Shown here: one piece after another, positions 1 to 64,000 of the stretch | Numbering within the stretch: the first letter of the stretch is position 1 | Layout: each line of letters opens with the position of its first letter | Program-made: the position numbers and the translations under genes | Source: a virus | Lineage: Duplodnaviria > Caudoviricetes | Direction: 5' to 3' (one strand) | IMG/VR virus record: IMGVR_UViG_3300037067_027643 | Location: 128,001-192,000 of that record | DNA length: 64,000 nucleotides | Notes under the pieces: generated by a model | The model's database searches: none | Seen by the model: only the letters and a program-made list of their open reading frames with translations | What the model was told of the DNA's origin: nothing

Positions 1-699
1 AGAACCACTACTTTCTATCCAAACAGAACTACTGTGATGCCAACTATATAATACATTTGTGCTCGAATTATAAGGTGGTATTGTTGTTCTATTTACTCCG
101 TTCCAACATCTTCCAGAAGTAATAACTAATGTTCCAGTAACAGGAGTAGCCAACTCACTCATTATTAATCCATCTTCTCTTTCAAATCTTTGTGTTTTTA
201 CAACTCGTTGATGTAATTTATTAGGTAATCCTACTGCCATCTGATCCCATCCAACTATATATAATTCATCATCGTCTTTATAAACTGTAAAAATTGGAAT
301 TACATCACTTTCCGTTATCAATTCTACATTTTGAATTACATTATATATTGGTAATCCATTATTATAATCAGCTATTACATAATTTGTAATATCATTAACA
401 AAAGAAGCAGTTATTGGACTAATATAATATTCAATTAAAGAACTACTAAATCCTGAATTATTATATATTCTTACATAAGATTCTGATACATATAATGTCC
501 CATCACCTTTATCAATATATCCTGGTAGTGATACTGCACCAGCACTTATAAATTCAAATCGTTGATTAAATGAACTACTATCATTATAATAAGAAGATGA
601 GAATGTATTAAATGCAGATGATTGTAATACAGAACCAGAATCTACTAAATCTAATTGATTTGTAATCGGATTTACCCTATAAGAATAATTGTTTGGCAT
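1..699 (-). CDS. Putative virion/tail-fibre-type protein, 5' part (runs off the left edge)
   Basis: ATG at 699 (MPNNYSYRVNPITNQLDLVD...), read as open to position 1; AGGAG at 706-710; Ser/Thr-rich; in a late-type operon. Not in the ORF track because it is truncated. Confidence 0.55.
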   Translation of the reverse strand, partial: MPNNYSYRVNPITNQLDLVDSGSVLQSSAFNTFSSSYYNDSSSFNQRFEFISAGAVSLPGYIDKGDGTLYVSESYVRIYNNSGFSSSLIEYYISPITASFVNDITNYVIADYNNGLPIYNVIQNVELITESDVIPIFTVYKDDDELYIVGWDQMAVGLPNKLHQRVVKTQRFEREDGLIMSELATPVTGTLVITSGRCWNGVNRTTIPPYNSSTNVLYSWHHSSSVWIESSGS

Positions 700-715
700 T
701 AATATCTCCTAGAAA

Positions 716-988
716 TTAGACCACTGTAATTAAAAAATCTGTTGGAACAGAACCACTATATTGATATTGCTGAGTAAATACTAAAGAGCCACTATTACTA
801 AATGATGTAGCTCCACTATAGAAATCTATTTGTGTTACATTACCAGAACCATCGTAGGTGAATTTTTTATAATTATAAGATCCTGGAAAAACACTAGGAT
901 CTACTTGATTATAATATGTACCTGGATTTTGTGCTTCTATTATACGAGGTAACGATTCGTTTGGATATTGTGGATTGAAATCTGACAT
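716..988 (-). CDS. Small putative virion protein
   Basis: 90-aa ORF behind the ACTATTTATA motif at 1027-1036. Confidence 0.5.
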   Translation of the reverse strand: MSDFNPQYPNESLPRIIEAQNPGTYYNQVDPSVFPGSYNYKKFTYDGSGNVTQIDFYSGATSFSNSGSLVFTQQYQYSGSVPTDFLITVV

Positions 989-1052
989 AGCTATTTATAT
1001 TTTTAAATTAGACATAATATTATTAATATAAATAGTAAAATTTTAAATAAAC

Positions 1053-1083
1053 AAAAAAGGAATTAATCTCTTAATTCCTTTTT
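1053..1083. terminator. Intrinsic terminator (bidirectional hairpin)
   Basis: AAAAAGGAATTAA-TCTC-TTAATTCCTTTTT, just downstream of minus-strand ORF 1112..1729. Confidence 0.8.
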
Positions 1084-1111
1084 ATTAATTAACTTTAAAT
1101 TTTTAAAATGG

Positions 1112-1729
1112 TTATTCTTCTGATTTCATTAATTTGACAGCTTCTTTATATTTTTCATTAGCTGTAGCAAGTTCTCTATCTAAATTTTTAATGATATCAA
1201 TATGACGATCACGTAATTTCATCTTTTTATCTCTATCTTTTTCACCTTTGAAATCATGTACAAAAGATTTCATTAAACCTTCTTTTTTATTATTTAAATC
1301 CACAACATGTTTTTCTAATACTGAGATATCTACATTTTCTTTTAATACTCGTTTAACTGTATTTTCTATTAATCGTTCTAATTCACTTCTTTTCATATTT
1401 ATTTTTCCTTCGTTTTTATTATTGTATGGTAATGGATAATCTTTTAAAGTTTTATTATACAAGTCAATTGCTTCCTTTTCATCTACAATCCCGCTTTTTA
1501 TAAGTTTAATATAATAGAAACCGTTTTCAGTTAAGTGATCTCTACTGACTTCGGAAGCTAAATCATCCCGTTGTCCAGTATGTTCGCGCTCTATAATAAT
1601 ACCAACATCTAATTGTTTTTGAATAAAATCCACAGGTAAATCATGTTTTTTAGCTATGTCTTTTACAGACATCTTGTCGCCTTTACCACCTGGAATTAAA
1701 TCTTCATTTAATAAACTTCTAAGTTTCAT
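1112..1729 (-). CDS. DUF5661-like phage protein with LERLIENTVKRVLKE motif
   Basis: GIIIEREHT...RDHLTE..YYIKL resembles the DUF5661 pattern; C-terminal coiled coil. Confidence 0.55.
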   Translation of the reverse strand: MKLRSLLNEDLIPGGKGDKMSVKDIAKKHDLPVDFIQKQLDVGIIIEREHTGQRDDLASEVSRDHLTENGFYYIKLIKSGIVDEKEAIDLYNKTLKDYPLPYNNKNEGKINMKRSELERLIENTVKRVLKENVDISVLEKHVVDLNNKKEGLMKSFVHDFKGEKDRDKKMKLRDRHIDIIKNLDRELATANEKYKEAVKLMKSEE

Positions 1730-1744
1730 ATACTATTCCTAAAA

Positions 1745-2026
1745 TTAATTTTTATAACTACCATCATTTTTAAAATGTGTAAGATAAAATTTTATTTCAT
1801 TATCACTCATTTTTCTATCATCTACTTTTTTACCATGTTGATATATTTCAATACCTTTAGAAATTCCATGTTTATCTTCTATATATTTTACTTCCATTGG
1901 ATTTCCTTTCATATCTTTTAATTTTAATGTTTCTCCTGACATTAATCTTTGATAAAATGTATTAGATTCTTTTAAAATTTGTCTAACTTTATTTTCAATT
2001 AAAATATTTAATTCTGATAGTTTCAT
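1745..2026 (-). CDS. Hypothetical protein with N-terminal LNILIENKVRQILKE motif (candidate head-internal protein)
   Basis: ORF track; motif shared with other ORFs. Confidence 0.5.
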   Translation of the reverse strand: MKLSELNILIENKVRQILKESNTFYQRLMSGETLKLKDMKGNPMEVKYIEDKHGISKGIEIYQHGKKVDDRKMSDNEIKFYLTHFKNDGSYKN

Positions 2027-2595
2027 TTATTATCTCCAAATTTTTCTTGAACTATATTTTCTAACTTTTCTAGTTTTTCATTCATTATTTTTTCAACTTC
2101 TTTTTTATTTTGTTTTCCAATCCATTCTTCTACATCTCCTTGTTCAGTAACAAAATGTTTAGCTCCATAACTATCTATATATGATCGTACTTCTTCTTTT
2201 ATATCTTTAGTAAAAGCATTTATATTTTGTTGTATTACTTGTTTACTATATTCTTTAAATGTTCCGTTTTCTATTCGTTCATTATCTTCTTCTATAACAC
2301 AATCCATACACATACCTCTCATATTCCAGAACTTTTTATCTAAATGTTTTTTCATTGGACGGTGGCATTTTGGACATAATATAGGCATTAATATTAATTT
2401 TCTTACATCATCTAATTTTGTAACACTTTGTTTTATTCCATTTTTTATCTGCCATTGTTTTCCATCTTCTTCCCAGCAATCGCCCTCGATGTGATCTTCT
2501 TTTGATTTTTTATATCCAGCTATTATTTTGGTATTGTCTGTAACTTTACCATCTAAAATATTTCTAATACGTTGACTGTTTGTTAATTTTGACAT
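2023..2595 (-). CDS. Zn-finger phage protein
   Basis: CPKC...CMDC; overlaps next gene by 4 nt. Confidence 0.55.
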   Translation of the reverse strand: MSKLTNSQRIRNILDGKVTDNTKIIAGYKKSKEDHIEGDCWEEDGKQWQIKNGIKQSVTKLDDVRKLILMPILCPKCHRPMKKHLDKKFWNMRGMCMDCVIEEDNERIENGTFKEYSKQVIQQNINAFTKDIKEEVRSYIDSYGAKHFVTEQGDVEEWIGKQNKKEVEKIMNEKLEKLENIVQEKFGDNK

Positions 2596-2610
2596 TATAA
2601 ATAATTTTAA

Positions 2611-3111
2611 TTAATTTTGATATGGACGTATTTGTTTTAAAACTTCTGTTTCTGGAATAGCAAAATCCCAATGTGAAAAATCTTTATTTTGAATTTCGTA
2701 AGAATGTTTACCATTTTTAAATCCAATATATTTTAATTTAAAAATTCCACCTAAACCACTATCAGTTTTATAATATTTATTTTTTTCAGTTAAATCTTTT
2801 ATTGTATATTGTTCTTCTTTTATAATTTCTCTTACTTTATTTTCTATTAAATTTTCTAATTCTTGTTTTTTCATAACTTCCTTTATTATTTTTTTAACAT
2901 CTATATTTTCATTTATATGATTTAACCTCCATTGATAAAAATAATCTAATGCTTCCAGTTCTCTTTTATCATGAAATCGTTGTTTGGCATCTTGATATAT
3001 TTTTGATAATTTTACTTTATCCCTAATATTACCAAAAAGTTTTTCTAATATACTTCCAGCAAATAAAGCCCAAAAACTTATTTCTTGATGTGTTAATTCG
3101 TTGATATTCAT
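2611..3111 (-). CDS. Hypothetical protein with internal LENLIENKVREIIKEE motif
   Basis: ORF track; shared motif. Confidence 0.5.
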   Translation of the reverse strand: MNINELTHQEISFWALFAGSILEKLFGNIRDKVKLSKIYQDAKQRFHDKRELEALDYFYQWRLNHINENIDVKKIIKEVMKKQELENLIENKVREIIKEEQYTIKDLTEKNKYYKTDSGLGGIFKLKYIGFKNGKHSYEIQNKDFSHWDFAIPETEVLKQIRPYQN

Positions 3112-3115
3112 AATA

Positions 3116-3388
3116 TTATTTATGTTTATTAATAGATTTTATCTTTTTACGAACTAATTCTTCGACAACTTTTTTAATGTTTTCCTTGGAATTCTTATTT
3201 TCATTTTGTACATTAACATCTGTATTTTCATTCTTTTCATATTTCCAACCATTTTTTAATTCATCAAAAAATTTAAATTTAGCATCATCATCTAAATCAG
3301 CTGGAGTATCTACATTATATGATTGTAATGTATCTAAAAAGAAATTAAAATATTTCTTTTGAGTCTGGGATAAATTTCTTTTTGTCAT
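3116..3388 (-). CDS. Small late protein (MTKRNLSQTQKKYFNFF...), first gene of a minus-strand late operon
   Basis: Late motif at 3416-3425; YNVDTPADLDDDAKFKFF core. Confidence 0.6.
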   Translation of the reverse strand: MTKRNLSQTQKKYFNFFLDTLQSYNVDTPADLDDDAKFKFFDELKNGWKYEKNENTDVNVQNENKNSKENIKKVVEELVRKKIKSINKHK

Positions 3389-3620
3389 AATTACATTAAT
3401 ATTTTTATTACATAATATAAATAGTAAAAAAATAAATTAAATAAAATTTTATTTTTAAATATAAATAATTAAAAATATTTTAAAAATTCTATCATTGATT
3501 ATCAGCTACATACAATATTTTTAATAAAAAATTAAACAATTCAACAATTTTTTAATTTATTTTTTACTACTTATATAATATATTACATTTAATTAAACAT
3601 TAATTAAAATAAAAATAAAG

Positions 3621-3785
3621 ATGAAAACAAGAACAAAGAACGAAAATATATTCAAAGTCAATTTTAATTTTCCAACTGATTTATATGAATATATTAAAGA
3701 ACAATCTAAAATAGAATATATGAGTATGACTCAATATATTGTTGAATTGGTAAAAGAAGATTTAAAGAAGAAAGCTAAGATATAA
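3621..3785 (+). CDS. Ribbon-helix-helix (Arc/CopG-like) DNA-binding protein, 54 aa
   Basis: Hand-translated MKTRTKNENIFKVNFNFPTDLYEYIKEQSKIEYMSMTQYIVELVKEDLKKKAKI; beta-strand VNFNFP then two helices; stop 9 nt before tnpB. Confidence 0.7.
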   Translation: MKTRTKNENIFKVNFNFPTDLYEYIKEQSKIEYMSMTQYIVELVKEDLKKKAKI

Positions 3786-3794
3786 ATAATTTTA

Positions 3795-5492
3795 ATGTTA
3801 CAAGAATCAACATATTCAATGTCTTTTTATTCTACTGCTGATTTAAACAGTATTAAATATCAACATCTGCATGATAAAGCTGTTAAGATTAGAGATTTTA
3901 AGAATGATCTAAGTCAAAGAATATGTCAAAATCCAATGTCAATACAAGATTTAAGTAAGTTTGATTTTTTGAAATTATTTGATATTCAAATAGAGGGATT
4001 AGTTGGAAAGGAAATACAGCCAGCATTAAAAGAAGTCTATACATGTTATCAAAATAAATTTACTCAATTAAATCAAAAAATAAGTTTTAAAATACAAAGT
4101 AAACCACTAAAAATTGAATATTATAAAAAGAATACAAAGAAACACAAAAAAGGAGATATTAAAAATAATTCTATTTCATTAAAATCAACTCCTTTAACCA
4201 AAGTTATTTCTTTTCTTAGTAAATATTACAATGAAACAACTGTTGATTATTTGATTAAAGAAATTGATAATATTAATACAACTAAATCTTTAGAACAAAT
4301 TGAGTTTTACAAATCTATTCTTTATTATCTTAATAAATTTGGAACGAGACTTTTAAAGTTAGCTAACGATAGAAAAACGAGATTAATCAAAGAATTATTT
4401 TCTAAACCAATATTATTTAAAGAATTAACTTATGATGGAATAAATAATTTAGAATATATTGTTTCAAAAAATAAAAATAATCATTCTATAATAGAACATT
4501 TTATTTGTTTAAGTGGTTTTGGGAATTATATAGATGGGAAATATAAAAAAATTACTCGAGATGGTAAATTATATATCCCAATTAAATATAGTAAAAAATA
4601 TCATGGTGAGTTAAATGATTATAATCTAAAATATCAAACATCCTATACTATTCAATTTGTTAAAAATAAAATTAGAATTATACTTACAAAGAAAGGAAAT
4701 AGAGAAACTATTACAGATTGTGATAGTGCAGTTGGAGTAGATACTAACTTAAAACATAATTTATTTTCATTAAGTAACGGTAAGACAATCGACTACAATA
4801 GAGAATTGATTAAAAATTATGTCAAGTTTCAACTTAAAATAGATAAGAAACATGATTTTTTGTATAAATCAAATGATAAAGATTTAACCGAAAAACAGAT
4901 TAAACAAAAATACAATTTAATATCTAGAAAACAAACTTGGAATAGACGATTGATTGCTGAGCAAAATTTAAATGTTAGCGACTTAATCAAAGAGACTAAA
5001 TCGGATAACAAAGATCATATCATTTGTGAAGGACTTCTATTAAAAGATAAAACATGGTGTAGGAGTGAAGAATTCTTTGGAATTAAATACAGTAGATTAG
5101 TAAAGATGTTACATCTTTCCAACGTAAAGAATATTCTTGTTAATCAATGTAGAAATAAAAATATTCAACTTACAATAGTTCCATCTTACTATACTTCACA
5201 ACGTTGTTCTGTTTGTGGTTATGTAGACAGGGATAATAGAAAAACTCAGGAAGATTTTGTTTGTCAAAACTGTGGTCATTCAGAGAATGCCGATCTAAAT
5301 GCTAGCAAAAATATAAAACAATTCAAAGAGATAGATGTTCTGTCTCAGTCATTTTTAAAACTTGATAATAGTACTAGTTGGTTAGTTCCAAAGAAACTTG
5401 GAAAACAAACTATTAAAAAAGTTTTGGATGATTATTTTGAAAATAATAACAAATATAGTAATGATACTGATATTAATTATCAGTTAGAGTAG
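3795..5492 (+). CDS. tnpB: Large TnpB-family (IS200/IS605/Cas12f-like) RNA-guided nuclease, 565 aa
   Basis: RuvC-I AVGVDTNLKH, RuvC-II IICEGL, YTSQRCSVCG...FVCQNCG Zn ribbon, RuvC-III NADLNASKNI; all three acidic residues present; no tnpA nearby. Confidence 0.9.
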   Translation: MLQESTYSMSFYSTADLNSIKYQHLHDKAVKIRDFKNDLSQRICQNPMSIQDLSKFDFLKLFDIQIEGLVGKEIQPALKEVYTCYQNKFTQLNQKISFKIQSKPLKIEYYKKNTKKHKKGDIKNNSISLKSTPLTKVISFLSKYYNETTVDYLIKEIDNINTTKSLEQIEFYKSILYYLNKFGTRLLKLANDRKTRLIKELFSKPILFKELTYDGINNLEYIVSKNKNNHSIIEHFICLSGFGNYIDGKYKKITRDGKLYIPIKYSKKYHGELNDYNLKYQTSYTIQFVKNKIRIILTKKGNRETITDCDSAVGVDTNLKHNLFSLSNGKTIDYNRELIKNYVKFQLKIDKKHDFLYKSNDKDLTEKQIKQKYNLISRKQTWNRRLIAEQNLNVSDLIKETKSDNKDHIICEGLLLKDKTWCRSEEFFGIKYSRLVKMLHLSNVKNILVNQCRNKNIQLTIVPSYYTSQRCSVCGYVDRDNRKTQEDFVCQNCGHSENADLNASKNIKQFKEIDVLSQSFLKLDNSTSWLVPKKLGKQTIKKVLDDYFENNNKYSNDTDINYQLE

Positions 5493-5545
5493 GTAAAAGA
5501 CTGTATTACTGTTTTTTATTGAAAATTATTACTATTTCTTTTGAA
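5493..5545 (+). ncRNA. Presumptive omegaRNA 3' end plus guide
   Basis: Directly after the tnpB stop; hairpin AAAAGAC...GTTTTTT then ATTGAAA, followed by sequence homologous to the start of ORF 3116..3388. Boundaries inferred. Confidence 0.45.
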
Positions 5546-5570
5546 GTGGAGAAAGATTTCTTTTAGCCAT
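5522..5570 (-). pseudogene. Vestigial 5' end of a paralogue/allele of ORF 3116..3388 (MAKRNLSPLQKK*)
   Basis: 5533-5570 aligns to 3351-3388 at 29/38 nt; has its own late motif at 5599-5608 at nearly the same spacing (29 vs 28 nt). Confidence 0.8.
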
Positions 5571-5764
5571 AATATTAATCCTTTATTGATTATATTAGTA
5601 TAAATAGTTTGAAATTTCAAAATAATTTTGTATATTAAAATAAAATATTATATGTAAATACAAAAATATAAATAGTTTAAAAAATTTTAAAAATATTTTT
5701 CGTTTTACAATTTTTTAATTTATTTTTTACTATTTATATAAAAATAATCGTTACTAAAAAATAT

Positions 5765-5873
5765 AAATGAGTGGGAAACTAGATTTTGCAAACCTAGTTA
5801 TTTTAATGTAACCCTTTAAATCCCACTCGTTTTTTAAATAATATAAAGGGTTAAATAAAAAATAAGGGTTACA
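5765..5873 (+). ncRNA. Structured leader RNA (multi-stem, pseudoknot/switch) upstream of the PolA-like gene
   Basis: 5765-5776 pairs 5821-5832; 5777-5782 pairs 5794-5799; 5807-5818 can pair with 5844-5853 or 5864-5873. Confidence 0.6.
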
Positions 5874-5874
5874 A

Positions 5875-7638
5875 ATGAGTTCCATCCCAAAGTACAAAAT
5901 TTTTACACTCAACAATCTTGTTTTAGAAGATATGATAGGTTATAAACCTAAATATCATGCTTGTTATCAATATATGATACATACTCTAATTCAAAAAAAT
6001 ATTAATTTTAGGAATCAATCTACATTAAACTGGGTTCCTCTTAATATGAAAGTATTAAAATCAATATTTGAAGTTGATAAATCAACAGTAAATAATATAA
6101 TAAAAACTCTTACAAATAATAATATTCTACATAGAGTTGGAACACCTATTCCGGGAGTTCATAGTTATTCTTATGTATTCAACCAAGAACAAAATCACAA
6201 TTACTCTTTTAATGGAAATATAGATAATATTTATTTTATCAAAAGAATAAAACAGTTTGAAAAAACAAGACAAAAACAACGAGTAAAACCAATTAAAAAT
6301 TATAATCAAATATTCAACGCTACAAAAAAAGTTGTATGTGATTTTAAAAAAATGGACACTTTTGTCAACATGATAAGAAATGAAAATGTCAAAGCACAAT
6401 TTCAATACGCAGTTGACAAACTTAAAAAAAGAGATTATTATTTAGTCAAAGATAAAAATGGAAGAATTCATACCAATTTTACAAATTTAAGCAAAGATCT
6501 TCTATATTATACCGACACAGGTTACTTCGATGACTGTGCAAATTCACAACCTCTTTTGCTAAGTCAATTCGTAATATCCTATATTCAAAAGTATGAATCA
6601 ACATCGTCAAATGAAGTAGTCGTCAATGAATCTAATGATACATATATATATAATAGTGATTTTTCCGAAAAAAATGATGAAAATCAAAATCCAGATTTTG
6701 AAAATAATATATATAATAATATAGTATCTTATGGGTTGAATCCTAGTGGTAACTATAAGACTGATAACGGATTACAAATCTGGAATATCACACAGAATTT
6801 ACCACAAGATGTGTTAGATTTTCAAGAAAATTGTAAGACTGGAAAATTTTGGGACGACATTTTATATCATTTTAAAAGTGAAAGTAGAGAAACAGTAAAA
6901 ACAAAAACATTTGCTTCAGTTTTATATGGAGAAGCATATTATGAAAGTAAGTATAAAGACTATTTTAAATTGAAATATCCAAATGTATTAAGAATAGTTG
7001 AAGAAGATAAACAACGAAACGGATATAAGCATATAAGTAATGTTATGCAAAAAATGGAGAGTAAATTGTGGATTGAAACAATTTGTAAAAAATTGCATAA
7101 TAGAGGAATATTTAATTTCTATCCTGTACACGATAGTATTAATTTCTTTGGAGAAATGACAGAAGAAAAAAAACAAATAGCAGAAAAAATAATCAAGATG
7201 AGTTATAAAAAAATGTTTGGAATAGAATGTACACTACATTCAGGAGAATTTAAAAATCATTTAAATTCAGATTATACTTATTCATTTACAAATGCGTTAG
7301 GAATTAATTTTACGTATGAAAAAGATGATGAGTATGTTACTTTAACAGATCAAAATACCGTTACATATCTAACAGGTAGTAAAAAGAAAAAAGAATCTAA
7401 ATTAGATAGGATTCGGGTTAAGAAAACAGTCTTAGGTAGCGTATTAAAAAATTTAGTAGAAAATTGTAATAATGTAAATGCAATAGATGCTATTGGCTAT
7501 CATACATTTGGAGAGCTAATTAACTGTCAAATAAATGATTTTGAAGAAGAATATATGAAATATTTTTGTACTCAGTTACATAATAACGCAATAAATATAA
7601 ATTCAAATTCAAAGAAATTTCAACCTCTCAAAAAATAA
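5875..7638 (+). CDS. Divergent superfamily-A polymerase (TV-Pol-like) with N-terminal winged-helix-like region
   Basis: GRIHTNFTNL; motif A DCANSQP; motif B RETVKTKTFASVLYG; MQKMES; motif C VHDSI; no exonuclease domains seen. Confidence 0.7.
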   Translation: MSSIPKYKIFTLNNLVLEDMIGYKPKYHACYQYMIHTLIQKNINFRNQSTLNWVPLNMKVLKSIFEVDKSTVNNIIKTLTNNNILHRVGTPIPGVHSYSYVFNQEQNHNYSFNGNIDNIYFIKRIKQFEKTRQKQRVKPIKNYNQIFNATKKVVCDFKKMDTFVNMIRNENVKAQFQYAVDKLKKRDYYLVKDKNGRIHTNFTNLSKDLLYYTDTGYFDDCANSQPLLLSQFVISYIQKYESTSSNEVVVNESNDTYIYNSDFSEKNDENQNPDFENNIYNNIVSYGLNPSGNYKTDNGLQIWNITQNLPQDVLDFQENCKTGKFWDDILYHFKSESRETVKTKTFASVLYGEAYYESKYKDYFKLKYPNVLRIVEEDKQRNGYKHISNVMQKMESKLWIETICKKLHNRGIFNFYPVHDSINFFGEMTEEKKQIAEKIIKMSYKKMFGIECTLHSGEFKNHLNSDYTYSFTNALGINFTYEKDDEYVTLTDQNTVTYLTGSKKKKESKLDRIRVKKTVLGSVLKNLVENCNNVNAIDAIGYHTFGELINCQINDFEEEYMKYFCTQLHNNAININSNSKKFQPLKK

Positions 7639-7689
7639 TTTAAAATTTTTTAACTATTTATTTTAAATTATTCATTTAATTTTAAAATT

Positions 7690-8433
7690 ATGGGAAAAAG
7701 AAGAATGAAATCAATTTTTGATGAAGACGAAGAATTATTAATTAACACAGTGAAATTGAAGAAGTTAACAGACAGTGAATTAAAAGTCAAACATATTAAA
7801 ATTAAACACAAAAACGAACATCAAAAACAATTTACAAAGCTAATAGAAGACAATCAGATTACAATCTGTAAGGGTCCGGCAGGCACAGGTAAGAGCTTCC
7901 TTAGCATTGCTAAGGCATTTGAAATAATACAAGATGAAAGTCAACCACAACGTAAGATATTTTTAATTACTCCTGCTGTAGAAGCCGAAGAAAAAATAGG
8001 GTTTTTACCCGGAGATATGCTGGAAAAGCTTTATCCATACTTGTATTCGACATATTATATTATTGATATACTTATTGGAACAGAAACAAGAAAGAAATTA
8101 ATAGACAATGGTACAATAGAACCAATAGCTATAGGATTTCTTAGAGGTGTAAATATTGACAATGCTGTATTAATATGTGAAGAAGCTCAAAATACTTCTG
8201 TAACTACTATGTTAACTTTACTTACTAGAATTGGATTTAATAGTAAATTTATTATTTCTGGTGATATTGAACAAATTGATAATAAAGCAATAAGAACTGT
8301 TAAAGAAAGTGGTTTGGATTATGCTTATAACAATTTAGGTAGTATAGATGGAATTGGAAGATTTGAATTTATTAATGAAGATATTATAAGAAATAAATTA
8401 ATTTCAAAAATTTTAGAAAGATTTAAAAAATAA
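7690..8433 (+). CDS. phoH: PhoH-like ATPase
   Basis: GPAGTGKS, IGFLPGD, FLRG, EEAQN, LTRIG, SGDIEQID. Confidence 0.95.
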   Translation: MGKRRMKSIFDEDEELLINTVKLKKLTDSELKVKHIKIKHKNEHQKQFTKLIEDNQITICKGPAGTGKSFLSIAKAFEIIQDESQPQRKIFLITPAVEAEEKIGFLPGDMLEKLYPYLYSTYYIIDILIGTETRKKLIDNGTIEPIAIGFLRGVNIDNAVLICEEAQNTSVTTMLTLLTRIGFNSKFIISGDIEQIDNKAIRTVKESGLDYAYNNLGSIDGIGRFEFINEDIIRNKLISKILERFKK

Positions 8434-8472
8434 TTTGGATAATGTCAAAATAATTTTGTATATTAAAAATAT

Positions 8473-8697
8473 TAAAAAATAAATAATAACTATTAAATAA
8501 TAACAGATAACTATTAACAATTGAAAATTAACAGATTAACTAATGAATAATAAACAGTAACAATTAAAAAATAACAAACGACGATTAAATAATGACAAAT
8601 AACAAATAACAAATAACTATTAAAAAGTAACTATTACCTAGTAACAAATGAATGATGACAATTAAAAATTAATTATTAACTATTAAATGATAACAAA
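8473..8697 (+). repeat. Degenerate heptamer tandem array, about 32 units, consensus TRAMWAW
   Basis: TAACTAT TAAATAA TAACAGA TAACTAT TAACAAT TGAAAAT ... TAACAAA; 7-nt phase kept with a single 1-nt slip at 8536. Confidence 0.85.
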
Positions 8698-9020
8698 TGA
8701 TCAGAAAAATTAAATCCTTAACAAGACAGGAAGAACTTATAAGATATAAGAATGCAGTAAAGAAACAATTTCCAAATGCTGTTATAAAACAATATCATGA
8801 TAAATATTATGTTGAAGACGGAGAAGGAAATAAAATTAAATCAAAAGATTTTGATGTAAGTAATTCAAATACTGTATTTGGAGCTTGGAAACAGGCTAAA
8901 CTTATATTACAAAACATTCCTATTATAGAAAGAAATTTTTATAAATTTAGTGATGATAAGATTTATGATAGTTTTGTTAGGATAAAACCAGATAAGAACA
9001 GTAAATTAGATAAAGATTAA
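8697..9020 (+). CDS. Hypothetical basic protein embedded in heptamer arrays
   Basis: 107-aa ORF. Confidence 0.6.
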   Translation: MIRKIKSLTRQEELIRYKNAVKKQFPNAVIKQYHDKYYVEDGEGNKIKSKDFDVSNSNTVFGAWKQAKLILQNIPIIERNFYKFSDDKIYDSFVRIKPDKNSKLDKD

Positions 9021-9108
9021 CAAATGACAATTAAATAGTAACAGATAGCAAATAAATAATAATTATTGAACATTGACAAATAACAATTGAAAATTGAAAA
9101 TTAACTAA
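9018..9108 (+). repeat. Degenerate heptamer tandem array, 13 units
   Basis: TAACAAA TGACAAT TAAATAG TAACAGA TAGCAAA TAAATAA TAATTAT TGAACAT TGACAAA TAACAAT TGAAAAT TGAAAAT TAACTAA. Confidence 0.85.
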
Positions 9109-9145
9109 ATAAACTAATATGATAAAAGAGTAATAGTAATAATAT

Positions 9146-9871
9146 TTGGTGGAGATTGATATGGCTGTAGTAAATAACAACGTAAAACAACAAAAAACTA
9201 TTGTGAGTATTCCTATTAAGTACACAGATCTTTACAATCTGGATAAACTTAAAGAAATAGTAGAAAATCATACTAATATCAATAAAGCTAATGTTACTGT
9301 TAAAAATGAACCTAATGTAACAAATAACAATAATAGTATTGATATACATACTCCAATAGAAGATGAATTAATGGATGTATATCAACAGACTTGGATGGAT
9401 TTAAGATATAAATATCTTTTTGATAATCAGTTTGAATTATATGTCATTTGGATGGATTGTGTTGAAGAACATTTTATGGATATCTATTTTACAAGATTAG
9501 AAGATGATACTTTAACTGAATTTGATATTAAAAATAATGTAGATTATGATAATATTTGGTATCATTATTGTGAGTGTGGTAAAAATATCGATAATTTTTT
9601 CAAATGGATAAATTCGCCAAGTGAAGTAGAAGATAGTAAACCAGTTCAATTATCAATATCGGATATTTATACATTAATAGATTCAAAAATATCACAGTTA
9701 CCTAATTTTAGTATTATTACACCAAGGTATGTTATTTTAGTAGCTAAGTCAGCAAAACAAATTATTGAATTAAAAGGAAAGGTAATATTACCTAAAGATG
9801 TAACTTGTAGAGATACAATATATCATCATAAAAAAGAAGGTAATTTATTTGTTTCTATAATTGATTATTAA
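9146..9871 (+). CDS. Hypothetical protein (start uncertain)
   Basis: 241-aa ORF. Confidence 0.5.
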   Translation: MVEIDMAVVNNNVKQQKTIVSIPIKYTDLYNLDKLKEIVENHTNINKANVTVKNEPNVTNNNNSIDIHTPIEDELMDVYQQTWMDLRYKYLFDNQFELYVIWMDCVEEHFMDIYFTRLEDDTLTEFDIKNNVDYDNIWYHYCECGKNIDNFFKWINSPSEVEDSKPVQLSISDIYTLIDSKISQLPNFSIITPRYVILVAKSAKQIIELKGKVILPKDVTCRDTIYHHKKEGNLFVSIIDY

Positions 9872-10127
9872 CATTATGAAAACTTATAATATAGAATATG
9901 AAATTGATCAAGAGGTATATGTAAATGTATTTAAATCAATTTTATTTGGAACGATACAAGGTATTAATATTGATGATAGAAAATATAATAAAGATAATAG
10001 AAAAATAATAATACAATATTATGTAAATTTTCATAATGGTAATCATTCCTCTTTTATGAATTCATATAGTCCAAGTGATATAGCTTTAACTAAAGAAGAA
10101 TTAATAGAAAAACTTAAACAAAATTAA
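9861..10127 (+). CDS. Hypothetical protein
   Basis: ORF track. Confidence 0.5.
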   Translation: MIINIMKTYNIEYEIDQEVYVNVFKSILFGTIQGINIDDRKYNKDNRKIIIQYYVNFHNGNHSSFMNSYSPSDIALTKEELIEKLKQN

Positions 10128-10319
10128 ATTATAAAAAGTGAAGAAATTTAAATTTCAAAAACCATTTATTTCTTTAAAATTTGATGATAATTATACAAAT
10201 AAATCATTAAAAGAAAGATGGAAAATTGCATTACATGATCCAGCATATTTAGTATTAACATGTATTGCTATTACATCATTAATTATCGCAATAATAAATT
10301 ATTATAAATAAAAAATTAA

Positions 10320-10496
10320 ATGAGATACAAACAATTAGTAGTAAATGACATAGAGAAAGCAGATCAACTTTGTCTAAGTCTAATCAACGGAATGAGTACA
10401 AATGTTATCAACCGTGAAAAAGCATTAGATTTGCTTAATAAATTAAAATACTTTATTGAACAAGCTAAAGAAAAAGTAGATTTAGAATCCGATTAA
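10320..10496 (+). CDS. Small helical hypothetical protein, 58 aa
   Basis: Hand-translated MRYKQLVVNDIEKADQL...KEKVDLESD. Confidence 0.5.
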   Translation: MRYKQLVVNDIEKADQLCLSLINGMSTNVINREKALDLLNKLKYFIEQAKEKVDLESD

Positions 10497-10521
10497 AAAA
10501 TAAATAATTGGAAATTACAAT

Positions 10522-11640
10522 TTGAAAAATTATAAATATTTAACTCTTATTGTTGGTATTCTTATTGCTAGTTGTACTGCTTACTTTTCTATATTTGGTT
10601 TAACTAAAACATTTGGAGCGGCAGTTATACCAGTAATGTTGATGGGTATAACTATAGAACTAGGTAAGATTATTTTAGTTGGGTATTTATCTTTTGTTTG
10701 GGATCGATTAAAATGGATAAGAAGGATAGTTCATTTAATATTGATTTCTATATTAATGGTTATCACTTCTGTTGGTATATATTGTTTTTTAAGTAATGCA
10801 TACCAGTTAACAGCAAATAAAATTGAATTAGCCTCTCAAAAGAATCAAATAATAAACACTAAAAAATTAACTTATCAAGATCAATTAAATAGATTTACCA
10901 ATGATATTAAAATTAAACAAGATAGACTATTAACACTTTCAAATCTAAGAAATGATCAAGAAACTAGGTTAACTAATGAAAAATATTCGATTAGAAAATT
11001 TGCTGCTAATAGTATTACAAATTGTGATGTTCAAATATTATCAATTCAAAAAACATTAGATTCATTAAATACAAAGGTATCTACAATCAATGATAGTATT
11101 GCTAGTTATGATATTCAAATAATAAATAATGAACAGGAAAGTACACGAGGAAATGAAATAGGTCCACTTAAATATTTATCTCGATTATTAAATGTTGAGA
11201 TGAATAAGATAGTGAACTGGATGATATTATTATTAATATTTGTATTTGACCCATTAGCAGTTGTTTTAATCGTAGCTTCAAATCATACTAGTAAATTAAT
11301 TAATAATGAAAAAAAGAAAGTAGTAATAGAAGATAAAGAACTAATTAAAGAAGATATTAATAATGTTAATACTATTACTGAACAACCAAAAATCGAACCA
11401 AGTAAACCTAAAAAAACTAGTTTCAAAGATTTAAAAATAAAAGATGATTTTGTTCTAAATAATTTTCATAAGAAAAAAGTAAAAGAAGTTGTTAATGCAG
11501 AAGATATTAAAATAGATGATGAAGTAATAGAACAACCAGTAATAAATGAGGTAAAACAACAAACTATTACTAATAATGGTAACTGGCCAGGAAAAATGAT
11601 TGAAGTGCATCCACACGATGGAGGAATAAGCGTAAAATGA
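10522..11640 (+). CDS. Membrane protein with three N-terminal TM helices, coiled coil and a C-terminal TM
   Basis: Hydrophobic segments; ELGK, EIGPLKY, IFVFDPLAV motifs that I associate with large T4-like phages. Confidence 0.65.
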   Translation: MKNYKYLTLIVGILIASCTAYFSIFGLTKTFGAAVIPVMLMGITIELGKIILVGYLSFVWDRLKWIRRIVHLILISILMVITSVGIYCFLSNAYQLTANKIELASQKNQIINTKKLTYQDQLNRFTNDIKIKQDRLLTLSNLRNDQETRLTNEKYSIRKFAANSITNCDVQILSIQKTLDSLNTKVSTINDSIASYDIQIINNEQESTRGNEIGPLKYLSRLLNVEMNKIVNWMILLLIFVFDPLAVVLIVASNHTSKLINNEKKKVVIEDKELIKEDINNVNTITEQPKIEPSKPKKTSFKDLKIKDDFVLNNFHKKKVKEVVNAEDIKIDDEVIEQPVINEVKQQTITNNGNWPGKMIEVHPHDGGISVK

Positions 11641-11765
11641 AAGACACAATTAAACAAAATTTAGAAATTGTTAAAATAGTTAAAGAAGCTAGTAAAAATT
11701 TACATCATAAAAAATGGAATGGGAAAATAATGAAAATACCCAAATTAATTTCAAAATAAATAAAA

Positions 11766-12041
11766 ATGGAAATTTTAAATTTTCTAGTACATTTTGACGG
11801 AGGAACAATAGAAATAGTGACCAACGAAGGAAGTTATTGTTTTGATGGAAGAACTAAATCAAAAACTAAAGGTAGATTATATTATGGATATCCCAAAAAA
11901 GATAATAGTAATTTAATCGAAAATTACATAGAACTTGAAGTGGATATAGTTAATGCCTTAGAAGAATATAATAATAAAATTGGTTTTGATACAGACCAAA
12001 TTAACTATTATTTAAAAAACAAACAAAATAAAAATAAATAA
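11766..12041 (+). CDS. Hypothetical protein
   Basis: ORF track. Confidence 0.5.
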   Translation: MEILNFLVHFDGGTIEIVTNEGSYCFDGRTKSKTKGRLYYGYPKKDNSNLIENYIELEVDIVNALEEYNNKIGFDTDQINYYLKNKQNKNK

Positions 12042-12674
12042 ATGGATTTAAAAGATATAGAAAAAACAACATTACTACCGTATAAAGAAGTATTATCAAC
12101 TCAAAGTCAATTAGTAACAGATGTATATGTCGGTATAACAGTAGCACATCAATTATTTAAAGTATTAGATACTTGTACATCTGCTAAATTTCTATCGGCT
12201 AATCAACTTGGAATAAATTTTTCTGTTGGGGTAATCAATGTAAGAGAACCATTGTATTTTATTAATCCAAAAATAATTGATACATTTGGTTTACAATTTG
12301 ATTATATAGAAGGAGATAATAGCTTACCAGGAGAAATAATTGAAACAATGCGATTTGGTAGAATATTAGTATCAGCTATGAACTTTAAAAATCCTATTTG
12401 GTTCGGAGTAAAACAAGATCAAACACATTTATTATACTCTGATAAAATAGCAAGAACTCATCCAGTTGTAGAAGAATGTATAGCTATTCAACACATGATA
12501 GATAATATAAATGGAATATCTGTTTATAATAGAAACGCTGAATACAGTTATAAAAATAAACCAGAACATCACAGAAATGAAGTTGTTACATTAGTAAAAG
12601 ATAATGAAACAATGAAAATCAAATATAAAAAAGCTAAAACATTTATTGATGACGGTTGGTCAATTAAAAATTAA
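12042..12674 (+). CDS. def: Peptide deformylase-like protein, catalytic residues degenerate
   Basis: LSANQLG (motif 1), EGDNSLPG (vs EGCLS), QHMIDNING (vs QHExDHLxG). Confidence 0.7.
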   Translation: MDLKDIEKTTLLPYKEVLSTQSQLVTDVYVGITVAHQLFKVLDTCTSAKFLSANQLGINFSVGVINVREPLYFINPKIIDTFGLQFDYIEGDNSLPGEIIETMRFGRILVSAMNFKNPIWFGVKQDQTHLLYSDKIARTHPVVEECIAIQHMIDNINGISVYNRNAEYSYKNKPEHHRNEVVTLVKDNETMKIKYKKAKTFIDDGWSIKN

Positions 12675-12685
12675 ATAAATAACTC

Positions 12686-13282
12686 ATGACAGAAGAATTA
12701 GGAAAAGACATTACTAGTATAGAAGACTCCAGCATTTTATTTGATATTTATGTTAAAGAAGCAGATTTTGGAATAGATATTGTTAGAAGACTTATTTATT
12801 TTTCAGGTGATATTACAGATGAATCTTCTGAATATATTATTAAAAGAATTAATATACTATTAAATTATGATCCAACCAAAGATATTACTATTATAACAAA
12901 CTCAGGAGGAGGAGATGTTTATGATGCTTTAGGAGTAATAGATTTTATGGAATCAATATTACCTGTCAAAATAAATAGTTTAACTTATACCAAAGTAATG
13001 AGTGGAGCTGCTTATATGTTATGCGCTTCTACTGGAAAAAGAACTTTATCTAAACGTGCTACTATTATGTTACATGGAATTTCTATTGAACATTCATCTA
13101 TGAAAACCACTGATGCAACTAATACAACTAAGCATGTAAAATTATTACAAAAATCTATAATAGATTTATTAACCGAACATAGTAATAAATCAAAAACATT
13201 TTGGAAACATAAATTAGAAAATGATTTTATATTAACAGCCGAAGAAGCATTGAAATATGAATTAATTGATGAAATAATTTAA
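12686..13282 (+). CDS. clpP: ClpP-family protease subunit
   Basis: TNSGGGDV, VMSGAA (Ser), IMLH (His), NDFILTAEEALKYELIDEI. Confidence 0.85.
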   Translation: MTEELGKDITSIEDSSILFDIYVKEADFGIDIVRRLIYFSGDITDESSEYIIKRINILLNYDPTKDITIITNSGGGDVYDALGVIDFMESILPVKINSLTYTKVMSGAAYMLCASTGKRTLSKRATIMLHGISIEHSSMKTTDATNTTKHVKLLQKSIIDLLTEHSNKSKTFWKHKLENDFILTAEEALKYELIDEII

Positions 13283-13305
13283 ACCTACAAGAACCAGATT
13301 AAACA

Positions 13306-13632
13306 ATGTTAACATATATCTTAATTTACACACCAATTTCTATTGCTATAATAATCTTATTAATTTATGGATTAAAAAACATTACTAAAAAACATGAAAA
13401 TTTAGAAAGATATATTTTAAAACAAAATGGATTATTTGAATCATTAAAATATATTGTTGATATGTCTGATAAAAAAATTCATGAATTAGATGTAAGACAA
13501 ACATTTGAAAGTGATGATGAAGTAGGTACTTTTTTTAAAAATGTAAAAGAAATTCAAAGACAATTAAATAACTATTTTGAACTAGAACAAACAAATCCGG
13601 ATGAGAATAAACCAAAAGCAAAAACTTACTAA
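13306..13632 (+). CDS. Small membrane-anchored protein
   Basis: N-terminal TM; FESDDEVGTFF. Confidence 0.55.
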   Translation: MLTYILIYTPISIAIIILLIYGLKNITKKHENLERYILKQNGLFESLKYIVDMSDKKIHELDVRQTFESDDEVGTFFKNVKEIQRQLNNYFELEQTNPDENKPKAKTY

Positions 13633-14473
13633 AAAGACGACTGTTTCTAAAAACAGCGATACTACTAAACCAACCACAAAAAAAATAAATAATATCACTA
13701 CTACCAAAAGAAATTATTTTACAATTGAAACACAAAGAGCAATTCTAAATTACAATAAATCTAATAATGAAAATATTAGAAATGAATTGTATATGAAATT
13801 CATTAAAAATGCGTTTGAAGAAATAGTAAGACAACTAATTCATAAAGGTGGTTATGATAAAGTTCCTAATATTAATTTAGCTGAATTAAAAAGTGATTCA
13901 ATACATTACTTATTAGAACAAATGCATTTATATAGGGAAGAAAAAGGAAAAGCATTTTCTTATTTTACTTATATATGTAGAAATTTTTTAATGACATGTT
14001 CAAAAGAAAGATATAAAAAAATAATAACAGAAACAGAAATTGAATATGTTGATTATAATAGAAATATAATAAATGAAAGAGATAAAGAAATAGTCGATAG
14101 TACAATTTCTATTTTTATGGACGCTTTTGTAAATCATATTGACACTAATATAGATTATTATTTTGATAGAAAAGAAGATCATGCTATTGTATATGCTATA
14201 TTAACTATTCTTACTAATAGAATTAAATTAGAAGATTTTAATAAAAAAGCATTATATATTATGATTAGAGAGATGACAAATGCTAAAACTATCGGAATTA
14301 CTAAAATTGTTAAAATAGTAAAACATTATTATTGTATTTTATATAAATTTTATCAAACACATGATTTTATTAAACGATTAGATAGTGAACATATTATATC
14401 TAATTTACCTTTACCAAGAGGAGGAAGCAACTTAGTTCCAGAAGAAAATGAATATATAGAAAATGATAACTAA
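13601..14473 (+). CDS. Putative sigma-factor-like (late transcription) protein
   Basis: YFT..T..AI..YN...RNELY and KGKAFSYFTYICRNFL resemble sigma region 2. Confidence 0.45.
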   Translation: MRINQKQKLTKKTTVSKNSDTTKPTTKKINNITTTKRNYFTIETQRAILNYNKSNNENIRNELYMKFIKNAFEEIVRQLIHKGGYDKVPNINLAELKSDSIHYLLEQMHLYREEKGKAFSYFTYICRNFLMTCSKERYKKIITETEIEYVDYNRNIINERDKEIVDSTISIFMDAFVNHIDTNIDYYFDRKEDHAIVYAILTILTNRIKLEDFNKKALYIMIREMTNAKTIGITKIVKIVKHYYCILYKFYQTHDFIKRLDSEHIISNLPLPRGGSNLVPEENEYIENDN

Positions 14474-14484
14474 AAATTAAAGAT

Positions 14485-14778
14485 ATGCAAGAACGAGAAT
14501 ATGATAAATTTTTTGAAAACGAACCAAAATTAACTGATATAACTGATCCAAAAGCTTGGATAAATCCAAATAATGATGAATTAGAACAGTTAGTTAAAGA
14601 AAAACGTTTTGAAGAAGCTAAACAATTAATAAAAGAAAATGAAACAAGTTTTCCAGAAGATTTGAAAAATAAAATTTTAAAGTTCATTCAAGAACAAAGA
14701 CAAAAAGGAACAAGAGAAAGAACAATAAGAAGACTTGTTAAAAAGAAATTTGGAATTATTGTTTTATCAAATAACTAA
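14485..14778 (+). CDS. Hypothetical protein
   Basis: ORF track. Confidence 0.5.
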   Translation: MQEREYDKFFENEPKLTDITDPKAWINPNNDELEQLVKEKRFEEAKQLIKENETSFPEDLKNKILKFIQEQRQKGTRERTIRRLVKKKFGIIVLSNN

Positions 14779-14793
14779 CTACTTGATAATCAA

Positions 14794-15099
14794 TCACATA
14801 TCGAAGCGAATTACGAAAGTGATATCGCTATGTAAAGGTTTCTTTACTGGTTGTCCTAACTTTCCAATAATCAACAATTCACCATCTTCATTATACAATC
14901 CAATTGTAGTTATATAAGGTGAAAATTCACTATGAGTAGCAAATGGTAATATAGTTTGACTATTCATATCTCTATTCGGTCTAATAGTAGGATTTAAAGT
15001 CATGTTAAATTCACCTTCTTCAACAGTACAGAATACTTCTACCTCATAGATAGTTCTACTTGATTCTGAACGCATTATAAAATTTGGTATTACTGTCAT
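14794..15099 (-). CDS. Virion protein C-terminal module
   Basis: EFNMTLNPT...PYITTIGLYN..GELL..GKL..P matches the C-terminus of ORF 17499..18719. Confidence 0.65.
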   Translation of the reverse strand: MTVIPNFIMRSESSRTIYEVEVFCTVEEGEFNMTLNPTIRPNRDMNSQTILPFATHSEFSPYITTIGLYNEDGELLIIGKLGQPVKKPLHSDITFVIRFDM

Positions 15100-15116
15100 C
15101 TTGTATATAAATAGTT

Positions 15117-15299
15117 TTATAATTTATTTAAGTTCCCATCGTATAAACTTCCAGTTGAGTAACTAGCACTTACCATTCCTCCATCAACATAATTATTAGT
15201 TGGAAAGTTTTGATATGGAAAATACCAATAAGGATACGATGGAGCAATACTAGCGGAAACCATTGGTTCGTAAAGATAATATGATGCTATTGTTGTCAT
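15117..15299 (-). CDS. Short Tyr/Ser-rich ORF within the fragmented virion locus
   Basis: ORF track, tightly packed between neighbours. Confidence 0.4.
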   Translation of the reverse strand: MTTIASYYLYEPMVSASIAPSYPYWYFPYQNFPTNNYVDGGMVSASYSTGSLYDGNLNKL

Positions 15300-15304
15300 A
15301 ATTT

Positions 15305-16183
15305 TTAATTAAATAATAACATACTATTTATACCACCATCTAATAAATCATCAGATCCAGTTGGAATTAAAGGAGCTTCTACATTTTTTATAAAATCAGA
15401 ATAATGTGAACTTGGACAAGCTATTGTTAACAATCCAAATTCATAAAATACATTTCCAATAATATAATTATAACTTCCACTTAATTCATTTTGTGCTAAT
15501 ATCATTATTGAACCGCTATCAATAGCACTATTACATATCTTTACTTCATCGATAGTACCTTTAAAACCTTGTTTACTTGAGCCTAACATTCCTATAAAAG
15601 TATCTGATAATGTCTGTGTATCTCCAAGTGATCCGGTTATATTAATTGGTATATCACTATAATCAGAACCACTACTTACTAAAGAACCATCTAAATATAT
15701 TTCTAACTGACTCCCTGTTTTCTGACATACTACATGATAAGTAATTGGTTTTTGAAGTAAAAAACTCGTTGATATTTCTGGTTTAATATTTCCATCGTTT
15801 CTTGAAAAATGTACACTTCCAAATTCATTATTGCTTCCACTTCTTTCTATTTCTATTGCAAACGGATAAGGTCCTGTATATACTCTATCTCTAAATGTAG
15901 TTCTATTATTACTGTATATAGTATCTTTAATTAATCCGTTTTTAGTTATAATAGTTTGGGTATCATTATTTGTTAAAGTTGTATAATAGTTGCTATTTAA
16001 GTTATAAGATAATACATTTGATCCAAAGGTCGAACTACCATAATTAATACTACCTGTTTTAATACCAACAATAGAAAATGAAGATGTTCCCATATATTTA
16101 TAAAGAGTATTTGTAATTACAGAAGAAGATATAGAAGCACTTCCATCAGTATCAAGTAATATGTTTAATTCCGGTATTATCAT
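15305..16183 (-). CDS. LamG/concanavalin-like domain virion protein
   Basis: YHVVCQKTGSQLEIYLDG, FKGTIDEVKI, GNVFYEFG. Confidence 0.7.
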   Translation of the reverse strand: MIIPELNILLDTDGSASISSSVITNTLYKYMGTSSFSIVGIKTGSINYGSSTFGSNVLSYNLNSNYYTTLTNNDTQTIITKNGLIKDTIYSNNRTTFRDRVYTGPYPFAIEIERSGSNNEFGSVHFSRNDGNIKPEISTSFLLQKPITYHVVCQKTGSQLEIYLDGSLVSSGSDYSDIPINITGSLGDTQTLSDTFIGMLGSSKQGFKGTIDEVKICNSAIDSGSIMILAQNELSGSYNYIIGNVFYEFGLLTIACPSSHYSDFIKNVEAPLIPTGSDDLLDGGINSMLLFN

Positions 16184-16187
16184 TTTT

Positions 16188-17465
16188 CTAATCTAATTGA
16201 ATCATTGTACTAATTGCAAAATCTTCGTCTCTTTTAAAGTTGTATAAATTCTTATCTCTGTCATTCGGAATTCTAATATTACTATCAGGCAACATCATCT
16301 GTATATCAACTGGTTGTTCTATTATATTACCAAATTCATCTTGTACTAAAACAGTAATAGTATCTACAGTAACAGATCCAGTATGTCCAAATACTCCTCT
16401 TGTACTATATAATCCATCACTAAATTCTACATTACTAATTATTCCATGGTTTTTATTAACCGTAGCATCTCTTGTTGTAAAATTATTACTAATTATTACA
16501 TCTTTCTTTCTATATCCGTTTCTAAAATTCCATTCTCCTTCTTTTAAAGGATCTATTATTTGTTTAGTAGCATAACTGGATTGACTAAAAATAGTATCAA
16601 TTAAATTACCATGTGAGTCATCTACTATTTTATGAGTAACAAGCTTTTGAAGAGAAACATAATTATATATAATAGTATTAGCTAACGGATTCATATAACT
16701 AATAATTATATATGTATCAATATTAGCTGTCAATGTAATTTTACTTTCCATCGGAGCATTTAAACTAGTTATATTTAAATTATAAGTTGTATCTTGACTT
16801 CCACTTTGAAAAACTTCTACACTAACAAATCTAATATCAGGATCAGTTATGTTATTAAAATTAATTGTTAATAAATAATCTCCTCCATCTATTGAACTAG
16901 ATGGAATTAACTGATATAAATCGCTACTTAATAAAGTTCCATCATTTATTATTGTCAATTGTTTATCACTTATAGAAGCAGTAGTATCTAAATTAGTATA
17001 CCAAACAGAAGCGGTTGGAATAGTAAATGGGTCACTAATATTAGGAACAGTATTATTATATTCAAAAGCACTATTAGCTAATACGTGATATTCTGGAAAA
17101 TCAATATCCATGTCAACAGTTCCTTTTTTAATTCCTTCTCCGAATAACTTTTGAGGAATACTAATTACTCTAACATGTTCATATAATATTCTTTCTTGAA
17201 TTAGATCATATTGTCCAGCTGTTGATGTTGGATTATCAGCAAATTCTCCAATAAACATACTGTTTAATAATTGATGTACAAAAATAGGATATTGATTGTT
17301 ATCTTGTTGTAATGTATTTATATTAAGTGTACGAAATGATCCATTAAAATATTGTCCATAATAAGTTTGTACACTACTGGTATCACTGCTATTTATTTCA
17401 TAATATTTATGTGCTACAAATGGAGTAACTGAAATGTCATTTGGACGTAATTGTTTGAATATCAT
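16188..17465 (-). CDS. Virion structural protein (N-terminal module)
   Basis: DISVTPF, VISIPQKLFGEGIKKG, DDSHGNL; related to motifs in 17499..18719. Confidence 0.6.
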   Translation of the reverse strand: MIFKQLRPNDISVTPFVAHKYYEINSSDTSSVQTYYGQYFNGSFRTLNINTLQQDNNQYPIFVHQLLNSMFIGEFADNPTSTAGQYDLIQERILYEHVRVISIPQKLFGEGIKKGTVDMDIDFPEYHVLANSAFEYNNTVPNISDPFTIPTASVWYTNLDTTASISDKQLTIINDGTLLSSDLYQLIPSSSIDGGDYLLTINFNNITDPDIRFVSVEVFQSGSQDTTYNLNITSLNAPMESKITLTANIDTYIIISYMNPLANTIIYNYVSLQKLVTHKIVDDSHGNLIDTIFSQSSYATKQIIDPLKEGEWNFRNGYRKKDVIISNNFTTRDATVNKNHGIISNVEFSDGLYSTRGVFGHTGSVTVDTITVLVQDEFGNIIEQPVDIQMMLPDSNIRIPNDRDKNLYNFKRDEDFAISTMIQLD

Positions 17466-17498
17466 TATGTAATATGTAACTCATTAATAATCAATAAA

Positions 17499-18719
17499 TT
17501 AAAAATTCAAACAAACGCGAATCAGACTCTCGCGTTCAAATGTCTTTAACAACGGTTTACTCAACTTAGCAATAGCAAGTAATTCGTTAGCATCATTATA
17601 AAGACCAACACTTGTAACATAAGTGCTCGGATTGTTAATCATACTACTATGTCTAAAATCACCTAAACTACCAGTTGTAAACGATGGATTATTACTAAAA
17701 TTAAAATCATTATGTTTAACTCTAATAAAATAATATGTAGAAGTAACCTCTTGACTATTTCTAGCTTTAAAAAATCCAGCAGCATTTGTCATCCATCCTT
17801 TAAATAAATTGGTATTGGTATTATAATATAAAGGACTTGATTGACATGGTAAAGCGGTATCTAAATAACTATAAAATGAACCACTAGCATTAAATAATAA
17901 CATTCCAAGATCTGGATAAGCAATACCCATCACTACTTTATTATTATTTCCATCCAAATAAGGTCCGTTTACAATACTTCCACTAACAACAGCATATATT
18001 CTTCCACCATCTCCATAGGTACCTGTAACTGTTTCATTTCCAGCATCATCTATCATTGTAACAGATGTACTTCCACTAACAATATTTAATTCCCAGTTAC
18101 CTGGATCTAATTTTTCTTTAAGTCTATTTCTGCTAAAATTAACAAAATAAAAACTATTCATATTCTGTCCGTTCTGCATAGTAAACTGTTCTGTACCTGG
18201 AGGAAGTAATAAATTTCTATACTGACTATACATAGCAGCTGTAGGTGATACAGAAGAACTTACATAAGTTAATGTTCTAGATAAATCAGTACTTGGTGTT
18301 AGACTTGTACCTAATCCGTATCTATCAGCATATCCTATAGCATATTGAGTTGTAGCACTTGAACTAATAGCAGGATCACTACAATATATATCTAAATAAT
18401 ATTCACAACTAGCAGAATATTGTGGAATACTGATATACATACTACTACCGCTTAATGCGCTTTCACCGTTACTCCAAATAGTTTCTGTAACTTTCTGTTT
18501 AACATTACTAATCACATCATCTGTTTGATTAATAGGTTCAAATACTTTACCACTTCCACCACCTATTGCTTTACTTAATGTTCCTATATTAGTAGAAGAG
18601 GTACTAGTTACATTAGTAGTTTTTGTATTAAGTTTATTAAAATCTACGGATGTTTGTTGAGTAGTTGTTGCTACAGATGGTGATAATGTTGAATCTGTAT
18701 TTATTACTTGTTTTGCCAT
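17499..18719 (-). CDS. Virion (baseplate/collar-associated) structural protein
   Basis: KEKLDPGNWEL, DFNFSNNPSF, TSVGLYNDANELLAIAKLSKP. Confidence 0.65.
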   Translation of the reverse strand: MAKQVINTDSTLSPSVATTTQQTSVDFNKLNTKTTNVTSTSSTNIGTLSKAIGGGSGKVFEPINQTDDVISNVKQKVTETIWSNGESALSGSSMYISIPQYSASCEYYLDIYCSDPAISSSATTQYAIGYADRYGLGTSLTPSTDLSRTLTYVSSSVSPTAAMYSQYRNLLLPPGTEQFTMQNGQNMNSFYFVNFSRNRLKEKLDPGNWELNIVSGSTSVTMIDDAGNETVTGTYGDGGRIYAVVSGSIVNGPYLDGNNNKVVMGIAYPDLGMLLFNASGSFYSYLDTALPCQSSPLYYNTNTNLFKGWMTNAAGFFKARNSQEVTSTYYFIRVKHNDFNFSNNPSFTTGSLGDFRHSSMINNPSTYVTSVGLYNDANELLAIAKLSKPLLKTFERESLIRVCLNF

Positions 18720-18752
18720 GTTTATATTCTCTTTTATAAATATTTAAAATTG

Positions 18753-19451
18753 TTATATAATACCACTATCAGTTAAACTATTATTATCCGATACATCTGG
18801 AATAGTAATTACTTCTTGTTTTTTAACTGTAATACTAATAGTAACTCTACCGCCAGTTTCATTTCCAATAATAGTTAATGTTGCACTCTTATCTGATAAT
18901 GGTTGTCCCTTTGCTGTTATCTTAAATTGGAACCCTATTGCAGTAATTGATTCAGTATTTCCATCTGTAACAAATTCTGGAAAAGTTGGCAATCCGTTAA
19001 AATTAACCTGTGTTCCAACTGGTTCTAACATTGCTACAGTTGAATCACTTAATATTGCTGTATATCCAAACGTACTATTACCATTTTGATAATTTATAGT
19101 TTGTGGACTAACGGTTTGACTTTGACCATTTGTTGTAAATGTTAAAGTAGTTGCACCTGCTACTGACAATACTGGAATTCTATTAGTACTTTTCTTCAAT
19201 GATACTAACTTATATTTCATTGATTGGTTTTCATCGGGACTCGCTTCTATGATTGGCATATTTTCTATAGCCTCTCCGTAGTAGTCTGAACCAAGTGGAT
19301 GATTGGGATTCCATAGTCTGTAGTCGCATTCGTCATCTGCCAGCGCAAACATACTGATTTTAAAAGCTCCTTGGCCTTTCGCTAGAATGGAACGGCCTTT
19401 GGCTGTAAGGATTGCGTCGCAAATGATTGATTGATTATTTAAAAATGACAT
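18753..19451 (-). CDS. Virion structural protein
   Basis: DAILTAKGR, FALADDE.DY, ENMPIIEA, GNETGG; AGGAG at 19460-19464. Confidence 0.6.
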   Translation of the reverse strand: MSFLNNQSIICDAILTAKGRSILAKGQGAFKISMFALADDECDYRLWNPNHPLGSDYYGEAIENMPIIEASPDENQSMKYKLVSLKKSTNRIPVLSVAGATTLTFTTNGQSQTVSPQTINYQNGNSTFGYTAILSDSTVAMLEPVGTQVNFNGLPTFPEFVTDGNTESITAIGFQFKITAKGQPLSDKSATLTIIGNETGGRVTISITVKKQEVITIPDVSDNNSLTDSGII

Positions 19452-19472
19452 CGTATAATCTCCTATATTTTA

Positions 19473-19802
19473 TTATTTATTATTTATTATTTCTCTTATT
19501 TTGTTTTCTATTAATTGTTCTAATTTATTTAAATTGTTATTATTTTCCTTTATAACAATAAAATCTGTTAACGATTGATTTAATAAATCATTAATCTTAT
19601 TATCACTATAATTAGTAATATTTTTTATTTTTGTTTTTATATCATTTTTATTTCCTTCAAATTGCACTCTTCCATTTCTATATAGTACATACCAATCACC
19701 TTTACCAGCTCTTAATTTAAGACTGTTCATCTCACTTGATGATTTAAGTGGTTGTTCAGATAATTGTTTTTGATTTGAAGATTTCATTAAAAAATGATAC
19801 AT
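19473..19802 (-). CDS. Small protein with C-terminal LEQLIENKIREII motif
   Basis: ORF track; late motif at 19817-19826. Confidence 0.5.
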   Translation of the reverse strand: MYHFLMKSSNQKQLSEQPLKSSSEMNSLKLRAGKGDWYVLYRNGRVQFEGNKNDIKTKIKNITNYSDNKINDLLNQSLTDFIVIKENNNNLNKLEQLIENKIREIINNK

Positions 19803-19816
19803 TATATTTATTATAT

Positions 19817-19879
19817 TATAAATAGTTAAAAAATAATTTAAAATAAATTTGGTAGTCTGATTTATTTGTTGTATATTTG
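19817..19879. promoter_or_regulatory. Divergent promoter module: late motif (leftward) plus Bacteroidota-type promoter (rightward)
   Basis: TATAAATAGT 19817-19826; TTTG 19848-19851, N20, TATATTTG 19872-19879. Confidence 0.8.
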
Positions 19880-19908
19880 TAGTGTTAAATTAATTAAAAA
19901 TAAACAAT

Positions 19909-20391
19909 ATGAAAACAGTAAAATTAACAAAACGTACACAAGAATTAATTTCTAATGGAATGAGTGCTTTAGGATTTAATAATCCAAACGATGTATATTA
20001 TTATATTGAAGAAGAATTATATTGTAAAGAAGCTAAATTAATTCAAGAATTTTTACAATGGTTATTTAAAATTAATAGACCTTACGGTAGAGTAAATGCA
20101 CAACAAAGATGGAATGAATTCATTTCTGGAGAAAAAGCTCCTGAACATTATTTTTTATTAAAATATGAATTTGATTATGATGTAAAATGTACTAATGGAA
20201 TTTTTCATAATACATCTAAACAAGTAGAAAGAATTACTAATCCAAACGATATTAATGAAGTTGCAAATATTATGAAAAATTTCAATTTTGTTAACAATGA
20301 ATATAGAATTAAAACTGTTAATGAAAATGGAGAATTAATTAAAGAATATACTCATAATGAAATTAAAACTACGGTAGATAAATTAAAATAA
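19909..20391 (+). CDS. Early hypothetical protein
   Basis: First ORF after a host-type promoter. Confidence 0.55.
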   Translation: MKTVKLTKRTQELISNGMSALGFNNPNDVYYYIEEELYCKEAKLIQEFLQWLFKINRPYGRVNAQQRWNEFISGEKAPEHYFLLKYEFDYDVKCTNGIFHNTSKQVERITNPNDINEVANIMKNFNFVNNEYRIKTVNENGELIKEYTHNEIKTTVDKLK

Positions 20392-20392
20392 A

Positions 20393-20424
20393 TTTGTTTA
20401 TCTCAAAAATTATAATTATCTTTG
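20393..20424 (+). promoter_or_regulatory. Bacteroidota sigma-type promoter
   Basis: TTTG-N20-TATCTTTG. Confidence 0.8.
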
Positions 20425-20459
20425 TACTGTTAAATTAAAAAACTAAAAATATATAAAAC

Positions 20460-21702
20460 ATGGAAACAACAACTATTAAAAAGAAAATAACTTTAGCTAC
20501 ATTAAAAAGTTTTGTTAAGAAAAATAAAGAAAATCTATTTATTAATGTGACATCAGAATTCGATGGAATGGTAGATGGAATTTCTTATTGTAATGATGGT
20601 TTTCAAAAAGCTAAATTAACAGAAGATAATATCAAAAATACTTTAGGAATTCAAGGAGCTTGGCTCGTTGGAGGTAGTAGAAATTATTTTGATAGTTATG
20701 AAGACGATAATTATATTGGCTACAATGTATATAATTGCTGTGGAGCGTTTTATTTGGTAATTAAAAAATAAAAAATATAATATGAAAACAATTAAAAGTT
20801 TAATTTTAGAAAGAATTAACAAAATAAAAACAGAAGAAAATAATTTTAAATCTATATATTGGAACAATAATTATGTTTCTTATTTTGAATTTAACTCTGA
20901 TATAACAAAACATATTTCAGAAGTAATTTTTGAAAATTTAAATGATGATGATTTAGTTAGATTATTTGAATACATACTTTTGTGTCGAGCTGATATTGTA
21001 ACCAATAGAGTAAATCAAACATATTTTAATTATAAATCATCAAAATAAATATAATAATGGAAAAAAGAGTTTGTAATGAAGATTGTAATAATTGTCCAAT
21101 AGTAGGACATCCAAATTCAAGAATGATAACCAAAGTTTTAAATGAACTATTAGATAAATTTGGTGAAGATGTATATGAAGTAGTTCAAAATAATTGTCCT
21201 AATTTAACAGTTTGTTATGACTGTAGAATTGATGATTTTTGTCACATTGAAGGATGTGAATTAATTAATGATAATAAAGAATAATATGGAAAACGATAAT
21301 TGGATAAACTATGCAGAACTTGATTTTAATGATATTACTAGTAAACAATATCACATAGATACAAGAGATTTTTATTCTTTGATAAATAAAAAACCAACAG
21401 AACATGATTTACATTTGGATAAAATTAAAAATTATCCAGATAAATTCTTTTATACTCCAGAAGAAATTGTAGAAATCCTAAATAAATTATATAATGAAAG
21501 TAGTGGTAAAAATGAATGGAGAATGTTGATGTTAGATGGAGAAGGAGAAAAACTTACATCTAATTGGAAATTTAAGTATATCAGAATTTATAGAACAGAA
21601 TTTGGTTTGATTATCTGTAATAGTGATAATATAGCAATGAAAAAATCAGAAGTGAATTCTAAAGTAAATCAAACATATTTACATGCACATTCAACAAATT
21701 AA
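20460..21702 (+). other. Run of four small early hypothetical CDS (20460-20771, 20782-21048, 21057-21284 Cys-rich, 21268-21702)
   Basis: ORF track; tightly packed, co-oriented. Confidence 0.55.
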
Positions 21703-22231
21703 TATGGAAAAAGAAAATTTAATTGAAATAGCCAAAGAATACGCAATATTTTGCCACACTTCGACTAATCATTTTTATGATATTGATAAACCTTATGATG
21801 TACATTTACAATTAACATTTGAATATGGGTTAAAGTTTGATTATTTACTCGAAGAAAATGAATGGGTATATACTTTAGCTGCTTGTTGGTGTCATGATTT
21901 GATAGAAGACACTAGAAGGACATATAATGATGTAAAAAATAAAACCAACAAAATTGTTGCAGATATAGTGTATGCAGTTACAAATGAAAAAGGAAAGAAT
22001 AGAAAAGAACGAGCAAATGATAAATATTATACAGGAATTAAAAATACTCCATTAGCTACTTTTGTAAAGTGTTGTGATCGATTAGCAAATATTAAATATT
22101 CTGTTGATAACGATAGTAAAATGTTGGATGTTTATAAAAAAGAAAACAACCATTTTAAAGCGATGTTGTATATAGAACAACTAAAACCAATGTTCGAAGA
22201 AATGGATAAATTATTAAACAATCAAAAATAA
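21683..22231 (+). CDS. HD-domain hydrolase, SpoT/Mesh1-like (likely start 21704)
   Basis: PYDVHL, WCHDLIEDT, VKCCDRLAN. Confidence 0.8.
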   Translation: MHIQQINMEKENLIEIAKEYAIFCHTSTNHFYDIDKPYDVHLQLTFEYGLKFDYLLEENEWVYTLAACWCHDLIEDTRRTYNDVKNKTNKIVADIVYAVTNEKGKNRKERANDKYYTGIKNTPLATFVKCCDRLANIKYSVDNDSKMLDVYKKENNHFKAMLYIEQLKPMFEEMDKLLNNQK

Positions 22232-22237
22232 CTCAAT

Positions 22238-22852
22238 ATGTCACTATTCAGTAAAATTTCAAAAAATAGAGAAGAATTAAATCGTTTAGAAACAAAACTA
22301 AAAGAATACGATTCTCAAATCGACAAATATATAGAGTCTCAAAAGAAATGGGATTCAAATTATAAATTAACATTAAAAGAAAAATACATTTTTACTCTTT
22401 TTATAATGTTTAATTGGTACAAAATAGATTCATCTGTATTATATGGTATCGATTTAAAAAGAGTAGAAAATACAGAAAATTCTTATAGTACAGGTAATAT
22501 TGATCGATTACATCAACGAAATGATTCAATGTACGAACGTTATTATGGTTCTACTAGTTTATTTATAACCAATAACATAAAAGAAATTTTTATATATTTA
22601 TTAAAACATAATAGTCATTTATTTTGGAAACAAGAAGTAAACGAAGGTCATACTGTTTTATCTTGTGTAGATTGGTGTAAAAATGCTATTGATACATATA
22701 CAACAGAACAAATGTACGATTTATTAAGTTTGAAATATGATATTTATTCAAATGAATCTATTTTGTTTGATGAAGAATATGTTGTATTTATTAGTAAAGA
22801 TAAAATTTATGATAAATATGATAATATTATAAAAATTGATTTAAACAATTAA
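22238..22852 (+). CDS. Hypothetical protein
   Basis: ORF track. Confidence 0.5.
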   Translation: MSLFSKISKNREELNRLETKLKEYDSQIDKYIESQKKWDSNYKLTLKEKYIFTLFIMFNWYKIDSSVLYGIDLKRVENTENSYSTGNIDRLHQRNDSMYERYYGSTSLFITNNIKEIFIYLLKHNSHLFWKQEVNEGHTVLSCVDWCKNAIDTYTTEQMYDLLSLKYDIYSNESILFDEEYVVFISKDKIYDKYDNIIKIDLNN

Positions 22853-22993
22853 TAAAAATGATACAAGATTTAAATTTAGAAATAGATAAAATTATAAATA
22901 ATAAAGATAATAGTAATAGAATTGATAATACTATTATAATAAAAGAATCTAATTATTCAAATTCTGAATTATTTGATATAGATAATGAATTAA

Positions 22994-23263
22994 TTGAAAG
23001 AAAATATAACCCAATTGTTATGTACGGAATATAAATTTAAAAATAAATATATTATGAAACCAAAATTCAAATACGATTACGATATATTAGCATCATTTAA
23101 TATATTAATATTTTTAACCGGATTAGTATTTATTATTTTAAAGTTATTTAATTATATAACATGGAGTTGGTGGTGGGTAACTTGTCCATTTTGGGGAGGT
23201 ATAATATTTATTATTGCTATTATCATATTAATAGTTATATTTTTAAAACAAGAATTAGGATAA
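22994..23263 (+). CDS. Small membrane protein (ITWSWWWVTCPFW family)
   Basis: Two TM segments with the FIILKL..YITWSWWWV motif common in phages. Confidence 0.65.
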   Translation: MKENITQLLCTEYKFKNKYIMKPKFKYDYDILASFNILIFLTGLVFIILKLFNYITWSWWWVTCPFWGGIIFIIAIIILIVIFLKQELG

Positions 23264-23287
23264 AGTATAATATAAAAATCAAAAAAT

Positions 23288-24166
23288 ATGAAAACCTATT
23301 GCTTAAATTTAGACAAAACATTTGATCCGTGTATAGATTGTGGATATTATTATAATATTGAATACGAAATGATTCAATTTAGTGGAGGAGAATTACATAT
23401 CAAACTAAAAAATGAATTTTTTAACTTAGCTAATAATTTTTCGGATATAGAAACTGTTACTATTACTCAACGAATTAGAAATAGTGATGATCTAATGAAA
23501 ATTTTAATAGCTAAAGACGCATTAGAGCGAAAAGGAATAAAACATTTTAATTTAGTTATACCATATATTCCCTACGCTAGACAGGATCGACAATGTAATG
23601 AAGGAGAATCATTTACATTAAAAGTATTTACAAATATAATTAATTCAGCAAATTTTGAAGAAGTTATTGTTTTAGATGCTCATAGTGATGTTGCCCCAGC
23701 TTTATTAAATAATTGTACTAATATATTAAATACAAGATATGTTGAAGAAGCAATAACAGATATTAATTCTACAGCTGGATTATTATTGATTAGTCCTGAT
23801 AGCGGAGCAAATAAAAAAATAAATAAATTATTTGATAACTTAAAATGTTTTGATAGAATTATTAATTGTGATAAAAAACGTGATTTAACAACTGGTAAAT
23901 TAAGTGGATTTAAAGTATTTGCTACAGATTTAAGCAAACGAGATTGTATTATTGTGGATGATATTTGTGATGAAGGAAGAACATTTATTGGAATTGCGGA
24001 AGAATTAAAAAAATTAAATACTGGAAACATTTATTTATTTGTGACTCATGGTATATTTAGTAATGGTTTTGATGAATTAAGTAAATATTTTACAAAAATA
24101 TATTGTACCAATTCGTTTAAAGATATTGATGATCCAATAGTTACTCAATTTAAAATTCAATTATAA
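23288..24166 (+). CDS. Ribose-phosphate pyrophosphokinase-like enzyme (Adps-type)
   Basis: FSGGE, PYIPYARQDR, LDAHS, SPDSGA, IVDDICDEGRTF, VTHGIF. Confidence 0.9.
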   Translation: MKTYCLNLDKTFDPCIDCGYYYNIEYEMIQFSGGELHIKLKNEFFNLANNFSDIETVTITQRIRNSDDLMKILIAKDALERKGIKHFNLVIPYIPYARQDRQCNEGESFTLKVFTNIINSANFEEVIVLDAHSDVAPALLNNCTNILNTRYVEEAITDINSTAGLLLISPDSGANKKINKLFDNLKCFDRIINCDKKRDLTTGKLSGFKVFATDLSKRDCIIVDDICDEGRTFIGIAEELKKLNTGNIYLFVTHGIFSNGFDELSKYFTKIYCTNSFKDIDDPIVTQFKIQL

Positions 24167-24170
24167 AGAT

Positions 24171-24572
24171 ATGGAAGACAGATATCTAGATTTTAATGAA
24201 AATGTAAATCGATTAATTAACGATTATAAAAAACATGGTAACTTATTTATTGCGTTTGACTTTGATAATACAGTTTTTGATTATTTTAATGTAGGAGATA
24301 TATATCCAAAAATAGAATCAATACTAAGATATTTGAAACAGAATAATTTCGATCTAATATTATTTACAGGAAATGAAGGAAATAAATTACAAGAAATAAT
24401 CAAGTATTGTAGAGATCATGGTTATAAACCAACGTATATAAATGAAAACCCAATTATGAAGACAAGAAAACCATATTATAATCTTTTATTAGATGATAGA
24501 GCTGGTTTAAAAGAAGCTTACGAAATTTTATTATTAACCCTTAAACAATTAAATTATGATTACAAGTATTAA
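24171..24572 (+). CDS. HAD-superfamily phosphatase
   Basis: AFDFDNT, LFTG, KP....LDDRAG. Confidence 0.75.
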   Translation: MEDRYLDFNENVNRLINDYKKHGNLFIAFDFDNTVFDYFNVGDIYPKIESILRYLKQNNFDLILFTGNEGNKLQEIIKYCRDHGYKPTYINENPIMKTRKPYYNLLLDDRAGLKEAYEILLLTLKQLNYDYKY

Positions 24573-26046
24573 CCCAATGTGCTTAATTGATGGATACAAA
24601 GCAGATCACAGAAGGCAGTATCCAGAAGGAACAGAATATGTTTATTCAAATTTTACTCCTAGAATGAGTAGACTTAATGGAGTCAATGAAATTGTATTTT
24701 TTGGTCTACAATATTTTATTAAAGAATACTTAATTGACAGATGGAATACTGGATTTTTTAATAAACCTAAAGAAAAAGTATTAGCCGATTATAAACGCAG
24801 AATGGATAATTATTTAGGTAAAGATGCTATACCAATAGAACATATTGGAGAATTACACGATTTAGGTTATTTACCTATTCAAATTAAAGCATTACCAGAA
24901 GGAACATTATGTCCAATAGGAATTCCATGTTTAACAATTATCAATACAATTCCAAAATTCTTTTGGTTAACAAATTATTTTGAAACATTATTAAGTAATG
25001 TACTTTGGAAACCTATTACCTCAGCAACTACAGCTCGTCAATACCGTAAAAGATTTGAAGAATATGCTAATAAAACTGGTTATGATAAATCATTTATTCA
25101 ATGGCAAGGACATGATTTTAGTTTTAGAGGAATGAGTGGAAATGAAGATGCTTTAATGAGTGCCGCTGGACATTTACTTTCATTTACAGGAACAGATACA
25201 ATTCCAGCAATTGACTTCCTAGAAATGTATTACAATGCAGATTCGACTAAAGAACTAGTAGGAGGTTCGGTTCCAGCATCTGAACATAGTTGTATGTGTT
25301 TAGGAGAACAGGAAGGAGAGATTGAAACCTTTAGAAGACTTATTACTAAACTATATCCAAGTGGTGTCGTTAGCGTTGTCAGCGATACATGGGATTTTTT
25401 TAAGGTAATGACTGAATATCTACCGGAATTAAAGGAAGAAATCTTAGCAAGAGATGGAAGATTGGTTATTAGACCTGATAGCGGAGATCCAGTTAAAATT
25501 ATTTGTGGAGATATGGAAAGTCCAGAATCTATGATTACAGAAAGCCAAAGAAAAGGTGCGTACGAAATACTTTGGGATATATTTGGTGGTACTATTAATG
25601 AAAAAGGATATAAAGTACTTAATCCTAAAGTTGGAATGATTTACGGCGATTCTATTACATTAGATAGACAAAAACAAATACTTGAAAGATTAGAAACGAA
25701 AGGATTTTCTGCTAGTAATTTAGTATTAGGTATTGGTTCATTTACTTATGAGTATGTTACAAGAGATACATTTGGATTTGCTATGAAAGCTACTTGGGGA
25801 CAAGTAAATGGAATAGCTAAAGATATTTTCAAAAACCCAAAAACCGATTCTGGATTTAAAAAATCTGCAAAAGGTTTATTAATGGTTTATTCTGAAGATG
25901 GAATATTAAAATTAAAAAATCAATGTACTCCAGAAGAAGAAACTCAAGGACTACTACAAGAAGTATTTAAAGATGGAGTATTATTAAAAGATTTTACTTT
26001 ATCAGAAATAAGAAATAATGTTTTAAGTAATTTATCAAAATATTGA
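24556..26046 (+). CDS. Nicotinamide phosphoribosyltransferase-like enzyme (Namat-type)
   Basis: DGYKADH, HDFSFRG, FTGTDT, PASEHS, VSDTWD, IRPDSGDP, IYGDSIT, TRDTFGFAMKAT. Confidence 0.92.
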   Translation: MITSINPMCLIDGYKADHRRQYPEGTEYVYSNFTPRMSRLNGVNEIVFFGLQYFIKEYLIDRWNTGFFNKPKEKVLADYKRRMDNYLGKDAIPIEHIGELHDLGYLPIQIKALPEGTLCPIGIPCLTIINTIPKFFWLTNYFETLLSNVLWKPITSATTARQYRKRFEEYANKTGYDKSFIQWQGHDFSFRGMSGNEDALMSAAGHLLSFTGTDTIPAIDFLEMYYNADSTKELVGGSVPASEHSCMCLGEQEGEIETFRRLITKLYPSGVVSVVSDTWDFFKVMTEYLPELKEEILARDGRLVIRPDSGDPVKIICGDMESPESMITESQRKGAYEILWDIFGGTINEKGYKVLNPKVGMIYGDSITLDRQKQILERLETKGFSASNLVLGIGSFTYEYVTRDTFGFAMKATWGQVNGIAKDIFKNPKTDSGFKKSAKGLLMVYSEDGILKLKNQCTPEEETQGLLQEVFKDGVLLKDFTLSEIRNNVLSNLSKY

Positions 26047-26050
26047 TAAT

Positions 26051-26299
26051 ATGATAATAGAAATAGATAATATAAAATACATCAAATATTTTAAAGAAAA
26101 AGGTAGTAAAGATTATAAATTTTCTGATAATGGAAATCTTACCTATATAACTAAAAGAGGATCTTTTTCTGTTTGTTGTGGACATACAATTGATGATAGT
26201 GATCAATTATGGGGTAATGCCTATAAATATAAAACTATTATTAAAGAAACTAACGAATATTTAATTATTGGAATGGATCCAGAATATTTAATAGAATAA
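26051..26299 (+). CDS. Hypothetical protein
   Basis: ORF track. Confidence 0.45.
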   Translation: MIIEIDNIKYIKYFKEKGSKDYKFSDNGNLTYITKRGSFSVCCGHTIDDSDQLWGNAYKYKTIIKETNEYLIIGMDPEYLIE

Positions 26300-26332
26300 C
26301 ACTTCATATTTTTATTTTCTTAATTTAACAAG

Positions 26333-26370
26333 ATCCATTGGAATTAATTTTTCGGTGGATTTTTTGTTTT
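26333..26370 (+). terminator. Intrinsic terminator
   Basis: ATCCATTGGA...TTCGGTGGAT followed by a T-tract. Confidence 0.7.
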
Positions 26371-26436
26371 TAAATCTTTTTACTATTTATATAAATATAA
26401 TGTATTAAACTTTTTTATAATAGATAGTAAAATAAC

Positions 26437-27654
26437 ATGGCAGAATACATAGATAATCAATATCCAAATGAAATTATTATTCCTGTTTGGGATAACAACC
26501 CACAAGCTATTCATCCAAATCAAAAAGCTACACCATGGGGATATTATGATGCCGATCCATTGTTTCAATGTGATGCTGTAAAATTCTCTCTTTGGGCTGC
26601 TGGAAGATTGGGATTTCCACAGATGGAAGTAGAATTGCAATCTGGAAGTTTCTATGCTTGTTATGAAGAAGCTATTAACGAATACTCTTCTATTGTAAAT
26701 CAGTTCAACATGCGTGAAAATATGTTAACCTTACAAGGAAGTGAATTCAGTGTAAGTACGAATTTATCGCAACAGGTAGTAAGACCAAATTTAGGAAGAG
26801 TAATTCAAATAGCAACAGAATATGGAACAGAAGCTGGAAGTGGTGGAGATGTAGCTGTTTATTCAGCATCTATACAAGCATTTCCGGGTACTCAGGTATA
26901 TGATTTAGAAGCTTGTGTTTCACAATCTATGTATGATCAAGGAATTACAGATAAAGGAATTGAAAATAATATAGAAATTAGACAGGTATTTCAGTATGCT
27001 CCTCCTGCTATTAATAGATATTTTAATCCATTTATAGGAACAGGGAATCAATATTTAATGAGTAGTTTTGGATGGGATAAAATAAGTGGAGTAAACTATA
27101 TTATGATGCCACTTAGTAATGATTTACTTAGGGTACAAGCTATTAAGATGAGTGATCAAGTAAGAAAAAGTGCTTATTCATTTCAAATATTAGATAATAA
27201 GATTAGAGTATTTCCAAAACCATTAGATTTTATGACTATTTGGTTTAGCTTTATTTTTAAAAGTGATAGAAACTCTACAATGTTTCCTACTGCTAACGAT
27301 GGTTCTACATTTATATCTGATATGAGTGATGTACCCTACGGATTAATGCGTTATGGCGGAATTAATATGCCGGGTAAACAATGGATAGCAAAATGGGGAT
27401 TAGCATTAAGTAGAGAATTATTAGGAGCTATAAGAAGTAAATATACAAGTGTACCAAGTTTAAATGAAGGTATTACATTAGATGGAGAAGCATTAAAAGC
27501 TCAAGCAGCGACAGAAAAAGAAATATTACTTACAGAAATAAAAGATACATTGGAAGCTATGAGCAAAAAAGTACAATTGGAAAATAAAGCAGCAGAAAGT
27601 GAACAAGTTAAAAATATATTAAACAACGTACCGATGCCAATTTATATCGGGTAA
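26437..27654 (+). CDS. Neck protein (T4 gp13-like)
   Basis: RLGFPQMEVEL, LLGAIRSKY, ITLDGEAL, PMPIYIG; late motif at 26382-26391. Confidence 0.75.
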   Translation: MAEYIDNQYPNEIIIPVWDNNPQAIHPNQKATPWGYYDADPLFQCDAVKFSLWAAGRLGFPQMEVELQSGSFYACYEEAINEYSSIVNQFNMRENMLTLQGSEFSVSTNLSQQVVRPNLGRVIQIATEYGTEAGSGGDVAVYSASIQAFPGTQVYDLEACVSQSMYDQGITDKGIENNIEIRQVFQYAPPAINRYFNPFIGTGNQYLMSSFGWDKISGVNYIMMPLSNDLLRVQAIKMSDQVRKSAYSFQILDNKIRVFPKPLDFMTIWFSFIFKSDRNSTMFPTANDGSTFISDMSDVPYGLMRYGGINMPGKQWIAKWGLALSRELLGAIRSKYTSVPSLNEGITLDGEALKAQAATEKEILLTEIKDTLEAMSKKVQLENKAAESEQVKNILNNVPMPIYIG

Positions 27655-27660
27655 AACAAG

Positions 27661-28278
27661 ATGGAAAACAGACAAATTCTTAGACAAATAACAGCTAATT
27701 ACAAAAAACTACAGGAATATCCATTCATGAGTATTCATCCTGAAATAATGGCTAATCGTTTAAGATATCAATCAGAATTAGATAAATTATTTAATGAATT
27801 TGGAATACATGGAGCGATGTTAGATAATACAACAATTGATAATAATGCTTTAATTAAATTAATGAAAAGATTAAATAACTTTTTAAATAAATACAAAATA
27901 AAAGATATTGACCCAATGAGTACTAAACAATTAGAAATGGAACAACAGGTTCATCGAGAACTTTATAAAATGATGAATGAAGTAGAAACAGATAATAAAG
28001 AAGCTAATAAAGATGAAAAACTTGAACAATTACTAAATGATATGAATGATATTTCTACTTTACTTTCTAAAAAATTTAATGAACTTAAAAAGAGCGAGGA
28101 ACAATTAATAGCAGCTAATACATCAGAAGATGAATATGGAACAATACAATCAGAAAACATGAAAGAATCATTAAGTTCAATTAAGAAAACATTAGTAAAC
28201 TTAGGTAAGACATATCAATTCTTTTTGACTTATATTGAAAAATATGGGTATTCAACAACAAAAAATAAGGAGAATTAA
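27661..28278 (+). CDS. Coiled-coil hypothetical protein in the neck operon
   Basis: ORF track. Confidence 0.5.
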   Translation: MENRQILRQITANYKKLQEYPFMSIHPEIMANRLRYQSELDKLFNEFGIHGAMLDNTTIDNNALIKLMKRLNNFLNKYKIKDIDPMSTKQLEMEQQVHRELYKMMNEVETDNKEANKDEKLEQLLNDMNDISTLLSKKFNELKKSEEQLIAANTSEDEYGTIQSENMKESLSSIKKTLVNLGKTYQFFLTYIEKYGYSTTKNKEN

Positions 28279-28280
28279 AG

Positions 28281-28823
28281 ATGTGTGCTATGTGGGGTAG
28301 TAGTCGTGATGTAAGTTTCTTTAGACAAATAAATAGAGAGATGTTCGGTAGAATACTTCAACAAGAAGTAGATATTTATAAAGCGGCTATATATCAAGAA
28401 GATATTAATTTATATGGAGAAACTTTAAATAAATTATTTTTTAAAGGTGTTAGATTAGCTGGACTAGTTGGTACAGAAACAGAAACAGTAGATTATGAAG
28501 AAAATAATTTAGATACCGGACAAAATTCAATATTTAGATTTTTAAGGGATGATTTAAAAGCAAGAAATATAGTATTAGATATAGGTGATATAATTCATTG
28601 GGATAATAAATATTGGGAAGTAGATAATACAAATGAAAGCAATTATTTTATGGGAAGAAATCCAGATACTAATAAATCAATTGGAAGTGGATTTGGATGG
28701 AATATATCAATTGTTTGTCCTTGTCACTTAACCAAGAAAAGTACAATTAGTAAATTAGAAAAAGTTAGAGCTGGTAAGAACACTCAAAATAAATCAACTA
28801 AAAAGAAAAACAATCTATACTAA
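28281..28823 (+). CDS. Head-closure/neck protein (gp14-like)
   Basis: NLYGE, IGDIIHWDNKYWEV; synteny; AAGGAG at 28267-28272. Confidence 0.6.
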   Translation: MCAMWGSSRDVSFFRQINREMFGRILQQEVDIYKAAIYQEDINLYGETLNKLFFKGVRLAGLVGTETETVDYEENNLDTGQNSIFRFLRDDLKARNIVLDIGDIIHWDNKYWEVDNTNESNYFMGRNPDTNKSIGSGFGWNISIVCPCHLTKKSTISKLEKVRAGKNTQNKSTKKKNNLY

Positions 28824-28835
28824 TATATATTATAA

Positions 28836-29636
28836 ATGACTCCAAGAACACCTAAAATAAAATCTCAAACTGAATTATCCTCAGGAAAACCTGATAAAAG
28901 GATTCGTGCAAATGATATTCGTAGAGATGAAGATACACATGGAGATTTAAGAATTGGATTATATGACATAGATGGTTGCATTCAATATTACTTTGACAAT
29001 GTTATTAAACCAAGAGTAATGGAAGGAGATGAAGTAATTGATGTTCCTTGTTTATTTAGCAATCCTGAACGTTGGGTATCAGTACAAAGAGATGGATATT
29101 ATAGGGATACAAAAGGAAAGATTCAATGTCCTCTTATCATGTTAAAAAGAACAAGTATATCAAAGAATAGAGATTTAGCGAGAAACATAGATGCTAATAT
29201 GCCAAGAGTGATAAGAACATTTACAACCAATTATTCTAAAAAAAATAATTATGATGCTTGGAGTGTATTAACAAATACAAAAAAAACTAAAGAACAATAT
29301 AATGTAGTAATTCCTGATTATGTAAAACTTACCTATGAATGTATGATTTGGACTTCTTATATCGAACAACTAAATAAGGTACAAGAAGCGATTAGTTATG
29401 CAGAAAGTTCATATTGGGGAGATCCAGATGAGTTTAAATTTTTAGCTGTAATAAATGAATTTAGCAATCAAACAGAAGTAAGTGATGGTAAGGATAGAAT
29501 GATAAGATGTAATTTTACTATTAATTTGAACGGATATATAATATCCAATGCATTACAGAAACAGATTAATGAATATCAAAAGAACTTTACTACACAAATT
29601 ATTAAAATTGATGGAAAGATTATAGGAGAGCAATAA
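28836..29636 (+). CDS. Tail terminator/sheath stabiliser (gp15-like)
   Basis: VP....PERW, PLIMLKRT, PDYVKLTYE..IWT, F.INLNGY; synteny. Confidence 0.65.
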   Translation: MTPRTPKIKSQTELSSGKPDKRIRANDIRRDEDTHGDLRIGLYDIDGCIQYYFDNVIKPRVMEGDEVIDVPCLFSNPERWVSVQRDGYYRDTKGKIQCPLIMLKRTSISKNRDLARNIDANMPRVIRTFTTNYSKKNNYDAWSVLTNTKKTKEQYNVVIPDYVKLTYECMIWTSYIEQLNKVQEAISYAESSYWGDPDEFKFLAVINEFSNQTEVSDGKDRMIRCNFTINLNGYIISNALQKQINEYQKNFTTQIIKIDGKIIGEQ

Positions 29637-29638
29637 AA

Positions 29639-30262
29639 ATGGACCAATACCACAATAAATTAGCCTTTTACACTAGAGATAAACGTTTATATATTCTCAT
29701 AATAGATAATGTCAATAATAGTACTGGTATGGTCTATTTCAAACCTAATGAAGCTTATAGACTAAGAACCGATTTAACCTTTGGTCAATATGAAACTACT
29801 AAAACAAATCTTTCAAATTTTCCAATTGGAATGAAGATGGATCGATTACCGGGTGGAAAAGCTATATTAATGGAAACAGTTAAATACTCAAATGTTCCTA
29901 CACTTTTACAATCAGAAAAACTTAGACAATGGTTAGCTAATCGTTTTAATTATGAATCTAAACGACAAAAATTAGAAAAATTAATAGAAAATACAATTAG
30001 ACGAATATTAAAAGAAGAAAGTGCATTAGTAGCTCCTAATAAAAATTTATGTTTAACTGATTTTAATGCTGTTATTAATTTAGGAGATAAACTTCAAAAT
30101 ATCACAACTGGAGTAGAATTTACTGTTGATAGTATAGAAAATGGAATCTTAACAGGAACAATAATTCAATCTGGATATGAATCACTTTCACAACTTGGAA
30201 AAGAAATTAAGGTTGGATTAAATCTTATTGGAAATAAATACAAAATAGTAAACAAAAAATAA
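29639..30262 (+). CDS. Hypothetical protein with internal LEKLIENTIRRILKEE motif
   Basis: ORF track. Confidence 0.5.
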   Translation: MDQYHNKLAFYTRDKRLYILIIDNVNNSTGMVYFKPNEAYRLRTDLTFGQYETTKTNLSNFPIGMKMDRLPGGKAILMETVKYSNVPTLLQSEKLRQWLANRFNYESKRQKLEKLIENTIRRILKEESALVAPNKNLCLTDFNAVINLGDKLQNITTGVEFTVDSIENGILTGTIIQSGYESLSQLGKEIKVGLNLIGNKYKIVNKK

Positions 30263-30266
30263 ATAA

Positions 30267-30539
30267 ATGGAAACAAAAAAAGTATCATCAGAAGATTTAA
30301 AAAAATTAACAGACTTAGAAGAAACTTATCAACGTATAACTATCGAACTTGGTCAGAACTATGTAGAAAAAATGTTAACTGAAATACATTTAAATGATCT
30401 ATTAACAGTAGAAGAAAATTTAAAAAATCTTTGGTTTGAAACAGAAAAAACACAAGATGAACTACATAAATATTTTACTAAAACTTACGGCGAAGGTGAA
30501 ATAAATATCGAAACAGGAGATTGGACACCAAAAATCTAA
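30267..30539 (+). CDS. Small coiled-coil protein
   Basis: C-terminal YGEGEINIETG motif. Confidence 0.55.
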   Translation: METKKVSSEDLKKLTDLEETYQRITIELGQNYVEKMLTEIHLNDLLTVEENLKNLWFETEKTQDELHKYFTKTYGEGEINIETGDWTPKI

Positions 30540-30637
30540 AATTATTTTCGTTACTCTTAATTTTTACAAAAATTTTTTACTATTTATATAATATAAAAAA
30601 TTTTTTATTTAATAACTAAAATTAGGAGTAATTATTC

Positions 30638-33481
30638 ATGAGTCAAGAAAGAATTGTCAGTCCTGGTGTATTTACGAGAGAAAATGATATCACGTATTTA
30701 CCTCAAGGAGTTGGAGAAATTGGAGCAGCTATTATAGGACCAACAGAAAAAGGTCGAGCATTTGTTCCAGAAAAAATATATAGTAACACAGAGTTCACAC
30801 AAAAATATGGTGGTAAGACTGACGAGTCTTATACCGCTTTTGCTGTAGAATCTTATTTACAAGATGCAGGTAATATTACAGTAACCAGAATACTTGGATT
30901 AGATGGATATACCGAAAACACAATACCATTAATTATCAATACCACAACCGGAAGTTTCTTAGCTGGAGTATTACATCCAAGTAGAACAGTTGATAGTGAT
31001 ACTGCGTTTAAATCTACATTCTTAGCAAGTGCAAGTTTTTCTAGTTCATACAACGGATATGATTATGCTGGTAGTGCTATGACAACTTTAAATGTTAATA
31101 TCAATAAAGGTGGTACATTATTAGTAAGTGGGTTAGCAGGAACATTAGCAGGAACATTCTATAGTGCAAATTCAGATGGAATGATTATCAGTGCTAGTGG
31201 AGCTAATATCGTAGTAAGTGGTTCTCTTAGTGGATCTGTAATAGGATCTGTAATAGGATTAGAAAACGGAACAGCAATAACAGAATCAAGTTATACATTT
31301 ACTGGTAGTTTATTTAGTGGTAGTATAGGTGGAGCAGCTAACTTAGAAGTAGTTGACGGATTATTTGGTGTATCTACTGTAACTACATCAACAGTAGCAA
31401 GTGGTTTATATACAATGACAGCAGGAACTACAAGTGGATCAGTTTCTACAGTAGCAGCTCATTTTACATCATCGGTAATACCAGATGCAGTTGGAGCAGC
31501 TTTTGTAAAAGGAAATAATATTATATTTGCTAGTGATTTCTTTTTTACATTAAAAGATGATCAATACCCATTATCATTAGATCCAACTAGTGTAAATTAT
31601 ATTGGTAAAGTTTATGGTTATAGCCCTAAAACAACATTAAATACTTCATTTGCAGAAGATAAAGATAAAGCTTATAATTATTTATTATTTGAAAATAAAT
31701 TAACATCATTAGTAGGATTAGATACCAATGCAACTGTATCTACTGCATCGGTTAATATTAATTTATTAGGTGACCAATACATGCCAGCAGAAACTCCTTG
31801 GATTACTTCACAAATATTAGGTGGTAAAGCGCATAATTTATTTAAAGTAGTTACATTAGGTGATGGTAATTATTCTAATAGTGAAATTAAAATTGGTATT
31901 CTTAATGTTAAAAAATCCGGTGAAGTAGGTGGAACAAATTATGGTTCATTTAGTTTAGTTGTAAGAACAGTAAGTGACACAGATAAACAACAAAATGTTA
32001 TAGAAACTTATAGTGATTTAAATTTAGATCCAACCAGTCCTAATTATATCTGTAGAGTAATAGGTGATAAATATCCTACTTTTACAGTTGATACTGAAGG
32101 AATGAGTAGAATTATAATGACAGGAGATTATGATAATAAATCTAAATATATTAGAATAGTAATAGATGATAATGTAAAATATCAAGCTTACGATGCTTCA
32201 TTAGTTCCTTGGGGATTTAAAGCTTATTATACTCCATTTAATGCAACTGCGTTAGGTAGCAATACCGTTCCTCCAGTAACTTATACAACAGATCAAACTT
32301 ATAATTCTGAATACAATAGTAGAGTATACTATGGATTTAATTTTGATTTTGTAAACACTGATAACGATTATTATTTAAATCCAATTCCAAGTGGTTCTAC
32401 TGTAGGTGCTAATATTGATTTCAACTTAGATAATATGACTGGTAATGTCGATAGTGGTTTTACTGGTTCATTATCAAGTGCTAGTTCGTTATTAACTCAA
32501 AGAAAATTTGCTGTAGCATTCCAAGGTGGATTTGATGGTATTAGTCCTTCTAAACCAAAAGCAACTGCTGGAGATATTACTGCGACTAATACAATGGGAT
32601 ATGATTGTTCTACTGCTACAAGTGCTGGAACAAAAGCTTATAGTTATGCTTTAGGATTATTAAGTAATCAAGATGAATATGATGTTAATATGTTACTAAC
32701 ACCTGGTATTATAAAACAATTACATCCATCAGTTGTAAGTAAAGGTATCGACATGGTAGAAACAAGAAGTGATGTATTTTATATATTTGACTTAGTAAAA
32801 TTAACAGAAACTAATCTTGGAACAATTGTAAATGAAGTATTAGGTTTGGATTCAAGTTATGCAGCAACTTACCATTGTTGGTTAAAAGTATTAAATAGTG
32901 ATAGTAATCAACAATTTTGGGTACCACCATCAGTATTGTTAGCAGGTGTAATTGCTTATAATGATAAAGTAGCTTACGAATGGTATGCTCCGGCTGGATT
33001 AAATAGAGGAGGTATTACTGCTGCTGTTGATATTTATACTAAACTTTATCAAAGTGATAGAGATACATTGTATGACAACAGAATTAATCCAATCGCTTCA
33101 TTTCCTAATACTGGTATAGCTGTTTGGGGACAAAAAACATTACAAGTAAAAGCAAGTGCTTTAGATAGAATAAATGTAAGACGTTTATTAATAAAAGCTA
33201 AAAAATATATTGCTTCTATATCTAAGTATATTGTATTTGAACCATCTGTTAATGCTACATGGAAACAATTTTCTAATAATGTTAATCCATACTTGGAAGG
33301 AATACAATCAAAATATGGTTTATATACATTCAAAGTACAAATGGATGCAAATAACAATACTGGAGATGTAATTGATAGAAATGAAATACTCGGGCAGCTA
33401 TGGTTACAGCCCACAAAATCCGGCGAAAAAATTATTTTGGAATTTAATGTAACAAATACTTCTGCAATTTTTAACGGTTGA
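30638..33481 (+). CDS. Tail sheath protein (gp18-like)
   Basis: SPGVFTREND, IIGPTEKG, WYAPAGLNRG, WGQKTL, LDRINVRRL; late motif 30579-30588; AGGAG 30624-30628. Confidence 0.95.
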   Translation: MSQERIVSPGVFTRENDITYLPQGVGEIGAAIIGPTEKGRAFVPEKIYSNTEFTQKYGGKTDESYTAFAVESYLQDAGNITVTRILGLDGYTENTIPLIINTTTGSFLAGVLHPSRTVDSDTAFKSTFLASASFSSSYNGYDYAGSAMTTLNVNINKGGTLLVSGLAGTLAGTFYSANSDGMIISASGANIVVSGSLSGSVIGSVIGLENGTAITESSYTFTGSLFSGSIGGAANLEVVDGLFGVSTVTTSTVASGLYTMTAGTTSGSVSTVAAHFTSSVIPDAVGAAFVKGNNIIFASDFFFTLKDDQYPLSLDPTSVNYIGKVYGYSPKTTLNTSFAEDKDKAYNYLLFENKLTSLVGLDTNATVSTASVNINLLGDQYMPAETPWITSQILGGKAHNLFKVVTLGDGNYSNSEIKIGILNVKKSGEVGGTNYGSFSLVVRTVSDTDKQQNVIETYSDLNLDPTSPNYICRVIGDKYPTFTVDTEGMSRIIMTGDYDNKSKYIRIVIDDNVKYQAYDASLVPWGFKAYYTPFNATALGSNTVPPVTYTTDQTYNSEYNSRVYYGFNFDFVNTDNDYYLNPIPSGSTVGANIDFNLDNMTGNVDSGFTGSLSSASSLLTQRKFAVAFQGGFDGISPSKPKATAGDITATNTMGYDCSTATSAGTKAYSYALGLLSNQDEYDVNMLLTPGIIKQLHPSVVSKGIDMVETRSDVFYIFDLVKLTETNLGTIVNEVLGLDSSYAATYHCWLKVLNSDSNQQFWVPPSVLLAGVIAYNDKVAYEWYAPAGLNRGGITAAVDIYTKLYQSDRDTLYDNRINPIASFPNTGIAVWGQKTLQVKASALDRINVRRLLIKAKKYIASISKYIVFEPSVNATWKQFSNNVNPYLEGIQSKYGLYTFKVQMDANNNTGDVIDRNEILGQLWLQPTKSGEKIILEFNVTNTSAIFNG

Positions 33482-33509
33482 TAATCAATTAGTTACATAT
33501 TGACCTTAG

Positions 33510-33541
33510 AAAAGGATATAATTAAGTTTATATCCTTTTTT
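33510..33541 (+). terminator. Intrinsic terminator
   Basis: AAAAGGATATAA-loop-TTATATCCTTTT plus T-tract after the sheath gene. Confidence 0.8.
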
Positions 33542-33583
33542 ATTTTTACTATTTATATATAATAAACAAATAACAATTATATC

Positions 33584-34069
33584 ATGTCAGTTAATGAAAC
33601 TATATCAATATTTACAAATATATTCAAAACAGAAAAATTTACATTATTACCAAAAATAAGTCCAAAACAAGGAAGACCACCATCTAAAAATAGAAAAAAG
33701 AGAAGTCCTAAAACTGGATATTATTTTAGCAAGATATTAAATGAATGGATTTGGTGTGATAGCAGTTGGGAAACAGCATGGATTATTTTCCAAGAGGATC
33801 ACAATATTCCATTTCAAAGAAACTATGATAAATTTCCTTATCAATATAAAAACAGAACACATCACTATATTCCTGATTTTAAGTTACCTACGGGTGTATA
33901 TATAGAAATTAAAGGAAGAGAATATGAACAAACTCCATATAAATATACAGCAATACCTCAAGAAAAACTTACCATTATTCGCAAAAAAGAAATGAAGCCA
34001 TATTTAGATTATGTAATTAACAAATATGGAACCGAATATTGGAAATGTTTAAAAGACAAAATAGAATAA
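33584..34069 (+). CDS. PD-(D/E)XK (TnsA-N-like) endonuclease, free-standing
   Basis: DSSWE, HHYIPDF, IEIKG; late motif 33548-33557. Confidence 0.75.
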   Translation: MSVNETISIFTNIFKTEKFTLLPKISPKQGRPPSKNRKKRSPKTGYYFSKILNEWIWCDSSWETAWIIFQEDHNIPFQRNYDKFPYQYKNRTHHYIPDFKLPTGVYIEIKGREYEQTPYKYTAIPQEKLTIIRKKEMKPYLDYVINKYGTEYWKCLKDKIE

Positions 34070-34086
34070 AAATTTGTTAAAATAAA

Positions 34087-34118
34087 TTTGGTAGTCTAAA
34101 ATTTTTTACTTATTTTTG
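34087..34118 (+). promoter_or_regulatory. Bacteroidota sigma-type promoter
   Basis: TTTG-N20-TATTTTTG. Confidence 0.75.
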
Positions 34119-34134
34119 TAAAAAATTAAAATAC

Positions 34135-34943
34135 ATGACTACTAAAAATGTTATCATAAAAACATGCAAACTTCACGGTATTACTGAACATTATCATCAT
34201 AAAACATCAGTTGTATATAAAAATAGTACATTTAAATATCGAGATGACTGTATTAAGTGTAAAAAGAAAAAGAGTAAATATTGGAGAGAGTTAAAAAAGC
34301 TAACATCCGATCCTAATATTCCACATGATAAAAATTATCATATAAAAGTACATAGTCTTAAACAAAGAATTAAATACTACACTGATATAAATGAAAATAA
34401 AAGAGTAAGATCAAAAGCTATCGAATATAATAAATCTCATCCAAAAGACAAAACTTATAATAAAAATAAATATCAAATACAAAAAGAACGTTATCATAAA
34501 GATCCAAAAATTAGAAAACGTAGAACGGAAATAAATATAAATTGGCAAAAGAAAAATTGGGATAAAATTCAAGAATATCATAAAGAATATTATAAAAACA
34601 ATCCAGATAAATATCACAAATCAAAGAAATAATGAAACAACCAATCCACTTAATAGATGACTTCGGAACTGTTTACTCCATTGTTAAAGTTCGAAAAGAT
34701 AGATTAAATATATACCAACTTAATTCTATCTACATAGATAAAAGTAATTACAAAATAAAATTCAAACTTTCTGAATGTAATAAAAATTATATTAAACAAT
34801 GTGGAATTAAACTTAAAGAGTGCAATCGAGAAACAGTATTGGAATATATAAAAAGAACTTGGAATCAGGTAAACCCAACTTATCCGGATTGGAATGAAAA
34901 GATTGAGATACTTTATAAGCAATTAAATAACCCACAACAATAA
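34135..34943 (+). other. Two early hypothetical CDS (34135-34632 basic, Cys/His N-terminus; 34632-34943)
   Basis: ORF track. Confidence 0.5.
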
Positions 34944-34960
34944 ATTAAAAATGAATTAAA

Positions 34961-35858
34961 ATGATAATAACCAAAGAAGATATATTAGAAGGTAATAAAC
35001 TATTAGCAGAATTCAAAGGATATAAATATTATCTTATAACAGAAGTAGAAGATACATATCATGCTGGATGGAAATTGACAAAGAATGCACATAGTTTGGA
35101 TAAATATGATACTACAGCTGGAAATGGACCATTTAAAAGATATTTAACTAGGAGCCACAATGGTTTACGATTCTATAATTCTTACGACTGGTTAATGCCT
35201 ATTTATTTAGAAATTAAAAATAATCATGAATATGGATGTCAATTATTTTGTATTTCAACTGATTATATAGAAGTAATAATAAATGATTTAAACTTAGGAA
35301 AATCAGTAATTACAAAATATTATTATAAAGATTTTTATTCAGAACTAACTGCATTGTGGTTTGCAATTGTAGAATTTATTAAGTGGTACAATAATTGGAA
35401 TAATTTAAGATAAATAAAAAATGAAAACAATATTAACACAACAAGAAATAATAGAAAGTAATAAATCAATTGCTGAGTTTATAGATTTGACACCACATAA
35501 TATGTTTCCCGATGAATTACAAGCACCTGATAATTTTGCATGGATGGCGATAAATGTAAATATTAATGCCGATTATCAAAAAGAATATAATGAATTTAAA
35601 GGATTTGAATATTTATTTAAATTTCATTCATCGTTTGATTGGTTAATGCCTGTTGTAGAAAAAATTGAATCATTAGGATTTCAATTTGATATCATTGGAA
35701 GACTATTACCAAATAGTAAAGAAAAAATGCATTTTATTTGGTTGTGGGACGATAACCAAGAAATTCATATTGAATGTCCCGAAATGGAAACTAAAAAAGA
35801 AGCAATTTATATTGGTTGTATCGAATTTATCAAATGGTATAATAATAAAAATAAATAA
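34961..35858 (+). other. Two tandem paralogous CDS (34961-35413, 35421-35858)
   Basis: Shared NK.[LI]AEF, F..S[YF]DWLMP and EFIKWYN motifs. Confidence 0.75.
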
Positions 35859-36030
35859 TAACAATGGGAATACTTATAGAAAAAGCAGTTGAAGTAATTG
35901 AAACAATCAAAAATAAAGATTATAAAATAGATAATATAGAACAATTTTGTAAACAATATAAATTAACAAAACATGAATTTGATTTTCTATATAATTGTAG
36001 CAAACCAAATAATAAAGAAGAAAATAAATA

Positions 36031-36432
36031 ATGAATACACTTTTATGGTTAGATGATTATCGTAATCCATTTGAAAATGATTGGTTGAATTTTAGTCCTA
36101 TACCACAACCGTTCACTATAATTTGGGTAAAATCATATAAACAGTTTGTCGATTATATTTACGATAATGGATTACCAACAGCAATCTGTTTCGACCATGA
36201 TCTTGGATTAGAAGTAGCAATTAAGGCTAGAGAAAAAGGAATGAGTAAAAGAGCAAGTAGAAAATTAAAACAATTAGAAAAGACTGGATTCGATTGTGCT
36301 AAATTTTTAGTCGATTACTGTATTGATAATCAATTAGATTTACCTAAATGGAATATACAATCTGCTAATCCAGTTGGCAAAGAAAACATTAATAGTTTGC
36401 TACTAAATTATCAAAAATTCAAAAATAAATAA
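36031..36432 (+). CDS. Cyclic-phosphate-processing receiver-domain protein
   Basis: LWLDDYR, FDHDLG, TGFDCAK, SANPVG. Confidence 0.7.
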   Translation: MNTLLWLDDYRNPFENDWLNFSPIPQPFTIIWVKSYKQFVDYIYDNGLPTAICFDHDLGLEVAIKAREKGMSKRASRKLKQLEKTGFDCAKFLVDYCIDNQLDLPKWNIQSANPVGKENINSLLLNYQKFKNK

Positions 36433-36439
36433 AAATAAA

Positions 36440-36471
36440 TTTGGTGGAGTGAAATATTTTTATTAATTTTG
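36440..36471 (+). promoter_or_regulatory. Bacteroidota sigma-type promoter
   Basis: TTTG-N20-TAATTTTG. Confidence 0.8.
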
Positions 36472-36523
36472 TATTCTTAATTCTAAATTTTAATTAAATC
36501 AAAATAAATTAAAAAGTAAAAAT

Positions 36524-36757
36524 ATGTCAAAGAAAAATAATTCTGAAAAAGTGATACGTTATCCAAATTATATATGTCTTTATTGTGGTAAAGACAAAGA
36601 AGAAAAATGGGATGATCATGAATCATATCATGAATGTGATTGTGATGATGCAAAAGAAGTTCGTAGAATTGATGAAGAAATTAGAAGACTAGAACAGCAA
36701 AAACCACAATATAAATATCGTTTAGATAAACAAATTGTTTTAAACAAAATAAACTAA
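36524..36757 (+). CDS. Small Cys-containing hypothetical protein
   Basis: CLYC...CDC. Confidence 0.5.
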   Translation: MSKKNNSEKVIRYPNYICLYCGKDKEEKWDDHESYHECDCDDAKEVRRIDEEIRRLEQQKPQYKYRLDKQIVLNKIN

Positions 36758-36769
36758 AAAAGTAAAAAT

Positions 36770-38929
36770 ATGATTGAATTTAATAATCAAGTCCAAGCAC
36801 AATTCAATAAAATGTGTGCAACAGGAAAACTGTTTAGAAGTAGTTTAACAGGACATCAAATCTGGGATCTTTATATTAATAGTTTTACCAAAGAACAAAA
36901 CCCAATATTCAGGGATCCAAGTAGTTCAACACATAATTGTAATTTATGTAAAAATATCATTCGTAGATACGGGAATATTGTAGCAATAGACGAAAATTAT
37001 GACATAATGACAATGTTTGATGTAACTGTCGATAAAGATAGTGAATATATTAATGTTGTTAAGATATTGAGTAAAGCAATTAAAAACGCTCCTATTTCAG
37101 AAGTATTCTTTGAAACATTTGATGAACTTAATTCATTACCTTACGAAAGTTGTTCTAAAAATCAAGAACGTTTTAAATTAGGTATTGACAAAAATGTTAA
37201 AAGATATACCAAAGAAGAAGCTGAATTGTACGGTGTGGTTAAACCAAATGAAATTCGTACATTTAATCATTTTCATTTATATTTACCAAAACAGTTTGTT
37301 GATATGAGTGGAAAGTCTGTAGAATCCTTAATGGGAGAATATAGAGATGCTAAAAATGTTTTTGAACGTGCTATGTTAGAAATTCCGGAGGATACATTAA
37401 ATCTTGTAAGAGACTTAATTAATCAAGGAAGTTTATTAGATGGACAAACTCATTTATACAAAATAGAACAGTTTATTCCGTTAAAACATCAATATGATAG
37501 ATTATCGGGTTCTAAATATACTTCTAAAATACAATTAAATAACTGGTGTTGGGAAACTAGTTACAAACTTCCATTTGCTAAATTTAAAAATGAACTTATT
37601 GGAGTATTGTGTAGTGAATTAGCAGAAGGTGAAGAACTTAATAAAGCTTGTCAAGCTTGGAATAAACGTGTTGACCCTGTTAATTACATGAAAACTACTG
37701 CCCCTATTACCAAGAAACAAATAGAAGAAGCTAAACAATTTGTTGAAGAAAACGGTTATACAGAATCTTTTAATAGAAGATTTGCTACTATTGATGATAT
37801 TAAGGCTTCTGAAATTAAACATATTAACGTAGGTGATGGAAAATTAAAATCTGTTTCCATATTTGATAATGTTAAATCGACAAGTACAAGACACAAAAGA
37901 AGTGAATTTGATGGAGTAGAAGAAGTAAGTATCGATAAATTTATGAGTGATATTTTACCATCTTGTACTTCTGTAGAAGCATTTCTGACAAATAAACATG
38001 ATGGAAATATGGTTTCACTTACTACAGCAAATGATAAAGAAAGTAAACCTATTTTCAAATGGAATAATAATTACTCTTGGACATTTAATGGAAACCTAGC
38101 CGGAAAAAGTCAAATTAAAGATGCTGTTGAAACTAAAGGAGGTAAAGTAGATGGTGTATTAAGATTTTCTATTATGTGGGGAGAAAATGATCCTTCTGAT
38201 AATTCTGACTTAGATGCATGGGCAAAAGAACCAAATGGAACGCAAATTGGATTTAATTCTGGCTATAGAAAAGATAGAGATAATAGAAGAACTACTATGT
38301 CAGGACAATTAGATATTGATATTATGAATCCAAATTCATTTCATAATAAAAATATTGTAGAAAATATTGCTTGGTCTAATTTATCTAAAATGCAAAATGG
38401 AGTTTATAAATTTTGGGTAAATCAATTTAATAACAGAGGTTCAAAAGGTTTTAAAGCTGAAATTGAATTTAATGGAGAGATTTATTCTTACGAATACAAT
38501 AAACCAGTAGCAGGTAATATAATGGTAGCAGAAGTTACTCTAAATAATGGAGAATTTAGCATTAAACATTTATTACCAGAAACAGCAAGTTCTAAAGATA
38601 TTTACGGATTACAGACTAACGAATTCCACAAAGTCAATTTAGTTTGTTTAAGTCCTAATCATTGGGATACAAATAATGTTGGCAATAAACATTACTTCTT
38701 TATGTTAGATGGATGTAAGTGTTCTACATCTATTAGAAGTTTTCATAATGAAAACTTAATACAGGAATTATTAAATCATAAAAGAGTATTAGAAATATTA
38801 GGAGCAACTAATATGATTAATCCTACAGACAAACAACTAAGTGGATTAGGATTTAATGCTACAATAAAAGATGAATTAATAGTAAAATTAAGTGGAAGTC
38901 ATAAACGAGTAATAAAAATAAAATTTTAA
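36770..38929 (+). CDS. Large phage protein with YfaP/DUF2135-like C-terminal domain
   Basis: HNCNLC; LRFSIMW...DLDAW...GQLDID...VENI; SPNHW...GNKHYFF. Confidence 0.6.
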   Translation: MIEFNNQVQAQFNKMCATGKLFRSSLTGHQIWDLYINSFTKEQNPIFRDPSSSTHNCNLCKNIIRRYGNIVAIDENYDIMTMFDVTVDKDSEYINVVKILSKAIKNAPISEVFFETFDELNSLPYESCSKNQERFKLGIDKNVKRYTKEEAELYGVVKPNEIRTFNHFHLYLPKQFVDMSGKSVESLMGEYRDAKNVFERAMLEIPEDTLNLVRDLINQGSLLDGQTHLYKIEQFIPLKHQYDRLSGSKYTSKIQLNNWCWETSYKLPFAKFKNELIGVLCSELAEGEELNKACQAWNKRVDPVNYMKTTAPITKKQIEEAKQFVEENGYTESFNRRFATIDDIKASEIKHINVGDGKLKSVSIFDNVKSTSTRHKRSEFDGVEEVSIDKFMSDILPSCTSVEAFLTNKHDGNMVSLTTANDKESKPIFKWNNNYSWTFNGNLAGKSQIKDAVETKGGKVDGVLRFSIMWGENDPSDNSDLDAWAKEPNGTQIGFNSGYRKDRDNRRTTMSGQLDIDIMNPNSFHNKNIVENIAWSNLSKMQNGVYKFWVNQFNNRGSKGFKAEIEFNGEIYSYEYNKPVAGNIMVAEVTLNNGEFSIKHLLPETASSKDIYGLQTNEFHKVNLVCLSPNHWDTNNVGNKHYFFMLDGCKCSTSIRSFHNENLIQELLNHKRVLEILGATNMINPTDKQLSGLGFNATIKDELIVKLSGSHKRVIKIKF

Positions 38930-38967
38930 AATCAAAGTAAATTAATAACAATTAAAAAATTAAAAAC

Positions 38968-39339
38968 ATGTACAAACAAGCAAGTAAATTAAATTTAAGA
39001 TATCAAACAACAGTTGGAATGGTATCTACAGATCAATTATGGGATCTAAATCAAAATCAATTAGTAAATGCTATCAAAGCAGTTAAAAAAGTACTAAAGA
39101 AAGATAATGATGATGAATTATCTTTTCTTGAAGATAATAAAACAGTAGATGTAGAAAATCAACTCAGATTTGATATATTAAAAGATGTTTATTTAACTAA
39201 AAAGAAAGAAGTCGAAGAAATCAGAAACGCGGCTGATATTAAAGCACATAATCAAAAAATTGATACATTAATTGCAGAAAAACAAGAAGGTATAATGAAA
39301 GATATGTCAATTGAAGATTTAGAAAAACTGAGAAAATAA
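38968..39339 (+). CDS. Phage protein, probable partner of the preceding gene
   Basis: LRY.T..G....DQLWDL motif; C-terminal coiled coil. Confidence 0.55.
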   Translation: MYKQASKLNLRYQTTVGMVSTDQLWDLNQNQLVNAIKAVKKVLKKDNDDELSFLEDNKTVDVENQLRFDILKDVYLTKKKEVEEIRNAADIKAHNQKIDTLIAEKQEGIMKDMSIEDLEKLRK

Positions 39340-39352
39340 TAAAACTATTTTA

Positions 39353-39394
39353 AAAAGTAGAAGTATATCAATTTATATTTCTACTTTTTATTTT
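39353..39394 (+). terminator. Intrinsic terminator
   Basis: AAAAGTAGAAGTATA...TATATTTCTACTTTT. Confidence 0.75.
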
Positions 39395-39418
39395 TAAGAT
39401 TAATTAAAAAATTATACT

Positions 39419-40591
39419 ATGAAGAAATTTGATGTTTACCATATATTTCTACTTGATACATGGTTATTTAATATTGCTGTAGGAGACTATAACATTTTTA
39501 ACGAATGGATAAAAAAGAATAATTATAATATTGAATACTTTGATAGATTTGATTTAGTTGAAGAAGACTATGAACAAATAATGTATGACGGAGAATTATT
39601 AAATTTATATAAAATTATTTCGAATAATCCAGAATAATTTTGTATATTAAAAATTAAAACAAAATTTTATGAAAACAATTAAAGATTTTAAATATTGGTT
39701 GAAAGGTTATTTAGATGAAGCTAAGAAAAATAATTTTACTATGGATAAAATTATTGATGATATAGCTACTCAAGTAGAACAGTTAACAGATGAATTAAAT
39801 ATAAATAAAATAGAAAAAATTGTTAAAAAAGAAATAGATAAAATTCCATATAAACCATTTGAATTTGATAAAGACATTCCAAATCCATATAACAATATAG
39901 TTACGATGTATGGTTGTAATCCAAGTCCATTTAAATTTAATGATGGACATACATCTATAACCAGTACAAATTATAATTCAGATAATGATAAAAATAATAT
40001 TGAATAATTTATGGAAGAACAAGAAAATATGACTCATTTTAAATCAATTAGAGAAATAATTGAATATATTTTTACTTATCAAACTAAAAAATATTCTGTA
40101 GAAGATAAATATATTAATATGATTCCAACTAAAGAATTATTAGAATTGTTAGAAGCAACAGAAGATAATGGTTTAGATATTTTTGAAAAATAAATTAAAA
40201 ATTTAAAATAATGGAAACAAACAACAAAGAAATAATATTTAATATTCCAACCGGATATGAAATAGATAAAGAAAGAACAACAGATAAACAAGTTGTATAT
40301 AAATATAAACAACAAAATGTTGAACTAGAAATCACAGAATTTTTATTTGAATTGTTTAATGGACTAACAATCGATTTGAAATATAATACAGATTATATTA
40401 CTTACAAAAAAGATGGATATATTTACTTACAATATAATTTAAGAGATAAATGCTTATATTATAATTATATTAAAATTTATTCAGTTTTAGAAAAAACATA
40501 TCAAATTAAAGATATAGATATCAATAAATTAGTAGGTTGTATAGTGTTTAACATATTAAAATTGAAGGCTGACTTGATTAAATTTTGTTAA
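39419..40591 (+). other. Four small hypothetical CDS (39419-39637, 39669-40007, 40011-40193, 40211-40591)
   Basis: ORF track. Confidence 0.5.
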
Positions 40592-40640
40592 GCATTCTAA
40601 AAATAATAAAAACATTTATTGTTAACTAAATAAAATATTA

Positions 40641-41474
40641 ATGAAAATATTAAAACCTTTAATAAAACTGCTAAAATATTTCTTAAACCCTCTTTTAAAA
40701 CCAACAGAATTAATTGATAGATATCCAACTAATGTCACGTTAGACTATAGAATATCAATGGTTAAATATCACTGGGGAGAAATAGAACATTATATATTAT
40801 CTATTGCAAAAATAAAATGGAAACTATTTCTTAAATATGGATGGAAATACTTTGTATTAAAAACATCAAAAATAATAGTATTATTAACAATTGGTTTCTT
40901 CTTAGTATTCTTTATTTATAAAGCAGCTAAACCAAAAATTATAAATATCTATCATACTGATTCTTTCGAAAGTAAAATAGAAAAAGATAGTATTATAATA
41001 ATAAGGGATGTAGTTAACCCACAACTTAAAAAATATTTTGATTATATAGCAGCTACAGAAGTACCTATTAAAAATGGAGATACATTATCAAGTTATCAAG
41101 TAAGATGTTATGACAGTACATCAAGTGCTATTGGTAGATATCAAATGGTAAATGCTGCTAGAACTCAAATAGGATTAGGAGGTGTATCAGATCAGGTATT
41201 TTTAAACAATCCAGAATTGCAGGATGTAGCTATGTACTTATTAATTAAAGATAACTATCGAGCAATGAAACCATTTATAGATGAATATGATGGAAAGATT
41301 ATAAATGGATATTTTTTAACTGAACCTGGAATGTTATCATTAGCACATGCTTTAGGAGCTAGTGGAGCGATGACATGGATTAAAAATGGTTGTAAAGTAA
41401 ATCAACTTCCAAGTGGAGCACCTAACGCTGATAGAAGACTTACATTTCAAAAATATAAAATAAAATTTAAATAA
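40641..41474 (+). CDS. Membrane-anchored lysozyme-like (muramidase/transglycosylase) protein
   Basis: TM segment, then IAATE...SAIGRYQM...FLNNPELQD..M. Confidence 0.6.
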   Translation: MKILKPLIKLLKYFLNPLLKPTELIDRYPTNVTLDYRISMVKYHWGEIEHYILSIAKIKWKLFLKYGWKYFVLKTSKIIVLLTIGFFLVFFIYKAAKPKIINIYHTDSFESKIEKDSIIIIRDVVNPQLKKYFDYIAATEVPIKNGDTLSSYQVRCYDSTSSAIGRYQMVNAARTQIGLGGVSDQVFLNNPELQDVAMYLLIKDNYRAMKPFIDEYDGKIINGYFLTEPGMLSLAHALGASGAMTWIKNGCKVNQLPSGAPNADRRLTFQKYKIKFK

Positions 41475-41486
41475 ATAATAAAAATT

Positions 41487-42113
41487 ATGAAAATAATAAA
41501 ACCAAAATATATAATACTATCAACAATTAATGGTATAGATATTATAAAAAATATTGAACGAGCTGGAAGAACTTGTTATAAAAGTGAAGATAAAATAACA
41601 GATGATAGTGCAGCTAAATTTATAAGAATGCTATTAGAAAGAGGTCATGAATCTGTTCTTGAACATCAAACACTATCTATACTTTTCGTTAATGATAGAG
41701 GAGTTAGTCACGAAGAAGTTAGACATAGAATAGCTAGCTTCTCACAGGAGAGCACAAGATTCATCAATTACACTAAGGAAAATAAAGGTGGAGAATGTAC
41801 TTTTATTGATATTAAACCTCATTTAATTAATCCAGCTGTATCTTTTGATATTTGGTTTAATACTATGTTATATTGTGAAAATTCGTATAAATTAATGATA
41901 GATGCTGGAGAAAAACCAGAAATAGCTAGATCAGTTTTACCAAATTCTCTTAAGACGGAAATCGTAATATCAGCTAACATGAGAGAATGGAGAACAATAT
42001 TTAAACAACGTACATCTAGTAAAGCACATCCACAGATGAGAGAATTAATGTGTCCATTATTGGATGAACTTAAAACAAAAATACCAGTTATATTTGATGA
42101 CATAAATTATTAA
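41487..42113 (+). CDS. thyX: FAD-dependent thymidylate synthase
   Basis: GHESVLEH, RHRIASFSQESTR, ARSVLPNS, AHPQMR. Confidence 0.95.
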   Translation: MKIIKPKYIILSTINGIDIIKNIERAGRTCYKSEDKITDDSAAKFIRMLLERGHESVLEHQTLSILFVNDRGVSHEEVRHRIASFSQESTRFINYTKENKGGECTFIDIKPHLINPAVSFDIWFNTMLYCENSYKLMIDAGEKPEIARSVLPNSLKTEIVISANMREWRTIFKQRTSSKAHPQMRELMCPLLDELKTKIPVIFDDINY

Positions 42114-42117
42114 AATC

Positions 42118-42411
42118 ATGAAACCTTGTACAATTATTTTAGACAATGATATTCAAATATCAGCTAATATAGAAACTCCACTTCCAAAAATTAAGGAAGA
42201 TAATACTTGTGAATGTATGACATTGCATTGTGAAGATATAATAACATTTCAGACATTTATTGATTCTATTGTTAAAGATTTAAAAATAATTGTAAAATAC
42301 GATTGTGGTACATGTACAATTAGAAATTATGATTTATTAGATATATCTAAAAATTATAAAGATTTAAGTATTATGTTACGTTTTAAAGAGATGTTAACCA
42401 GTTTTGAATAG
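42118..42411 (+). CDS. Hypothetical protein
   Basis: ORF track. Confidence 0.45.
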   Translation: MKPCTIILDNDIQISANIETPLPKIKEDNTCECMTLHCEDIITFQTFIDSIVKDLKIIVKYDCGTCTIRNYDLLDISKNYKDLSIMLRFKEMLTSFE

Positions 42412-42420
42412 TAAGTACAC

Positions 42421-43335
42421 ATGATAGAAAATAATACAATAGCAGTTGTTATATCAACTCACAATAATATAAATTATCTAAAGTTATTATATAGTTCAAT
42501 TATTAATAATTTTACAATTGTTGATGATATAATTATATATGCAGAAAATTGTACAGATGGAACAAATGAATGGTTGAGTAATATTTTTGTAACAAAGGAT
42601 AAACCTAGTTTATATGTATATATTCAAAATGATGTGATTAATCCCGGAATTTCCAGTGGAATTAATAAAGCCATTAGTATGGTAGATACAGATTATTTCA
42701 TCTTACTTCATTCGGATATGTATGTAACAAAAGGATATGATATAGAACTGTATAATTACTTTACAAAAGAAGAATATCGAGATAAAAGATTAATTGTTTC
42801 AGGATGGAGAGCAGAACCAAATATATGGGGAAATAATAGTAATACTCCTGGATTAGTTACCGCCCCAATTTCTTATTTTGGAGAATATTATCATAATTTT
42901 AGACAAGAGTTATTTAATGAATGGGCAATAATATTTTCAAAACAAAATCGAGATAAAACAATTAGAAACATGATGGGTGCTGGAGGATACATGATGAAAA
43001 AATCTGATTGGGATTACTTAGGAGGAAATGATGAAATTTTCAACCCAGCTTGTTATGAGGACATTGATTTATGTTTAAGAGCTCAATTAAAAGATTTTGA
43101 ATTAATTACAACATGCAATACACTAATTTATCATTTCTCGGGACGGGGATCATGGTATCCTACTGATAACATTGGAAAGAAAAGTGAAAGACAACAAACA
43201 GCAGAACAAACTGGAATGATTAAATGGTTAAATAAATGGGGAGAACGTTTTGAAAGAGATGAAAGCGATTGTCCAATATTAACCAAAACAATGAAAAACT
43301 TTATTTTGAAAAATAGAAACAATTTTGTATATTAA
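42421..43335 (+). CDS. Glycosyltransferase family 2
   Basis: VVISTHN, CTDGT, LLHSDM, GGNDE.F...YEDIDL..R. Confidence 0.85.
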   Translation: MIENNTIAVVISTHNNINYLKLLYSSIINNFTIVDDIIIYAENCTDGTNEWLSNIFVTKDKPSLYVYIQNDVINPGISSGINKAISMVDTDYFILLHSDMYVTKGYDIELYNYFTKEEYRDKRLIVSGWRAEPNIWGNNSNTPGLVTAPISYFGEYYHNFRQELFNEWAIIFSKQNRDKTIRNMMGAGGYMMKKSDWDYLGGNDEIFNPACYEDIDLCLRAQLKDFELITTCNTLIYHFSGRGSWYPTDNIGKKSERQQTAEQTGMIKWLNKWGERFERDESDCPILTKTMKNFILKNRNNFVY

Positions 43336-43349
43336 AAATAAAATATAAA

Positions 43350-44429
43350 ATGAAAACAGTTTGTATATATCATAGTGCAGATTTAGATGGTTGGTGTTCC
43401 GCTGCCATAGTTAAACATTGGTATATTAAAAATAATAAAGATTGTATTATATTTAATAAATCAAACTCAAATATAATGACTAATGAGGATAAAATTGTAT
43501 TTGATGATAGAGTTCAAGGAAAAGAAAATGAATCCGAATTATACTTCATTGGTTATAATTATGGAAATGAAATTCCAGATTTATCTGAATATAATCGAGT
43601 AATAATGTGTGATATAAGTTTTCCAGCTAATATAATGAAACAACTCCATAGAAAACTAACAGCACAAAAGGGTTATGTGGGAAATGGAAAAGAAAAAACA
43701 CTCGATAATTTTATTTGGTTAGATCATCATATATCAGCAATAAAAGATATGGAAAAGGAATACCCAGTAGGTAATAGTGTTCCTATATCATTACCATCAG
43801 GACTAAGGGATACAAAATTTGCAGCATGTGAATTAACTTGGAGATACTACTTCCCTAAAAAAGAGATGCCAGAACTTGTAAGATTACTAGGTAGATACGA
43901 TTGTTTTGGCCACAGAGGGAGTAGCGAAGAACAAACTGTATTTGAATTTCAATACGGAGCAAGAAGTGTGATTAGTAATTATAATGAATGTTTTGATGTT
44001 TTAACTGATAATATATATTATGGAAATGAAACTATAGAAAATATTTTATCTGATGGACAGTCAATATATAGATTTTTATGTACTGATGCAATAGCTAGCT
44101 ATAAAAATGGTTTTAAAGTAATATTATCAGAAGAAGTAGCTGGATGTACAGAAGATCCAAATAAACAATTTGAAGATAGAGAATTCATTTGTATTAATAA
44201 AGAAAAATTTAATCCTATTAATTTTGGAATAAATTATCACAAGGATGGCTATGATGGTTGTATGTGCTTCTATTTTGATGGTAAAGAATATAATTGTAGT
44301 ATTTATAATGACAATGGAAAAGTAGATTGTTCTGTTATAGCTAAAGGGTTTGCGGGAGGTGGACATCAAGGAGCTGCTGGTTTTCGTTTGAATCGACAAC
44401 AATTTGAAGAATTAATTAAAAACAAATAA
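43350..44429 (+). CDS. DHH/DHHA1 phosphoesterase
   Basis: YHSADLDG, CDIS, WLDHH, GGGHQGAAGF. Confidence 0.9.
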   Translation: MKTVCIYHSADLDGWCSAAIVKHWYIKNNKDCIIFNKSNSNIMTNEDKIVFDDRVQGKENESELYFIGYNYGNEIPDLSEYNRVIMCDISFPANIMKQLHRKLTAQKGYVGNGKEKTLDNFIWLDHHISAIKDMEKEYPVGNSVPISLPSGLRDTKFAACELTWRYYFPKKEMPELVRLLGRYDCFGHRGSSEEQTVFEFQYGARSVISNYNECFDVLTDNIYYGNETIENILSDGQSIYRFLCTDAIASYKNGFKVILSEEVAGCTEDPNKQFEDREFICINKEKFNPINFGINYHKDGYDGCMCFYFDGKEYNCSIYNDNGKVDCSVIAKGFAGGGHQGAAGFRLNRQQFEELIKNK

Positions 44430-44435
44430 TAAATC

Positions 44436-45197
44436 ATGAAATATTTCTATGACATCGAATTTATCGAGGGAACACAAGATAAAACCATATTTGGGTTAGT
44501 TTATAAAGTTACCAAACCTACAATTGATATAATTTCAATTGGAATTATTAGCGAAGACAATAGAGAGTATTATTCTATTAGCAAAGATTTTAATCTCAAA
44601 GAAGCTTGGAACAGATATGACATCAAACAAGAGTGGTATTCTATTGATGAAAATACTCAATCTACAAGAAATGTAAAAGTTTACTGGATTCGAGAAAATG
44701 TTCTAAAACCAATATTCGAAGAACTGTCTGTTAGATTTTGGGGACTCACTAATATTTTTGGAAATAAACATGAATTCGAATATAGTAAATTAGAATTTCT
44801 TATTAATACTTACGGTAAACACAATGAAGAAATAGCAAATGAAATAAAAAACTTTGTTAATCCAAGTAAAGAAGAAGTAAATAATATATCATTTAGTGAA
44901 TATCAAGAAAAATATAGTAAAAAAGAATTATATGGTTATTATTCCTCTTACGATCATGTAGCACTTTGTTGGTTATTTGGTAAAATGATTGATCTACCAA
45001 AAGGTTTCCCAATGCACACAATTGATCTCAAACAGATATTAGACGAAAAACAAATATGGAATGAAAAAACTGGGTATTATAAAACACTAGATCAAATAAA
45101 ATCATTACCAAATTATCCAACCCAAGAAAATGAGCATAATTCTTTGGAAGACGCTAGATGGAATAAAAAACTTTATGAATTTTTAAAAACAATATAA
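44436..45197 (+). CDS. DEDDh 3'-5' exonuclease (Rv2179c-like)
   Basis: FYDIEF, YSSYDHV, EHNSLEDARW. Confidence 0.8.
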   Translation: MKYFYDIEFIEGTQDKTIFGLVYKVTKPTIDIISIGIISEDNREYYSISKDFNLKEAWNRYDIKQEWYSIDENTQSTRNVKVYWIRENVLKPIFEELSVRFWGLTNIFGNKHEFEYSKLEFLINTYGKHNEEIANEIKNFVNPSKEEVNNISFSEYQEKYSKKELYGYYSSYDHVALCWLFGKMIDLPKGFPMHTIDLKQILDEKQIWNEKTGYYKTLDQIKSLPNYPTQENEHNSLEDARWNKKLYEFLKTI

Positions 45198-45889
45198 ATG
45201 AGAGACGCAGCTATAATAGAAAAAGATACCACTTGTCCATTATGCAATAAGGAAATAACAGTTGAAGTAGAAATAGATCAGTATGACGTTGAAACAGTTA
45301 TCGATAACATGCATGAATCAACAAAAGAAGACATAGTAGAATACTGTGACATTTATAGAGATGATCATGAAACTGAATTGGGAGATGTTTTAAATTTTTT
45401 ATATAAATGTAGTAAATATGATAAATTAGAAATATTAGAAAATTTAAACGATGAAGGAATATCTTATATATCAATTTATTCATTAGATGATCAATATAAA
45501 TTACAAGCTATAAAAGAAATCTGGAACGATATTACAGTTGAACAATTAGAATCGTTTTGTAATAATTTTAAAATTGAATTAAAAAGTAAAAGAAAATGAC
45601 AACAATTTCAAAAAGTACAGATATTGATATTGAGTTAAGTGATGTAATAGATTTTATTGATGATGCAAAACACTATGAAATAACTGATATTATAAAACAT
45701 TGTAAATATTTTATCGAAGATAATTTAGAAGAATTTATAGATGTAGACGATTTTGGTATAATAACAAAAACATTAAATGATCAATTTAAATTACAAGCTA
45801 TAAAAGAAATTTGGGAAGATTTGAATGTAGAAGAAGTTGAAACATTTGTAGAAAATTTTAAAACTATATTAAAAAATAGAAGAAAATGA
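45198..45889 (+). other. Two tandem acidic paralogous CDS (45198-45599, 45596-45889)
   Basis: SLDDQYKLQAIKEIWNDITVEQLESF vs TLNDQFKLQAIKEIWEDLNVEEVETF. Confidence 0.75.
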
Positions 45890-46158
45890 AAAAGGAAAAT
45901 AAAATTAACATAATTATAAAAGGTTGTTGCGGTAGTGGTAAATCAAGAATTTTATATCTTATTAAAAACACATTAAGAAAAGAAGGTTTTGAAGTCGATC
46001 ATGAATTAAATGAAGATTTTGATAACGAAAAAGATTTTAATGAAATAATGGAATCAAATTATCAAAACTGTTTAAACACAATAAAATCAAGAACCACAAT
46101 TACTATAAAAGAGAAAAATAAAATTCACGATTTGACTAAAGATCTAAATGAAGAATAA
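45886..46158 (+). CDS. Short P-loop-containing protein
   Basis: IIIKGCCGSGKS in only 90 aa. Confidence 0.5.
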   Translation: MKKENKINIIIKGCCGSGKSRILYLIKNTLRKEGFEVDHELNEDFDNEKDFNEIMESNYQNCLNTIKSRTTITIKEKNKIHDLTKDLNEE

Positions 46159-46411
46159 ATCAAACTCTTATTATATATTTCTTCCAGAAGATGATTTAGA
46201 AGATGTAGAGTACGACGAACACTTACTTGGAGAAATTGATTGTAACAATACATTCTGGACAGGAACAGGTATAAGAATATTAATGAATATAACTAAACAG
46301 CATCCAGAATTAATTGAATCTGTTATTATCAAAGACCAAAATAATAAAACAATAACAGTTGAACAATTTATGAAAACAATCGAAAAATTAAAAATAAAAA
46401 ATAGCATTTAA
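46148..46411 (+). CDS. Hypothetical protein
   Basis: ORF track. Confidence 0.5.
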   Translation: MKNKSNSYYIFLPEDDLEDVEYDEHLLGEIDCNNTFWTGTGIRILMNITKQHPELIESVIIKDQNNKTITVEQFMKTIEKLKIKNSI

Positions 46412-46419
46412 ACAATATA

Positions 46420-46929
46420 ATGCCAAAAAAATATATATTCTTCTTAGAAAGTGATATTAAACGAGCAATGAAGTGTACACAGTCTAATATGGCCGCTGCT
46501 CGTTATCTTGGTATCAACTATCTTACTTATAAGAAATATGCTAAGATGTATTTTGACGAAAATGGAGTCTCATTATTTGACTTACATTTAAATCAATCTG
46601 GGAAAGGAGTAGTAAAACCATGGATGAGTGGAGGTTCTCATAATAAAACATTTCCGATACACGGTATATTAAATAATCAGTTTCCAAAATATCCATTACA
46701 AAAATTAGGACAAAGATTAATAAGAGAAGGAGTAATGTTACCTAGATGTGCTTTATGTGGATGTGAAGAATTTAGAATTACTGATAAAAAATATCCATTA
46801 ATATTAACTCAAAAGAATAATGATGAACATGATTATAGAATTGAAAATTTAGAATTTTTATGTTATAATTGTTATTTTTTAACTGTAGGTAATTTCGATA
46901 AAACTTTATTAAAAAATATGAAGGGATAA
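46420..46929 (+). CDS. HTH plus degenerate HNH-like protein
   Basis: SNMAAARYLGI (HTH); CALCG...RIENLEFLCYNC; the catalytic His is not evident. Confidence 0.6.
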   Translation: MPKKYIFFLESDIKRAMKCTQSNMAAARYLGINYLTYKKYAKMYFDENGVSLFDLHLNQSGKGVVKPWMSGGSHNKTFPIHGILNNQFPKYPLQKLGQRLIREGVMLPRCALCGCEEFRITDKKYPLILTQKNNDEHDYRIENLEFLCYNCYFLTVGNFDKTLLKNMKG

Positions 46930-46932
46930 AAT

Positions 46933-48148
46933 ATGAACAAAGAAGAGGTAGCTAAAAAAGTAATTGACATAATTAACAATGCAGACTATGTTGATCCGGC
47001 CGAATACATTTATGATGGTCAAAAATTTTTAGATGTTACACTACGAAGAGGAGAAGATGTTTCTGGACATTTATTTGATTTATATAATACATTATTAGAT
47101 CCGAATTCTTGGTGTGAAATTGATAATTCTTTACAACCTGCTATAGATTTATTAAAACAGTATTTTGATGAAAATCCATATAAAAATACAAACGAAACAA
47201 ACATTAATTTTCATCAAGTTGTCGAAAATAGTCAATGTTTTGATAGTTTAGAACAGATATTAAATTATGTGTCATTTATTAGTAAAGATGAATATCTAAA
47301 AATAGGGTTAGAAAATACTATTAAAAATGGATATAAATTAGTAAAGGAATAAATATGTTAATAACTTTAGTATTTGTTTTTTGTATGTTATATTTAGTTA
47401 TTTTAATTAACATAAGAAGATCAAAATATTGTGATTTATATATTAATATTAATAAATTATGTAGCGAATATAATCAGTGGCAATTTAGAAATGGATTAAA
47501 TTATTTTGATAATAAATTTGAAAACGCGTATCACTTTTGTAGAAATGAATTCCCCTTAGAAATTACTAATAAATTATTGTTTTCACTTAAAAAATTAGAT
47601 ATGAAAACATTATTTACTAATGATATGAAAATCAAATTTGAAAAATATTTAATGGATAATAGATAATAATTAAAATATAATTTTACAAAATGGAAGAAAC
47701 ACCAAATAATAAAAAATCAAAACGACCAGTAAATACAAATACTACAAAAGATAATAGATTGTCAGATAAAGATATTAATCAAATAACAGCTACTAAAATA
47801 ATATATAGTAATGCTAATGAACTACATAAATTCTTTGAATCAAATAAGGATAATACCAAAGAATTTATTATAAAAGAAATAGCTAAAAATTTAAATAATA
47901 TTAAAAAACAAGATATTATATTATTTGAACTGGAAAGTGTAATGTATAATAATAGTAATATTGTTTTGAACTTACCAAGAACTGAATGGGTAAATGCGTT
48001 GGAAGATATACGTAAATATTATGAAAGTAAATTAGAATCGATTAATGCACAACAAACCGATTTTGAAAAATGTACAGAAATAAGAGAATTAATAAAAAAA
48101 TTAAATAGAAAAATAAATAAAAATAACAAATTAAAAAAGGAGAAATAA
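46933..48148 (+). other. Three hypothetical CDS (46933-47352, 47355-47666, 47690-48148)
   Basis: ORF track. Confidence 0.5.
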
Positions 48149-48152
48149 AATT

Positions 48153-48383
48153 ATGAGAACAGACGAATTTATCTATTACAATGTAAATGTAAGTTTTAAA
48201 GTAGAAACAGATGAAGGTAAAGAAAAGAAAATCAAAGAAAAATATCTTGTAAAAGCCATCGGATGTACCGACGCAGAAGCAATAGTTACTAAAGAGTTTA
48301 CTGGTACAAACGATTTTAAAGTTGAATCAATTGCAGAAACTAAAATTATCAATGTTTTAGAAGCCGATATGAAAGATGAATAA
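48153..48383 (+). CDS. DUF4494-like small protein
   Basis: KKIKEKYLVKA...TDAEA, IAETKI. Confidence 0.6.
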   Translation: MRTDEFIYYNVNVSFKVETDEGKEKKIKEKYLVKAIGCTDAEAIVTKEFTGTNDFKVESIAETKIINVLEADMKDE

Positions 48384-48789
48384 TAGTGAAGCAACTATTC
48401 GATTTGAAGAATTTTTAAAATCAATTGGAGGTATAGAAAATGGGATGTATCTCAATAGACCTCCAATTGTTGTTCGTTATTTCTTTTCTGTAGGAGATGG
48501 TTGGTTACCAATGATTCAAGAACTTATCGAAAAACTTATTCTTTTAGGTTGGGATAAAAAGATTTGTCAAGTTAAAGAAAAGTTTGGTGGACTTAGATTT
48601 TATGTAGTTAATAATACCAAAGAAATTTCTGATTTAATCAAAGAATACGAAGTAAAATCATTTAAAATTTGTGATGTATGTGGGTGTGACATTTGTAAAA
48701 CGAGTTCTGTAAATGGCTGGATATATTCTAGATGTGAAAAACATAGACCAGAAGAACTTACATCGTGTTTACAGTCAAAAGATAACTAA
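48376..48789 (+). CDS. Phage protein with QVKEKFGGLRFY motif and Zn ribbon
   Basis: GDGW, QVKEKFGGLRFY, CDVCG. Confidence 0.65.
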   Translation: MNNSEATIRFEEFLKSIGGIENGMYLNRPPIVVRYFFSVGDGWLPMIQELIEKLILLGWDKKICQVKEKFGGLRFYVVNNTKEISDLIKEYEVKSFKICDVCGCDICKTSSVNGWIYSRCEKHRPEELTSCLQSKDN

Positions 48790-48791
48790 CT

Positions 48792-49655
48792 ATGAAAAAT
48801 ATATTTATAAAAAATTGTTGTGATGGATTGTATAATTCATTTGATGTGCATTTTACAAGTGTTTGTGATAATAAATGTAATCATTGTATTGATTTAAAAT
48901 ATAATGGTTTTGGAATTAAAAAACCAGATGTAGATTCAATAGTAAATACAATTATTGAAAATCAAAATGGATATGATGATGTTTTATTTTTAGGAGGAGA
49001 ACCATGTATTTATTTAAAGGAATTGGTTGATTGTATAGAACAAGTAAAATCAAAAACAAATTTAAAAATATATGTAACAACATCTGTTCCTAAAATATGT
49101 AAAGATCGATTTGATTTATTTACGAAACTACTCGAATTAGTTGATGGAATAAATTTATCAGTACAACATTATAAAGAAGAGATTGCAGATAAAATTAGAA
49201 ATGTATCATCAAAATATAATAGACAAGAATTTTATAATAGTTTATCTTATAAAGAAAAAATAAGAATAAATTTAAATATTGTAAAACCATATTTATATAC
49301 AAAAGAAGATATTACAAATTGTTTGATACATTATGATAAAATGGGATTTAATGAAATAAAACTTTCAGAAATACAACATGGAAAAGATTATTATGTTTCT
49401 TTTGAAAAGATGTTTAATATTAAGTTAGGATCACCATTTTATAGTGGTTGTCAAAAATATTTAAAAATGGATAAAATAATTCCAAATTTTAAAACACCTG
49501 TATTATTAAAACGTTCATGTTTTATGTGCGAAGAAACATTGAAAGCTTCTTTTATGGACGGTGTAAAAGTTGGATATAGATTATTTAGACCAAATAACAA
49601 AAATAAATATGGTGTTATTTATGAAAATGGATGTTTAACAAATAAATGGAGATAA
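48792..49655 (+). CDS. Radical SAM enzyme
   Basis: CDNKCNHC (CxxxCxxC), LGGEP; extra SCFMC near the C-terminus. Confidence 0.88.
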   Translation: MKNIFIKNCCDGLYNSFDVHFTSVCDNKCNHCIDLKYNGFGIKKPDVDSIVNTIIENQNGYDDVLFLGGEPCIYLKELVDCIEQVKSKTNLKIYVTTSVPKICKDRFDLFTKLLELVDGINLSVQHYKEEIADKIRNVSSKYNRQEFYNSLSYKEKIRINLNIVKPYLYTKEDITNCLIHYDKMGFNEIKLSEIQHGKDYYVSFEKMFNIKLGSPFYSGCQKYLKMDKIIPNFKTPVLLKRSCFMCEETLKASFMDGVKVGYRLFRPNNKNKYGVIYENGCLTNKWR

Positions 49656-49659
49656 AATT

Positions 49660-49767
49660 ATGTTTACAAGAATTTTAAGAAAAGTAGTAAAGAAATTAGA
49701 AAATAGTAGAAACGGACATTGTTCTGGTGATATTGATGGAGGTGGTGGAACTGGACATTGTTATTAA
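49660..49767 (+). CDS. 35-aa candidate precursor peptide MFTRILRKVVKKLENSRNGHCSGDIDGGGGTGHCY
   Basis: Hand-translated; ATG 4 nt after the rSAM stop; below the ORF-track cutoff. Confidence 0.7.
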   Translation: MFTRILRKVVKKLENSRNGHCSGDIDGGGGTGHCY

Positions 49768-51653
49768 TAGTTCCGTACCCGTCCGTATATATCGCTTTGA
49801 GGGAAGCGAATTTCCCAGATCGATGGATCGGCCGATGTGTAAATTATGCCGTTTCTTTTGGAAGTCTCTAAATTGTAAATGTTTGGAACATAGCCCTTTA
49901 GCTGATCAAATTGATTGTAAAAGCGAAGAGAAATCACACTTTGAACTCCCACAGTATTAGCAATTACTTGAACTACTTCGTTTTTTATGATTGGCTGATT
50001 GATTTGCCATTTATCTATATCAAAGTAAGATTTTACATTATCTATCGCTCTTAATAATACTTCACTTGCAATATAGTTACTTAATACAGTTATTTCAAAC
50101 GACACAGCAATATTAATTACAAAGGCATCCTTTATATTAATACTATCAGTTAACATTTTAAATTTACTTAGATAAGTTTTTAAATTTTCTTTAATGGCTG
50201 TATTTGTTTGTACCAGTTGTTTCTGACTGTTATAAGATAATATATATAAATTTAATGCTAATGGATTTGCTATTCGTTGACTATAATCAAAAAAGTTTAA
50301 TTGATCATCTTGAGTAATATATGCTTTAGCTATGCTTCCAAATTTAGCTGGCATAGAATAAGTTCTGATAATATAATCTTCCAATGTAACAGCTCTATCT
50401 TGAGCAATAAAGAAACTCATAGCATTATCTCTTATCTCATCTACTGATTCAGCTCCTCTACCACCTGTAGCATTATTTAAATTGGTACATGATACTGATT
50501 GTTTTATTAATGCTAATACATTTGGGTTAATAGATTGATCACTTGTAAAGTATTCTATATTAGAAATTGTTTGAAGTGTATTTGCTGGAGTATTTGATTG
50601 TATCCCTCCTCCTACTGTATATTTTACTGTTAAAGTAGTATTAACTGGAACCTGTCCATAACTCTTTGTATATAAGAAATTAGCTGGATCCCATGTAGTA
50701 TTGATTTTACTTAAACCACCCATAAATGGAAGTCCTACATTATCTGGATTAGGAGTAATTATCTCATCTGGCATTACACTATTACCACTTCCAAATCTCA
50801 GTTCCAGTTTATTATCTGATGTATATCTTGTTATAAATCTTTTGCTTACTTTTAATTGTTTTAATAGATAAGGAGTTTGATTTTTATATGTTGCTAGTTC
50901 TGGACTGTTAGTTGTTGTATTAGGTTGATCTATAAATATTGTATCCTGTGCTAAGAAAGGAACTTCATACCAATTATTACCATTACTATCTACCACACTA
51001 TCAATTGATATAATACTGGTATCTGGTATTGTTACTGATATATAAGGATCACTAGCACCGAAGTTGAATTGAATTGTTTTCTGAACTCCAGCTTCTACTT
51101 GTACTTGTTTCATTAACAAATAGTAATCTATTATCCCTGTTGTTTCGTTTAATTTATATACAGTAATATCAGTAGAATCATTTGAACCAGAAACAGCAAA
51201 GTTAATTGTATCTGTGGTATGAAATATTACCTGACTATTTTCATTAGAAGTAATTTCCATATTAGGTTTAATAGCTAAAGCATAACTCCAATCCGGTGTA
51301 GTTGAATTTGCTATTTGTATTGATGGTATTATTTGATATATGTTTAAAGTTGTTCTTGCTGGATATGTAGGTCTTGGTTTATATCCCATTGATTGAGCTA
51401 TATCTAATATGTTTGCTCTTTCTGTTGTTTGGCTAAATAAGTTTTCTTTTAAATTATAATCAGTATAATAAGATAACACATCACCAATATATGATCCCAT
51501 TTCTATGAACATCATATTTGGATCACCTTCGTTTAAATCATTGAAAGTGTTCTTATAGTAAGTCTTAGCAAACGCTATAAGATTTTCTTTAAACTGATTA
51601 AAGTCTTTCCCTAGGTAATTAATGTCTTTATTATTTTGATTATTGTTTGCCAT
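49764..51653 (-). CDS. Baseplate wedge subunit (T4 gp6-like)
   Basis: YLGKDFNQFK, MGYKP, LRFGSG, VKYTVGGG, ATGG...ES, QDRAVTLEDY. Confidence 0.9.
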   Translation of the reverse strand: MANNNQNNKDINYLGKDFNQFKENLIAFAKTYYKNTFNDLNEGDPNMMFIEMGSYIGDVLSYYTDYNLKENLFSQTTERANILDIAQSMGYKPRPTYPARTTLNIYQIIPSIQIANSTTPDWSYALAIKPNMEITSNENSQVIFHTTDTINFAVSGSNDSTDITVYKLNETTGIIDYYLLMKQVQVEAGVQKTIQFNFGASDPYISVTIPDTSIISIDSVVDSNGNNWYEVPFLAQDTIFIDQPNTTTNSPELATYKNQTPYLLKQLKVSKRFITRYTSDNKLELRFGSGNSVMPDEIITPNPDNVGLPFMGGLSKINTTWDPANFLYTKSYGQVPVNTTLTVKYTVGGGIQSNTPANTLQTISNIEYFTSDQSINPNVLALIKQSVSCTNLNNATGGRGAESVDEIRDNAMSFFIAQDRAVTLEDYIIRTYSMPAKFGSIAKAYITQDDQLNFFDYSQRIANPLALNLYILSYNSQKQLVQTNTAIKENLKTYLSKFKMLTDSINIKDAFVINIAVSFEITVLSNYIASEVLLRAIDNVKSYFDIDKWQINQPIIKNEVVQVIANTVGVQSVISLRFYNQFDQLKGYVPNIYNLETSKRNGIIYTSADPSIWEIRFPQSDIYGRVRNY

Positions 51654-51659
51654 TTAGTT

Positions 51660-52085
51660 TTATCCGTTGGTAATTGGTAATGTCAGAGTATCTTTTTTAT
51701 TATATAGTTCAACTGAAAATTCAATATGTATATTTAATGTGTATTCTATTTTTGGATCGTTTGTAATTGAAATATCATCTATTGTTACAAATGGCATCCA
51801 TCTCGATACAGAATTTCTTACTAATGTTTCTATATCTATTTTATTTTTATTAGTGTCGTTTTCAAATAACCTTCTTCTTAATCCACATCCATATTCTGGA
51901 AGCATTATTCTTTCTCCTGGTTCTGTAAGTAGTAGATTTTTTAAATTGGTTTTTATTTGATCAAATGTTAAATAGTTACTCTTGAAATTCATATTGTTGT
52001 CAGTAGTAATAGGTAATGATAATCCGATAGCTATATCAGTTTCAAAATCTAAGGGATTAATACGAGTTTCAACAATATTTGACAT
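51660..52085 (-). CDS. Baseplate gp25-like (GPW/gp25) protein
   Basis: NLKNLLLTEPGERIMLPEYGCGL, WMPFV. Confidence 0.9.
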   Translation of the reverse strand: MSNIVETRINPLDFETDIAIGLSLPITTDNNMNFKSNYLTFDQIKTNLKNLLLTEPGERIMLPEYGCGLRRRLFENDTNKNKIDIETLVRNSVSRWMPFVTIDDISITNDPKIEYTLNIHIEFSVELYNKKDTLTLPITNG

Positions 52086-52088
52086 TGG

Positions 52089-52685
52089 TTATTTATTCAA
52101 TTTATTAAGAATATTTCTTATTTTATTTTCTATTAATTTTTCTAATTTTATTTGTTTATTTTCATATTGTGTTGGTTTACTTGTAGTATCATCTGGATCT
52201 TGGTTTGTTCCTTCTTGTTGATCTAAATTAATAAAATCTAACCAATGTTGATCAGTTTCATAATCCCAGAATATTTTACAATGTGGATGACTATCAACAA
52301 ATTGTTTTACTTCTTCATATAATAATTTTGGAGTTCTTTTACACTTCAACACTTTTAACCCTTCTAAATTCCAAATGGGTTTTAAAGTTTTTACTAATGA
52401 AAAAGTAATATCCAAATATTCTAAATCTTTACTATTCTTAAAACAGTCTAAACTTTCTATTGATGTATTATTAAATATAGCTTTCTTTAATTTAGTCAAT
52501 CTAAATAACGGAGAGATATTAACTAAATCAAAATGACTAGCATCTATCGACTCTAAATTTATCATCTTGACAATATCTTCTACTGTAGGTTTAGTCTTTA
52601 TACCAATAGCATTCTTTAAGACACATTTTAAGTCCTTGTCTAAGGAGTTCCACCACACAATTAAATCTTTTTTATTAGCTTCCAT
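52089..52685 (-). CDS. Leucine-rich-repeat protein with C-terminal LEKLIENKIRNIL motif
   Basis: LxxLxxLxxxxxxIxxLxx repeats (ISPLFRLTKLKK, LEYLDITFSLVKTLKPIWNLEGLKVL). Confidence 0.75.
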   Translation of the reverse strand: MEANKKDLIVWWNSLDKDLKCVLKNAIGIKTKPTVEDIVKMINLESIDASHFDLVNISPLFRLTKLKKAIFNNTSIESLDCFKNSKDLEYLDITFSLVKTLKPIWNLEGLKVLKCKRTPKLLYEEVKQFVDSHPHCKIFWDYETDQHWLDFINLDQQEGTNQDPDDTTSKPTQYENKQIKLEKLIENKIRNILNKLNK

Positions 52686-52686
52686 T

Positions 52687-53286
52687 TTAAAATTCGGGCA
52701 AGCCTCCTTTCTTTTTATAATTATCTACCTTGTATGTCTTAGTTAATGCATTCTGTAAAAATGACGGAATAGCATTTGTATCTACTTTACCTTTTAAATC
52801 TTCTGGGATCATCTCGTTAATATTATTCTTACGTTTTTGAAATACTTGATTCAGACTTGGGATATTAGCAGAAGCTACTAATGGTTCTCCATCTTCATTC
52901 ATATTTACAACTGGAATATTTTGTTTCATTGATGGCCAAGATTGTGCCATATTAGCGGTAAACGTTTCTCCTCCAGCTTGAATATTTTGCCAATTTCCTT
53001 CGTTATATGTTTCTTGTAATATATTATTAAACATTGGATTTTTTGTATTTACTGGTAGTGGTTTTTTAGTATTGGTATTAGTATTAAAATTTGCTGGTTT
53101 TTTATGATTAATAGTATTGTCTTCTATTCTCATCATTTCTTTAAAAGTAGAAACTGGTTTCTTAGTGGGTTTAGTTTTCGTTTCCGATAAAAGTTTTTGA
53201 AATTCTTTAGCTACTTGAGTTTCAATTTTAATATCAACATATTCTTTTATGAACTTAATTATTTGTTTCTGTTCCTGAGTTGTCAT
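52687..53286 (-). CDS. Late hypothetical protein (likely true start MTTQEQ at 53286)
   Basis: The upstream extension in the ORF track overlaps the promoter module; NPMFNNILQET. Confidence 0.55.
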   Translation of the reverse strand: MTTQEQKQIIKFIKEYVDIKIETQVAKEFQKLLSETKTKPTKKPVSTFKEMMRIEDNTINHKKPANFNTNTNTKKPLPVNTKNPMFNNILQETYNEGNWQNIQAGGETFTANMAQSWPSMKQNIPVVNMNEDGEPLVASANIPSLNQVFQKRKNNINEMIPEDLKGKVDTNAIPSFLQNALTKTYKVDNYKKKGGLPEF

Positions 53287-53318
53287 GGTATAAAAATTAG
53301 AAATTTGTTTTATATTTA

Positions 53319-53381
53319 TATAAATAGTTAAAAAATAATTTAAAATAAATTTGGTAATGTGAAATATTTTAGTTAATTTTG
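53319..53381. promoter_or_regulatory. Divergent promoter module: late motif leftward, Bacteroidota-type promoter rightward
   Basis: TATAAATAGT 53319-53328; TTTG 53350-53353, N20, TAATTTTG; 38 bp identical to 19817-19854. Confidence 0.8.
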
Positions 53382-53738
53382 TGTTTAAAATAAAAAATAA
53401 ATATGAAAACAAATTATTAACGAAAAATTTTAATTAAAATGACAAAAAAAGAAGTAAAACTAAAAGCAGAAACACTACTGAAAGAAATCAGTTTTAAAGC
53501 ACCTTTACATTATGAAGAATGTATTGAATTAGCATTGTTAATAGTAGATAAGATTTTAGCTGAACAACCAACATATAAATATTGGGAAACACACGATGAT
53601 GAAACACCGTCTGCTGTTACAGTTTGGAATGAAGTAAAATCTGAATTAGAAGCACTAATGTAGTATCAGTACTAACAACTATATAAAATCAGTATTATAT
53701 ATGAAATATTTTAGTTAATTTTGTGTTTAAAATAAAAA
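53360..53738 (+). repeat. 37-bp exact direct repeat (53360-53396, 53702-53738) flanking ORF 53439..53663
   Basis: TGAAATATTTTAGTTAATTTTGTGTTTAAAATAAAAA. Confidence 0.9.
53439..53663 (+). CDS. Small early hypothetical protein
   Basis: ALLIVDKIL...WNEVKSELEAL. Confidence 0.55.
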   Translation: MTKKEVKLKAETLLKEISFKAPLHYEECIELALLIVDKILAEQPTYKYWETHDDETPSAVTVWNEVKSELEALM

Positions 53739-54076
53739 TAATTATAAATAATTTAAAATTAAACAAAATGAAAAATGTATTAATTAGTATCGGAATTACT
53801 ATTGTTATGATTTTTAGCAATATAATTCTTTGGAACAAAACAGCTTACAGAGATGTAGAACTGTTGAAAATTAAATCACCTAAATTTATTCAAGAACGCG
53901 GTTTTAAAGTAACTTCTTACGATGGATATGAAGGATCAATGATTCATGGTGGGTATACTTGGTATCAAGTTAGAGATTCATCTAATTATCTTTATAATAT
54001 GGCTATTGGTGAATGGAGAGGTGAATTAATGATTTACAATCAAACTTGCTTAAATGCTGTTCAGAATAGCAAATAG
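53723..54076 (+). CDS. Small membrane/secreted protein (start probably the internal MKNVL)
   Basis: Hydrophobic N-terminus. Confidence 0.5.
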   Translation: MFKIKIIINNLKLNKMKNVLISIGITIVMIFSNIILWNKTAYRDVELLKIKSPKFIQERGFKVTSYDGYEGSMIHGGYTWYQVRDSSNYLYNMAIGEWRGELMIYNQTCLNAVQNSK

Positions 54077-54240
54077 TTATTAAAAATAATAATATAAAAA
54101 CTATTAAAATATGGAAGAGATATTTAAAAGATACGAATTACTTAGTAAAGAGGTAAAATATATAATTCCTTTTGTTTCCAATTGGGAAGTATTTGACTTT
54201 GAGAATTTACAAAAATTTTTAGACGAAATGAAACAAAACA

Positions 54241-55281
54241 TTGATTAACAACACCCTTATATCTAATCTTCAACATATCTTAGGTCCCGGAACTCTTAAT
54301 AAAAAAGGACAGATTAAATTCTTCTGTCCCGTCTGTCATCATCATAAACAAAAATTAGAAGTATGTATTGATGATAGTCTTCCAAAATATCAAAATTGGA
54401 ATTGCTGGACATGTGGTCAGCAAAAAGGAACAAAAGGTAAAAGTATATTAGCTTTATTTACAAAATTAAATGTAACTGATAATAAACTATTAGACTATGC
54501 TAAAAGTATTAAAAAATCATCTCCTAGTAATAATAAACCAATAATTACTATCGATAAAGATGCTCAAGGAAATGAAAAAAAGGTAATAGATTTATTCGAA
54601 CCAAAAAGAAATAATACAAACAATAAAAAAATTAACCTACAACTCCCAAAAGAATTTATTCCTTTATATCGAGAAAGCAAACATAATATAAGAACTAATA
54701 TAGAGTATAAAAATGCTTTATATTACTTATTAAATAGAGGAGTAACTAAAGATGATATAATTAGTTATAGAATAGGATATTGTGATAATGGTGATTATAG
54801 TAATAAAATAATCATACCAAGTTTTGATAGTAACAATCAATTAAACTTCTTTGCTGGAAGAGCTTACTATGAAGATGATCCTATAACTCATAAAAATCCA
54901 CAAATATCAAAAGATATAATAGGGTTTGAAAATAGAATAAACTGGAATTATCCAATTACATTAGTAGAAGGAGGTTTCGATGCAATTGCTACTAAAAGAA
55001 ATGTTATTCCATTATTTGGTAAAACTATTTGTGAATATTTAAAGTTAAAAGTTATTGAAAATAATGTCTCTGATATTTATATTGCCTTGGATAATGATGC
55101 TATTAATGATGCTATAGAAGTAATTAAATATTTCATGAGTAATGGTATTAGAGTTTTTACTATAAGATTAGATGTTAAAGATCCAGCTAAAATAGGATAT
55201 TATGGTATGATAACACTTATTAATAATGCTAAACAAACAACATTTAAAGACTTAATAAAAATGAAATTAAATTTAAAATAA
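54241..55281 (+). CDS. DNA primase (Zn finger + TOPRIM)
   Basis: CPVC..H, WNCWTC, YLLNRG, IIIPS, FAGR, LVEGGFDA, ALDNDA, KDP. Confidence 0.9.
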   Translation: MINNTLISNLQHILGPGTLNKKGQIKFFCPVCHHHKQKLEVCIDDSLPKYQNWNCWTCGQQKGTKGKSILALFTKLNVTDNKLLDYAKSIKKSSPSNNKPIITIDKDAQGNEKKVIDLFEPKRNNTNNKKINLQLPKEFIPLYRESKHNIRTNIEYKNALYYLLNRGVTKDDIISYRIGYCDNGDYSNKIIIPSFDSNNQLNFFAGRAYYEDDPITHKNPQISKDIIGFENRINWNYPITLVEGGFDAIATKRNVIPLFGKTICEYLKLKVIENNVSDIYIALDNDAINDAIEVIKYFMSNGIRVFTIRLDVKDPAKIGYYGMITLINNAKQTTFKDLIKMKLNLK

Positions 55282-55282
55282 A

Positions 55283-55314
55283 TTTGGATATTAAAAATAT
55301 TGTATTTATATTTG
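55283..55314 (+). promoter_or_regulatory. Bacteroidota sigma-type promoter
   Basis: TTTG-N20-TATATTTG. Confidence 0.8.
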
Positions 55315-55347
55315 TAGAGTAAATTTAAACAATTAAAAATATATATT

Positions 55348-55530
55348 ATGAAAAAGAAAAAATTAAGTAGACCAGAAATTCTTAAAACAGTTGCAACATT
55401 AACTGAATATTCTTTACCACATGTTTATAATGTTAATAATGGAAAGAGACATAATAGACTTATCAGTAATATGATCATGGATATCAGTAATTTAAATAAA
55501 TCAAAATCAAAAGTTTTACAACCAAAGTAA
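55348..55530 (+). CDS. Small HTH-like protein
   Basis: VATLTEYSLPHVYNVNNGKRHN. Confidence 0.5.
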   Translation: MKKKKLSRPEILKTVATLTEYSLPHVYNVNNGKRHNRLISNMIMDISNLNKSKSKVLQPK

Positions 55531-55553
55531 AATAATTAATTTTAAATATAAAA

Positions 55554-55611
55554 ATTATTAGTGTTGTTAAGATCACATCAGCACTAATAATACTTATAAA
55601 TATATGTGATC
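55554..55611 (+). ncRNA. H-type pseudoknot in the operon leader/intergenic region
   Basis: 55554-55566 pairs 55579-55591 (13 bp, one G-U); loop GATCACAT 55571-55578 pairs ATGTGATC 55604-55611. Confidence 0.65.
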
Positions 55612-55633
55612 AAAAATTTAAACTATTTAAAAA

Positions 55634-55996
55634 ATGGAAACAGAAAACATTGAAAAAACAGAAGAAAAAAATGAAGGAGCTTTTTATAGTTCTTTAAAAA
55701 GAAACAATAAACAAATCAGAGACGATCGTGCATTAGCGATAGTTGATATTGCACAATTGAAGTACAAAAGAAAAGTTGAAGATTTAGAACTATCTATTAA
55801 AGACATGAAAAGAGAACAAGATAATATGCTTGATCTTTCTCCAACAAATTCTCAAAGTCTTATTATTGCTAGTGATTTTAATGCCGATGCTTATATTACA
55901 AAAGATTTAGAATTAGGAGTAAAAATCCGCAATGAAGAAATTAAATTTGAAATCGCAACTAAAAGATATGAATATTTATTTGGAGGAAACAAATAA
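55634..55996 (+). CDS. Coiled-coil hypothetical protein
   Basis: ORF track; coupled to the VWA gene. Confidence 0.55.
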   Translation: METENIEKTEEKNEGAFYSSLKRNNKQIRDDRALAIVDIAQLKYKRKVEDLELSIKDMKREQDNMLDLSPTNSQSLIIASDFNADAYITKDLELGVKIRNEEIKFEIATKRYEYLFGGNK

Positions 55997-56874
55997 TGGG
56001 GTATGGTAGTTATTCATTAAATGATAGATCTGTAAGAGCCGATAGTATGGGTTTTTATACTAAATCTATAAGCGAAGTATTTGAATCCAAAAATCTTAAT
56101 GAGAGTATGAATCCTAAAAATGTAACATTAAGGGAATCAAGAGATTCAAAAGAACATCCAAATAGTATAGCAATTATACTTGGATTAGATGTTACTGGAT
56201 CAATGGGATATATTCCTCAAGAACTTATTAAAGATGGCTTACCTACAATTATGGCAAATATTATTGAACATGGTAATCCAGATCCACAGGTAATGTTTCT
56301 TGCTATTGGAGATCATAAAGTTGATAGAGCGCCGTTACAAATATCACAGTTTGAATCAAATGATGAACTTCTCGATCATTGGTTGACAAAAACTTGGTTA
56401 GAAGGTGGAGGTGGCGGAAATGATGGAGAATCATATTCTCTAGCTCATTATTTTGCTGCTAAACATACTGTAATTGATTGTCTAGAAAAAAGAAATCAAA
56501 AAGGATTTTTATTTACTATTGGTGATGATAAACCACATACTCATTATTCTTCAGAAATATTAAAAAACTTGTTAGGTGATACTGATATTAAAAATAGCTA
56601 TAGTGATGTAGATCTATTAAAATTAGCTCAAGAAAAATATCATGTTTATCATATTCATGTAGGACCACAAGAAGCTAGTAATGGAGTTAAAAATAGATGG
56701 AAAGAATTACTTAATGAAAATTGTCTTATTGTTCCAAATTATAAAGATGTTGCAAAAACTATAGCAGAGACAGTAGTAGCTAATACAAGAACATCAGTAA
56801 AATCTACTTGGAATGATGATGTAATTGTAAATAAAGTAAAAGAAGAAACAAACGAAACTGATATTATTTTATGA
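55996..56874 (+). CDS. von Willebrand factor A (MIDAS) domain protein
   Basis: LDVTGSMG, AIGD, EGGGGGNDGESY, FTIGD. Confidence 0.8.
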   Translation: MGYGSYSLNDRSVRADSMGFYTKSISEVFESKNLNESMNPKNVTLRESRDSKEHPNSIAIILGLDVTGSMGYIPQELIKDGLPTIMANIIEHGNPDPQVMFLAIGDHKVDRAPLQISQFESNDELLDHWLTKTWLEGGGGGNDGESYSLAHYFAAKHTVIDCLEKRNQKGFLFTIGDDKPHTHYSSEILKNLLGDTDIKNSYSDVDLLKLAQEKYHVYHIHVGPQEASNGVKNRWKELLNENCLIVPNYKDVAKTIAETVVANTRTSVKSTWNDDVIVNKVKEETNETDIIL

Positions 56875-58004
56875 TTAATAAAGCAGTAATTGGATTAGGT
56901 TTTGGTGACGAAGGTAAGGGTATAACAACCGATTACCTTTGTTCCAATACCCAAAATTCAGTAGTTATAAGATATTCTGGAGGACAACAAGCTGGACATA
57001 CAGTTGTTGTTAATGGAATAAAACATGTATTTTCTAATTTTGGTTCTGGAACATTAAGAGGAGTTCCTACATATTGGTCTAAATTTTGTACTATAGATCC
57101 ATTTGGAATAGTAAATGAATTAAATATTTTACTTAAAAAAGGAATTAGTCCATTATTATATATAGACGAAAGATGTCCAGTAACTACACCATTTGATATT
57201 TATTATAATCAACAAACAGAACAAATTAATCAACATGGAAGTTGTGGGGTTGGAGTTGGATCGACTTTAAGAAGAGAGGAACATTATTACTCATTAACAT
57301 TTAAGGATTTATTTTATCCTTGGGTATTAACTACAAAATTAAATGCTATTAAACAATTTTATAATTTTAAAGAAGATGTATTAATAGATGAATTTTTAAA
57401 TAGAGTAAATATTGTAATTAATTCTCCTTATATTAAATCTATATTTGGCATTCCTGTATGTTGTAATAGAATATTTGAAGGATCACAAGGATTATTGTTA
57501 GATCAACATATTGGTTTTTTTCCTAATGTAACTAGATCAAATACCGGAACTAAAAATATATTAGAAATAGAAGATGAATCAATAGAAAAAAGTATTTATT
57601 CTACTCAAATTTATTTAGTTACAAGAGCTTATCAAACAAGACATGGGAATGGTCCAATTACAAATGAAAATATTCCAAATAATATTAAAATAAATGAACA
57701 TGAAACAAATAAACCTAATATGTATCAAGGATCTTTTAGACGTTCATTATTGGATTTAGATTTACTGGAATATGGAATTAATAAAGATGAATATATAAGT
57801 CAATACTGTAATAGTGAAAATTTAAATCTAGTAATTACATGCTTAGATTATGTTGAAAATGATTATCAATTTACATATAAAGGAGAAATAATAAGTTCAT
57901 TAAACGAGGGAGAATTTATTAATAAAATAAGTAAAATACTTAATATAAATAATGTATATATTAGTAAAACTAATGAATCTAAAAATATAATTAAATTTAA
58001 ATAA
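56871..58004 (+). CDS. Divergent adenylosuccinate synthetase-like ligase
   Basis: GLGFGDEGKG, GGQQAGHT, HGSCGVG, FEGSQGLLLD, TRAYQTRHGNGP, ITCLD; 377 aa. Confidence 0.8.
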   Translation: MINKAVIGLGFGDEGKGITTDYLCSNTQNSVVIRYSGGQQAGHTVVVNGIKHVFSNFGSGTLRGVPTYWSKFCTIDPFGIVNELNILLKKGISPLLYIDERCPVTTPFDIYYNQQTEQINQHGSCGVGVGSTLRREEHYYSLTFKDLFYPWVLTTKLNAIKQFYNFKEDVLIDEFLNRVNIVINSPYIKSIFGIPVCCNRIFEGSQGLLLDQHIGFFPNVTRSNTGTKNILEIEDESIEKSIYSTQIYLVTRAYQTRHGNGPITNENIPNNIKINEHETNKPNMYQGSFRRSLLDLDLLEYGINKDEYISQYCNSENLNLVITCLDYVENDYQFTYKGEIISSLNEGEFINKISKILNINNVYISKTNESKNIIKFK

Positions 58005-58047
58005 ATTTTTACTATTTATATTTGTTTTTTATGTGGAGTAGTATGAA

Positions 58048-58521
58048 ATGACATTAAACAATGAATACAACAAAATTAGATTAAATCTAATCATAAATCA
58101 TTTTTCAAAAGAATGGTTTGAATTTAAGACTATATTATTAATTGGATTTAAAGATGATTATGTAGTTAATCGTTTGGTAGAATTGAAAGCAAATATAATT
58201 AATACGGATTATAAAAATGTAAAATTTGATTTAATAATAAATATAAATTCATTATCTAATAACAATTGGCAAAATGAACTTCAACATTATTTATCTAAAT
58301 GCAACAATTTAGTTTTAGAAACAGAATTAATTGATTTTGGAAACAATAGTGAAGAGGATGTTGTGTATACCGAATATAATGAAAACGATGTAATATTATC
58401 AACTGAATCAATTGAACATATATTTAAAGACGACGATTTTAATTTTAAACGATATAAAGATAAATTATTAAACAACATTAATAAAACAAACAGATTTTGG
58501 ATCAGTACTAAAAATAATTAA
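58048..58521 (+). CDS. Hypothetical, possibly degenerate Rossmann methyltransferase-like
   Basis: KTILLIG, KFDLII, LVLETE; late motif 58011-58020. Confidence 0.35.
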   Translation: MTLNNEYNKIRLNLIINHFSKEWFEFKTILLIGFKDDYVVNRLVELKANIINTDYKNVKFDLIININSLSNNNWQNELQHYLSKCNNLVLETELIDFGNNSEEDVVYTEYNENDVILSTESIEHIFKDDDFNFKRYKDKLLNNINKTNRFWISTKNN

Positions 58522-58674
58522 AATGGAAAGACCGTTAAAGAAATTAAAAGATGATGAATTAATTAAATTATTAAAAATTTATTCTAGATGTACTAATTGT
58601 ACATATAAATTACAACAAGTATCAATTGAAATTTGTTATAGAACAATATTTGAAAATTTTAAAATAACTAACAA

Positions 58675-59199
58675 ATGAAAAAGATAATTCCAATTTATGG
58701 TAGCAATGACATTACCATCTATAAAATATCATATCCAGAAAAAGACATTAATAGTTTTATCTACACCCACGAAACTAGATATGAAGGTAAATTTGTAGCT
58801 GTCTTACCTTATAAAATAATAGAAGATCGTATTCAATATTTATTAAAAAAAGATATGGTATATTGTTGGTCAGATAAACAACCAATATTATATCCTATCA
58901 ACTATGGATTTGAAAGTAAGAAATTTGAAAATATGGAAGTATCTATAAGAAATAAAATATTTGAAGAAATAGGTTATAATATAGATATTAATAATGACAT
59001 AATAGATTTAGGAACTGCTTTCAATAATACATCCAGTGATAGTGAATATTATTTATTTGCAATAGATTTAACAGATATAGAAAAAAGTAAAACAGTTAGT
59101 TCAACATGTATCTGGGTTGATAGTATTGAAGATGCTAATGATACGATTTCTTATACTCTTCATTATAAATTATTAAGATACCTTAAACAAATTGATTAA
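58675..59199 (+). CDS. Degenerate NUDIX-fold protein
   Basis: VAVLPY; SIRNKIFEEIGY resembles an eroded Nudix box; DLG...YYLFAIDL. Confidence 0.5.
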   Translation: MKKIIPIYGSNDITIYKISYPEKDINSFIYTHETRYEGKFVAVLPYKIIEDRIQYLLKKDMVYCWSDKQPILYPINYGFESKKFENMEVSIRNKIFEEIGYNIDINNDIIDLGTAFNNTSSDSEYYLFAIDLTDIEKSKTVSSTCIWVDSIEDANDTISYTLHYKLLRYLKQID

Positions 59200-59205
59200 T
59201 ATATT

Positions 59206-59403
59206 ATGAAAAAAGAAGATTTGATTCAACAATTAAATGAGTGTCCAGGTAATCCAGAAATATTCTTTGTTTCTCAAAAAACTCATGTTGTAAGTGGAAT
59301 AGATGAATTAGAAATACAAGAGATTAAAGATGAAGAAACTGGAGAAGTAGCAGATATATGTATTACCTTATTTGAAAACGGACAACCAACAAATTTAGAA
59401 TAA
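59206..59403 (+). CDS. Small acidic hypothetical protein
   Basis: ORF track. Confidence 0.5.
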   Translation: MKKEDLIQQLNECPGNPEIFFVSQKTHVVSGIDELEIQEIKDEETGEVADICITLFENGQPTNLE

Positions 59404-59408
59404 TAATT

Positions 59409-59786
59409 ATGATAGTGATTTTAGATTTTGATGGAACCGTTGTCAGTCATGAATTTCCTTTAATCGGTAATGATATAGGAGCTGTTCCTGTTTTAAAAAC
59501 TTTAATAAACAACGGTCATAAATTAGTATTATTCACAATGAGATGCAATAATTATCTAGAAGAAGCTGTACAATGGTTTAGAGTTAATGATATTCCTTTA
59601 TACGGAATCCAAACAAATCCAACTCAATCCAAGTGGACGAGTTCCCCGAAAGCACATGGGCAGCTGATTATTGATGATATTGCAGCTGGGTGTCCTTTGA
59701 AATATGATTCTAAAATATCAGAACAACCATTTGTTGATTGGGACAAAATGAAACAAATATTAATAAATACAGGATGGATAAATTAA
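59409..59786 (+). CDS. HAD-superfamily phosphatase (BT0820-like)
   Basis: LDFDGTVV.HEFP.IG, LFTMR, K....IIDD. Confidence 0.8.
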   Translation: MIVILDFDGTVVSHEFPLIGNDIGAVPVLKTLINNGHKLVLFTMRCNNYLEEAVQWFRVNDIPLYGIQTNPTQSKWTSSPKAHGQLIIDDIAAGCPLKYDSKISEQPFVDWDKMKQILINTGWIN

Positions 59787-59787
59787 T

Positions 59788-59952
59788 ATGAAAACAAATA
59801 AATCTACAAAATCAAAAATTCACAAACTAATAAAATCTGATATCAGAAAAGATTTTATCAAACAAGGTGGTTTAGATGGTAGATTTAAAGAAAAAGTTAT
59901 ACCAAACAAAAAGAAACAATATAAAAGAAATAAAAAGATAGAAGAAGACTAA
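59788..59952 (+). CDS. Small basic protein, 54 aa
   Basis: Hand-translated ...KQGGLDGRFKEKVIPNKKKQYKRNKKIEED. Confidence 0.55.
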   Translation: MKTNKSTKSKIHKLIKSDIRKDFIKQGGLDGRFKEKVIPNKKKQYKRNKKIEED

Positions 59953-59984
59953 TCTTGCTTAAAATATTCATGAAAGAATGTTTT

Positions 59985-60020
59985 AAATCCTGTCAATTAA
60001 TTTTGATGGGATTTTTTATT
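59985..60020 (+). terminator. Intrinsic terminator
   Basis: AAATCCTGTCAA...TTGATGGGATTT plus T-tract. Confidence 0.7.
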
Positions 60021-60125
60021 TGGATTATTTCAATAAAACAATAAATTTTAATTAATTTTTTACTATTTATATAATGAAATAAAAATCCTATAAATCTTAT
60101 GTCCTGTAATTAAATCCATACAATA

Positions 60126-61430
60126 ATGAACATTATCCAAAAAGAAGAAACAATCAATTTTCAATTCGATAAAAATACAAATTTAAAAAGATTTTTGGAT
60201 AAGTTTAAAGACAAACAGATAGTAAGATTTTCGGTTGTAAAATCAAATAACCAATCGGATAAAATAATATGTGACTATGCAGTAGCGGAAAACATCTCTC
60301 ATCCAATTAAAAACATATTTGAATTTAATAAAAGACAATTTGTAAATAACAGTCAGTTTAATGCTGTAATGATTATTCCAACTGGTATTGGTGTAGAAGT
60401 TGGTGGAGATAGTGGTGATGGAAATGTAGCAGCTCGTTTAATAGGTTCGGTAGTAGATAATCTGATTACGCACCCAAACGTCGTAAATGCTGCCGATATA
60501 AATGAAATGACACCAAATACTTTATATGTAGAAGGAAGTGTATTAAATTGCTTTATATTAGGTAATATAGGGTTAAATAAAAGTAAAGGAAATAAAATAC
60601 TATTGTTATATGACAATTTAACACATGATGGAAGAGAAATAAATAATACTATAAAATCATGTTCTATTAATGCAGCTTCTAGTTTAAGAGTTACTTTGGG
60701 AAATAATATTGATGTATGTCCAATCGATCTTCCACCTAAATATGATTGTTACTTTAATGATAGAAATATGGCAGTTGGAACGGTTTATAATATTGAATAT
60801 TTAATTGATATAATTGATAAGTATAAAAATGATTACGATTGTTTTGCTCTCCATACTATTATGAACATGGAAGACAAAGATGTTTCATTTAAATATTTTA
60901 ATGAAGAAAGTATTGATGTTAATCCTTGGGGAGGACTGGAGGCAATGATATCACATACCATATCAAACATATTAGATATTCCTACAGCACATGCACCTAT
61001 GTTAGCAGATGGAACTTTTGATTATGAATATGGTATAGTAAATCCGACAAAGTGTCCAGAAACATTATCTAAAACGGAATTGTACTGTATTTTAAAAGGT
61101 TTATCATATTCACCAAAAATAATAACTGATAAAAATTTATTCAATAGAAATAGTGTATTAACAAATGAAGATATCAGTTGTTTAATTATTCCAGATAGAT
61201 GTATTAACCTACCTGTATTAGCAGCTTTAGAGCAAGATATACCTGTTATTACTATTAGTGATAATAAAAACATAATGGAAAATGATATAGATCTATTACC
61301 ATGGAAAGAAGGTAAATACTTCAAAGCTAAAAATTATTTAGAAGCAGTTGGATATATCGAATGTTTAAAACAAGGGATATCACCTTTTAATTTACAAAGA
61401 CCAATAAAAGCAACAAAAATTATTAACTAA
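60126..61430 (+). CDS. DUF3326-family protein
   Basis: IIPTGIG.EVGG.SGD, LITHPNVVNAAD, LYVEG, GG.EA.ISH, P.AHAP; late motif 60062-60071. Confidence 0.75.
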   Translation: MNIIQKEETINFQFDKNTNLKRFLDKFKDKQIVRFSVVKSNNQSDKIICDYAVAENISHPIKNIFEFNKRQFVNNSQFNAVMIIPTGIGVEVGGDSGDGNVAARLIGSVVDNLITHPNVVNAADINEMTPNTLYVEGSVLNCFILGNIGLNKSKGNKILLLYDNLTHDGREINNTIKSCSINAASSLRVTLGNNIDVCPIDLPPKYDCYFNDRNMAVGTVYNIEYLIDIIDKYKNDYDCFALHTIMNMEDKDVSFKYFNEESIDVNPWGGLEAMISHTISNILDIPTAHAPMLADGTFDYEYGIVNPTKCPETLSKTELYCILKGLSYSPKIITDKNLFNRNSVLTNEDISCLIIPDRCINLPVLAALEQDIPVITISDNKNIMENDIDLLPWKEGKYFKAKNYLEAVGYIECLKQGISPFNLQRPIKATKIIN

Positions 61431-61453
61431 CAGTAAACAAGGAATTAAACGTA

Positions 61454-62275
61454 ATGGAAAACAAATATAATGATTTAACTTCTTTGATAGAAGAATGGAG
61501 AAACTTAATTGATTGTGATGATGTTGAAAGAGACATCTGGGAGCGAAAACTTTTAGATTTTATTTATCCAATTAGATTTAAAGAGATTGATGAATTAGAT
61601 GAGTTAATATTTTTCATGAGAAACAATGATAAGAGTTGGAAGTTTTTACCCGGTAAACCATCATCTAGTAAGTATTTTGAAAAACAACACTTTAATAGTT
61701 TTATGGATTATTTTACTAGACGATTATCAACTGATACAACACAAAACATTCAAAATAAAATAATTAATTCATCATTAATAATACCTTGTGAATGTGATAT
61801 TGAATCAATTGGAAGTGTTATTGATACAAGCAAAATAATTAGACTTAAAAAGAATAGTGAAAATGTTGTAAATACACTTAAAAAATTAGGATTTAATAAT
61901 ATTGACAATTATGGATTTATTAACATGAAATTATTATTAACTTATTATCATAGAATTCATAGTCCTATTGATGGTATTGTTAAACAGATTATTCCTATAG
62001 AACAAGAAGATAACTTTTTTGGTGATAATTCTTTGTGGATTGTAGATATAGAAAACAAACAGTTTGGAAATGTTTATATGTTATTAGTAGGTGAAAGTTA
62101 TATACAAGATTTCTCTTTTAAAATTAAATTAGGAGACTGTATAAACAAATTTGATGAAATAGGAAATTTTAATTGGGGTAGTCAAACTGTAATGCTGTAT
62201 GATACGACTAAATTTAATAATAATATTTTAGCCAAAGAAAAAGAACATTATTTTGTGGGTGATTTTATTTTTTAA
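61454..62275 (+). CDS. Phosphatidylserine decarboxylase-like (pyruvoyl) proenzyme
   Basis: FNSFMDYFTRRL, PCEC, YYHRIHSPIDG, GNFNWGSQTV (self-cleavage GS). Confidence 0.7.
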   Translation: MENKYNDLTSLIEEWRNLIDCDDVERDIWERKLLDFIYPIRFKEIDELDELIFFMRNNDKSWKFLPGKPSSSKYFEKQHFNSFMDYFTRRLSTDTTQNIQNKIINSSLIIPCECDIESIGSVIDTSKIIRLKKNSENVVNTLKKLGFNNIDNYGFINMKLLLTYYHRIHSPIDGIVKQIIPIEQEDNFFGDNSLWIVDIENKQFGNVYMLLVGESYIQDFSFKIKLGDCINKFDEIGNFNWGSQTVMLYDTTKFNNNILAKEKEHYFVGDFIF

Positions 62276-63202
62276 TAATAACGAGCACATCCACCTTTAT
62301 TTAATCTTTTAGCATATCTTGCTGTTGCTTTATCTAATCTTATTTGTGAATTTTTAGAACCCCATCCTTTAGAAATATGTTCTGTATCTTTTGGTTTTGG
62401 TTTGCATTCTTTCTTATAAGTTATTCTATCATCTTCGATTTGATAAATAGAAATTTCAGTTGTATTGCAAAACGCTGGACGTGGTTCTTGATATAAATTA
62501 TCTAATTCTTTTCTTAATTCGCGTATCCATTCTATTGGAAAATTTGGATATATTCCGTTTTGGAAAATTGGTCTTATATAAATATATCCTTTCATTGATC
62601 CGGATTTAACGATTTTAACAGAAGTTTTAATTCCTAATTCGTTAAATATTTTCGTTTGGATATCACTTACTTTCATTTTATTATTTTTTAGAAATTATAG
62701 TTATCTTTTGAGTAATTTTTCATCGATTGGATGTTCTTGGTTATAATATCGAATAACCAATTCAAAAATTTCTTTATCTTCTATTTTTGTAGGTTTATAA
62801 GGTTTATAATTATTATCAAATACTCTTATGTTTAATCTTTGATTTTTATACCAATCATTACTATGACAAACATCATATTCTACAATTAATTCTTGTCCTT
62901 CTTTATTTTTATATATACAAACGCTCATATTATTTATTATTTAATTTTTTGTTTAATCTTATTTGATATATTTCCTGTTTTATATTCTTTGGAATTGTAG
63001 AATTAAATTGTCTTAATAATTGAAATGCTTTATTATAGTTTCTTTTTGCTTCTTTGTATTTATCACTATTTTTAACCACATCATTTACAAGTCCCATCTC
63101 ACCTCGATTACCAGCGATAACATTTTGTAATATTACATTTGCGTCATCTACCATTTTATTATAAAACTCACTTAATTCAAAATATTTTTTAATTGTCATC
63201 AT
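62272..63202 (-). other. Three early hypothetical CDS (62272-62676, 62701-62928, 62930-63202)
   Basis: ORF track; downstream of a host-type promoter. Confidence 0.55.
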
Positions 63203-63223
63203 TGTTTTAATTATTTAACATTA

Positions 63224-63255
63224 CAAATATACAACAATTATTTCATATAACCAAA
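63224..63255 (-). promoter_or_regulatory. Bacteroidota sigma-type promoter
   Basis: Minus strand TTTG-N20-TATATTTG. Confidence 0.8.
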
Positions 63256-63256
63256 T

Positions 63257-64000
63257 TTATTTTGAAAAATATTTACCTTTTAATACCCATGTACCTTTAA
63301 TTGGACTTTCTCCTGCTGGTTTCCAAACAAAATGATAAATTTTATTAACTATTGGGTTTACTTTTTCAAGTTCTGATTTATAAGTTGAAAATGCACTATT
63401 CATTTTAGTAGCATAATTATTTATAATATTTGCACCTACACCTCTTGCTTCTGGTGATTTTTTTCTAAATTCATCCCGTTGAATGCATAATTGAGGATCT
63501 ATTTCTAAATAAATAATCGAATTTAAATAATCTTGTGTAGCTGTTTCTTTAAACCTTTTCAATACAAAATCAGGATAAGCAGCTACTGTATCGTATATAA
63601 TATTATGTCCGCTTGTATAAATTTTATCTTGAAATATTTTATCTGATTCTTGCCTTGCAAAATCTCTGATATCAAAAAAATTAGAATAATATGATTTATT
63701 TATCTTATAATAGTTATGAAACTTAGATGAATAATTTAAATTTTCATTATTTTTAAACCAGTTCCAATCAGTTTTTATTTTTTGATTTACTTTTCCATTA
63801 TCTTCATATTGCATCGAATTCAAAACTTCATTAAATTTAAATTCTAATGATTTATCAAACAAATCATATAAAATCGAATAATCACTTTGTGCTGTCCTAT
63901 ATTGTAGTTCCTTAACTTGATTATCAGAATTAACAACATGATAAGAACTTAATTCTGGAAAATATTTTTTAAGTTCATTATTTATAAATGTAGATTTTCC
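63257..64000 (-). CDS. P-loop kinase (AAA_33/zeta-toxin-like), 5' end beyond the window
   Basis: Frame continues to 64000 reading GKSTFINN...VVNSD; NIIYDT; CIQRD..R. Confidence 0.7.
   Translation of the reverse strand, partial: GKSTFINNELKKYFPELSSYHVVNSDNQVKELQYRTAQSDYSILYDLFDKSLEFKFNEVLNSMQYEDNGKVNQKIKTDWNWFKNNENLNYSSKFHNYYKINKSYYSNFFDIRDFARQESDKIFQDKIYTSGHNIIYDTVAAYPDFVLKRFKETATQDYLNSIIYLEIDPQLCIQRDEFRKKSPEARGVGANIINNYATKMNSAFSTYKSELEKVNPIVNKIYHFVWKPAGESPIKGTWVLKGKYFSK

Follow-up and report, generated by a model that had tools for sequence, protein, structure and literature searches.

The window, a 64,000-nucleotide stretch of a 286-kb jumbo phage genome with a GC content of 25%, carries an RHH-tnpB cassette whose features mark it as a transposase-less derivative of the IS607 family, comprising an Arc-like ribbon-helix-helix (RHH) gene, TnpB, and a predicted omegaRNA, and not as a complete IS607. 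As judged from its sequence, the cassette appears to be a gene-restoring insertion between diverged direct repeats: the gene on its left (gene A) is intact, and a 12-codon stump of a displaced allele of that gene (gene A′) lies in the position expected for the TnpB guide. The resident allele differs from the sequence that such a guide would target, a configuration consistent with the sparing of self and with homing against cassette-free alleles. We propose, as a reading about evenly poised between right and wrong, that the stump-guided TnpB cuts cassette-free alleles and that the left repeat and cassette are then copied in.

Gene A (3116 to 3388, minus strand) encodes a 90-aa protein beginning MTKRNLSQTQKKYF that belongs to PHROG 28651, to which no function is assigned. 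Its codons 12 to 1 form the start of the left direct repeat (DR_L; 3351 to 3578), which continues through a divergent, A/B-type intergenic region with the motif TATAAATAG (3416-3424, plus strand) to a 35-bp block (3544-3578, plus strand). The RHH gene (3621 to 3785, plus strand; 54 aa) follows and stops 9 nt upstream of tnpB (3795 to 5492, plus strand; 565 aa). Beyond tnpB, the right direct repeat (DR_R; 5533 to 5741) presents the same series of elements upstream of gene B (5875 to 7638, plus strand; 587 aa), which lies outside the cassette and whose promoter region is thus duplicated: the stump (5532 to 5570, minus strand; MAKRNLSPLQKK followed by a stop, with its 12 codons at 5535-5570 and its ATG at 5570-5568), the intergenic region with TATAAATAG (5599-5607, plus strand), and the 35-bp block (5707-5741, plus strand). 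The last base of codon 12 of the stump and its TAG stop (5532-5534) are contributed by the right end of the element.

The 29/38 match between the stump and the gene A start, reported in the first-pass annotation, proved to be the only match of at least 27/38 on either strand genome-wide, and the stump is the sole sequence in the 286-kb genome resembling the start of gene A. The 35-bp block reported in the same annotation is likewise a genuine duplicate, with 34 of 35 positions identical between its two copies, where shuffled sequences yield an expectation of 0. The two repeats are colinear, and the spacing from the gene start to TATAAATAG is conserved. In both, TATAAATAG is on the plus strand, pointing toward RHH-tnpB and gene B and away from gene A and the stump, and hence the late promoter previously ascribed to the stump was placed on the wrong strand. 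A scan for sigma-70 promoters, which is uninformative in such A+T-rich DNA, recovered 25 sites versus 24.8 expected. Other intergenic regions of the genome match the AT-rich central part of the intergenic repeat about as well as its partner does; the duplication is made specific only by the gene start, the TATAAATAG spacing, and the 35-bp block. A third partial copy of the block is seen near window positions 60046-60075.

The proposal that a second gene start and promoter keep gene A whole stands, as the diverged DR_L copy is joined to the gene A body. The right end of the element abuts codon 12 of the gene A′ allele, and to the right of this junction lie the 12 surviving codons of that allele and the A/B intergenic promoters. 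By analogy, this layout is that left by integrative elements which bring in a replacement gene end. The right repeat may have been retained simply for the gene B promoters.

The RuvC catalytic triad of TnpB (D316/E412/D500) is invariant in two family alignments, one of 19 relatives and one of 10, and the zinc finger of the window protein is intact, bearing out the initial description of a 565-aa TnpB with an intact RuvC domain. Its match to the Pfam domain Cas12f1-like_TNB (PF07282, 1.2e-16) spans the zinc ribbon at residues 444-507, and the PDB matches to TnpB and Cas12f chains cover the same region; sequence searches with residues 1-280 returned no match. The upstream ORF, also previously noted as an RHH gene, is recovered as a PHROG Arc-like repressor (PHROG 582, 2.7e-5), with nothing significant against Pfam. 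Small ORFs occupy the equivalent position in L144, L009, and the P0007 locus; when those of L144 and L009 were checked, an RHH identity was not confirmed. RHH partners of TnpB have already been described as Arc repressors, which repress the promoters of their elements (bioRxiv 10.64898/2026.09.24.754181). The genome has two tnpB copies in total, the second residing in an intergenic spacer without a repeat; a dN of 0.18 and a dS of 0.82 between the paralogs (dN/dS of ~0.22) indicate that both are under purifying selection.

Gene neighborhoods place this tnpB family with the IS607 type. A resolvase-type TnpA is encoded immediately upstream of tnpB in relatives with 52-55% identity, and a serine-recombinase TnpA is found beside tnpB in L006, L143, L012, L014, L016, L017, L045, and L047. 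The cassette had been called transposase-free, and indeed no serine recombinase was found in the whole 286-kb genome; however, the presence of TnpA in relatives identifies it as a derivative that lacks the transposase and not as a member of a separate, transposase-free class. The right end has the trinucleotide TAT in common with the resident allele, and the cassette is flanked by diverged repeats of ~200 bp, which are not accounted for by transposition alone. Upstream of the window cassette, the relatives are too diverged for its left end to be placed. The clade is represented by 55 IMG/VR loci and 384 metagenome stretches. Among 50%-identity representatives, the family has 4,915 hits at E<=1e-3, and ...CGGA is a further terminus considered for it.

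The family-conserved right end reaches position 5535 (...ATTGAAAATTATTACTAT), with the terminus ...ACTAT. Seven close relatives diverge completely directly 3′ of ...ACTAT or ...TTAT, and in ~25 more distant loci divergence starts after the same terminus. The element boundary earlier drawn at a hairpin ending in ATTGAAA was thus placed too far upstream. The longer match to gene A that had been obtained by removing one base from the dead copy falls inside this conserved right end; as the same end is found after the second tnpB copy and after the tnpB genes of relatives in unrelated contexts, the match offers no evidence of gene A homology.

The predicted 3′ part of the omegaRNA scaffold (5328 to 5535, plus strand) covaries across 11 relatives, as assessed with RNAalifold and pair counts. 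It includes a hairpin (5328-5346), a helix P1 in which 5455-5465 pairs with the right-end terminus (5525-5535), a hairpin P2 (5467-5472 with 5478-5483), and a weak hairpin with a T-run (5495-5518), all on the plus strand; covariation is seen in both P1 and P2. In these 11 sequences, 87% of the cells in P1 and P2 are paired, as against 34-58% when the helices are slid; 12 of 17 pairs show changes on both sides, the covariation score was reached by 0 of 500 shuffles, and compensatory changes are present in the window copy itself. Since the right-end terminus forms the 3′ strand of the covarying closing helix, the predicted scaffold ends at 5535, and not at ATTGAAA, which places the candidate guide at 5536-5555. 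Rfam searches detected neither RAGATH-18 nor any other omegaRNA family at the locus. A hairpin farther downstream (5801-5861) gives a sub-threshold match to an Rfam miRNA model. In a search of sequencing runs, the locus was encountered as DNA in two studies (groundwater and landfill), with no RNA run listed.

The guide of an omegaRNA derives from the flank of the right end (PMC8612924), and here the flank from 5536 onward is exactly the stump. Thus, the claim that a dead gene A 5′ end occupies the guide position holds, with the guide starting at 5536, where the covariation-defined scaffold ends, instead of ~5522 as first thought. Under this rule, the candidate guide template (TTCTTTTGAAGTGGAGAAAG; 5536 to 5555, plus strand) would read antisense to the stump across its codons 12 to 6. 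Its resident counterpart (3350 to 3373, plus strand) consists of ATAT (3350-3353) and the following 20 nt (3354-3373), 13 of which match the guide: nucleotides 1-9 are identical, and mismatches fall at 10-13, 15, 18, and 20. This is the opposite of the guide-proximal mismatches initially attributed to the resident allele, as the 9 TAM-proximal nucleotides match and mismatches begin only at nucleotide 10. One IS607 TnpB contacts base pairs 1-14 of the heteroduplex (PMC11061315). The guide window is no more diverged than the repeat as a whole (~68% identity) and therefore bears no specific signature of recoding. On the basis of three sites, we tentatively take ATAT as the candidate TAM; the left-end junction of L013, GTAT, disagrees with it. 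In IS607 elements, the TAM and the right end differ at one discriminating position, as exemplified by UCGG at the right end versus a TGGG TAM in Clostridium botulinum, and TnpB drives homing (PMC10690162). The right end of the window element has CTAT, not the candidate TAM ATAT, and hence would be spared.

The suggestion that homologous loci might share the duplicated-gene architecture is upheld by L013 and L034, which have the same layout, and L014 offers only a variant of it. In L013, a 37-codon gene start lies at the right-end flank, and its protein is 71% identical to that of the intact gene on the other side. In L034, the flank holds the 3′-terminal 26 codons of a gene for an ATPase, still overlapping the start of the next gene, and an intact full-length copy of that gene is on the left. 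L014 is a complete IS607 within a dead partial copy, with an intact TilS-like gene 130 nt farther on, and it conflicts with the idea that the replacement is brought on the left side of the element. These three independent relatives, from giant phages like the window locus, each have a gene cut short at the right-end flank and, close by, an intact copy that mismatches the presumptive guide. At all four loci, including that of the window, this mismatch begins within the first 10 nt of the guide; in L013, L014, and L034, the first falls at nucleotide 3-5. With 4 of ~70 distinct loci with usable flanks displaying it, the layout is recurrent but not the rule.

Flank similarities at several other loci were rejected as gene-restoring duplications. 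They represent a shared promoter motif in L063/L005, a repeated hairpin in L076, the remnant of a second IS607 tnpA in L092, and flanking paralogs or repeat-domain genes in L035, L047, L088, L012, and L081; that of L099 was likewise rejected.

Neither a cassette-free allele nor a full-length stump-type allele was found in the phage, IMG/VR, or protein collections searched. Megablast with a 12-kb query found nothing similar among 50,697 phage records, queries with genes A and B retrieved no relatives from IMG/VR, and a degenerate pattern for the first 12 codons of either allele had 0 matches there. Searched against 5.8 billion proteins, gene B matched only one strain, 99% identical, whose 2.1-kb contig extends 40 nt upstream of the gene, and an exact look-up of gene A gave a 592-nt contig, which breaks off within the left repeat and is uninformative regarding alleles. 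All that these searches recovered of the locus were near-identical strains.

Under the homing proposal, the omegaRNA would be read through 5535 into the stump, yielding a guide of ~16-20 nt within 5536-5555, with which TnpB would cut alleles bearing the stump-type sequence after the TAM, tentatively ATAT. The right end of the element, with CTAT, would escape in the same manner as in the C. botulinum IS607, and the resident allele, despite its ATAT, would pair with the guide only at nucleotides 1-9. When a cassette-free relative infects the same cell, its cut allele would be mended with the cassette-bearing genome as template, so that DR_L and the cassette are copied in; alternatively, the competitor genome would be destroyed. 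TnpB would also attack an identical duplicate made in cis, and for this reason a diverged lineage of phages is the most likely source of the replacement gene end.

All the sequence features of the locus are also expected from a compensated insertion, and a passive relic is the alternative to be weighed most closely: IS607 would have inserted in gene A′ or a partial duplicate, with an intact copy present or acquired and TnpA later lost; the stump would persist because it is short and adjoins the gene B promoters; and TnpB would only guard its own site, with no spread between phages. The lack of excess divergence in the guide window fits this, as does L014, whose layout is just that of an IS607 lodged in a partial, dead duplicate. 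However, with no TnpA in the genome there is no excision to guard against, and yet both tnpB and the omegaRNA helices are maintained; moreover, an in-cis duplicate would be an exact, TAM-flanked target, and phages usually delete useless DNA fast, whereas L013 keeps a 110-nt stump. We consider this explanation possible, if rather doubtful. Another reading shares the sequence evidence for homing and dispenses with the homing itself: the guide would hit the gene A allele of phages too diverged for gene conversion, to the benefit of the host phage and not of the cassette. Phage homing endonucleases are known to do this where the flanking sequences have diverged too far (reviewed in PMC13565253), and the repeats here are only ~68% identical; sequence alone cannot separate such competitor killing from homing. 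We regard it as unlikely.

The derivation of the guide from a gene start beside a divergent promoter region also brings to mind TldR-like regulation, in which the TnpB-omegaRNA complex would bind the resident gene A start or the duplicated promoter region and control transcription, and phage TldR proteins are reported to pair with a replacement gene copy (bioRxiv 10.1101/2023.11.30.569447). Given that the RuvC triad is intact and invariant, that the resident site pairs at just 9 contiguous nucleotides, and that the family occurs in ordinary transposon contexts with TnpA, this is very improbable. Still less credible, and already disfavored, is the absence of any true duplication, the resemblance being due to promoter motifs held in common and to chance in DNA of 75% A+T. 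The promiscuous matches of the intergenic middle and the third partial block could be so explained; against this, the 38-nt gene start is unique genome-wide, the similarity starts at the ATG with the same TATAAATAG spacing and is colinear with the 35-bp block, and the homology begins exactly at the independently defined right-end boundary.

Generalizing from the homing proposal, we suggest, with more doubt than conviction, that a jumbo-phage clade of IS607-derived TnpB/omegaRNA cassettes is the RNA-guided counterpart of free-standing homing endonucleases. Entry would put a gene end in the guide position and thereby program the nuclease against the displaced allele, a diverged, guide-resistant replacement end from the previous host would preserve both the gene and self-immunity, and for its spread the cassette would need no transposase, only co-infection and recombination. 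That TnpB guards the site of its own transposon is established. Its homing into co-infecting phages has been discussed only as a concept (PMC13565253), and the window locus with its three independent relatives provides concrete natural candidates, in which the guide template would be a retained fragment of the sensitive allele of the neighboring gene and a replacement, presumably resistant, keeps that gene working. If the predicted cleavage holds true, it would show an RNA-guided nuclease driving the exchange of gene cassettes among giant phages without a transposase, explain the commonness of solo tnpB genes in jumbo-phage genomes, and supply a compact nuclease with an A/T TAM and a defined scaffold end.

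The closest known systems include the IS607 TnpB-omegaRNA pairs (e.g., C. botulinum IStron TnpB, PMC10690162, and ISFba1 TnpB, PMC11061315), and new here are the IS607-type assignment of the clade and its covarying omegaRNA 3′ module. Shared with them are a RuvC and zinc-finger nuclease, an upstream serine-recombinase TnpA (in the relatives of the window cassette), a scaffold RNA that overlaps the 3′ end of the gene and stops at the right end with the flank templating the guide, and a right-end terminus resembling the presumed TAM save at one position. The window clade differs in its longer protein (~540-565 versus ~390-400 aa) and A/T-rich (ACTAT) rather than G-rich termini, and the window copy differs in having no TnpA genome-wide and being flanked by 200-bp diverged repeats that IS607 transposition does not make. 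The small RHH gene upstream of tnpB and downstream of a promoter region recalls the Arc repressors of the IS605 family (bioRxiv 10.64898/2026.09.24.754181); here the context is IS607-type and in a phage, and the putative target promoter block also lies upstream of gene B. Unlike in TldR, where RuvC is inactivated, the triad of the window TnpB is intact. In IStrons, which combine a group I intron with IS605 or IS607 and TnpB, a TnpB element within a gene is likewise made harmless to it, but by RNA splicing, whereas here this is achieved at the DNA level by a duplicate gene end; an Rfam search for introns at the locus found none. Integrative elements such as e14 or phage 21 in icd and prophages in tRNA genes carry a replacement end for the gene they enter, and they too combine the gene body with a diverged, element-side end and leave the displaced end as a stump at the other junction. 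These are inserted at a defined att site by an integrase that they encode, whereas the present cassette has no recombinase and its displaced end lies in the guide position. Finally, in the intronless homing of the T-even phages by SegF, SegG, and MobE (PMC13565253), a nuclease gene is similarly lodged between conserved phage genes, the target, as supposed here, is the neighboring gene's allele carried by a relative infecting the same cell, and the resident allele differs in sequence so that self is protected; their specificity comes from protein-DNA contacts, whereas in the window cassette an RNA would confer it, with a surviving piece of the sensitive allele as its template.

The virus record (285,744 bp, 25.5% G+C; the window covers bases 128001-192000) is 100% complete according to CheckV, despite its provirus label in IMG/VR, and window positions 2820-9492 are identical in an independent assembly of a public run. 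Among its T4-like features are a PhoH gene and a B-family polymerase gene that precedes a GIY-YIG gene. The tnpB gene in the window (3795-5492) codes for a 565-aa protein with a TnpB/Cas12f zinc-ribbon domain, whose D316, E412, and D500 are invariant in relatives, and the 54-aa RHH ORF upstream (3621-3785) matches a PHROG Arc-like repressor family. These findings confirm the intact RuvC and the RHH gene reported in the first-pass annotation; the pairing itself stands, but an Arc-type RHH partner of TnpB was already known, and such partners repress the promoter of the element (bioRxiv 10.64898/2026.09.24.754181). A search of 5.8 billion proteins indicates a large family of TnpBs of about 510 to 580 aa, many of them on contigs of 100 to 360 kb, and an exhaustive search gave 4,915 matches among 50%-identity representatives. 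In two related loci (L006 and L143; 52-55% identity) and several others, an approximately 200-aa Resolvase-type serine recombinase lies directly upstream of tnpB, which is the IS607 arrangement. In other relatives, this position is occupied by a tightly coupled 48- to 54-aa ORF (loci L144, L009, and P0007), a MerR-type HTH remnant, or nothing; the pair in L009 (3560-5740), which lies on a 332-kb phage contig, is bordered on each side by tRNA-like sequence. No serine recombinase was found anywhere in the genome of the window. Hence, the description of the cassette as transposase free holds for this genome, but its ancestry is that of IS607, with a recombinase upstream in relatives.

Seven close relatives and both tnpB copies of this genome share, after the tnpB stop, a hairpin, a T-run, and a terminus ending in TTGAAAAYTRTNACTAT, beyond which there is no similarity among them. 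About 25 further metagenome loci likewise have unrelated DNA after ...ACTAT, or after ...TTAT or ...CGGA in other subfamilies. In an RNAalifold analysis of 11 sequences, this terminus forms a helix with bases about 70 nt upstream of it (5455-5465 with 5525-5535 in the window). In the resulting two-helix structure, 87% of cells are paired, versus 34-58% with the partner slid; both sides change in 12 of the 17 pairs, and none of 500 shuffles reached the covariation score. The window copy itself has compensatory changes (TAGTAAT/ATTACTA versus TAGTTGC/GTAACTA in relatives). The conserved right end and the covarying terminal helix together put the predicted end of the scaffold at 5535, which is 14 nt past the boundary proposed earlier (ATTGAAA). 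The extra match once obtained by deleting one base falls within this conserved end and is not gene homology. As the omegaRNA guide is, by the established rule, the flank immediately beyond the right end (PMC8612924), the candidate guide template would be 5536-5555, a predicted segment that coincides exactly with the dead start of a gene A allele.

Gene A (3116-3388, minus strand) starts MTKRNLSQTQKK, and the 12-codon stump (5535-5570, minus strand) reads MAKRNLSPLQKK followed by a stop. Codon 12 of the stump is broken after its second base, with the third base and the TAG coming from the right end. The dead allele suspected at the guide position is thus indeed what the flank from 5536 contains. 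When the first 38 nt of gene A were compared with both strands of the whole genome, 5533-5570 (29/38) was the only other site with at least 27 matches, and a 35-bp block recurs at 3544-3578 and 5707-5741 (34/35 identical; none expected by chance), bearing out both similarities noted earlier. The two repeats are colinear over about 210 to 230 nt, from the gene start through TATAAATAG at equal spacing to the 35-bp block. The A+T-rich middle of the spacer finds equally good matches at several other intergenic regions of the genome; therefore, the duplication rests on the repeat ends and their order rather than on the overall 68% identity. The TATAAATAG motif, previously taken as a late promoter of the minus-strand stump, lies on the plus strand in both repeats, directed toward RHH-tnpB and gene B. 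A third, partial copy of the block (60046-60075; 28-29 of 29-30 nt) indicates that the block is probably a plus-strand promoter or operator that has been reused. Binding of the block by the Arc-like protein would place gene B and the 60046-60075 site under common regulation with the cassette.

Gene B (5875-7638) has no Pfam or PHROG family and a single homologue, 99% identical, among 5.8 billion proteins. Its leader (5769-5862) contains strong nested hairpins, AGTGGGA...TCCCACT with a T-run and AACCCTTTAAA...TATAAAGGGTT, which may be an attenuator or terminator lying downstream of the right repeat and ahead of gene B; the only Rfam match, to an miRNA model, was subthreshold (E = 0.059). Beside gene A, three small minus-strand genes (1112-1729, 1745-2026, and 2611-3111) have a common L-I-E-N-K/T-V-R/K-x-I/V-L/I-K-E motif, suggestive of a paralogous family, and a weak relative of gene A with S-K-A-Q-Q-K-F-F-N occurs elsewhere in the genome.

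The second tnpB (G000:C1:31110-32759, equivalent to L004 5093-6760; minus strand) is 75% identical at the amino acid level and lies in the spacer 70 nt upstream of the polymerase ORF, with neither an RHH gene nor a flanking repeat. It retains the conserved omegaRNA P1/P2 and a right end terminating in ATCATTATTAT, and its candidate guide begins CGGTGCATCAATT. The paralogs differ with a dN of 0.18 against a dS of 0.82, implying that both are kept as proteins. The 659-aa polymerase ORF and the 238-aa GIY-YIG endonuclease gene directly after it (L004 2326-5021, minus strand) may represent a polymerase that a homing endonuclease has split, an arrangement found in some T4-like phages.

For about 70 distinct loci, the 400 nt downstream of tnpB were searched for DNA- and protein-level similarity to the 2 to 3.5 kb upstream. 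In L013, from another phage (TnpB 36% identical), the right end is directly followed by 37 codons from the start of a minus-strand gene, which still directly adjoin the stop of the preceding gene, and an intact 129-aa copy, 71% identical over these codons, lies across the element. In L034 (255-kb contig), ...ACGGA is directly followed by the final 26 codons of a plus-strand ATPase gene, whose overlap with the start of the next gene, a methyltransferase, is preserved; the intact, full-length ATPase is to the left and has TGGGA at the equivalent position. In L014, a dead and partial TilS-like gene copy is interrupted by a complete IS607, with codons 1-33 to the left and about 48-83 to the right, and the intact gene begins 130 nt further on. 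In all four cases, including that of the window, the first mismatch between the intact copy and the presumptive guide lies among guide positions 1-10. The duplicated-gene-start architecture is supported and extends to other phages: the layout recurs with different genes in different phages, yet is a minority state, absent even at the second tnpB of this genome. Other flank similarities were rejected as shared promoter motifs, repeated hairpins, nested IS607 remnants, or flanking paralogs. In three loci of one subfamily (L010, L013, and L015), the end of the left flank coincides exactly with the start codon (ATG) of a gene that points leftward (...CCAT adjoining the element), suggesting either a target preference or a left end supplying that gene's expression signals.

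The locus is shown to be an IS607-type TnpB/omegaRNA cassette between diverged direct repeats, where the interrupted gene is restored on the left side and the displaced gene end occupies the guide position. IS607 transposition produces no such repeats, and an identical duplicate in cis would be an exact TAM-flanked target; hence, the replacement end probably came from a diverged lineage. Some integrative elements carry a substitute end of the gene that they enter, and this one could have arrived with the cassette in the same manner; alternatively, it could stem from recombination between phages with the element at neighboring sites. The main rival to a role in homing is a compensated insertion kept by inertia, which accounts for the anatomy equally well but leaves the maintenance of the nuclease and RNA unexplained: no excision needs guarding in the absence of a transposase, yet both protein and RNA are conserved. 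Most economically, TnpB would cut stump-type, cassette-free alleles in coinfecting relatives, resulting in conversion (homing) or exclusion of a competitor. Neither an empty allele nor a diverged relative of genes A and B was found in phage records, IMG/VR, or 5.8 billion proteins, and no RNA run was among the sequencing runs listed as containing the locus. We regard homing as a well-posed hypothesis. RNA-guided homing by TnpB, the Arc partner, and, as a concept, nonrestorative homing into phages (PMC13565253) are already in the literature; a limited search turned up no account of TnpB elements flanked by duplicated gene ends.

How the resident gene might be spared differs from the original proposal of guide-proximal mismatches. 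In resident gene A, ATAT (3350-3353) precedes a 20-nt stretch identical to the candidate guide at positions 1-9 and differing at 10-13, 15, 18, and 20. An IS607 TnpB structure shows contacts with heteroduplex base pairs 1-14 and low tolerance of mismatches (PMC11061315); protection of resident gene A by its four mismatches at positions 10-13 would be plausible. Further, the right end has CTAT in place of the resident ATAT. An ATAT TAM is a prediction from three sites (the resident alleles of the window and L013, plus the flank at the left end of the complete L014 IS607), with the GTAT of the L013 left-end junction as a misfit. TGGG is the TAM of the only IS607 system for which one has been measured, and the scaffold there terminates in UCGG, a single discriminating position sparing the element (PMC10690162). 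ATAT against CTAT or TTAT in the present family would parallel TGGG against UCGG in that system.

Follow-up and report, generated by a model that had tools for sequence, protein, structure and literature searches.

Minimal polymerases of the TV-Pol type occur widely in phages and in mobile elements, and CcPol-MP of SCCmec is the sole member of the group that has been characterised biochemically (PMC7581432). CcPol-MP is a primase, and CcPol accepts RNA primers and RNA templates in vitro (PMC7581432). The defining features of the family, as laid down by Iyer, Abhiman and Aravind (2008), are a beta-hairpin arginine, two palm aspartates, a fingers Asp with RxxxK, the absence of an exonuclease and a length of 400-600 residues (PMC2579912), and the Microcystis phage Ma-LMM01 was reported to carry an integrated TV-Pol element (PMC2579912). 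Sputnik V13 is a further named member. A preliminary description of a 64,000-nt stretch of phage DNA (hereafter the window) had proposed a polymerase of this kind behind a pseudoknotted leader RNA, which would serve either as a translational switch or as a dedicated template, primer or origin for the enzyme. The locus raises two questions, namely what kind of polymerase is encoded and what its leader does.

The carrier is a 285.7-kb AT-rich T4-like jumbo phage, in which the polymerase gene is the open reading frame 5875-7638 on the plus strand (587 aa), with a TnpB gene upstream and a PhoH gene downstream. The phage genome encodes a primase of its own (phrog_47 match; DnaG type), and an open reading frame with PolB-like exonuclease motifs at its start, read by eye from the sequence, adjoins a second TnpB copy. 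The phage appears to have its own PolB-type replicase and DnaG-type primase, and the product of 5875-7638 is probably an accessory polymerase.

The polymerase protein and its family

The protein carries motif A (D220-CANSQP), motif B (R338-ETVK342-TKTF-ASVLYG) and motif C (V418-H-D420-S), all on invariant or nearly invariant columns of a 30-sequence homologue alignment. In this alignment R197, D220, K342, E395 and H419-D420 are invariant and D312 and R338 nearly so; R197, D220 (NSQP), R338/K342, E395 and H419-D420 are also the residues common to 593 distant homologues, most of which are 370-600 aa long. To judge by these residues, the enzyme is probably catalytically intact. No exonuclease domain was found, and residues 1-117 fold as a winged helix instead, so that the 587-aa exonuclease-less protein with motifs A, B and C was recovered as first described.

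The core is made up of thumb-like helices, a beta-hairpin with R197, a palm with D220 and D420, and fingers with D312 and R338xxxK342. Palm and fingers superpose on Pol theta with Z 15.9 and an rmsd of 2.9 A over 241 aa, and apPOL, KlenTaq, T7 DNA polymerase and Pol I gave Z 14-15.5 (VIA-align). The 50 best structural matches are all DNA polymerases, and the matches listed by Foldseek (E values to 3e-5) are all family-A DNA polymerases; the palm-domain PolA fold that had been named as a check on the proposal is thus present. In the model, R197 (GRIH) sits between strands 190-192 and 198-200, and R338 and K342 both lie on helix 338-351. Together, the structural model and the motifs support a stand-alone family-A (PolA/T7-RNAP superfamily) palm and fingers enzyme that has no exonuclease.

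Fold and motifs alone are shared with the classical family-A enzymes, as the DNA_pol_A HMM (PF00476) gave no match. Pfam searches were negative both for the 587-aa protein (E up to 1) and for 30 homologues (E up to 0.01), and searches of PHROG, NCBIfam and PDB sequences with the 587-aa protein returned nothing significant. In comparison with RNA polymerases, the profile gave nothing better than a motif C match to mitochondrial RNA polymerase with E about 3; motif B (F at K+4, Y-G at K+8) is DNA-polymerase-like, and sugar selectivity is a property not readable from sequence.

The structural matches of the N-terminal domain, which the preliminary description did not mention, are all winged-helix domains. 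The best are the RepA_N plasmid initiators 4pql/4pt7/5kbj (Z 6.8-7.6) and the winged helix of ORC2 (Z 7.2), these Z values being middling; a MarR match at aa 54-87 is weak. The C-terminal extension (aa 465-587) is conserved in an 82%-identical orthologue; its model is poor (pLDDT below 60), and no informative structural match or relatives were found for it.

All published defining features of TV-Pol can be located in the protein. R197, invariant in 30 sequences, provides the conserved beta-hairpin arginine ahead of the palm, the invariant D220 and D420 the two metal-binding aspartates in the RRM-like palm, and D312, R338 and K342 the Asp and RxxxK of the fingers that follow the first palm strand; the length of 587 aa lies within 400-600 residues, and an exonuclease is absent. 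As to the setting expected for the family (mobile elements or viruses, with a D5 helicase, transposase, integrase or resolvase), homologues are located in small integrative elements adjoining a Resolvase or Phage_integrase (tyrosine integrase) gene, and the present gene lies in a phage. The family profile (A1) gave no match in Ma-LMM01 (AB231700) in a search with a loose first filter and no positive control. The proposed kinship with TV-Pol therefore stands as far as the defining features go, which the protein appears to share in full, and lacks a sequence-level tie to a named member.

The present enzyme resembles TV-Pol and CcPol-MP in its minimal 400-600-aa family-A core with the same catalytic residues, in the lack of an exonuclease, in the possession of an extra N-terminal domain, and in the placement of homologues in small elements beside a resolvase or integrase; TV-Pol genes also occur in phage genomes. 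It differs in that no adjacent D5-type helicase and no small gene for an OB-fold (MP/SSB-like) partner, as in CcPol-MP, are visible beside it, that its N-terminal domain is a winged helix and its 120-aa C-terminal extension is unique, and that it resides in a T4-like jumbo phage with its own primase and PolB. A second comparison is offered by divPolA2, a diverged additional PolA found in barbaviruses and in some other phages, for which a role as repair DNA polymerase or as RNA polymerase was suggested (Yutin et al. 2024, PMC11348598). It, too, is a second PolA-like enzyme that lacks an exonuclease, has an unrelated globular domain at its N-terminus and comes from phages that already have PolB (PMC11348598); in contrast to the present case, its description includes no leader RNA, and the family profile found no match in its representative genome MG592441 (no positive control).

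Structure and alleles of the leader

The elements of the leader and the domains of the protein are listed in Table 1.

Table 1. Leader elements and polymerase domains, in coordinates of the window
Feature	Position	Strand	Remark
Late-type phage promoter motif	5708..5741 (core TTTACTATTTATATAA at 5726-5741)	+	recurrence in genome
P1 5' arm (AAAUGAGUGGGA)	5765..5776	+	pairs with 5821-5832
P2 inner hairpin, stem AACUAG/CUAGUU, 11-nt loop, stacked on P1	5777..5799	+	AACTAG 5777-5782 pairs with CTAGTT 5794-5799
Anti-Shine-Dalgarno (anti-SD) segment (GUAACCCUUUA)	5808..5818	+	inside 21-nt 3' bulge of P1-P2 hairpin
P1 3' arm (UCCCACUCG) and U6 tract	5821..5835	+	terminator-like
Box 1, SD-like decoy (UAAAGGGUUA)	5844..5853	+	complement of anti-SD; no start codon after it
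Box 2, Shine-Dalgarno region of polymerase gene (UAAGGGUUAC)	5863..5872	+	GGG 6 nt before AUG
N-terminal winged-helix domain (aa 1-117)	5875..6225	+	domain model pLDDT 85.5
Family-A polymerase core (aa 139-464)	6289..7266	+	structure superposition, invariant columns
Lineage-specific C-terminal extension (aa 465-587)	7267..7638	+	missing from nearly all aligned homologues

The promoter core occurs in at least 12 exact copies in the genome, including those of the tail-sheath gene (30576) and the head-tail adaptor gene (26379); the copies usually lie 18-70 nt before an ATG, and the present one lies 133 nt before it. The 12-bp outer stem and inner hairpin of the preliminary description are both present at 5765-5832. 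The outer stem, P1, joins A5765-A5776 with T5821-T5832 and consists of eight Watson-Crick pairs (GAGTGGGA/TCCCACTC), one U5768-G5829 pair and three A-U pairs reaching into the T-run 5830-5835. With five G-C pairs in P1 and the U6 tract at 5830-5835, the G+C-containing stem and following U-tract of an intrinsic terminator are both found, and P1-P2/U6 looks like a terminator. Elsewhere in the phage, hairpins with T5-6 runs are found at gene ends, just before late promoters. A 43-nt interior with a second hairpin is atypical for an intrinsic terminator. Neither the U6 tract nor the phage promoter before the outer stem figured in the earlier account.

Two alternative pairings are available to the anti-SD segment. 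Its part TAACCCTTTA (5809-5818) perfectly complements TAAAGGGTTA of box 1 (5844-5853) in a 10-bp duplex of -12.7 kcal/mol, and GTAACCCTT (5808-5816) perfectly complements AAGGGTTAC of box 2 (5864-5872) in a 9-bp duplex of -14.5 kcal/mol. The claim that one loop segment can pair with two downstream copies thus holds for both copies; as for the distance given to the start codon, AAGGGTTA (5864-5871) ends 3 nt before the ATG at 5875, and only the extended AAGGGTTACA ends 1 nt before it.

The hairpin 5765-5836 has a dG of -18.8 kcal/mol (z -3.9), and 0 of 200 shuffles folded equally well. The 285.7 kb contain 8 instances of AAGGGTTA or its complement, 3 of which fall within 60 nt at the leader; for GAGTGGGA/TCCCACTC, chance predicts about one occurrence per genome, and the leader holds both arms. 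Of 5000 dinucleotide shuffles, 1 produced a segment that had two complementary partners, each GC-containing and at least 8 nt long, and the GC content of the leader is 26% compared with 9-10% in the upstream spacer, which bears out the remark that such GC-rich complementarity stands out in AT-rich spacer DNA. Folded as one, the entire 126-133-nt leader is unexceptional (z -1.2 to -1.5), so that the signal resides in the individual helices; in the nested minimum-free-energy fold of the full leader, the anti-SD:box 1 helix replaces P1.

Rfam 15, including c4 (RF01695), riboswitches and the IS605-orfB motifs, gave no gathering-level match in the window, and at E up to 10 it returned mir-1245 (26 bits, cut-off 79), RAGATH-9 (19 bits, cut-off 75) and nothing else, so that the Rfam search suggested earlier yielded no related family for the leader. 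A covariance model of two alleles, run against the same genome for a second copy, found the leader itself (141 bits) and next a match with E 1.7. An open frame in the leader was considered as a conserved peptide and rejected. Although it runs uninterrupted in the two alleles (14 and 16 codons), the majority of its altered codons specify a different residue, and DNA of 25% GC would contain a frame this long by chance in roughly one case out of four.

The 82%-identical polymerase orthologue (L020, L021 and L022) has the same leader architecture and lies on a related phage contig that is devoid of the TnpB cassette. In L020 the promoter motif is identical at 32 of 34 positions, the segment 5819-5843 (P1 3' arm, U6 and following spacer) at 25 of 25, and all 12 pairs of P1 are invariant in both alleles, including U5768-G5829. 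P2 reads AGUUGAG/CUCAAUU in L020, with three pairs changed on both sides, one A-U changed to G-U, and a wholly different loop sequence. The anti-SD segment reads AUAGUCCUUUA, and both boxes carry matching changes: two anti-SD pairs are changed on both sides in box 1 (UAAAGGACUA), and two in the aligned columns of box 2 (AAAGGACUAU). By eye, a third, terminal pair of box 2 is changed from G-C to A-U. In either box pairing, 98-99% of cells are paired, compared with 26-54% when the partners are slid by 1-3 columns, and RNAalifold recovers P1 and P2 unaided. In a third, partial allele (L002), which arrived by recombination of the leader and first 60 codons alone, box 1 is AAAGGGCAU and box 2 is UAAGGGCUA, the same position being changed from T to C in both.

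Identity by segment is 58% in P2, 67% in the anti-SD, 70% in box 1 and 50% in box 2, and 100% in the scaffold between; third codon positions of the orthologues are 78-83% identical. Since the alleles comprise two complete ones and one partial one, the covariation all comes from one divergence. Exact and gapped DNA patterns and protein-derived patterns found no further alleles in viral_contigs, metagenome_contigs and genome_contigs, one metagenome pattern holding a window-specific base run that placed the L020 allele beyond its reach; near-identical records may have been passed over. The U5768-G5829 pair and the G-U pair in P2 of L020 can form on the plus strand only (A-C or C-A on the minus strand), which favours an RNA of the transcribed strand.

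Among distant homologues, the upstream regions of L003, L005, L007 and L019 are 117 nt, 97 nt, overlapping and 10 nt, respectively, and the hairpins upstream of L003 and L005 resemble terminators of the preceding gene. A leader conserved throughout the family was rejected, as these four hold at most the terminator of the upstream gene. A covarying leader had been predicted for homologues, and the prediction holds in the 82% orthologue, where P2 and both box pairings are compensated, and fails in the four distant ones. The compensation of the inner hairpin and of both alternative pairings in this second phage lineage supports the leader as a real structured element.

The proximity of a TnpB-like gene (PF07282, 1.2e-16), which ends at 5492, 276 nt upstream, could suggest that the leader is the omega-RNA or the right end of the TnpB cassette. 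We give this reading practically no weight and rejected it: the related phage keeps the leader in the absence of the cassette, a promoter lies between TnpB and the hairpin, and DNA similarity to a second, 75%-identical copy of TnpB stops about 50 nt beyond the stop codon. TnpB was inserted beside the polymerase gene later and as a separate event. The AT-rich spacer 5575-5707 was also considered, its conservation being a possible sign of an origin, and was rejected, because its 84% identity between alleles is no higher than at synonymous sites.

Proposed role of the leader RNA as a brake on the polymerase, and alternative roles

We somewhat favour a model in which the leader acts on an accessory winged-helix/family-A polymerase by attenuation and sequestration of the ribosome-binding site, working either in cis or through a short RNA that ends at the terminator. 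Most probably the leader is a genuine RNA brake on enzyme production, because matching mutations in the related phage keep the pairings; of the roles put forward in the preliminary description the translational one fits best, since box 2 coincides with the Shine-Dalgarno region. Transcription would start at the late-type promoter 5726-5741 and produce an unusually long 5' leader of about 130 nt. P1 and P2 would form a 19-bp bipartite hairpin followed by U6, at which most transcripts would stop as short RNAs some 85-90 nt long. Where transcription reads through, the anti-SD would pair with box 2 in a pseudoknot with P1 or in a nested alternative fold, and ribosome binding would be blocked. Box 1, transcribed first, would act as a decoy that competes for the anti-SD and sets the fraction of translatable mRNA, and mRNAs that extend past U6 could additionally be targeted in trans by the short terminated RNA. 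Any trigger of a switch between these states, like the start site, the stop at U6 and the effect on translation, is something we infer from the sequence. Several observations count against the model. Three copies of a 9-10-nt word, one inverted, would co-vary as DNA sites of a single protein too; a promoter immediately before a terminator is odd for a gene meant to be expressed; and the single divergence behind all the covariation, the unexceptional fold of the entire leader with P1 replaced, the missing leader in distant homologues and the missing Rfam relative weigh on the same side.

The first of these observations leads to an explanation in terms of DNA. The winged helix of the enzyme would bind the three co-varying words of 9-10 bp (two direct, one inverted) as iteron- or operator-like sites, the hairpin would be a single-strand initiation site, and the leader, rather than being primarily an RNA, would be the cis-acting origin at which a TV-Pol mini-replicon, or the phage itself, begins replication. 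The best winged-helix matches include iteron-binding RepA_N initiators and ORC2, and the differences between the orthologues are concentrated at aa 61-74 (9 of 14 residues, compared with 18% overall), in and just before the predicted helix 69-81, paired with different boxes. The cumulative GC skew over the 285.7-kb genome has its global minimum at window position 3,676, the polymerase gene is the first gene of the rightward arm, and in the relative that lacks the TnpB cassette it directly abuts a divergent gene; a primase role is established among TV-Pol relatives (CcPol-MP, PMC7581432), which are housed in mobile, replicon-like elements of small size. We nevertheless consider this explanation rather unlikely. 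The GC-skew minimum coincides with a switch in gene orientation and may therefore reflect transcription rather than replication. Unlike double-stranded DNA sites, P2 keeps its pairing despite a complete change of sequence and has, together with P1, two wobbles that fit the plus strand only. The invariant U6 that adjoins P1, and a box 2 that overlaps the ribosome-binding site, are what one expects of a functional RNA, L002 has changed both boxes and yet is identical to the window in the recognition-helix region (aa 63 onward), and the phage has a primase and replicase of its own.

It is unlikely, too, that the short RNA is itself the product, the promoter and P1-P2/U6 forming a stand-alone sRNA gene of about 85-90 nt whose loop or bulge would act in trans as a specificity determinant, in the manner of P1/P7 c4 or of plasmid copy-control RNAs, and silence the polymerase mRNA of its own allele, e.g. 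on co-infecting relatives. A conserved promoter is indeed followed within about 90 nt by an invariant terminator-like hairpin, the substitutions cluster exactly in the interacting segments and spare the scaffold between them, and three box alleles exist, one of them acquired by the recombination of leader and first 60 codons. Such clustering is typical of antisense specificity or incompatibility determinants, in which Citron and Schuster reportedly described it in 1990. With two to three alleles, however, it could be neutral compensatory drift in helices; accumulation of the RNA would be an assumption, the leader has no Rfam c4 match, and trans action is not required, because each read-through mRNA already has the anti-SD in cis.

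Protein and leader may also be viewed together. The winged-helix/TV-Pol enzyme and the upstream element would then form an allele-specific initiation module at the strand-switch point and GC-skew minimum of the phage, in which the enzyme recognises the hypervariable words or the hairpin (as DNA, or as nascent or terminated RNA) and starts DNA synthesis, and the same RNA throttles translation. Such a replicon-style unit of rep gene, control RNA and origin in a T4-like jumbo phage seems to us distinctly unlikely.

The remaining role from the preliminary description, a dedicated template or primer, fits the geometry of the predicted terminated RNA, a hairpin with a base-paired 3' end and a 17-nt 5' overhang that TV-Pol would extend or copy, and it fits the use of RNA primers and RNA templates by CcPol in vitro (PMC7581432). 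It is very improbable, as the loop segment covaries with SD-like boxes, an indication of translation and not of templating; moreover, the distant homologues are devoid of the element, and nothing physically ties the protein to the RNA.

Comparable regulatory systems and implications

In phage T4, replication proteins are controlled via structured 5' leaders that overlap the ribosome-binding site, namely the leader pseudoknot of gene 32 and the hairpin operator of gene 43. By analogy, they may serve as a precedent for the proposed autoregulation, with the difference that the T4 sites bind protein and have no terminator or decoy box. In c4 RNAs, the complementary words differ between related phages with matching changes. 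The c4 RNA of phage P1, encoded upstream in the same operon, blocks icd/ant expression (PMC8198154). Like the present leader, c4 of P1/P7 immI (RF01695) is a regulatory RNA upstream of its target, on the same strand and transcript, with short exposed sequences that pair over the ribosome-binding site. It differs in having no sequence or covariance-model similarity to the leader, in being released by processing and not by a terminator, and in its target, which is an antirepressor operon and not a polymerase.

In IS200 tnpA, the 5' region combines a rho-independent terminator with an SD-sequestering stem-loop (Ellis et al. 2015, PMC4513863). A mobile-element gene is thus nearly silenced by an upstream terminator and a 5'-UTR stem that hides a AAGGGGGU-type Shine-Dalgarno sequence (PMC4513863), in likeness to the present arrangement. 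The IS200 terminator, however, precedes the promoter and blocks impinging transcription, whereas the present one comes after a strong phage promoter, and the IS200 Shine-Dalgarno sequence lies in a simple hairpin, whereas here one bulge segment has two alternative SD-like partners.

The locus provides a concrete, testable handle on one of the TV-Pol-type polymerases, and one with a nucleic-acid-binding domain. Its leader is a compact uncatalogued RNA, and compensatory mutations in nature lend support to its helices. In practical terms the yield is modest, as the motif is known from two to three closely related uncultured phages only. If the leader is a translation brake, this would suggest that such polymerases must stay at very low levels even in a large lytic phage; and if it is the hypervariable words that determine specificity, the locus would add a new case to the allele-specific RNA controls, such as P1/P7 c4 or plasmid copy control, here attached to a replication-type enzyme.

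The polymerase and its family

The preliminary description had reported a stand-alone polymerase of the PolA superfamily preceded by a pseudoknotted, switch-like leader RNA. The ORF at 5875-7638 encodes 587 aa, for which no significant match was found in Pfam, PHROGs, NCBIfam or the PDB sequences. An exhaustive HMMER search retrieved 593 relatives at E <= 1e-3 and, near-identical copies excepted, these were at most about 33% identical to the polymerase. In a 30-sequence alignment R197, D220, G323, K342, P369, E395, H419 and D420 were invariant and N223, S224, P226, D312 and R338 nearly so; the conserved columns correspond to motifs A, B and C of the preliminary description and the beta-hairpin arginine.

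An AlphaFold model had a mean pLDDT of 74 (core > 90), and only family-A DNA polymerases were found among the Foldseek matches listed (E down to 3e-5). Residues 140-464 were superposed on Pol theta by VIA-align with Z 15.9 and rmsd 2.9 A over 241 residues, and apPOL, KlenTaq, T7 DNA polymerase and Pol I gave Z 14-15.5. Residues 1-117, modelled separately, formed a winged helix (pLDDT 85.5); each structural match listed was a winged-helix domain, with RepA_N plasmid initiators and ORC2 at the top (Z 6.8-7.6, middling values). The C-terminal 120 residues are lineage-specific and uninterpretable. Structural neighbours in the ESM Atlas came from Bacteroidota and tailed phages, one cluster carrying the automatic name of family-A palm-domain proteins. 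On a 3355-nt JGI contig from one sample the gene was called as two pieces (P0003, aa 1-52; P0153, aa 166-587), and each piece matches the window's protein at 100% identity; the winged-helix region is therefore interrupted on this contig, which could reflect either a genuinely disrupted allele or a misassembly.

All the structural features by which Iyer et al. (PMC2579912) defined TV-Pol were found in the polymerase, and its homologues sit in small elements next to a resolvase or tyrosine integrase, in agreement with the small elements described in that paper. Profile searches of Microcystis phage Ma-LMM01 and of the divPolA2 representative genome MG592441, run with no positive control, gave no sequence tie to named TV-Pol or divPolA2 (Yutin et al., PMC11348598), and the polymerase was therefore filed as TV-Pol-like by features rather than as a proven TV-Pol member.

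Probable promoter and architecture of the leader

A 16-nt motif, TTTACTATTTATATAA, occurs in at least 12 exact copies in the genome, mostly 18-70 nt before an ATG, and those for the tail sheath and the head-tail adaptor are among the genes so preceded. The motif most likely serves as the late-type promoter of the phage. The copy at 5726-5741 lies 133 nt ahead of the polymerase ATG, so that the gene would have an exceptionally long 5' UTR, counted from the predicted transcription start. Genome-wide, the motif recurs between genes in a cassette that opens with a terminator hairpin followed by a T-run and ends in TTTACTATTTATATAA (e.g. window 26360-26394, 33536-33560 and 60012-60074); similar promoter/stem-loop cassettes have been described for T4-type phages. 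Whereas hairpin-plus-T-run terminators precede late promoters elsewhere, the order at the polymerase leader is promoter, terminator-like hairpin and ribosome-binding site.

Features of the polymerase leader in the window
Feature	Position	Strand	Remark
P1	A5765-A5776 with T5821-T5832	+	pairing in UTR
P2	A5777-G5782 with C5794-T5799	+	pairing; stacked on P1
U6 tract	T5830-T5835	+	T-run in leader
Anti-SD GUAACCCUUUA	in 21-nt 3' bulge	+	perfect complement of box 1 and box 2
Box 1 UAAAGGGUUA	5844-5853	+	perfect complement of GUAACCCUUUA
Box 2 AAGGGUUAC	5864-5872	+	perfect complement of GUAACCCUUUA

Box 2 has its GGG 6 nt before the AUG and is therefore the Shine-Dalgarno (SD) region. The hairpin by itself has a dG of -18.8 kcal/mol (z -3.9), a single segment with two complementary partners arose in 1/5000 shuffles, and the leader words are strongly over-represented locally. 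Pairing of the anti-SD amounts to -12.7 kcal/mol with box 1 vs -14.5 kcal/mol with box 2.

Three further features were observed in the window and partly in the related phage contig L020. A uORF of 14 codons (5767-5811; MSGKLDFANLVILM) starts within the P1 5' arm and has its TAA stop within the anti-SD, and that of L020 (16 codons; MSGKLSLITSIILIVL) ends just past the anti-SD; no SD lies ahead of the start, and the peptide is poorly conserved between the two. The leader start (5740-5775; AAAAATAATCGTTAC...AAATGAGT) is similar, a 10-nt insert aside, to the SD-ATG region (5858-5882; AAAAATAAGGGTTACAAATGAGT), and an insertion or a duplication between two gene-start copies may have given rise to the structured piece of 100 nt. 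The P1 5' arm (UGGGAAACU, 5772-5780) can alternatively pair with polymerase codons 2-6 (AGUU...UCCCA, 5878-5891), with comparable pairing of other sequence (GGGAAG/CUUCC) in the minimum-free-energy fold of L020; this may further occlude the start region.

The locus in related phages and its genome setting

L020 was reached via the 90-aa divergent neighbour gene, and two other samples yielded L021 and L022 by the same route. All three carry a polymerase orthologue (82% identical) head-to-head with this neighbour and without the RHH-TnpB cassette. The L020 promoter is 32/34 identical to that of the window, P1 and the U6 tract are kept, and U6 with the following spacer stretch is 25/25 identical. 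P2 is AGUUGAG/CUCAAUU in L020 vs AACUAG/CUAGUU in the window, with 3 pairs altered on both sides and one A-U changed to G-U. The L020 anti-SD (UAGUCCUUUA) pairs perfectly over 10 bp with either box 1 (UAAAGGACUA, -12.8 kcal/mol) or box 2 (AAAGGACUAU, -13.2 kcal/mol). Across the aligned leaders 98-99% of cells were paired with either box, falling to 26-54% when the partners were slid by 1-3 columns; 5 pairs per structure were changed on both sides, and this covariation stems from a single divergence event between two full alleles. P1 and P2 were independently recovered by RNAalifold. Identity between window and L020 amounts to 58% for P2, 67% for the anti-SD, 70% for box 1 and 50% for box 2, whereas the scaffold between these segments is 100% identical and third codon positions reach 78-83%; substitutions are thus concentrated in the pairing segments, and compensated.

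In the partial third allele, L002 (1-2145 vs window 5833-7982), all 25 differences fall within 5841-6058, i.e. the leader and first 61 codons, and 1,924 nt from 6059 on are identical; on this pattern L002 is a recombination mosaic with a sharp boundary inside the winged-helix domain. GGGC replaces GGGU in both of its boxes, and the contig starts downstream of the anti-SD. The regions upstream of distant homologues (L003, L005, L007 and L019) are without the element, so the leader is a regulatory addition confined to one lineage and does not characterise the polymerase family as a whole. The preliminary description was confirmed in its observation of polymerase and leader (conserved motifs, family-A fold, leader helices) and partly supported in its interpretation: the class of the enzyme holds, and so does a genuine leader that covaries and is probably translational. 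Autoregulation and a template or origin role, likewise proposed there, are candidate functions.

Genes for a contractile-tail structural module and for PhoH, a ClpP-like protease, NAD-salvage enzymes and a DnaG-type primase lie in the window (bases 128,001-192,000 of the virus record; 285,744 bp, GC 25%). Together with an ORF elsewhere in the genome that opens like a PolB, they identify the virus as a T4-like jumbo phage that encodes replication machinery of its own. A second TnpB-like gene outside the window (31110-32759 (-) of the whole record) is 75% identical to the copy at window 3795-5492, and the ORF directly downstream of it opens with PolB-type exonuclease motifs, as read from the sequence. 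Similarity between the TnpB copies stops ~50 nt beyond the stop codon, in agreement with a separate insertion; by this and by the cassette-free relatives, TnpB was ruled out as part of the polymerase/leader system and is a later insertion. A 34-nt direct repeat (33/34; window 3545-3578 and 5708-5741) containing the late-type promoter flanks the cassette, and L020 has one copy and no cassette, so the cassette seems to have come together with the promoter region or to have duplicated it. Cumulative GC skew of the whole 285.7-kb genome has its global minimum at window 3676 (131,676 of the record), where ~128 kb of mostly minus-strand genes change to a plus-strand arm; minus the 2.2-kb cassette, it would sit a few hundred nt or less from the leader.

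Possible function of the leader

The leader is likely to function at the RNA level, in cis, in trans or both. That the word in three copies (one inverted) is instead a set of DNA binding sites for one protein, and co-varies for that reason, appears improbable: such sites would suit the winged-helix domain, the way in which differences between the orthologues cluster at aa 61-74 and the location of the gene at the GC-skew minimum, but P2 has wholly changed in sequence with its pairing kept, both wobble pairs fit the + strand only, U6 is invariant directly after P1, box 2 is the ribosome-binding site, and L002 has changed both boxes with the recognition-helix region unchanged. Templating, or no function, shares the remaining probability.

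For an RNA-level function, we propose that the late-type promoter fires at the predicted start and that P1-P2/U6 would terminate most transcripts. In the read-through mRNA the bulge anti-SD would pair with box 2 and block initiation; box 1, made first and nearly as stable a partner, would compete and so set the translatable fraction. The trigger might be the polymerase itself, for which the T4 gp32 and gp43 operators are a precedent, or else ribosomes translating the 14-codon uORF; a third candidate is a trans effect of the terminated RNA, comparable to that of P1 c4. A close parallel to this design is the 5' region of IS200 tnpA, in which a terminator and an SD-sequestering stem are combined (PMC4513863). 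TV-Pol-like enzymes are a known kind, and so are leaders that join a terminator to an anti-SD.

Follow-up and report, generated by a model that had tools for sequence, protein, structure and literature searches.

The window, meaning the whole stretch of 64,000 nucleotides of viral DNA that was analysed, belongs to a 286-kb phage (285,744 bp) and contains a two-gene unit of ~970 bp, in which a gene for a radical SAM enzyme is followed by a gene for a 35-residue peptide (Table 1). The TAA stop of the enzyme gene (49653-49655) is separated from the ATG of the peptide gene by a gap of 4 nt (49656-49659). An earlier, sequence-only reading of the locus had listed a CxxxCxxC radical SAM gene, this 4-nt gap and the 35-aa ORF, and its coordinates and translation proved exact. 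It had also claimed that the peptide ORF overlaps the stop of a convergent baseplate gene, which is correct: the overlap amounts to 4 nt, because the baseplate-wedge ORF reaches 49764 and the peptide ORF ends at 49767. The GGAG element found before the peptide gene recurs as GGAG or GGAGG before the peptide ATG of related loci.

Table 1. Features of the enzyme-peptide locus (positions in the window)
Feature	Position	Strand	Evidence
Radical SAM enzyme gene, presumed peptide maturase, 287 aa	48792..49655	+	ORF; Pfam; AlphaFold2 model; homologues
N-terminal N-x-C-D-G motif (N8, C10, D11 invariant); C10 candidate auxiliary-cluster ligand	48813..48827	+	alignment A1; complex model
CxxxCxxC codons (C25, C29, C32), ligands of the SAM-binding [4Fe-4S] cluster	48864..48887	+	read from sequence; invariant in A1
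C-terminal twitch-like part, residues 219-287; predicted leader docking surface	49446..49652	+	A1 conservation; model secondary structure; complex model
GGAG, 8 nt before the peptide ATG, within the last codons of the enzyme gene	49648..49651	+	read from sequence
Peptide gene, 35 codons and stop, presumed precursor	49660..49767	+	ORF; peptide-profile match; purifying selection
Leader-like part, residues 1-18, basic amphipathic helix	49660..49713	+	alignment A2; codon statistics; complex model
Core-like part, residues 19-35: GHC (49714-49722), Gly-rich spacer, GHC (49753-49761), Tyr	49714..49764	+	A2; codon statistics
Convergent baseplate-wedge gene, stop overlapping the peptide gene	49764..51653	-	PHROG 219 and 10646, 3.5e-20

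The surroundings of the pair are those of a nucleotide-metabolism block (ThyX, DHH, exonuclease), which it closes. A 137-residue Cys-rich protein encoded immediately upstream (48376-48789) was considered as a partner and rejected, since it is not conserved with the pair. Between positions 45500 and 50500, promoter-like sites numbered 55 against 41.3 +/- 6.7 in shuffles, a scan that is uninformative in this AT-rich DNA, and no terminator was found over the same interval.

The peptide has the organization that had been proposed for it, with a basic amphipathic leader-like half (residues 1-18) and a core (residues 19-35) in which a Gly-rich spacer lies between two GHC motifs, at residues 19-21 and 32-34. 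Its leader follows a family pattern, M-[YFW]-T-[KR]-x-L-R-K, with M1 and T3 nearly invariant in the peptide alignment (A2), while H20, C21, G32, H33 and C34 of the core are fully invariant. A profile built from 28 related peptides recovers the window peptide at E 1.1e-15 as the sole such gene in the phage genome; no NCBIfam, Pfam or PHROG model matched it (NCBIfam at E<=1). Codon statistics were obtained on 23 distinct GHC-type peptide genes. At the six motif codons pS is 0.88 and pN is 0, changes being synonymous only, with four Gly, two His and two Cys codons in use at these positions. For leader codons 2-8, pN/pS is 0.35.

Adjacency of the two genes is the rule among relatives. In a first set of 62 loci, an ORF carrying a Cys motif lies next to the enzyme gene in 60, downstream in 58 and directly upstream in two (L057 and L060). 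The downstream test asked for an ORF ending in C-x(0-4)-stop and starting within -90 to +130 nt of the enzyme end, a pattern that occurs at 26 of 1220 random positions (2.1%). An independent metagenome set, collected from the deepest clade with the L050 enzyme as query, gave such an ORF in all 15 usable loci, 11 times downstream and four times directly upstream (L071-L073 and L076). Nearly all family members, down to ~29-35% identity, are accompanied by a short ORF with a helical N-terminus and a C-terminal Cys-motif core. The pairing is thus maintained while gene order changes. The small ORF is a real gene, because it is kept beside the enzyme far above chance and because its GHC codons vary only synonymously.

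Translating the DNA beside homologous enzymes, the check proposed in the sequence-only reading, gave a positive outcome and supports that reading: the neighbouring Cys-motif ORF is general. GHC itself is the variant of this clade and does not define the family. Depending on the enzyme clade, the core carries GHC, GCH, GGC or GCG repeats and from 2 to 7 Cys. Distant relatives (Lak, L038-L046, L057 and L060) were at one stage considered to lack the peptide, a view that was abandoned when adjacent peptide ORFs were found in all of them. In Lak-C1 and Lak-B1, for example, an ORF of 153 and 166 codons, respectively, follows the enzyme gene directly and has two GGC motifs at its end, and in L038-L046 the ORFs span about 90-125 codons with 5-7 G-C-G motifs. 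Leaders range from ~15 to ~140 residues over the family, the short ones placing the first core Cys at residue 15-23, and the spacer separating two core Cys measures 4 to 15 residues. Two tandem precursor genes are present in L012. Lak and GCG-repeat variants have no His. Nearly all forms place their last Cys 0-4 residues before the end of the chain; in Lak, GCG-repeat and several of the fused forms it closes the chain, and where a residue follows it, that residue is unconserved (Y, S, N, D, H or G). A Cys near the C-terminus is the only universal feature, and since no other residue is shared by the whole family, no crosslink acceptor can be named. Peptide types cluster on the enzyme tree, with 9 changes against 21.3 in shuffles (a value reached in 0 of 200), and the GCG and GGC types with long leaders group together in a single clade (support 100/100). 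Enzyme and peptide have thus diversified together. In three relatives (P0125, P0238 and P0148), a Cys/His tail is fused to the enzyme itself; those of P0125 and P0238 are continuous ORFs on their own contigs.

The enzyme belongs to the radical SAM superfamily: it matches Pfam PF04055 at 2e-11 with 44.8 bits against a cut-off of 29.5 and PF13353 at 2e-7, the cluster motif reads CDNKCNHC (residues 25-32), and a GGE-type SAM-binding motif is found in G68-G69-E70-P71, invariant in an alignment of 50 enzyme representatives at 28-64% identity (A1). Its family counts 936 homologues at E<=1e-3, or 304 clusters at 50% identity, and extends to the Lak megaphages found in human and animal guts, carrier genomes ranging from phages of roughly 55 kb to Lak megaphages of 550 kb. 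One candidate member, L062, was set aside as an outgroup radical SAM gene (24% identity, E 1e-5). Some homologues have been labelled 'organic radical activating enzyme' or 'pyruvate formate-lyase activating enzyme' by JGI. The enzyme falls far short of the NCBIfam models for glycyl-radical activases (TIGR02495 for NrdG2, 30.1 bits vs 131; TIGR02493, 21.3 vs 232) and of those for viperins (NF038283, 29.7 bits vs a cut-off of 180; TIGR04278, 17.8 vs 450). Viperin-like enzymes, which act on nucleotides, are its best sequence matches among solved structures (1.5e-16), over core residues 16-188 only.

Conservation extends beyond the SAM motifs. N8, C10, D11, C220, C243 and K259 are invariant in A1, and G219, R241 and D256 nearly so. 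Three invariant Cys are thus found outside CxxxCxxC, two of them (C220 and C243) around a twitch-like hairpin. The AlphaFold2 model (pLDDT 95.2, pTM 0.92) shows the partial TIM barrel typical of the superfamily, with Z scores of 13-18 against many solved radical SAM enzymes. Its C-terminal part runs in the order C220, strands 221-224 and 237-240, C243 and helix 254-265. Among the nearest solved folds are two peptide maturases, SuiB (Z 18.0, rmsd 3.8 over 244 aligned residues) and CteB (Z 16.7), from which MoaA and viperin cannot be separated statistically; the BFVD library of viral structures returned only generic radical SAM matches (TMq <=0.58). The claim that the enzyme lacks both an RRE and a full SPASM domain is borne out: no SPASM and no PqqD/RRE model matched in the Pfam search at E<=1, only C220 and C243 are invariant Cys after the core, and the first strand of the barrel begins as early as residue 16. 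As judged from conservation and secondary structure, which are the sole basis of this assignment, an auxiliary cluster is probably held by C10, C220 and C243.

Co-folding of enzyme and peptide, a check that the sequence-only reading had suggested, gave a positive outcome, with the leader placed on the C-terminal segment of the enzyme. The ipSAE is 0.78 (runs 0.80, 0.74 and 0.78), whereas no control exceeds 0.02. In the calibration, which is only rough here because our own alignments and riding ligands were used, the same mark was attained by 58 of the 80 solved complexes and by 2 of the 110 mismatched pairs. The partner pLDDT is at least 53, and contacts agree between runs in at least 36%. In the model, peptide residues 2-15 contact enzyme residues 244-264 with an expected error of 0.8-2.5 Å, and peptide residues 20-22 and 34 contact enzyme residues 8-10, 18, 195, 220 and 240, residues 8-10 of the enzyme touching peptide residues 10 and 21. 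The core Cys are modelled near C10 and C220. Together with its controls, the predicted complex supports direct binding of the leader to the enzyme.

These data are best accounted for by a self-contained, phage-borne, two-gene module for peptide modification (RiPP-like), consisting of an RRE-less radical SAM enzyme and its proposed peptide substrate, a reading that we regard as reasonably probable. The second gene is read as a substrate because a Cys-motif count of 2-7, variable spacers, short leaders and tandem precursors are substrate-like; that the peptide is covalently changed, and by which type of chemistry, is inferred. In the proposed mechanism, the 287-residue enzyme would bind SAM through a [4Fe-4S] cluster on C25, C29 and C32 and would carry a second, auxiliary cluster on C10, located before the core, and on C220 and C243, which flank the hairpin, one iron being left open. 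The 35-residue peptide would be its substrate. The amphipathic helix 2-15 would serve as leader and dock on enzyme residues 244-264, replacing the absent RRE, and this docking would thread the two-motif core into the barrel beside C10 and C220. Radical chemistry would then be centred on the core cysteines, the best guess being a thioether ring (sactionine or ranthionine type) that joins the two motifs while the open iron holds the substrate thiolate, as in CteB. A third conserved partner (protease, exporter or immunity gene) was not found in the 62 loci, where the enzyme alone is common to all and the next cluster occurs in 10. With no such gene to process or export it, the product probably has its effect within the infected cell or escapes when the cell lyses.

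Several observations were counted against this reading. The enzyme has neither the RRE nor the seven-Cys SPASM domain, both hallmarks of characterised Cys-crosslinking maturases; its best solved-structure sequence matches are viperin-like and no acceptor residue is fixed; the fusions and paired Cys/His motifs also fit a metal- or cluster-binding tail; and the window pair ends a nucleotide-metabolism gene block.

The most serious competitor, which we hold to be rather unlikely, takes the peptide for a partner of the enzyme: a small helix-docked subunit or tail, binding metal or iron-sulfur, that would complete the auxiliary cluster as its fourth ligand or form an electron-transfer centre of its own, the true substrate being another molecule (a nucleotide or a protein). 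The viperin-like matches and the position of the pair at the end of the nucleotide-metabolism block agree with it. So do the fusion of the Cys/His tail to the enzyme in three independent forms, the three invariant extra Cys that leave one cluster site open, the peptide Cys modelled beside C10 and C220, and the Rieske- or zinc-like set of two Cys and two His. A set of ligands should nevertheless have a fixed geometry, while here the Cys spacer varies from 4 to 15 residues, the order of the motif flips between HC and CH, a peptide may have anywhere from 2 to 7 Cys, and the Lak and GCG-repeat forms do without His. Paralogous peptide genes in tandem in L012 and leaders of ~15 to ~140 residues add to a variability that is the habit of RiPP precursors and not of subunits, and fused and split forms also occur side by side in a true RiPP class, the borosins.

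Less probable still is that the peptide is a sacrificial scaffold comparable to PqqA (with PqqE) or MftA (with MftC), whose extreme C-terminus would be modified and from which a Cys-derived cofactor or metal chelator would be excised by a host peptidase or an unlinked phage peptidase. Such a scaffold would be in keeping with a last Cys that ends the chain (Lak, GCG-repeat and a number of fused forms) or lies within four residues of its end, with precursors comparable in their short length to those of PQQ and mycofactocin, and with the absence of export genes. The 62 loci share no neighbouring gene for a peptidase or an additional tailoring enzyme, however, the residue after the last Cys is unconserved, and the nearly constant presence of at least two Cys motifs, and of up to seven, points to several modifications and not to one excised unit. 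Finally, the notion that the small ORF is a chance frame or a non-coding operon-end element beside an ordinary activase (NrdG or PFL-AE type) or viperin-like enzyme, to which the JGI activase labels and the weak NCBIfam matches to NrdG2 and prokaryotic viperin might lend some colour, is highly improbable and ruled out as far as sequence evidence reaches, given the pN of 0 and pS of 0.88 at the motif codons, a downstream ORF at 58 of 62 loci when random positions yield 2.1%, NCBIfam scores far under their cut-offs (30.1 vs 131 and 29.7 vs 180), and the lack of a glycyl-radical enzyme gene conserved nearby in the 62 loci.

The modification module remains the preferred reading. As the pairing occurs beside almost every relative, from small phages to Lak megaphages, it probably represents an undescribed virus-borne modified-peptide system. 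No published description of the enzyme-peptide family was found in the full-text literature, PMC11118758 included, most subscription journals being outside the scope of that search. In its broadest form, to which we give about even chances, the proposal is that of a new virus-encoded RiPP class, with a minimal RRE-less maturase, a twitch-type cluster, leader reading by helix-helix contact and undescribed Cys radical chemistry; the module would be ancient in tailed phages of anaerobic habitats and its product would serve infection, for example by binding metal or blocking a host function.

Almost all radical SAM peptide maturases known to date come from bacteria, and nearly every one recognises its leader through an RRE and relies on a SPASM domain for its chemistry; in phages, ribosomal peptide natural products are hardly known. 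The much smaller phage enzyme appears to manage without both domains. If the peptide is modified, the system would offer a new enzyme architecture for leader recognition, possibly a new Cys chemistry, and a first handle on the use of such peptides to a virus. With two genes and ~970 bp in total, it is directly testable by co-expression and mass spectrometry.

Likeness to known systems varies in kind. With the borosins (OphMA type), it is architectural only: fused and split precursor forms occur in one family, as here, but the borosin enzymes are SAM-dependent N-methyltransferases and not radical enzymes. In the PqqE/PqqA and MftC/MftA systems, a very short precursor likewise stands beside a radical SAM enzyme and is modified at its extreme C-terminus, and PqqE is among the fold matches (Z 14.2). 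PqqE and MftC, however, have an RRE and a SPASM domain, act on Glu/Tyr or Val/Tyr, and belong to larger operons with peptidases and further enzymes, genes that are absent around the phage pair. The twitch enzymes BtrN and MoaA have a single auxiliary-cluster module in which a Cys-flanked hairpin is followed by a helix, a hairpin-helix layout like that modelled in the phage enzyme, and MoaA aligns with the model at Z 17.6 over residues 11-287. The auxiliary cluster of MoaA is held by three Cys and has an open iron for the substrate. The substrates of BtrN and MoaA are small molecules and not peptides, their Cys spacing differs, and the C10 ligand proposed here would be N-terminal.

Among the SPASM-domain maturases as a group (SuiB, PqqE, MftC and the sacti- and ranthipeptide enzymes), an adjacent gene for a leader/core precursor is shared with the phage loci (60 of 62 and 15 of 15), whereas the SPASM domain with about seven Cys and the N-terminal PqqD-like RRE are both missing from the phage enzyme. 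SuiB, with its precursor SuiA, is the best structural match (VIA-align), residues 11-287 of the model superposing on 103-369 of the chain, with a profile score of 2.1e-10; this match shows only a shared fold subgroup, because MoaA and viperin score within 1 Z unit of it. SuiB is likewise a peptide maturase with a leader-bound precursor, but it has an RRE and a full SPASM domain, which the phage enzyme lacks, and links Lys to Trp.

A further parallel is offered by the ranthipeptide and sactipeptide systems (CteB with CteA 'SCIFF', PapB/PapA, AlbA and SkfB), where a radical SAM gene also stands beside a short precursor made of a leader and a Cys core. Their enzymes count ~450 residues against 287 here, where RRE and seven-Cys SPASM are missing; the predicted docking site of the phage leader is a C-terminal helix; the phage precursor has no conserved acceptor (Asp, Glu or other); and the module is phage-borne, without protease or exporter. 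SCIFF precursors carry six Cys in about 45 residues, whereas the phage peptide has two Cys and no NCBIfam match at E<=1, so it lies outside that family. CteB is nevertheless the top Foldseek match to the enzyme model (E 3.2e-9, TMq 0.60). In the 5WGG/5WHY work, an iron of the CteB auxiliary cluster was reported to be open and to bind a substrate Cys, an arrangement that would fit the three invariant extra Cys of the phage enzyme.

The radical SAM enzyme and the short Cys-motif peptide encoded after it fit a two-gene RiPP-like (ribosomal modified peptide) module. The enzyme TAA and the peptide ATG are separated by 4 bases, GGAG lies 8 nt upstream of this ATG, and the peptide ORF overlaps the convergent baseplate wedge gene by 4 nt; the gene beyond the latter is gp25-like (PF04965, 7.5e-16). 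Translation of the 35-codon ORF with two GHC motifs proposed in the sequence-only reading gives an identical peptide, whose gene is single-copy in the virus record of 285,744 bp. The enzyme has just two Pfam matches, to Radical_SAM (2e-11, passing the cut-off) and to Fer4_12; every NCBIfam match lies far under its cut-off, and the peptide has zero matches in Pfam, NCBIfam and PHROGs.

Features of the window around the enzyme-peptide pair
Feature	Coordinates	Strand	Basis
Upstream block: ThyX	41487-45197	+	PF02511, 2e-42
Upstream block: family-2 glycosyltransferase	41487-45197	+	4.2e-11
Upstream block: DHH/DHHA1-like protein	41487-45197	+	weak match
Upstream block: Rv2179c-like exonuclease domain	41487-45197	+	7.7e-7
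137-residue protein, directly before enzyme	48376-48789	+	C-x2-C-x-C-x2-C, then C and H, in Cys-rich C-terminal part
Radical SAM enzyme gene, 287 residues	48792..49655	+	ORF; CDNKCNHC at residues 25-32
Peptide gene, 35 codons	49660..49767	+	ORF; GHC at residues 19-21 and 32-34
Baseplate wedge gene, convergent with pair	49764..51653	-	PHROG 219, 3.5e-20

On sequence evidence, the small ORF is a genuine gene. ORFs of the same type lie downstream of the enzyme gene in 14 IMG/VR loci (enzymes 64-79% identical) and in five MAG-binned contigs (68-73% identical), and the genes past the peptide ORF vary among these loci and contigs. Across 23 distinct GHC-type peptide genes, the motif codons have a pS of 0.88 and a pN of 0, with four codons used for Gly, two for His and two for Cys and the amino acid never altered; leader codons 2-8 have a pN/pS of 0.35. 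An alignment of 28 peptides shows H20, C21, G32, H33 and C34 to be invariant and M1, T3 and G19 almost invariant. The five contigs (L019-L023), filed under MAGs of Deltaproteobacteria, Clostridium, Mycoplasma, Eubacteriales and Lachnospiraceae, are probably of phage origin and were binned with bacteria; across the compared stretch, L019 matches the IMG/VR locus L003.

Homologues of the enzyme number 936 in a clustered protein collection at E<=1e-3, and clustering at 50% reduces them to 304 representatives, of which 63 score below 1e-30; an IMG/VR profile scan adds 45 loci with identities down to ~29%. A locus was scored as positive when an ORF started within -90 to +130 nt of the enzyme end, with two or more Cys motifs in its tail and its last Cys 0-4 residues before the stop. 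Such an ORF occurs downstream of the enzyme in 58 of 62 loci, versus 2.1% of 1220 random positions in the same loci. The four exceptions are L057 and L060, in which the peptide ORF immediately precedes the enzyme gene, the phage Lak-A2, and L062, an outgroup with 24% identity. In an independent metagenome set seeded with the deepest clade (L050), the peptide adjoins the enzyme in all 15 usable loci, downstream in 11 and directly upstream in four (L071-L073, L076). Given these two placements, the order flips and adjacency is kept, and the check proposed in the sequence-only reading, translation of the DNA next to relatives of the enzyme, comes out positive. There is no third conserved gene, the next commonest gene cluster being present in 10 of the 62 loci. 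In Lak-A2 (L015:3395-3739), the precursor copy stops at 114 codons, versus 153 in Lak-C1 (L016:3368-3829), and lacks both C-terminal GGC motifs, which are kept in Lak-C1 and Lak-B1 (166 codons); this reflects either a frameshift or an assembly difference.

An adjoining Cys-motif peptide is general, whereas GHC, the motif seen in the sequence-only reading, is a local variant. Peptides of the window's clade have a leader of the pattern M-[YFW]-T-[KR]-x-L-R-K and a core with two GHC, a Cys-Cys spacer of 4-15 residues and 0-3 residues past the last Cys. Besides these, there are peptides of 58-62 residues with four motifs (L030, L031, L034, L035, L056), GCH twice (L050 group, L058-L061, L071-L073), four CH motifs (L077), mixed HC and CH (L048, L049, L075, L076), long leaders with 5-7 G-C-G motifs and without His (L038-L046) and, in Lak phages, two GGC motifs behind a leader of 150 residues. 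All forms share just a helical N-terminal part and Cys surrounded by small residues, with the last Cys at or near the C-terminus; in short-leader peptides the first core Cys is at residue 15-23. In locus L012 (3855-4053), two tandem precursor genes with a common leader pattern and different GHC spacers lie behind one enzyme gene. Peptide types group together on a maximum-likelihood enzyme tree with 50 members, needing 9 changes where shuffles need 21.3 (0 of 200 shuffles do as well), and both long-leader types fall in a single clade (support 100/100). The pair is therefore inherited together, which is not evidence of co-adaptation because relatives share labels.

Among 50 enzyme representatives (28-64% identity), N8, C10, D11, the three cluster Cys, G68-P71, P100, S123, E193, C220, C243 and K259 are invariant, and C246 of the window's CFMC varies. 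In the confident AlphaFold2 model (pLDDT 95.2, pTM 0.92), strands 221-224 and 237-240 form a hairpin with C220 and C243 at its opposite ends, and helix 254-265 comes after it; this predicted layout is that of a twitch (half-SPASM) module. The three further invariant Cys (C10, C220, C243) point to a putative auxiliary [4Fe-4S] cluster in which one iron is left open. When the enzyme was co-folded with the peptide, two clusters and SAM, from alignments of enzyme representatives and of peptides, the ipSAE reached 0.78 (runs 0.80, 0.74, 0.78) whereas the highest-scoring of three controls gave 0.02. Of 80 solved complexes, 58 score as high as this mark, and of 110 mismatched pairs, 2 do; these counts are rough since the calibration used no ligands and other alignments. 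The partner pLDDT is at least 53 and at least 36% of contacts are common to the runs. Peptide residues 2, 3, 6, 7, 9, 10 and 13-15 lie on enzyme residues 244-264 (expected error 0.8-2.5 A), and residues 20-22 and 34 are close to enzyme residues 8-10, 18, 195, 220 and 240. As a prediction, this favours binding of the peptide by the enzyme.

In the proposed mechanism, the C-terminal segment of the enzyme would read the leader helix, replacing the leader-binding RRE domain; the Cys core would be brought to the active site, next to the presumed auxiliary cluster, for radical chemistry centred on Cys. CteB probably holds its substrate Cys via a three-Cys cluster with an open site. Formation of a thioether ring joining the two motifs is favoured because the nearest peptide maturases make it and a three-Cys open-site cluster fits such substrate holding, but it stays a tentative proposal, clearly short of an even chance, because no acceptor residue is conserved. 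The chemistry may instead be formylglycine formation, epimerisation or a new reaction.

In the main rival explanation, the peptide would be a partner of the enzyme that binds a metal or a cluster, as the Cys/His pairs would suggest, together with the forms in which a Cys/His tail is carried by the enzyme itself. Three representatives have such tails: P0125 (346 residues; a C-terminal coiled-coil-like linker and an HDCH...GHC tail), P0238 (361 residues; three CH motifs) and P0148 (361 residues; one CH motif). P0125 and P0238 are unbroken ORFs, on one contig each, so that an assembly error is possible. Against a binding partner stand the variation in motif spacing, order and number, the peptides without His and the tandem precursor genes. 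Two loci touch on the fused forms. In L010 (3780-3830), an A-run close to the enzyme 3' end differs by 1 nt, which brings both ORFs in-frame as one fused protein; this is either a sequencing error in the homopolymer or a way in which fusions arise naturally. At L048:3782-3958, the peptide ORF begins within the enzyme 3' end in a different frame and has a coiled-coil-like linker similar to the P0125 tail; fusion by frameshift is possible.

The + strand block that closes with the pair in the window converges on the baseplate operon, and the genes at 41487-45197 resemble an early or middle block for nucleotide metabolism. The 137-residue protein has only weak matches (NCBIfam LIC10235 family, 0.0025; PHROG homing endonuclease, 0.046) and in other loci it does not accompany the pair. 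The pair adjoins homologous gp25-like and wedge genes both in the window (49764-52085, convergent) and in L038-L046 (same direction), a placement that may reflect shared phage ancestry or a baseplate link; the peptide types differ, being GCG-repeat in the latter. Outside these, the neighbours vary, and no protease, exporter or immunity gene accompanies the pair. The pair comes from gut, rumen and further anaerobic samples, among them human gut assemblies and Lak phages of Prevotella, a range that suits an oxygen-sensitive enzyme.

The closest solved structures by VIA-align are SuiB (Z 18.0), MoaA (17.6), viperin (17.4), CteB (16.7) and PFL-AE (16.5), tied within ~1.5 Z units; the top Foldseek match is CteB (3.2e-9, TMq 0.60) and the top sequence-profile match, over the core only, is to viperin-like enzymes. 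The enzyme therefore falls in the SPASM/twitch-viperin-MoaA part of the superfamily, outside its described families, and no published description of the enzyme-peptide family was found in the literature searched. The pair is classed with the radical SAM-modified ribosomal peptides, among which the enzyme architecture, the precursor family and the viral carrier are new.
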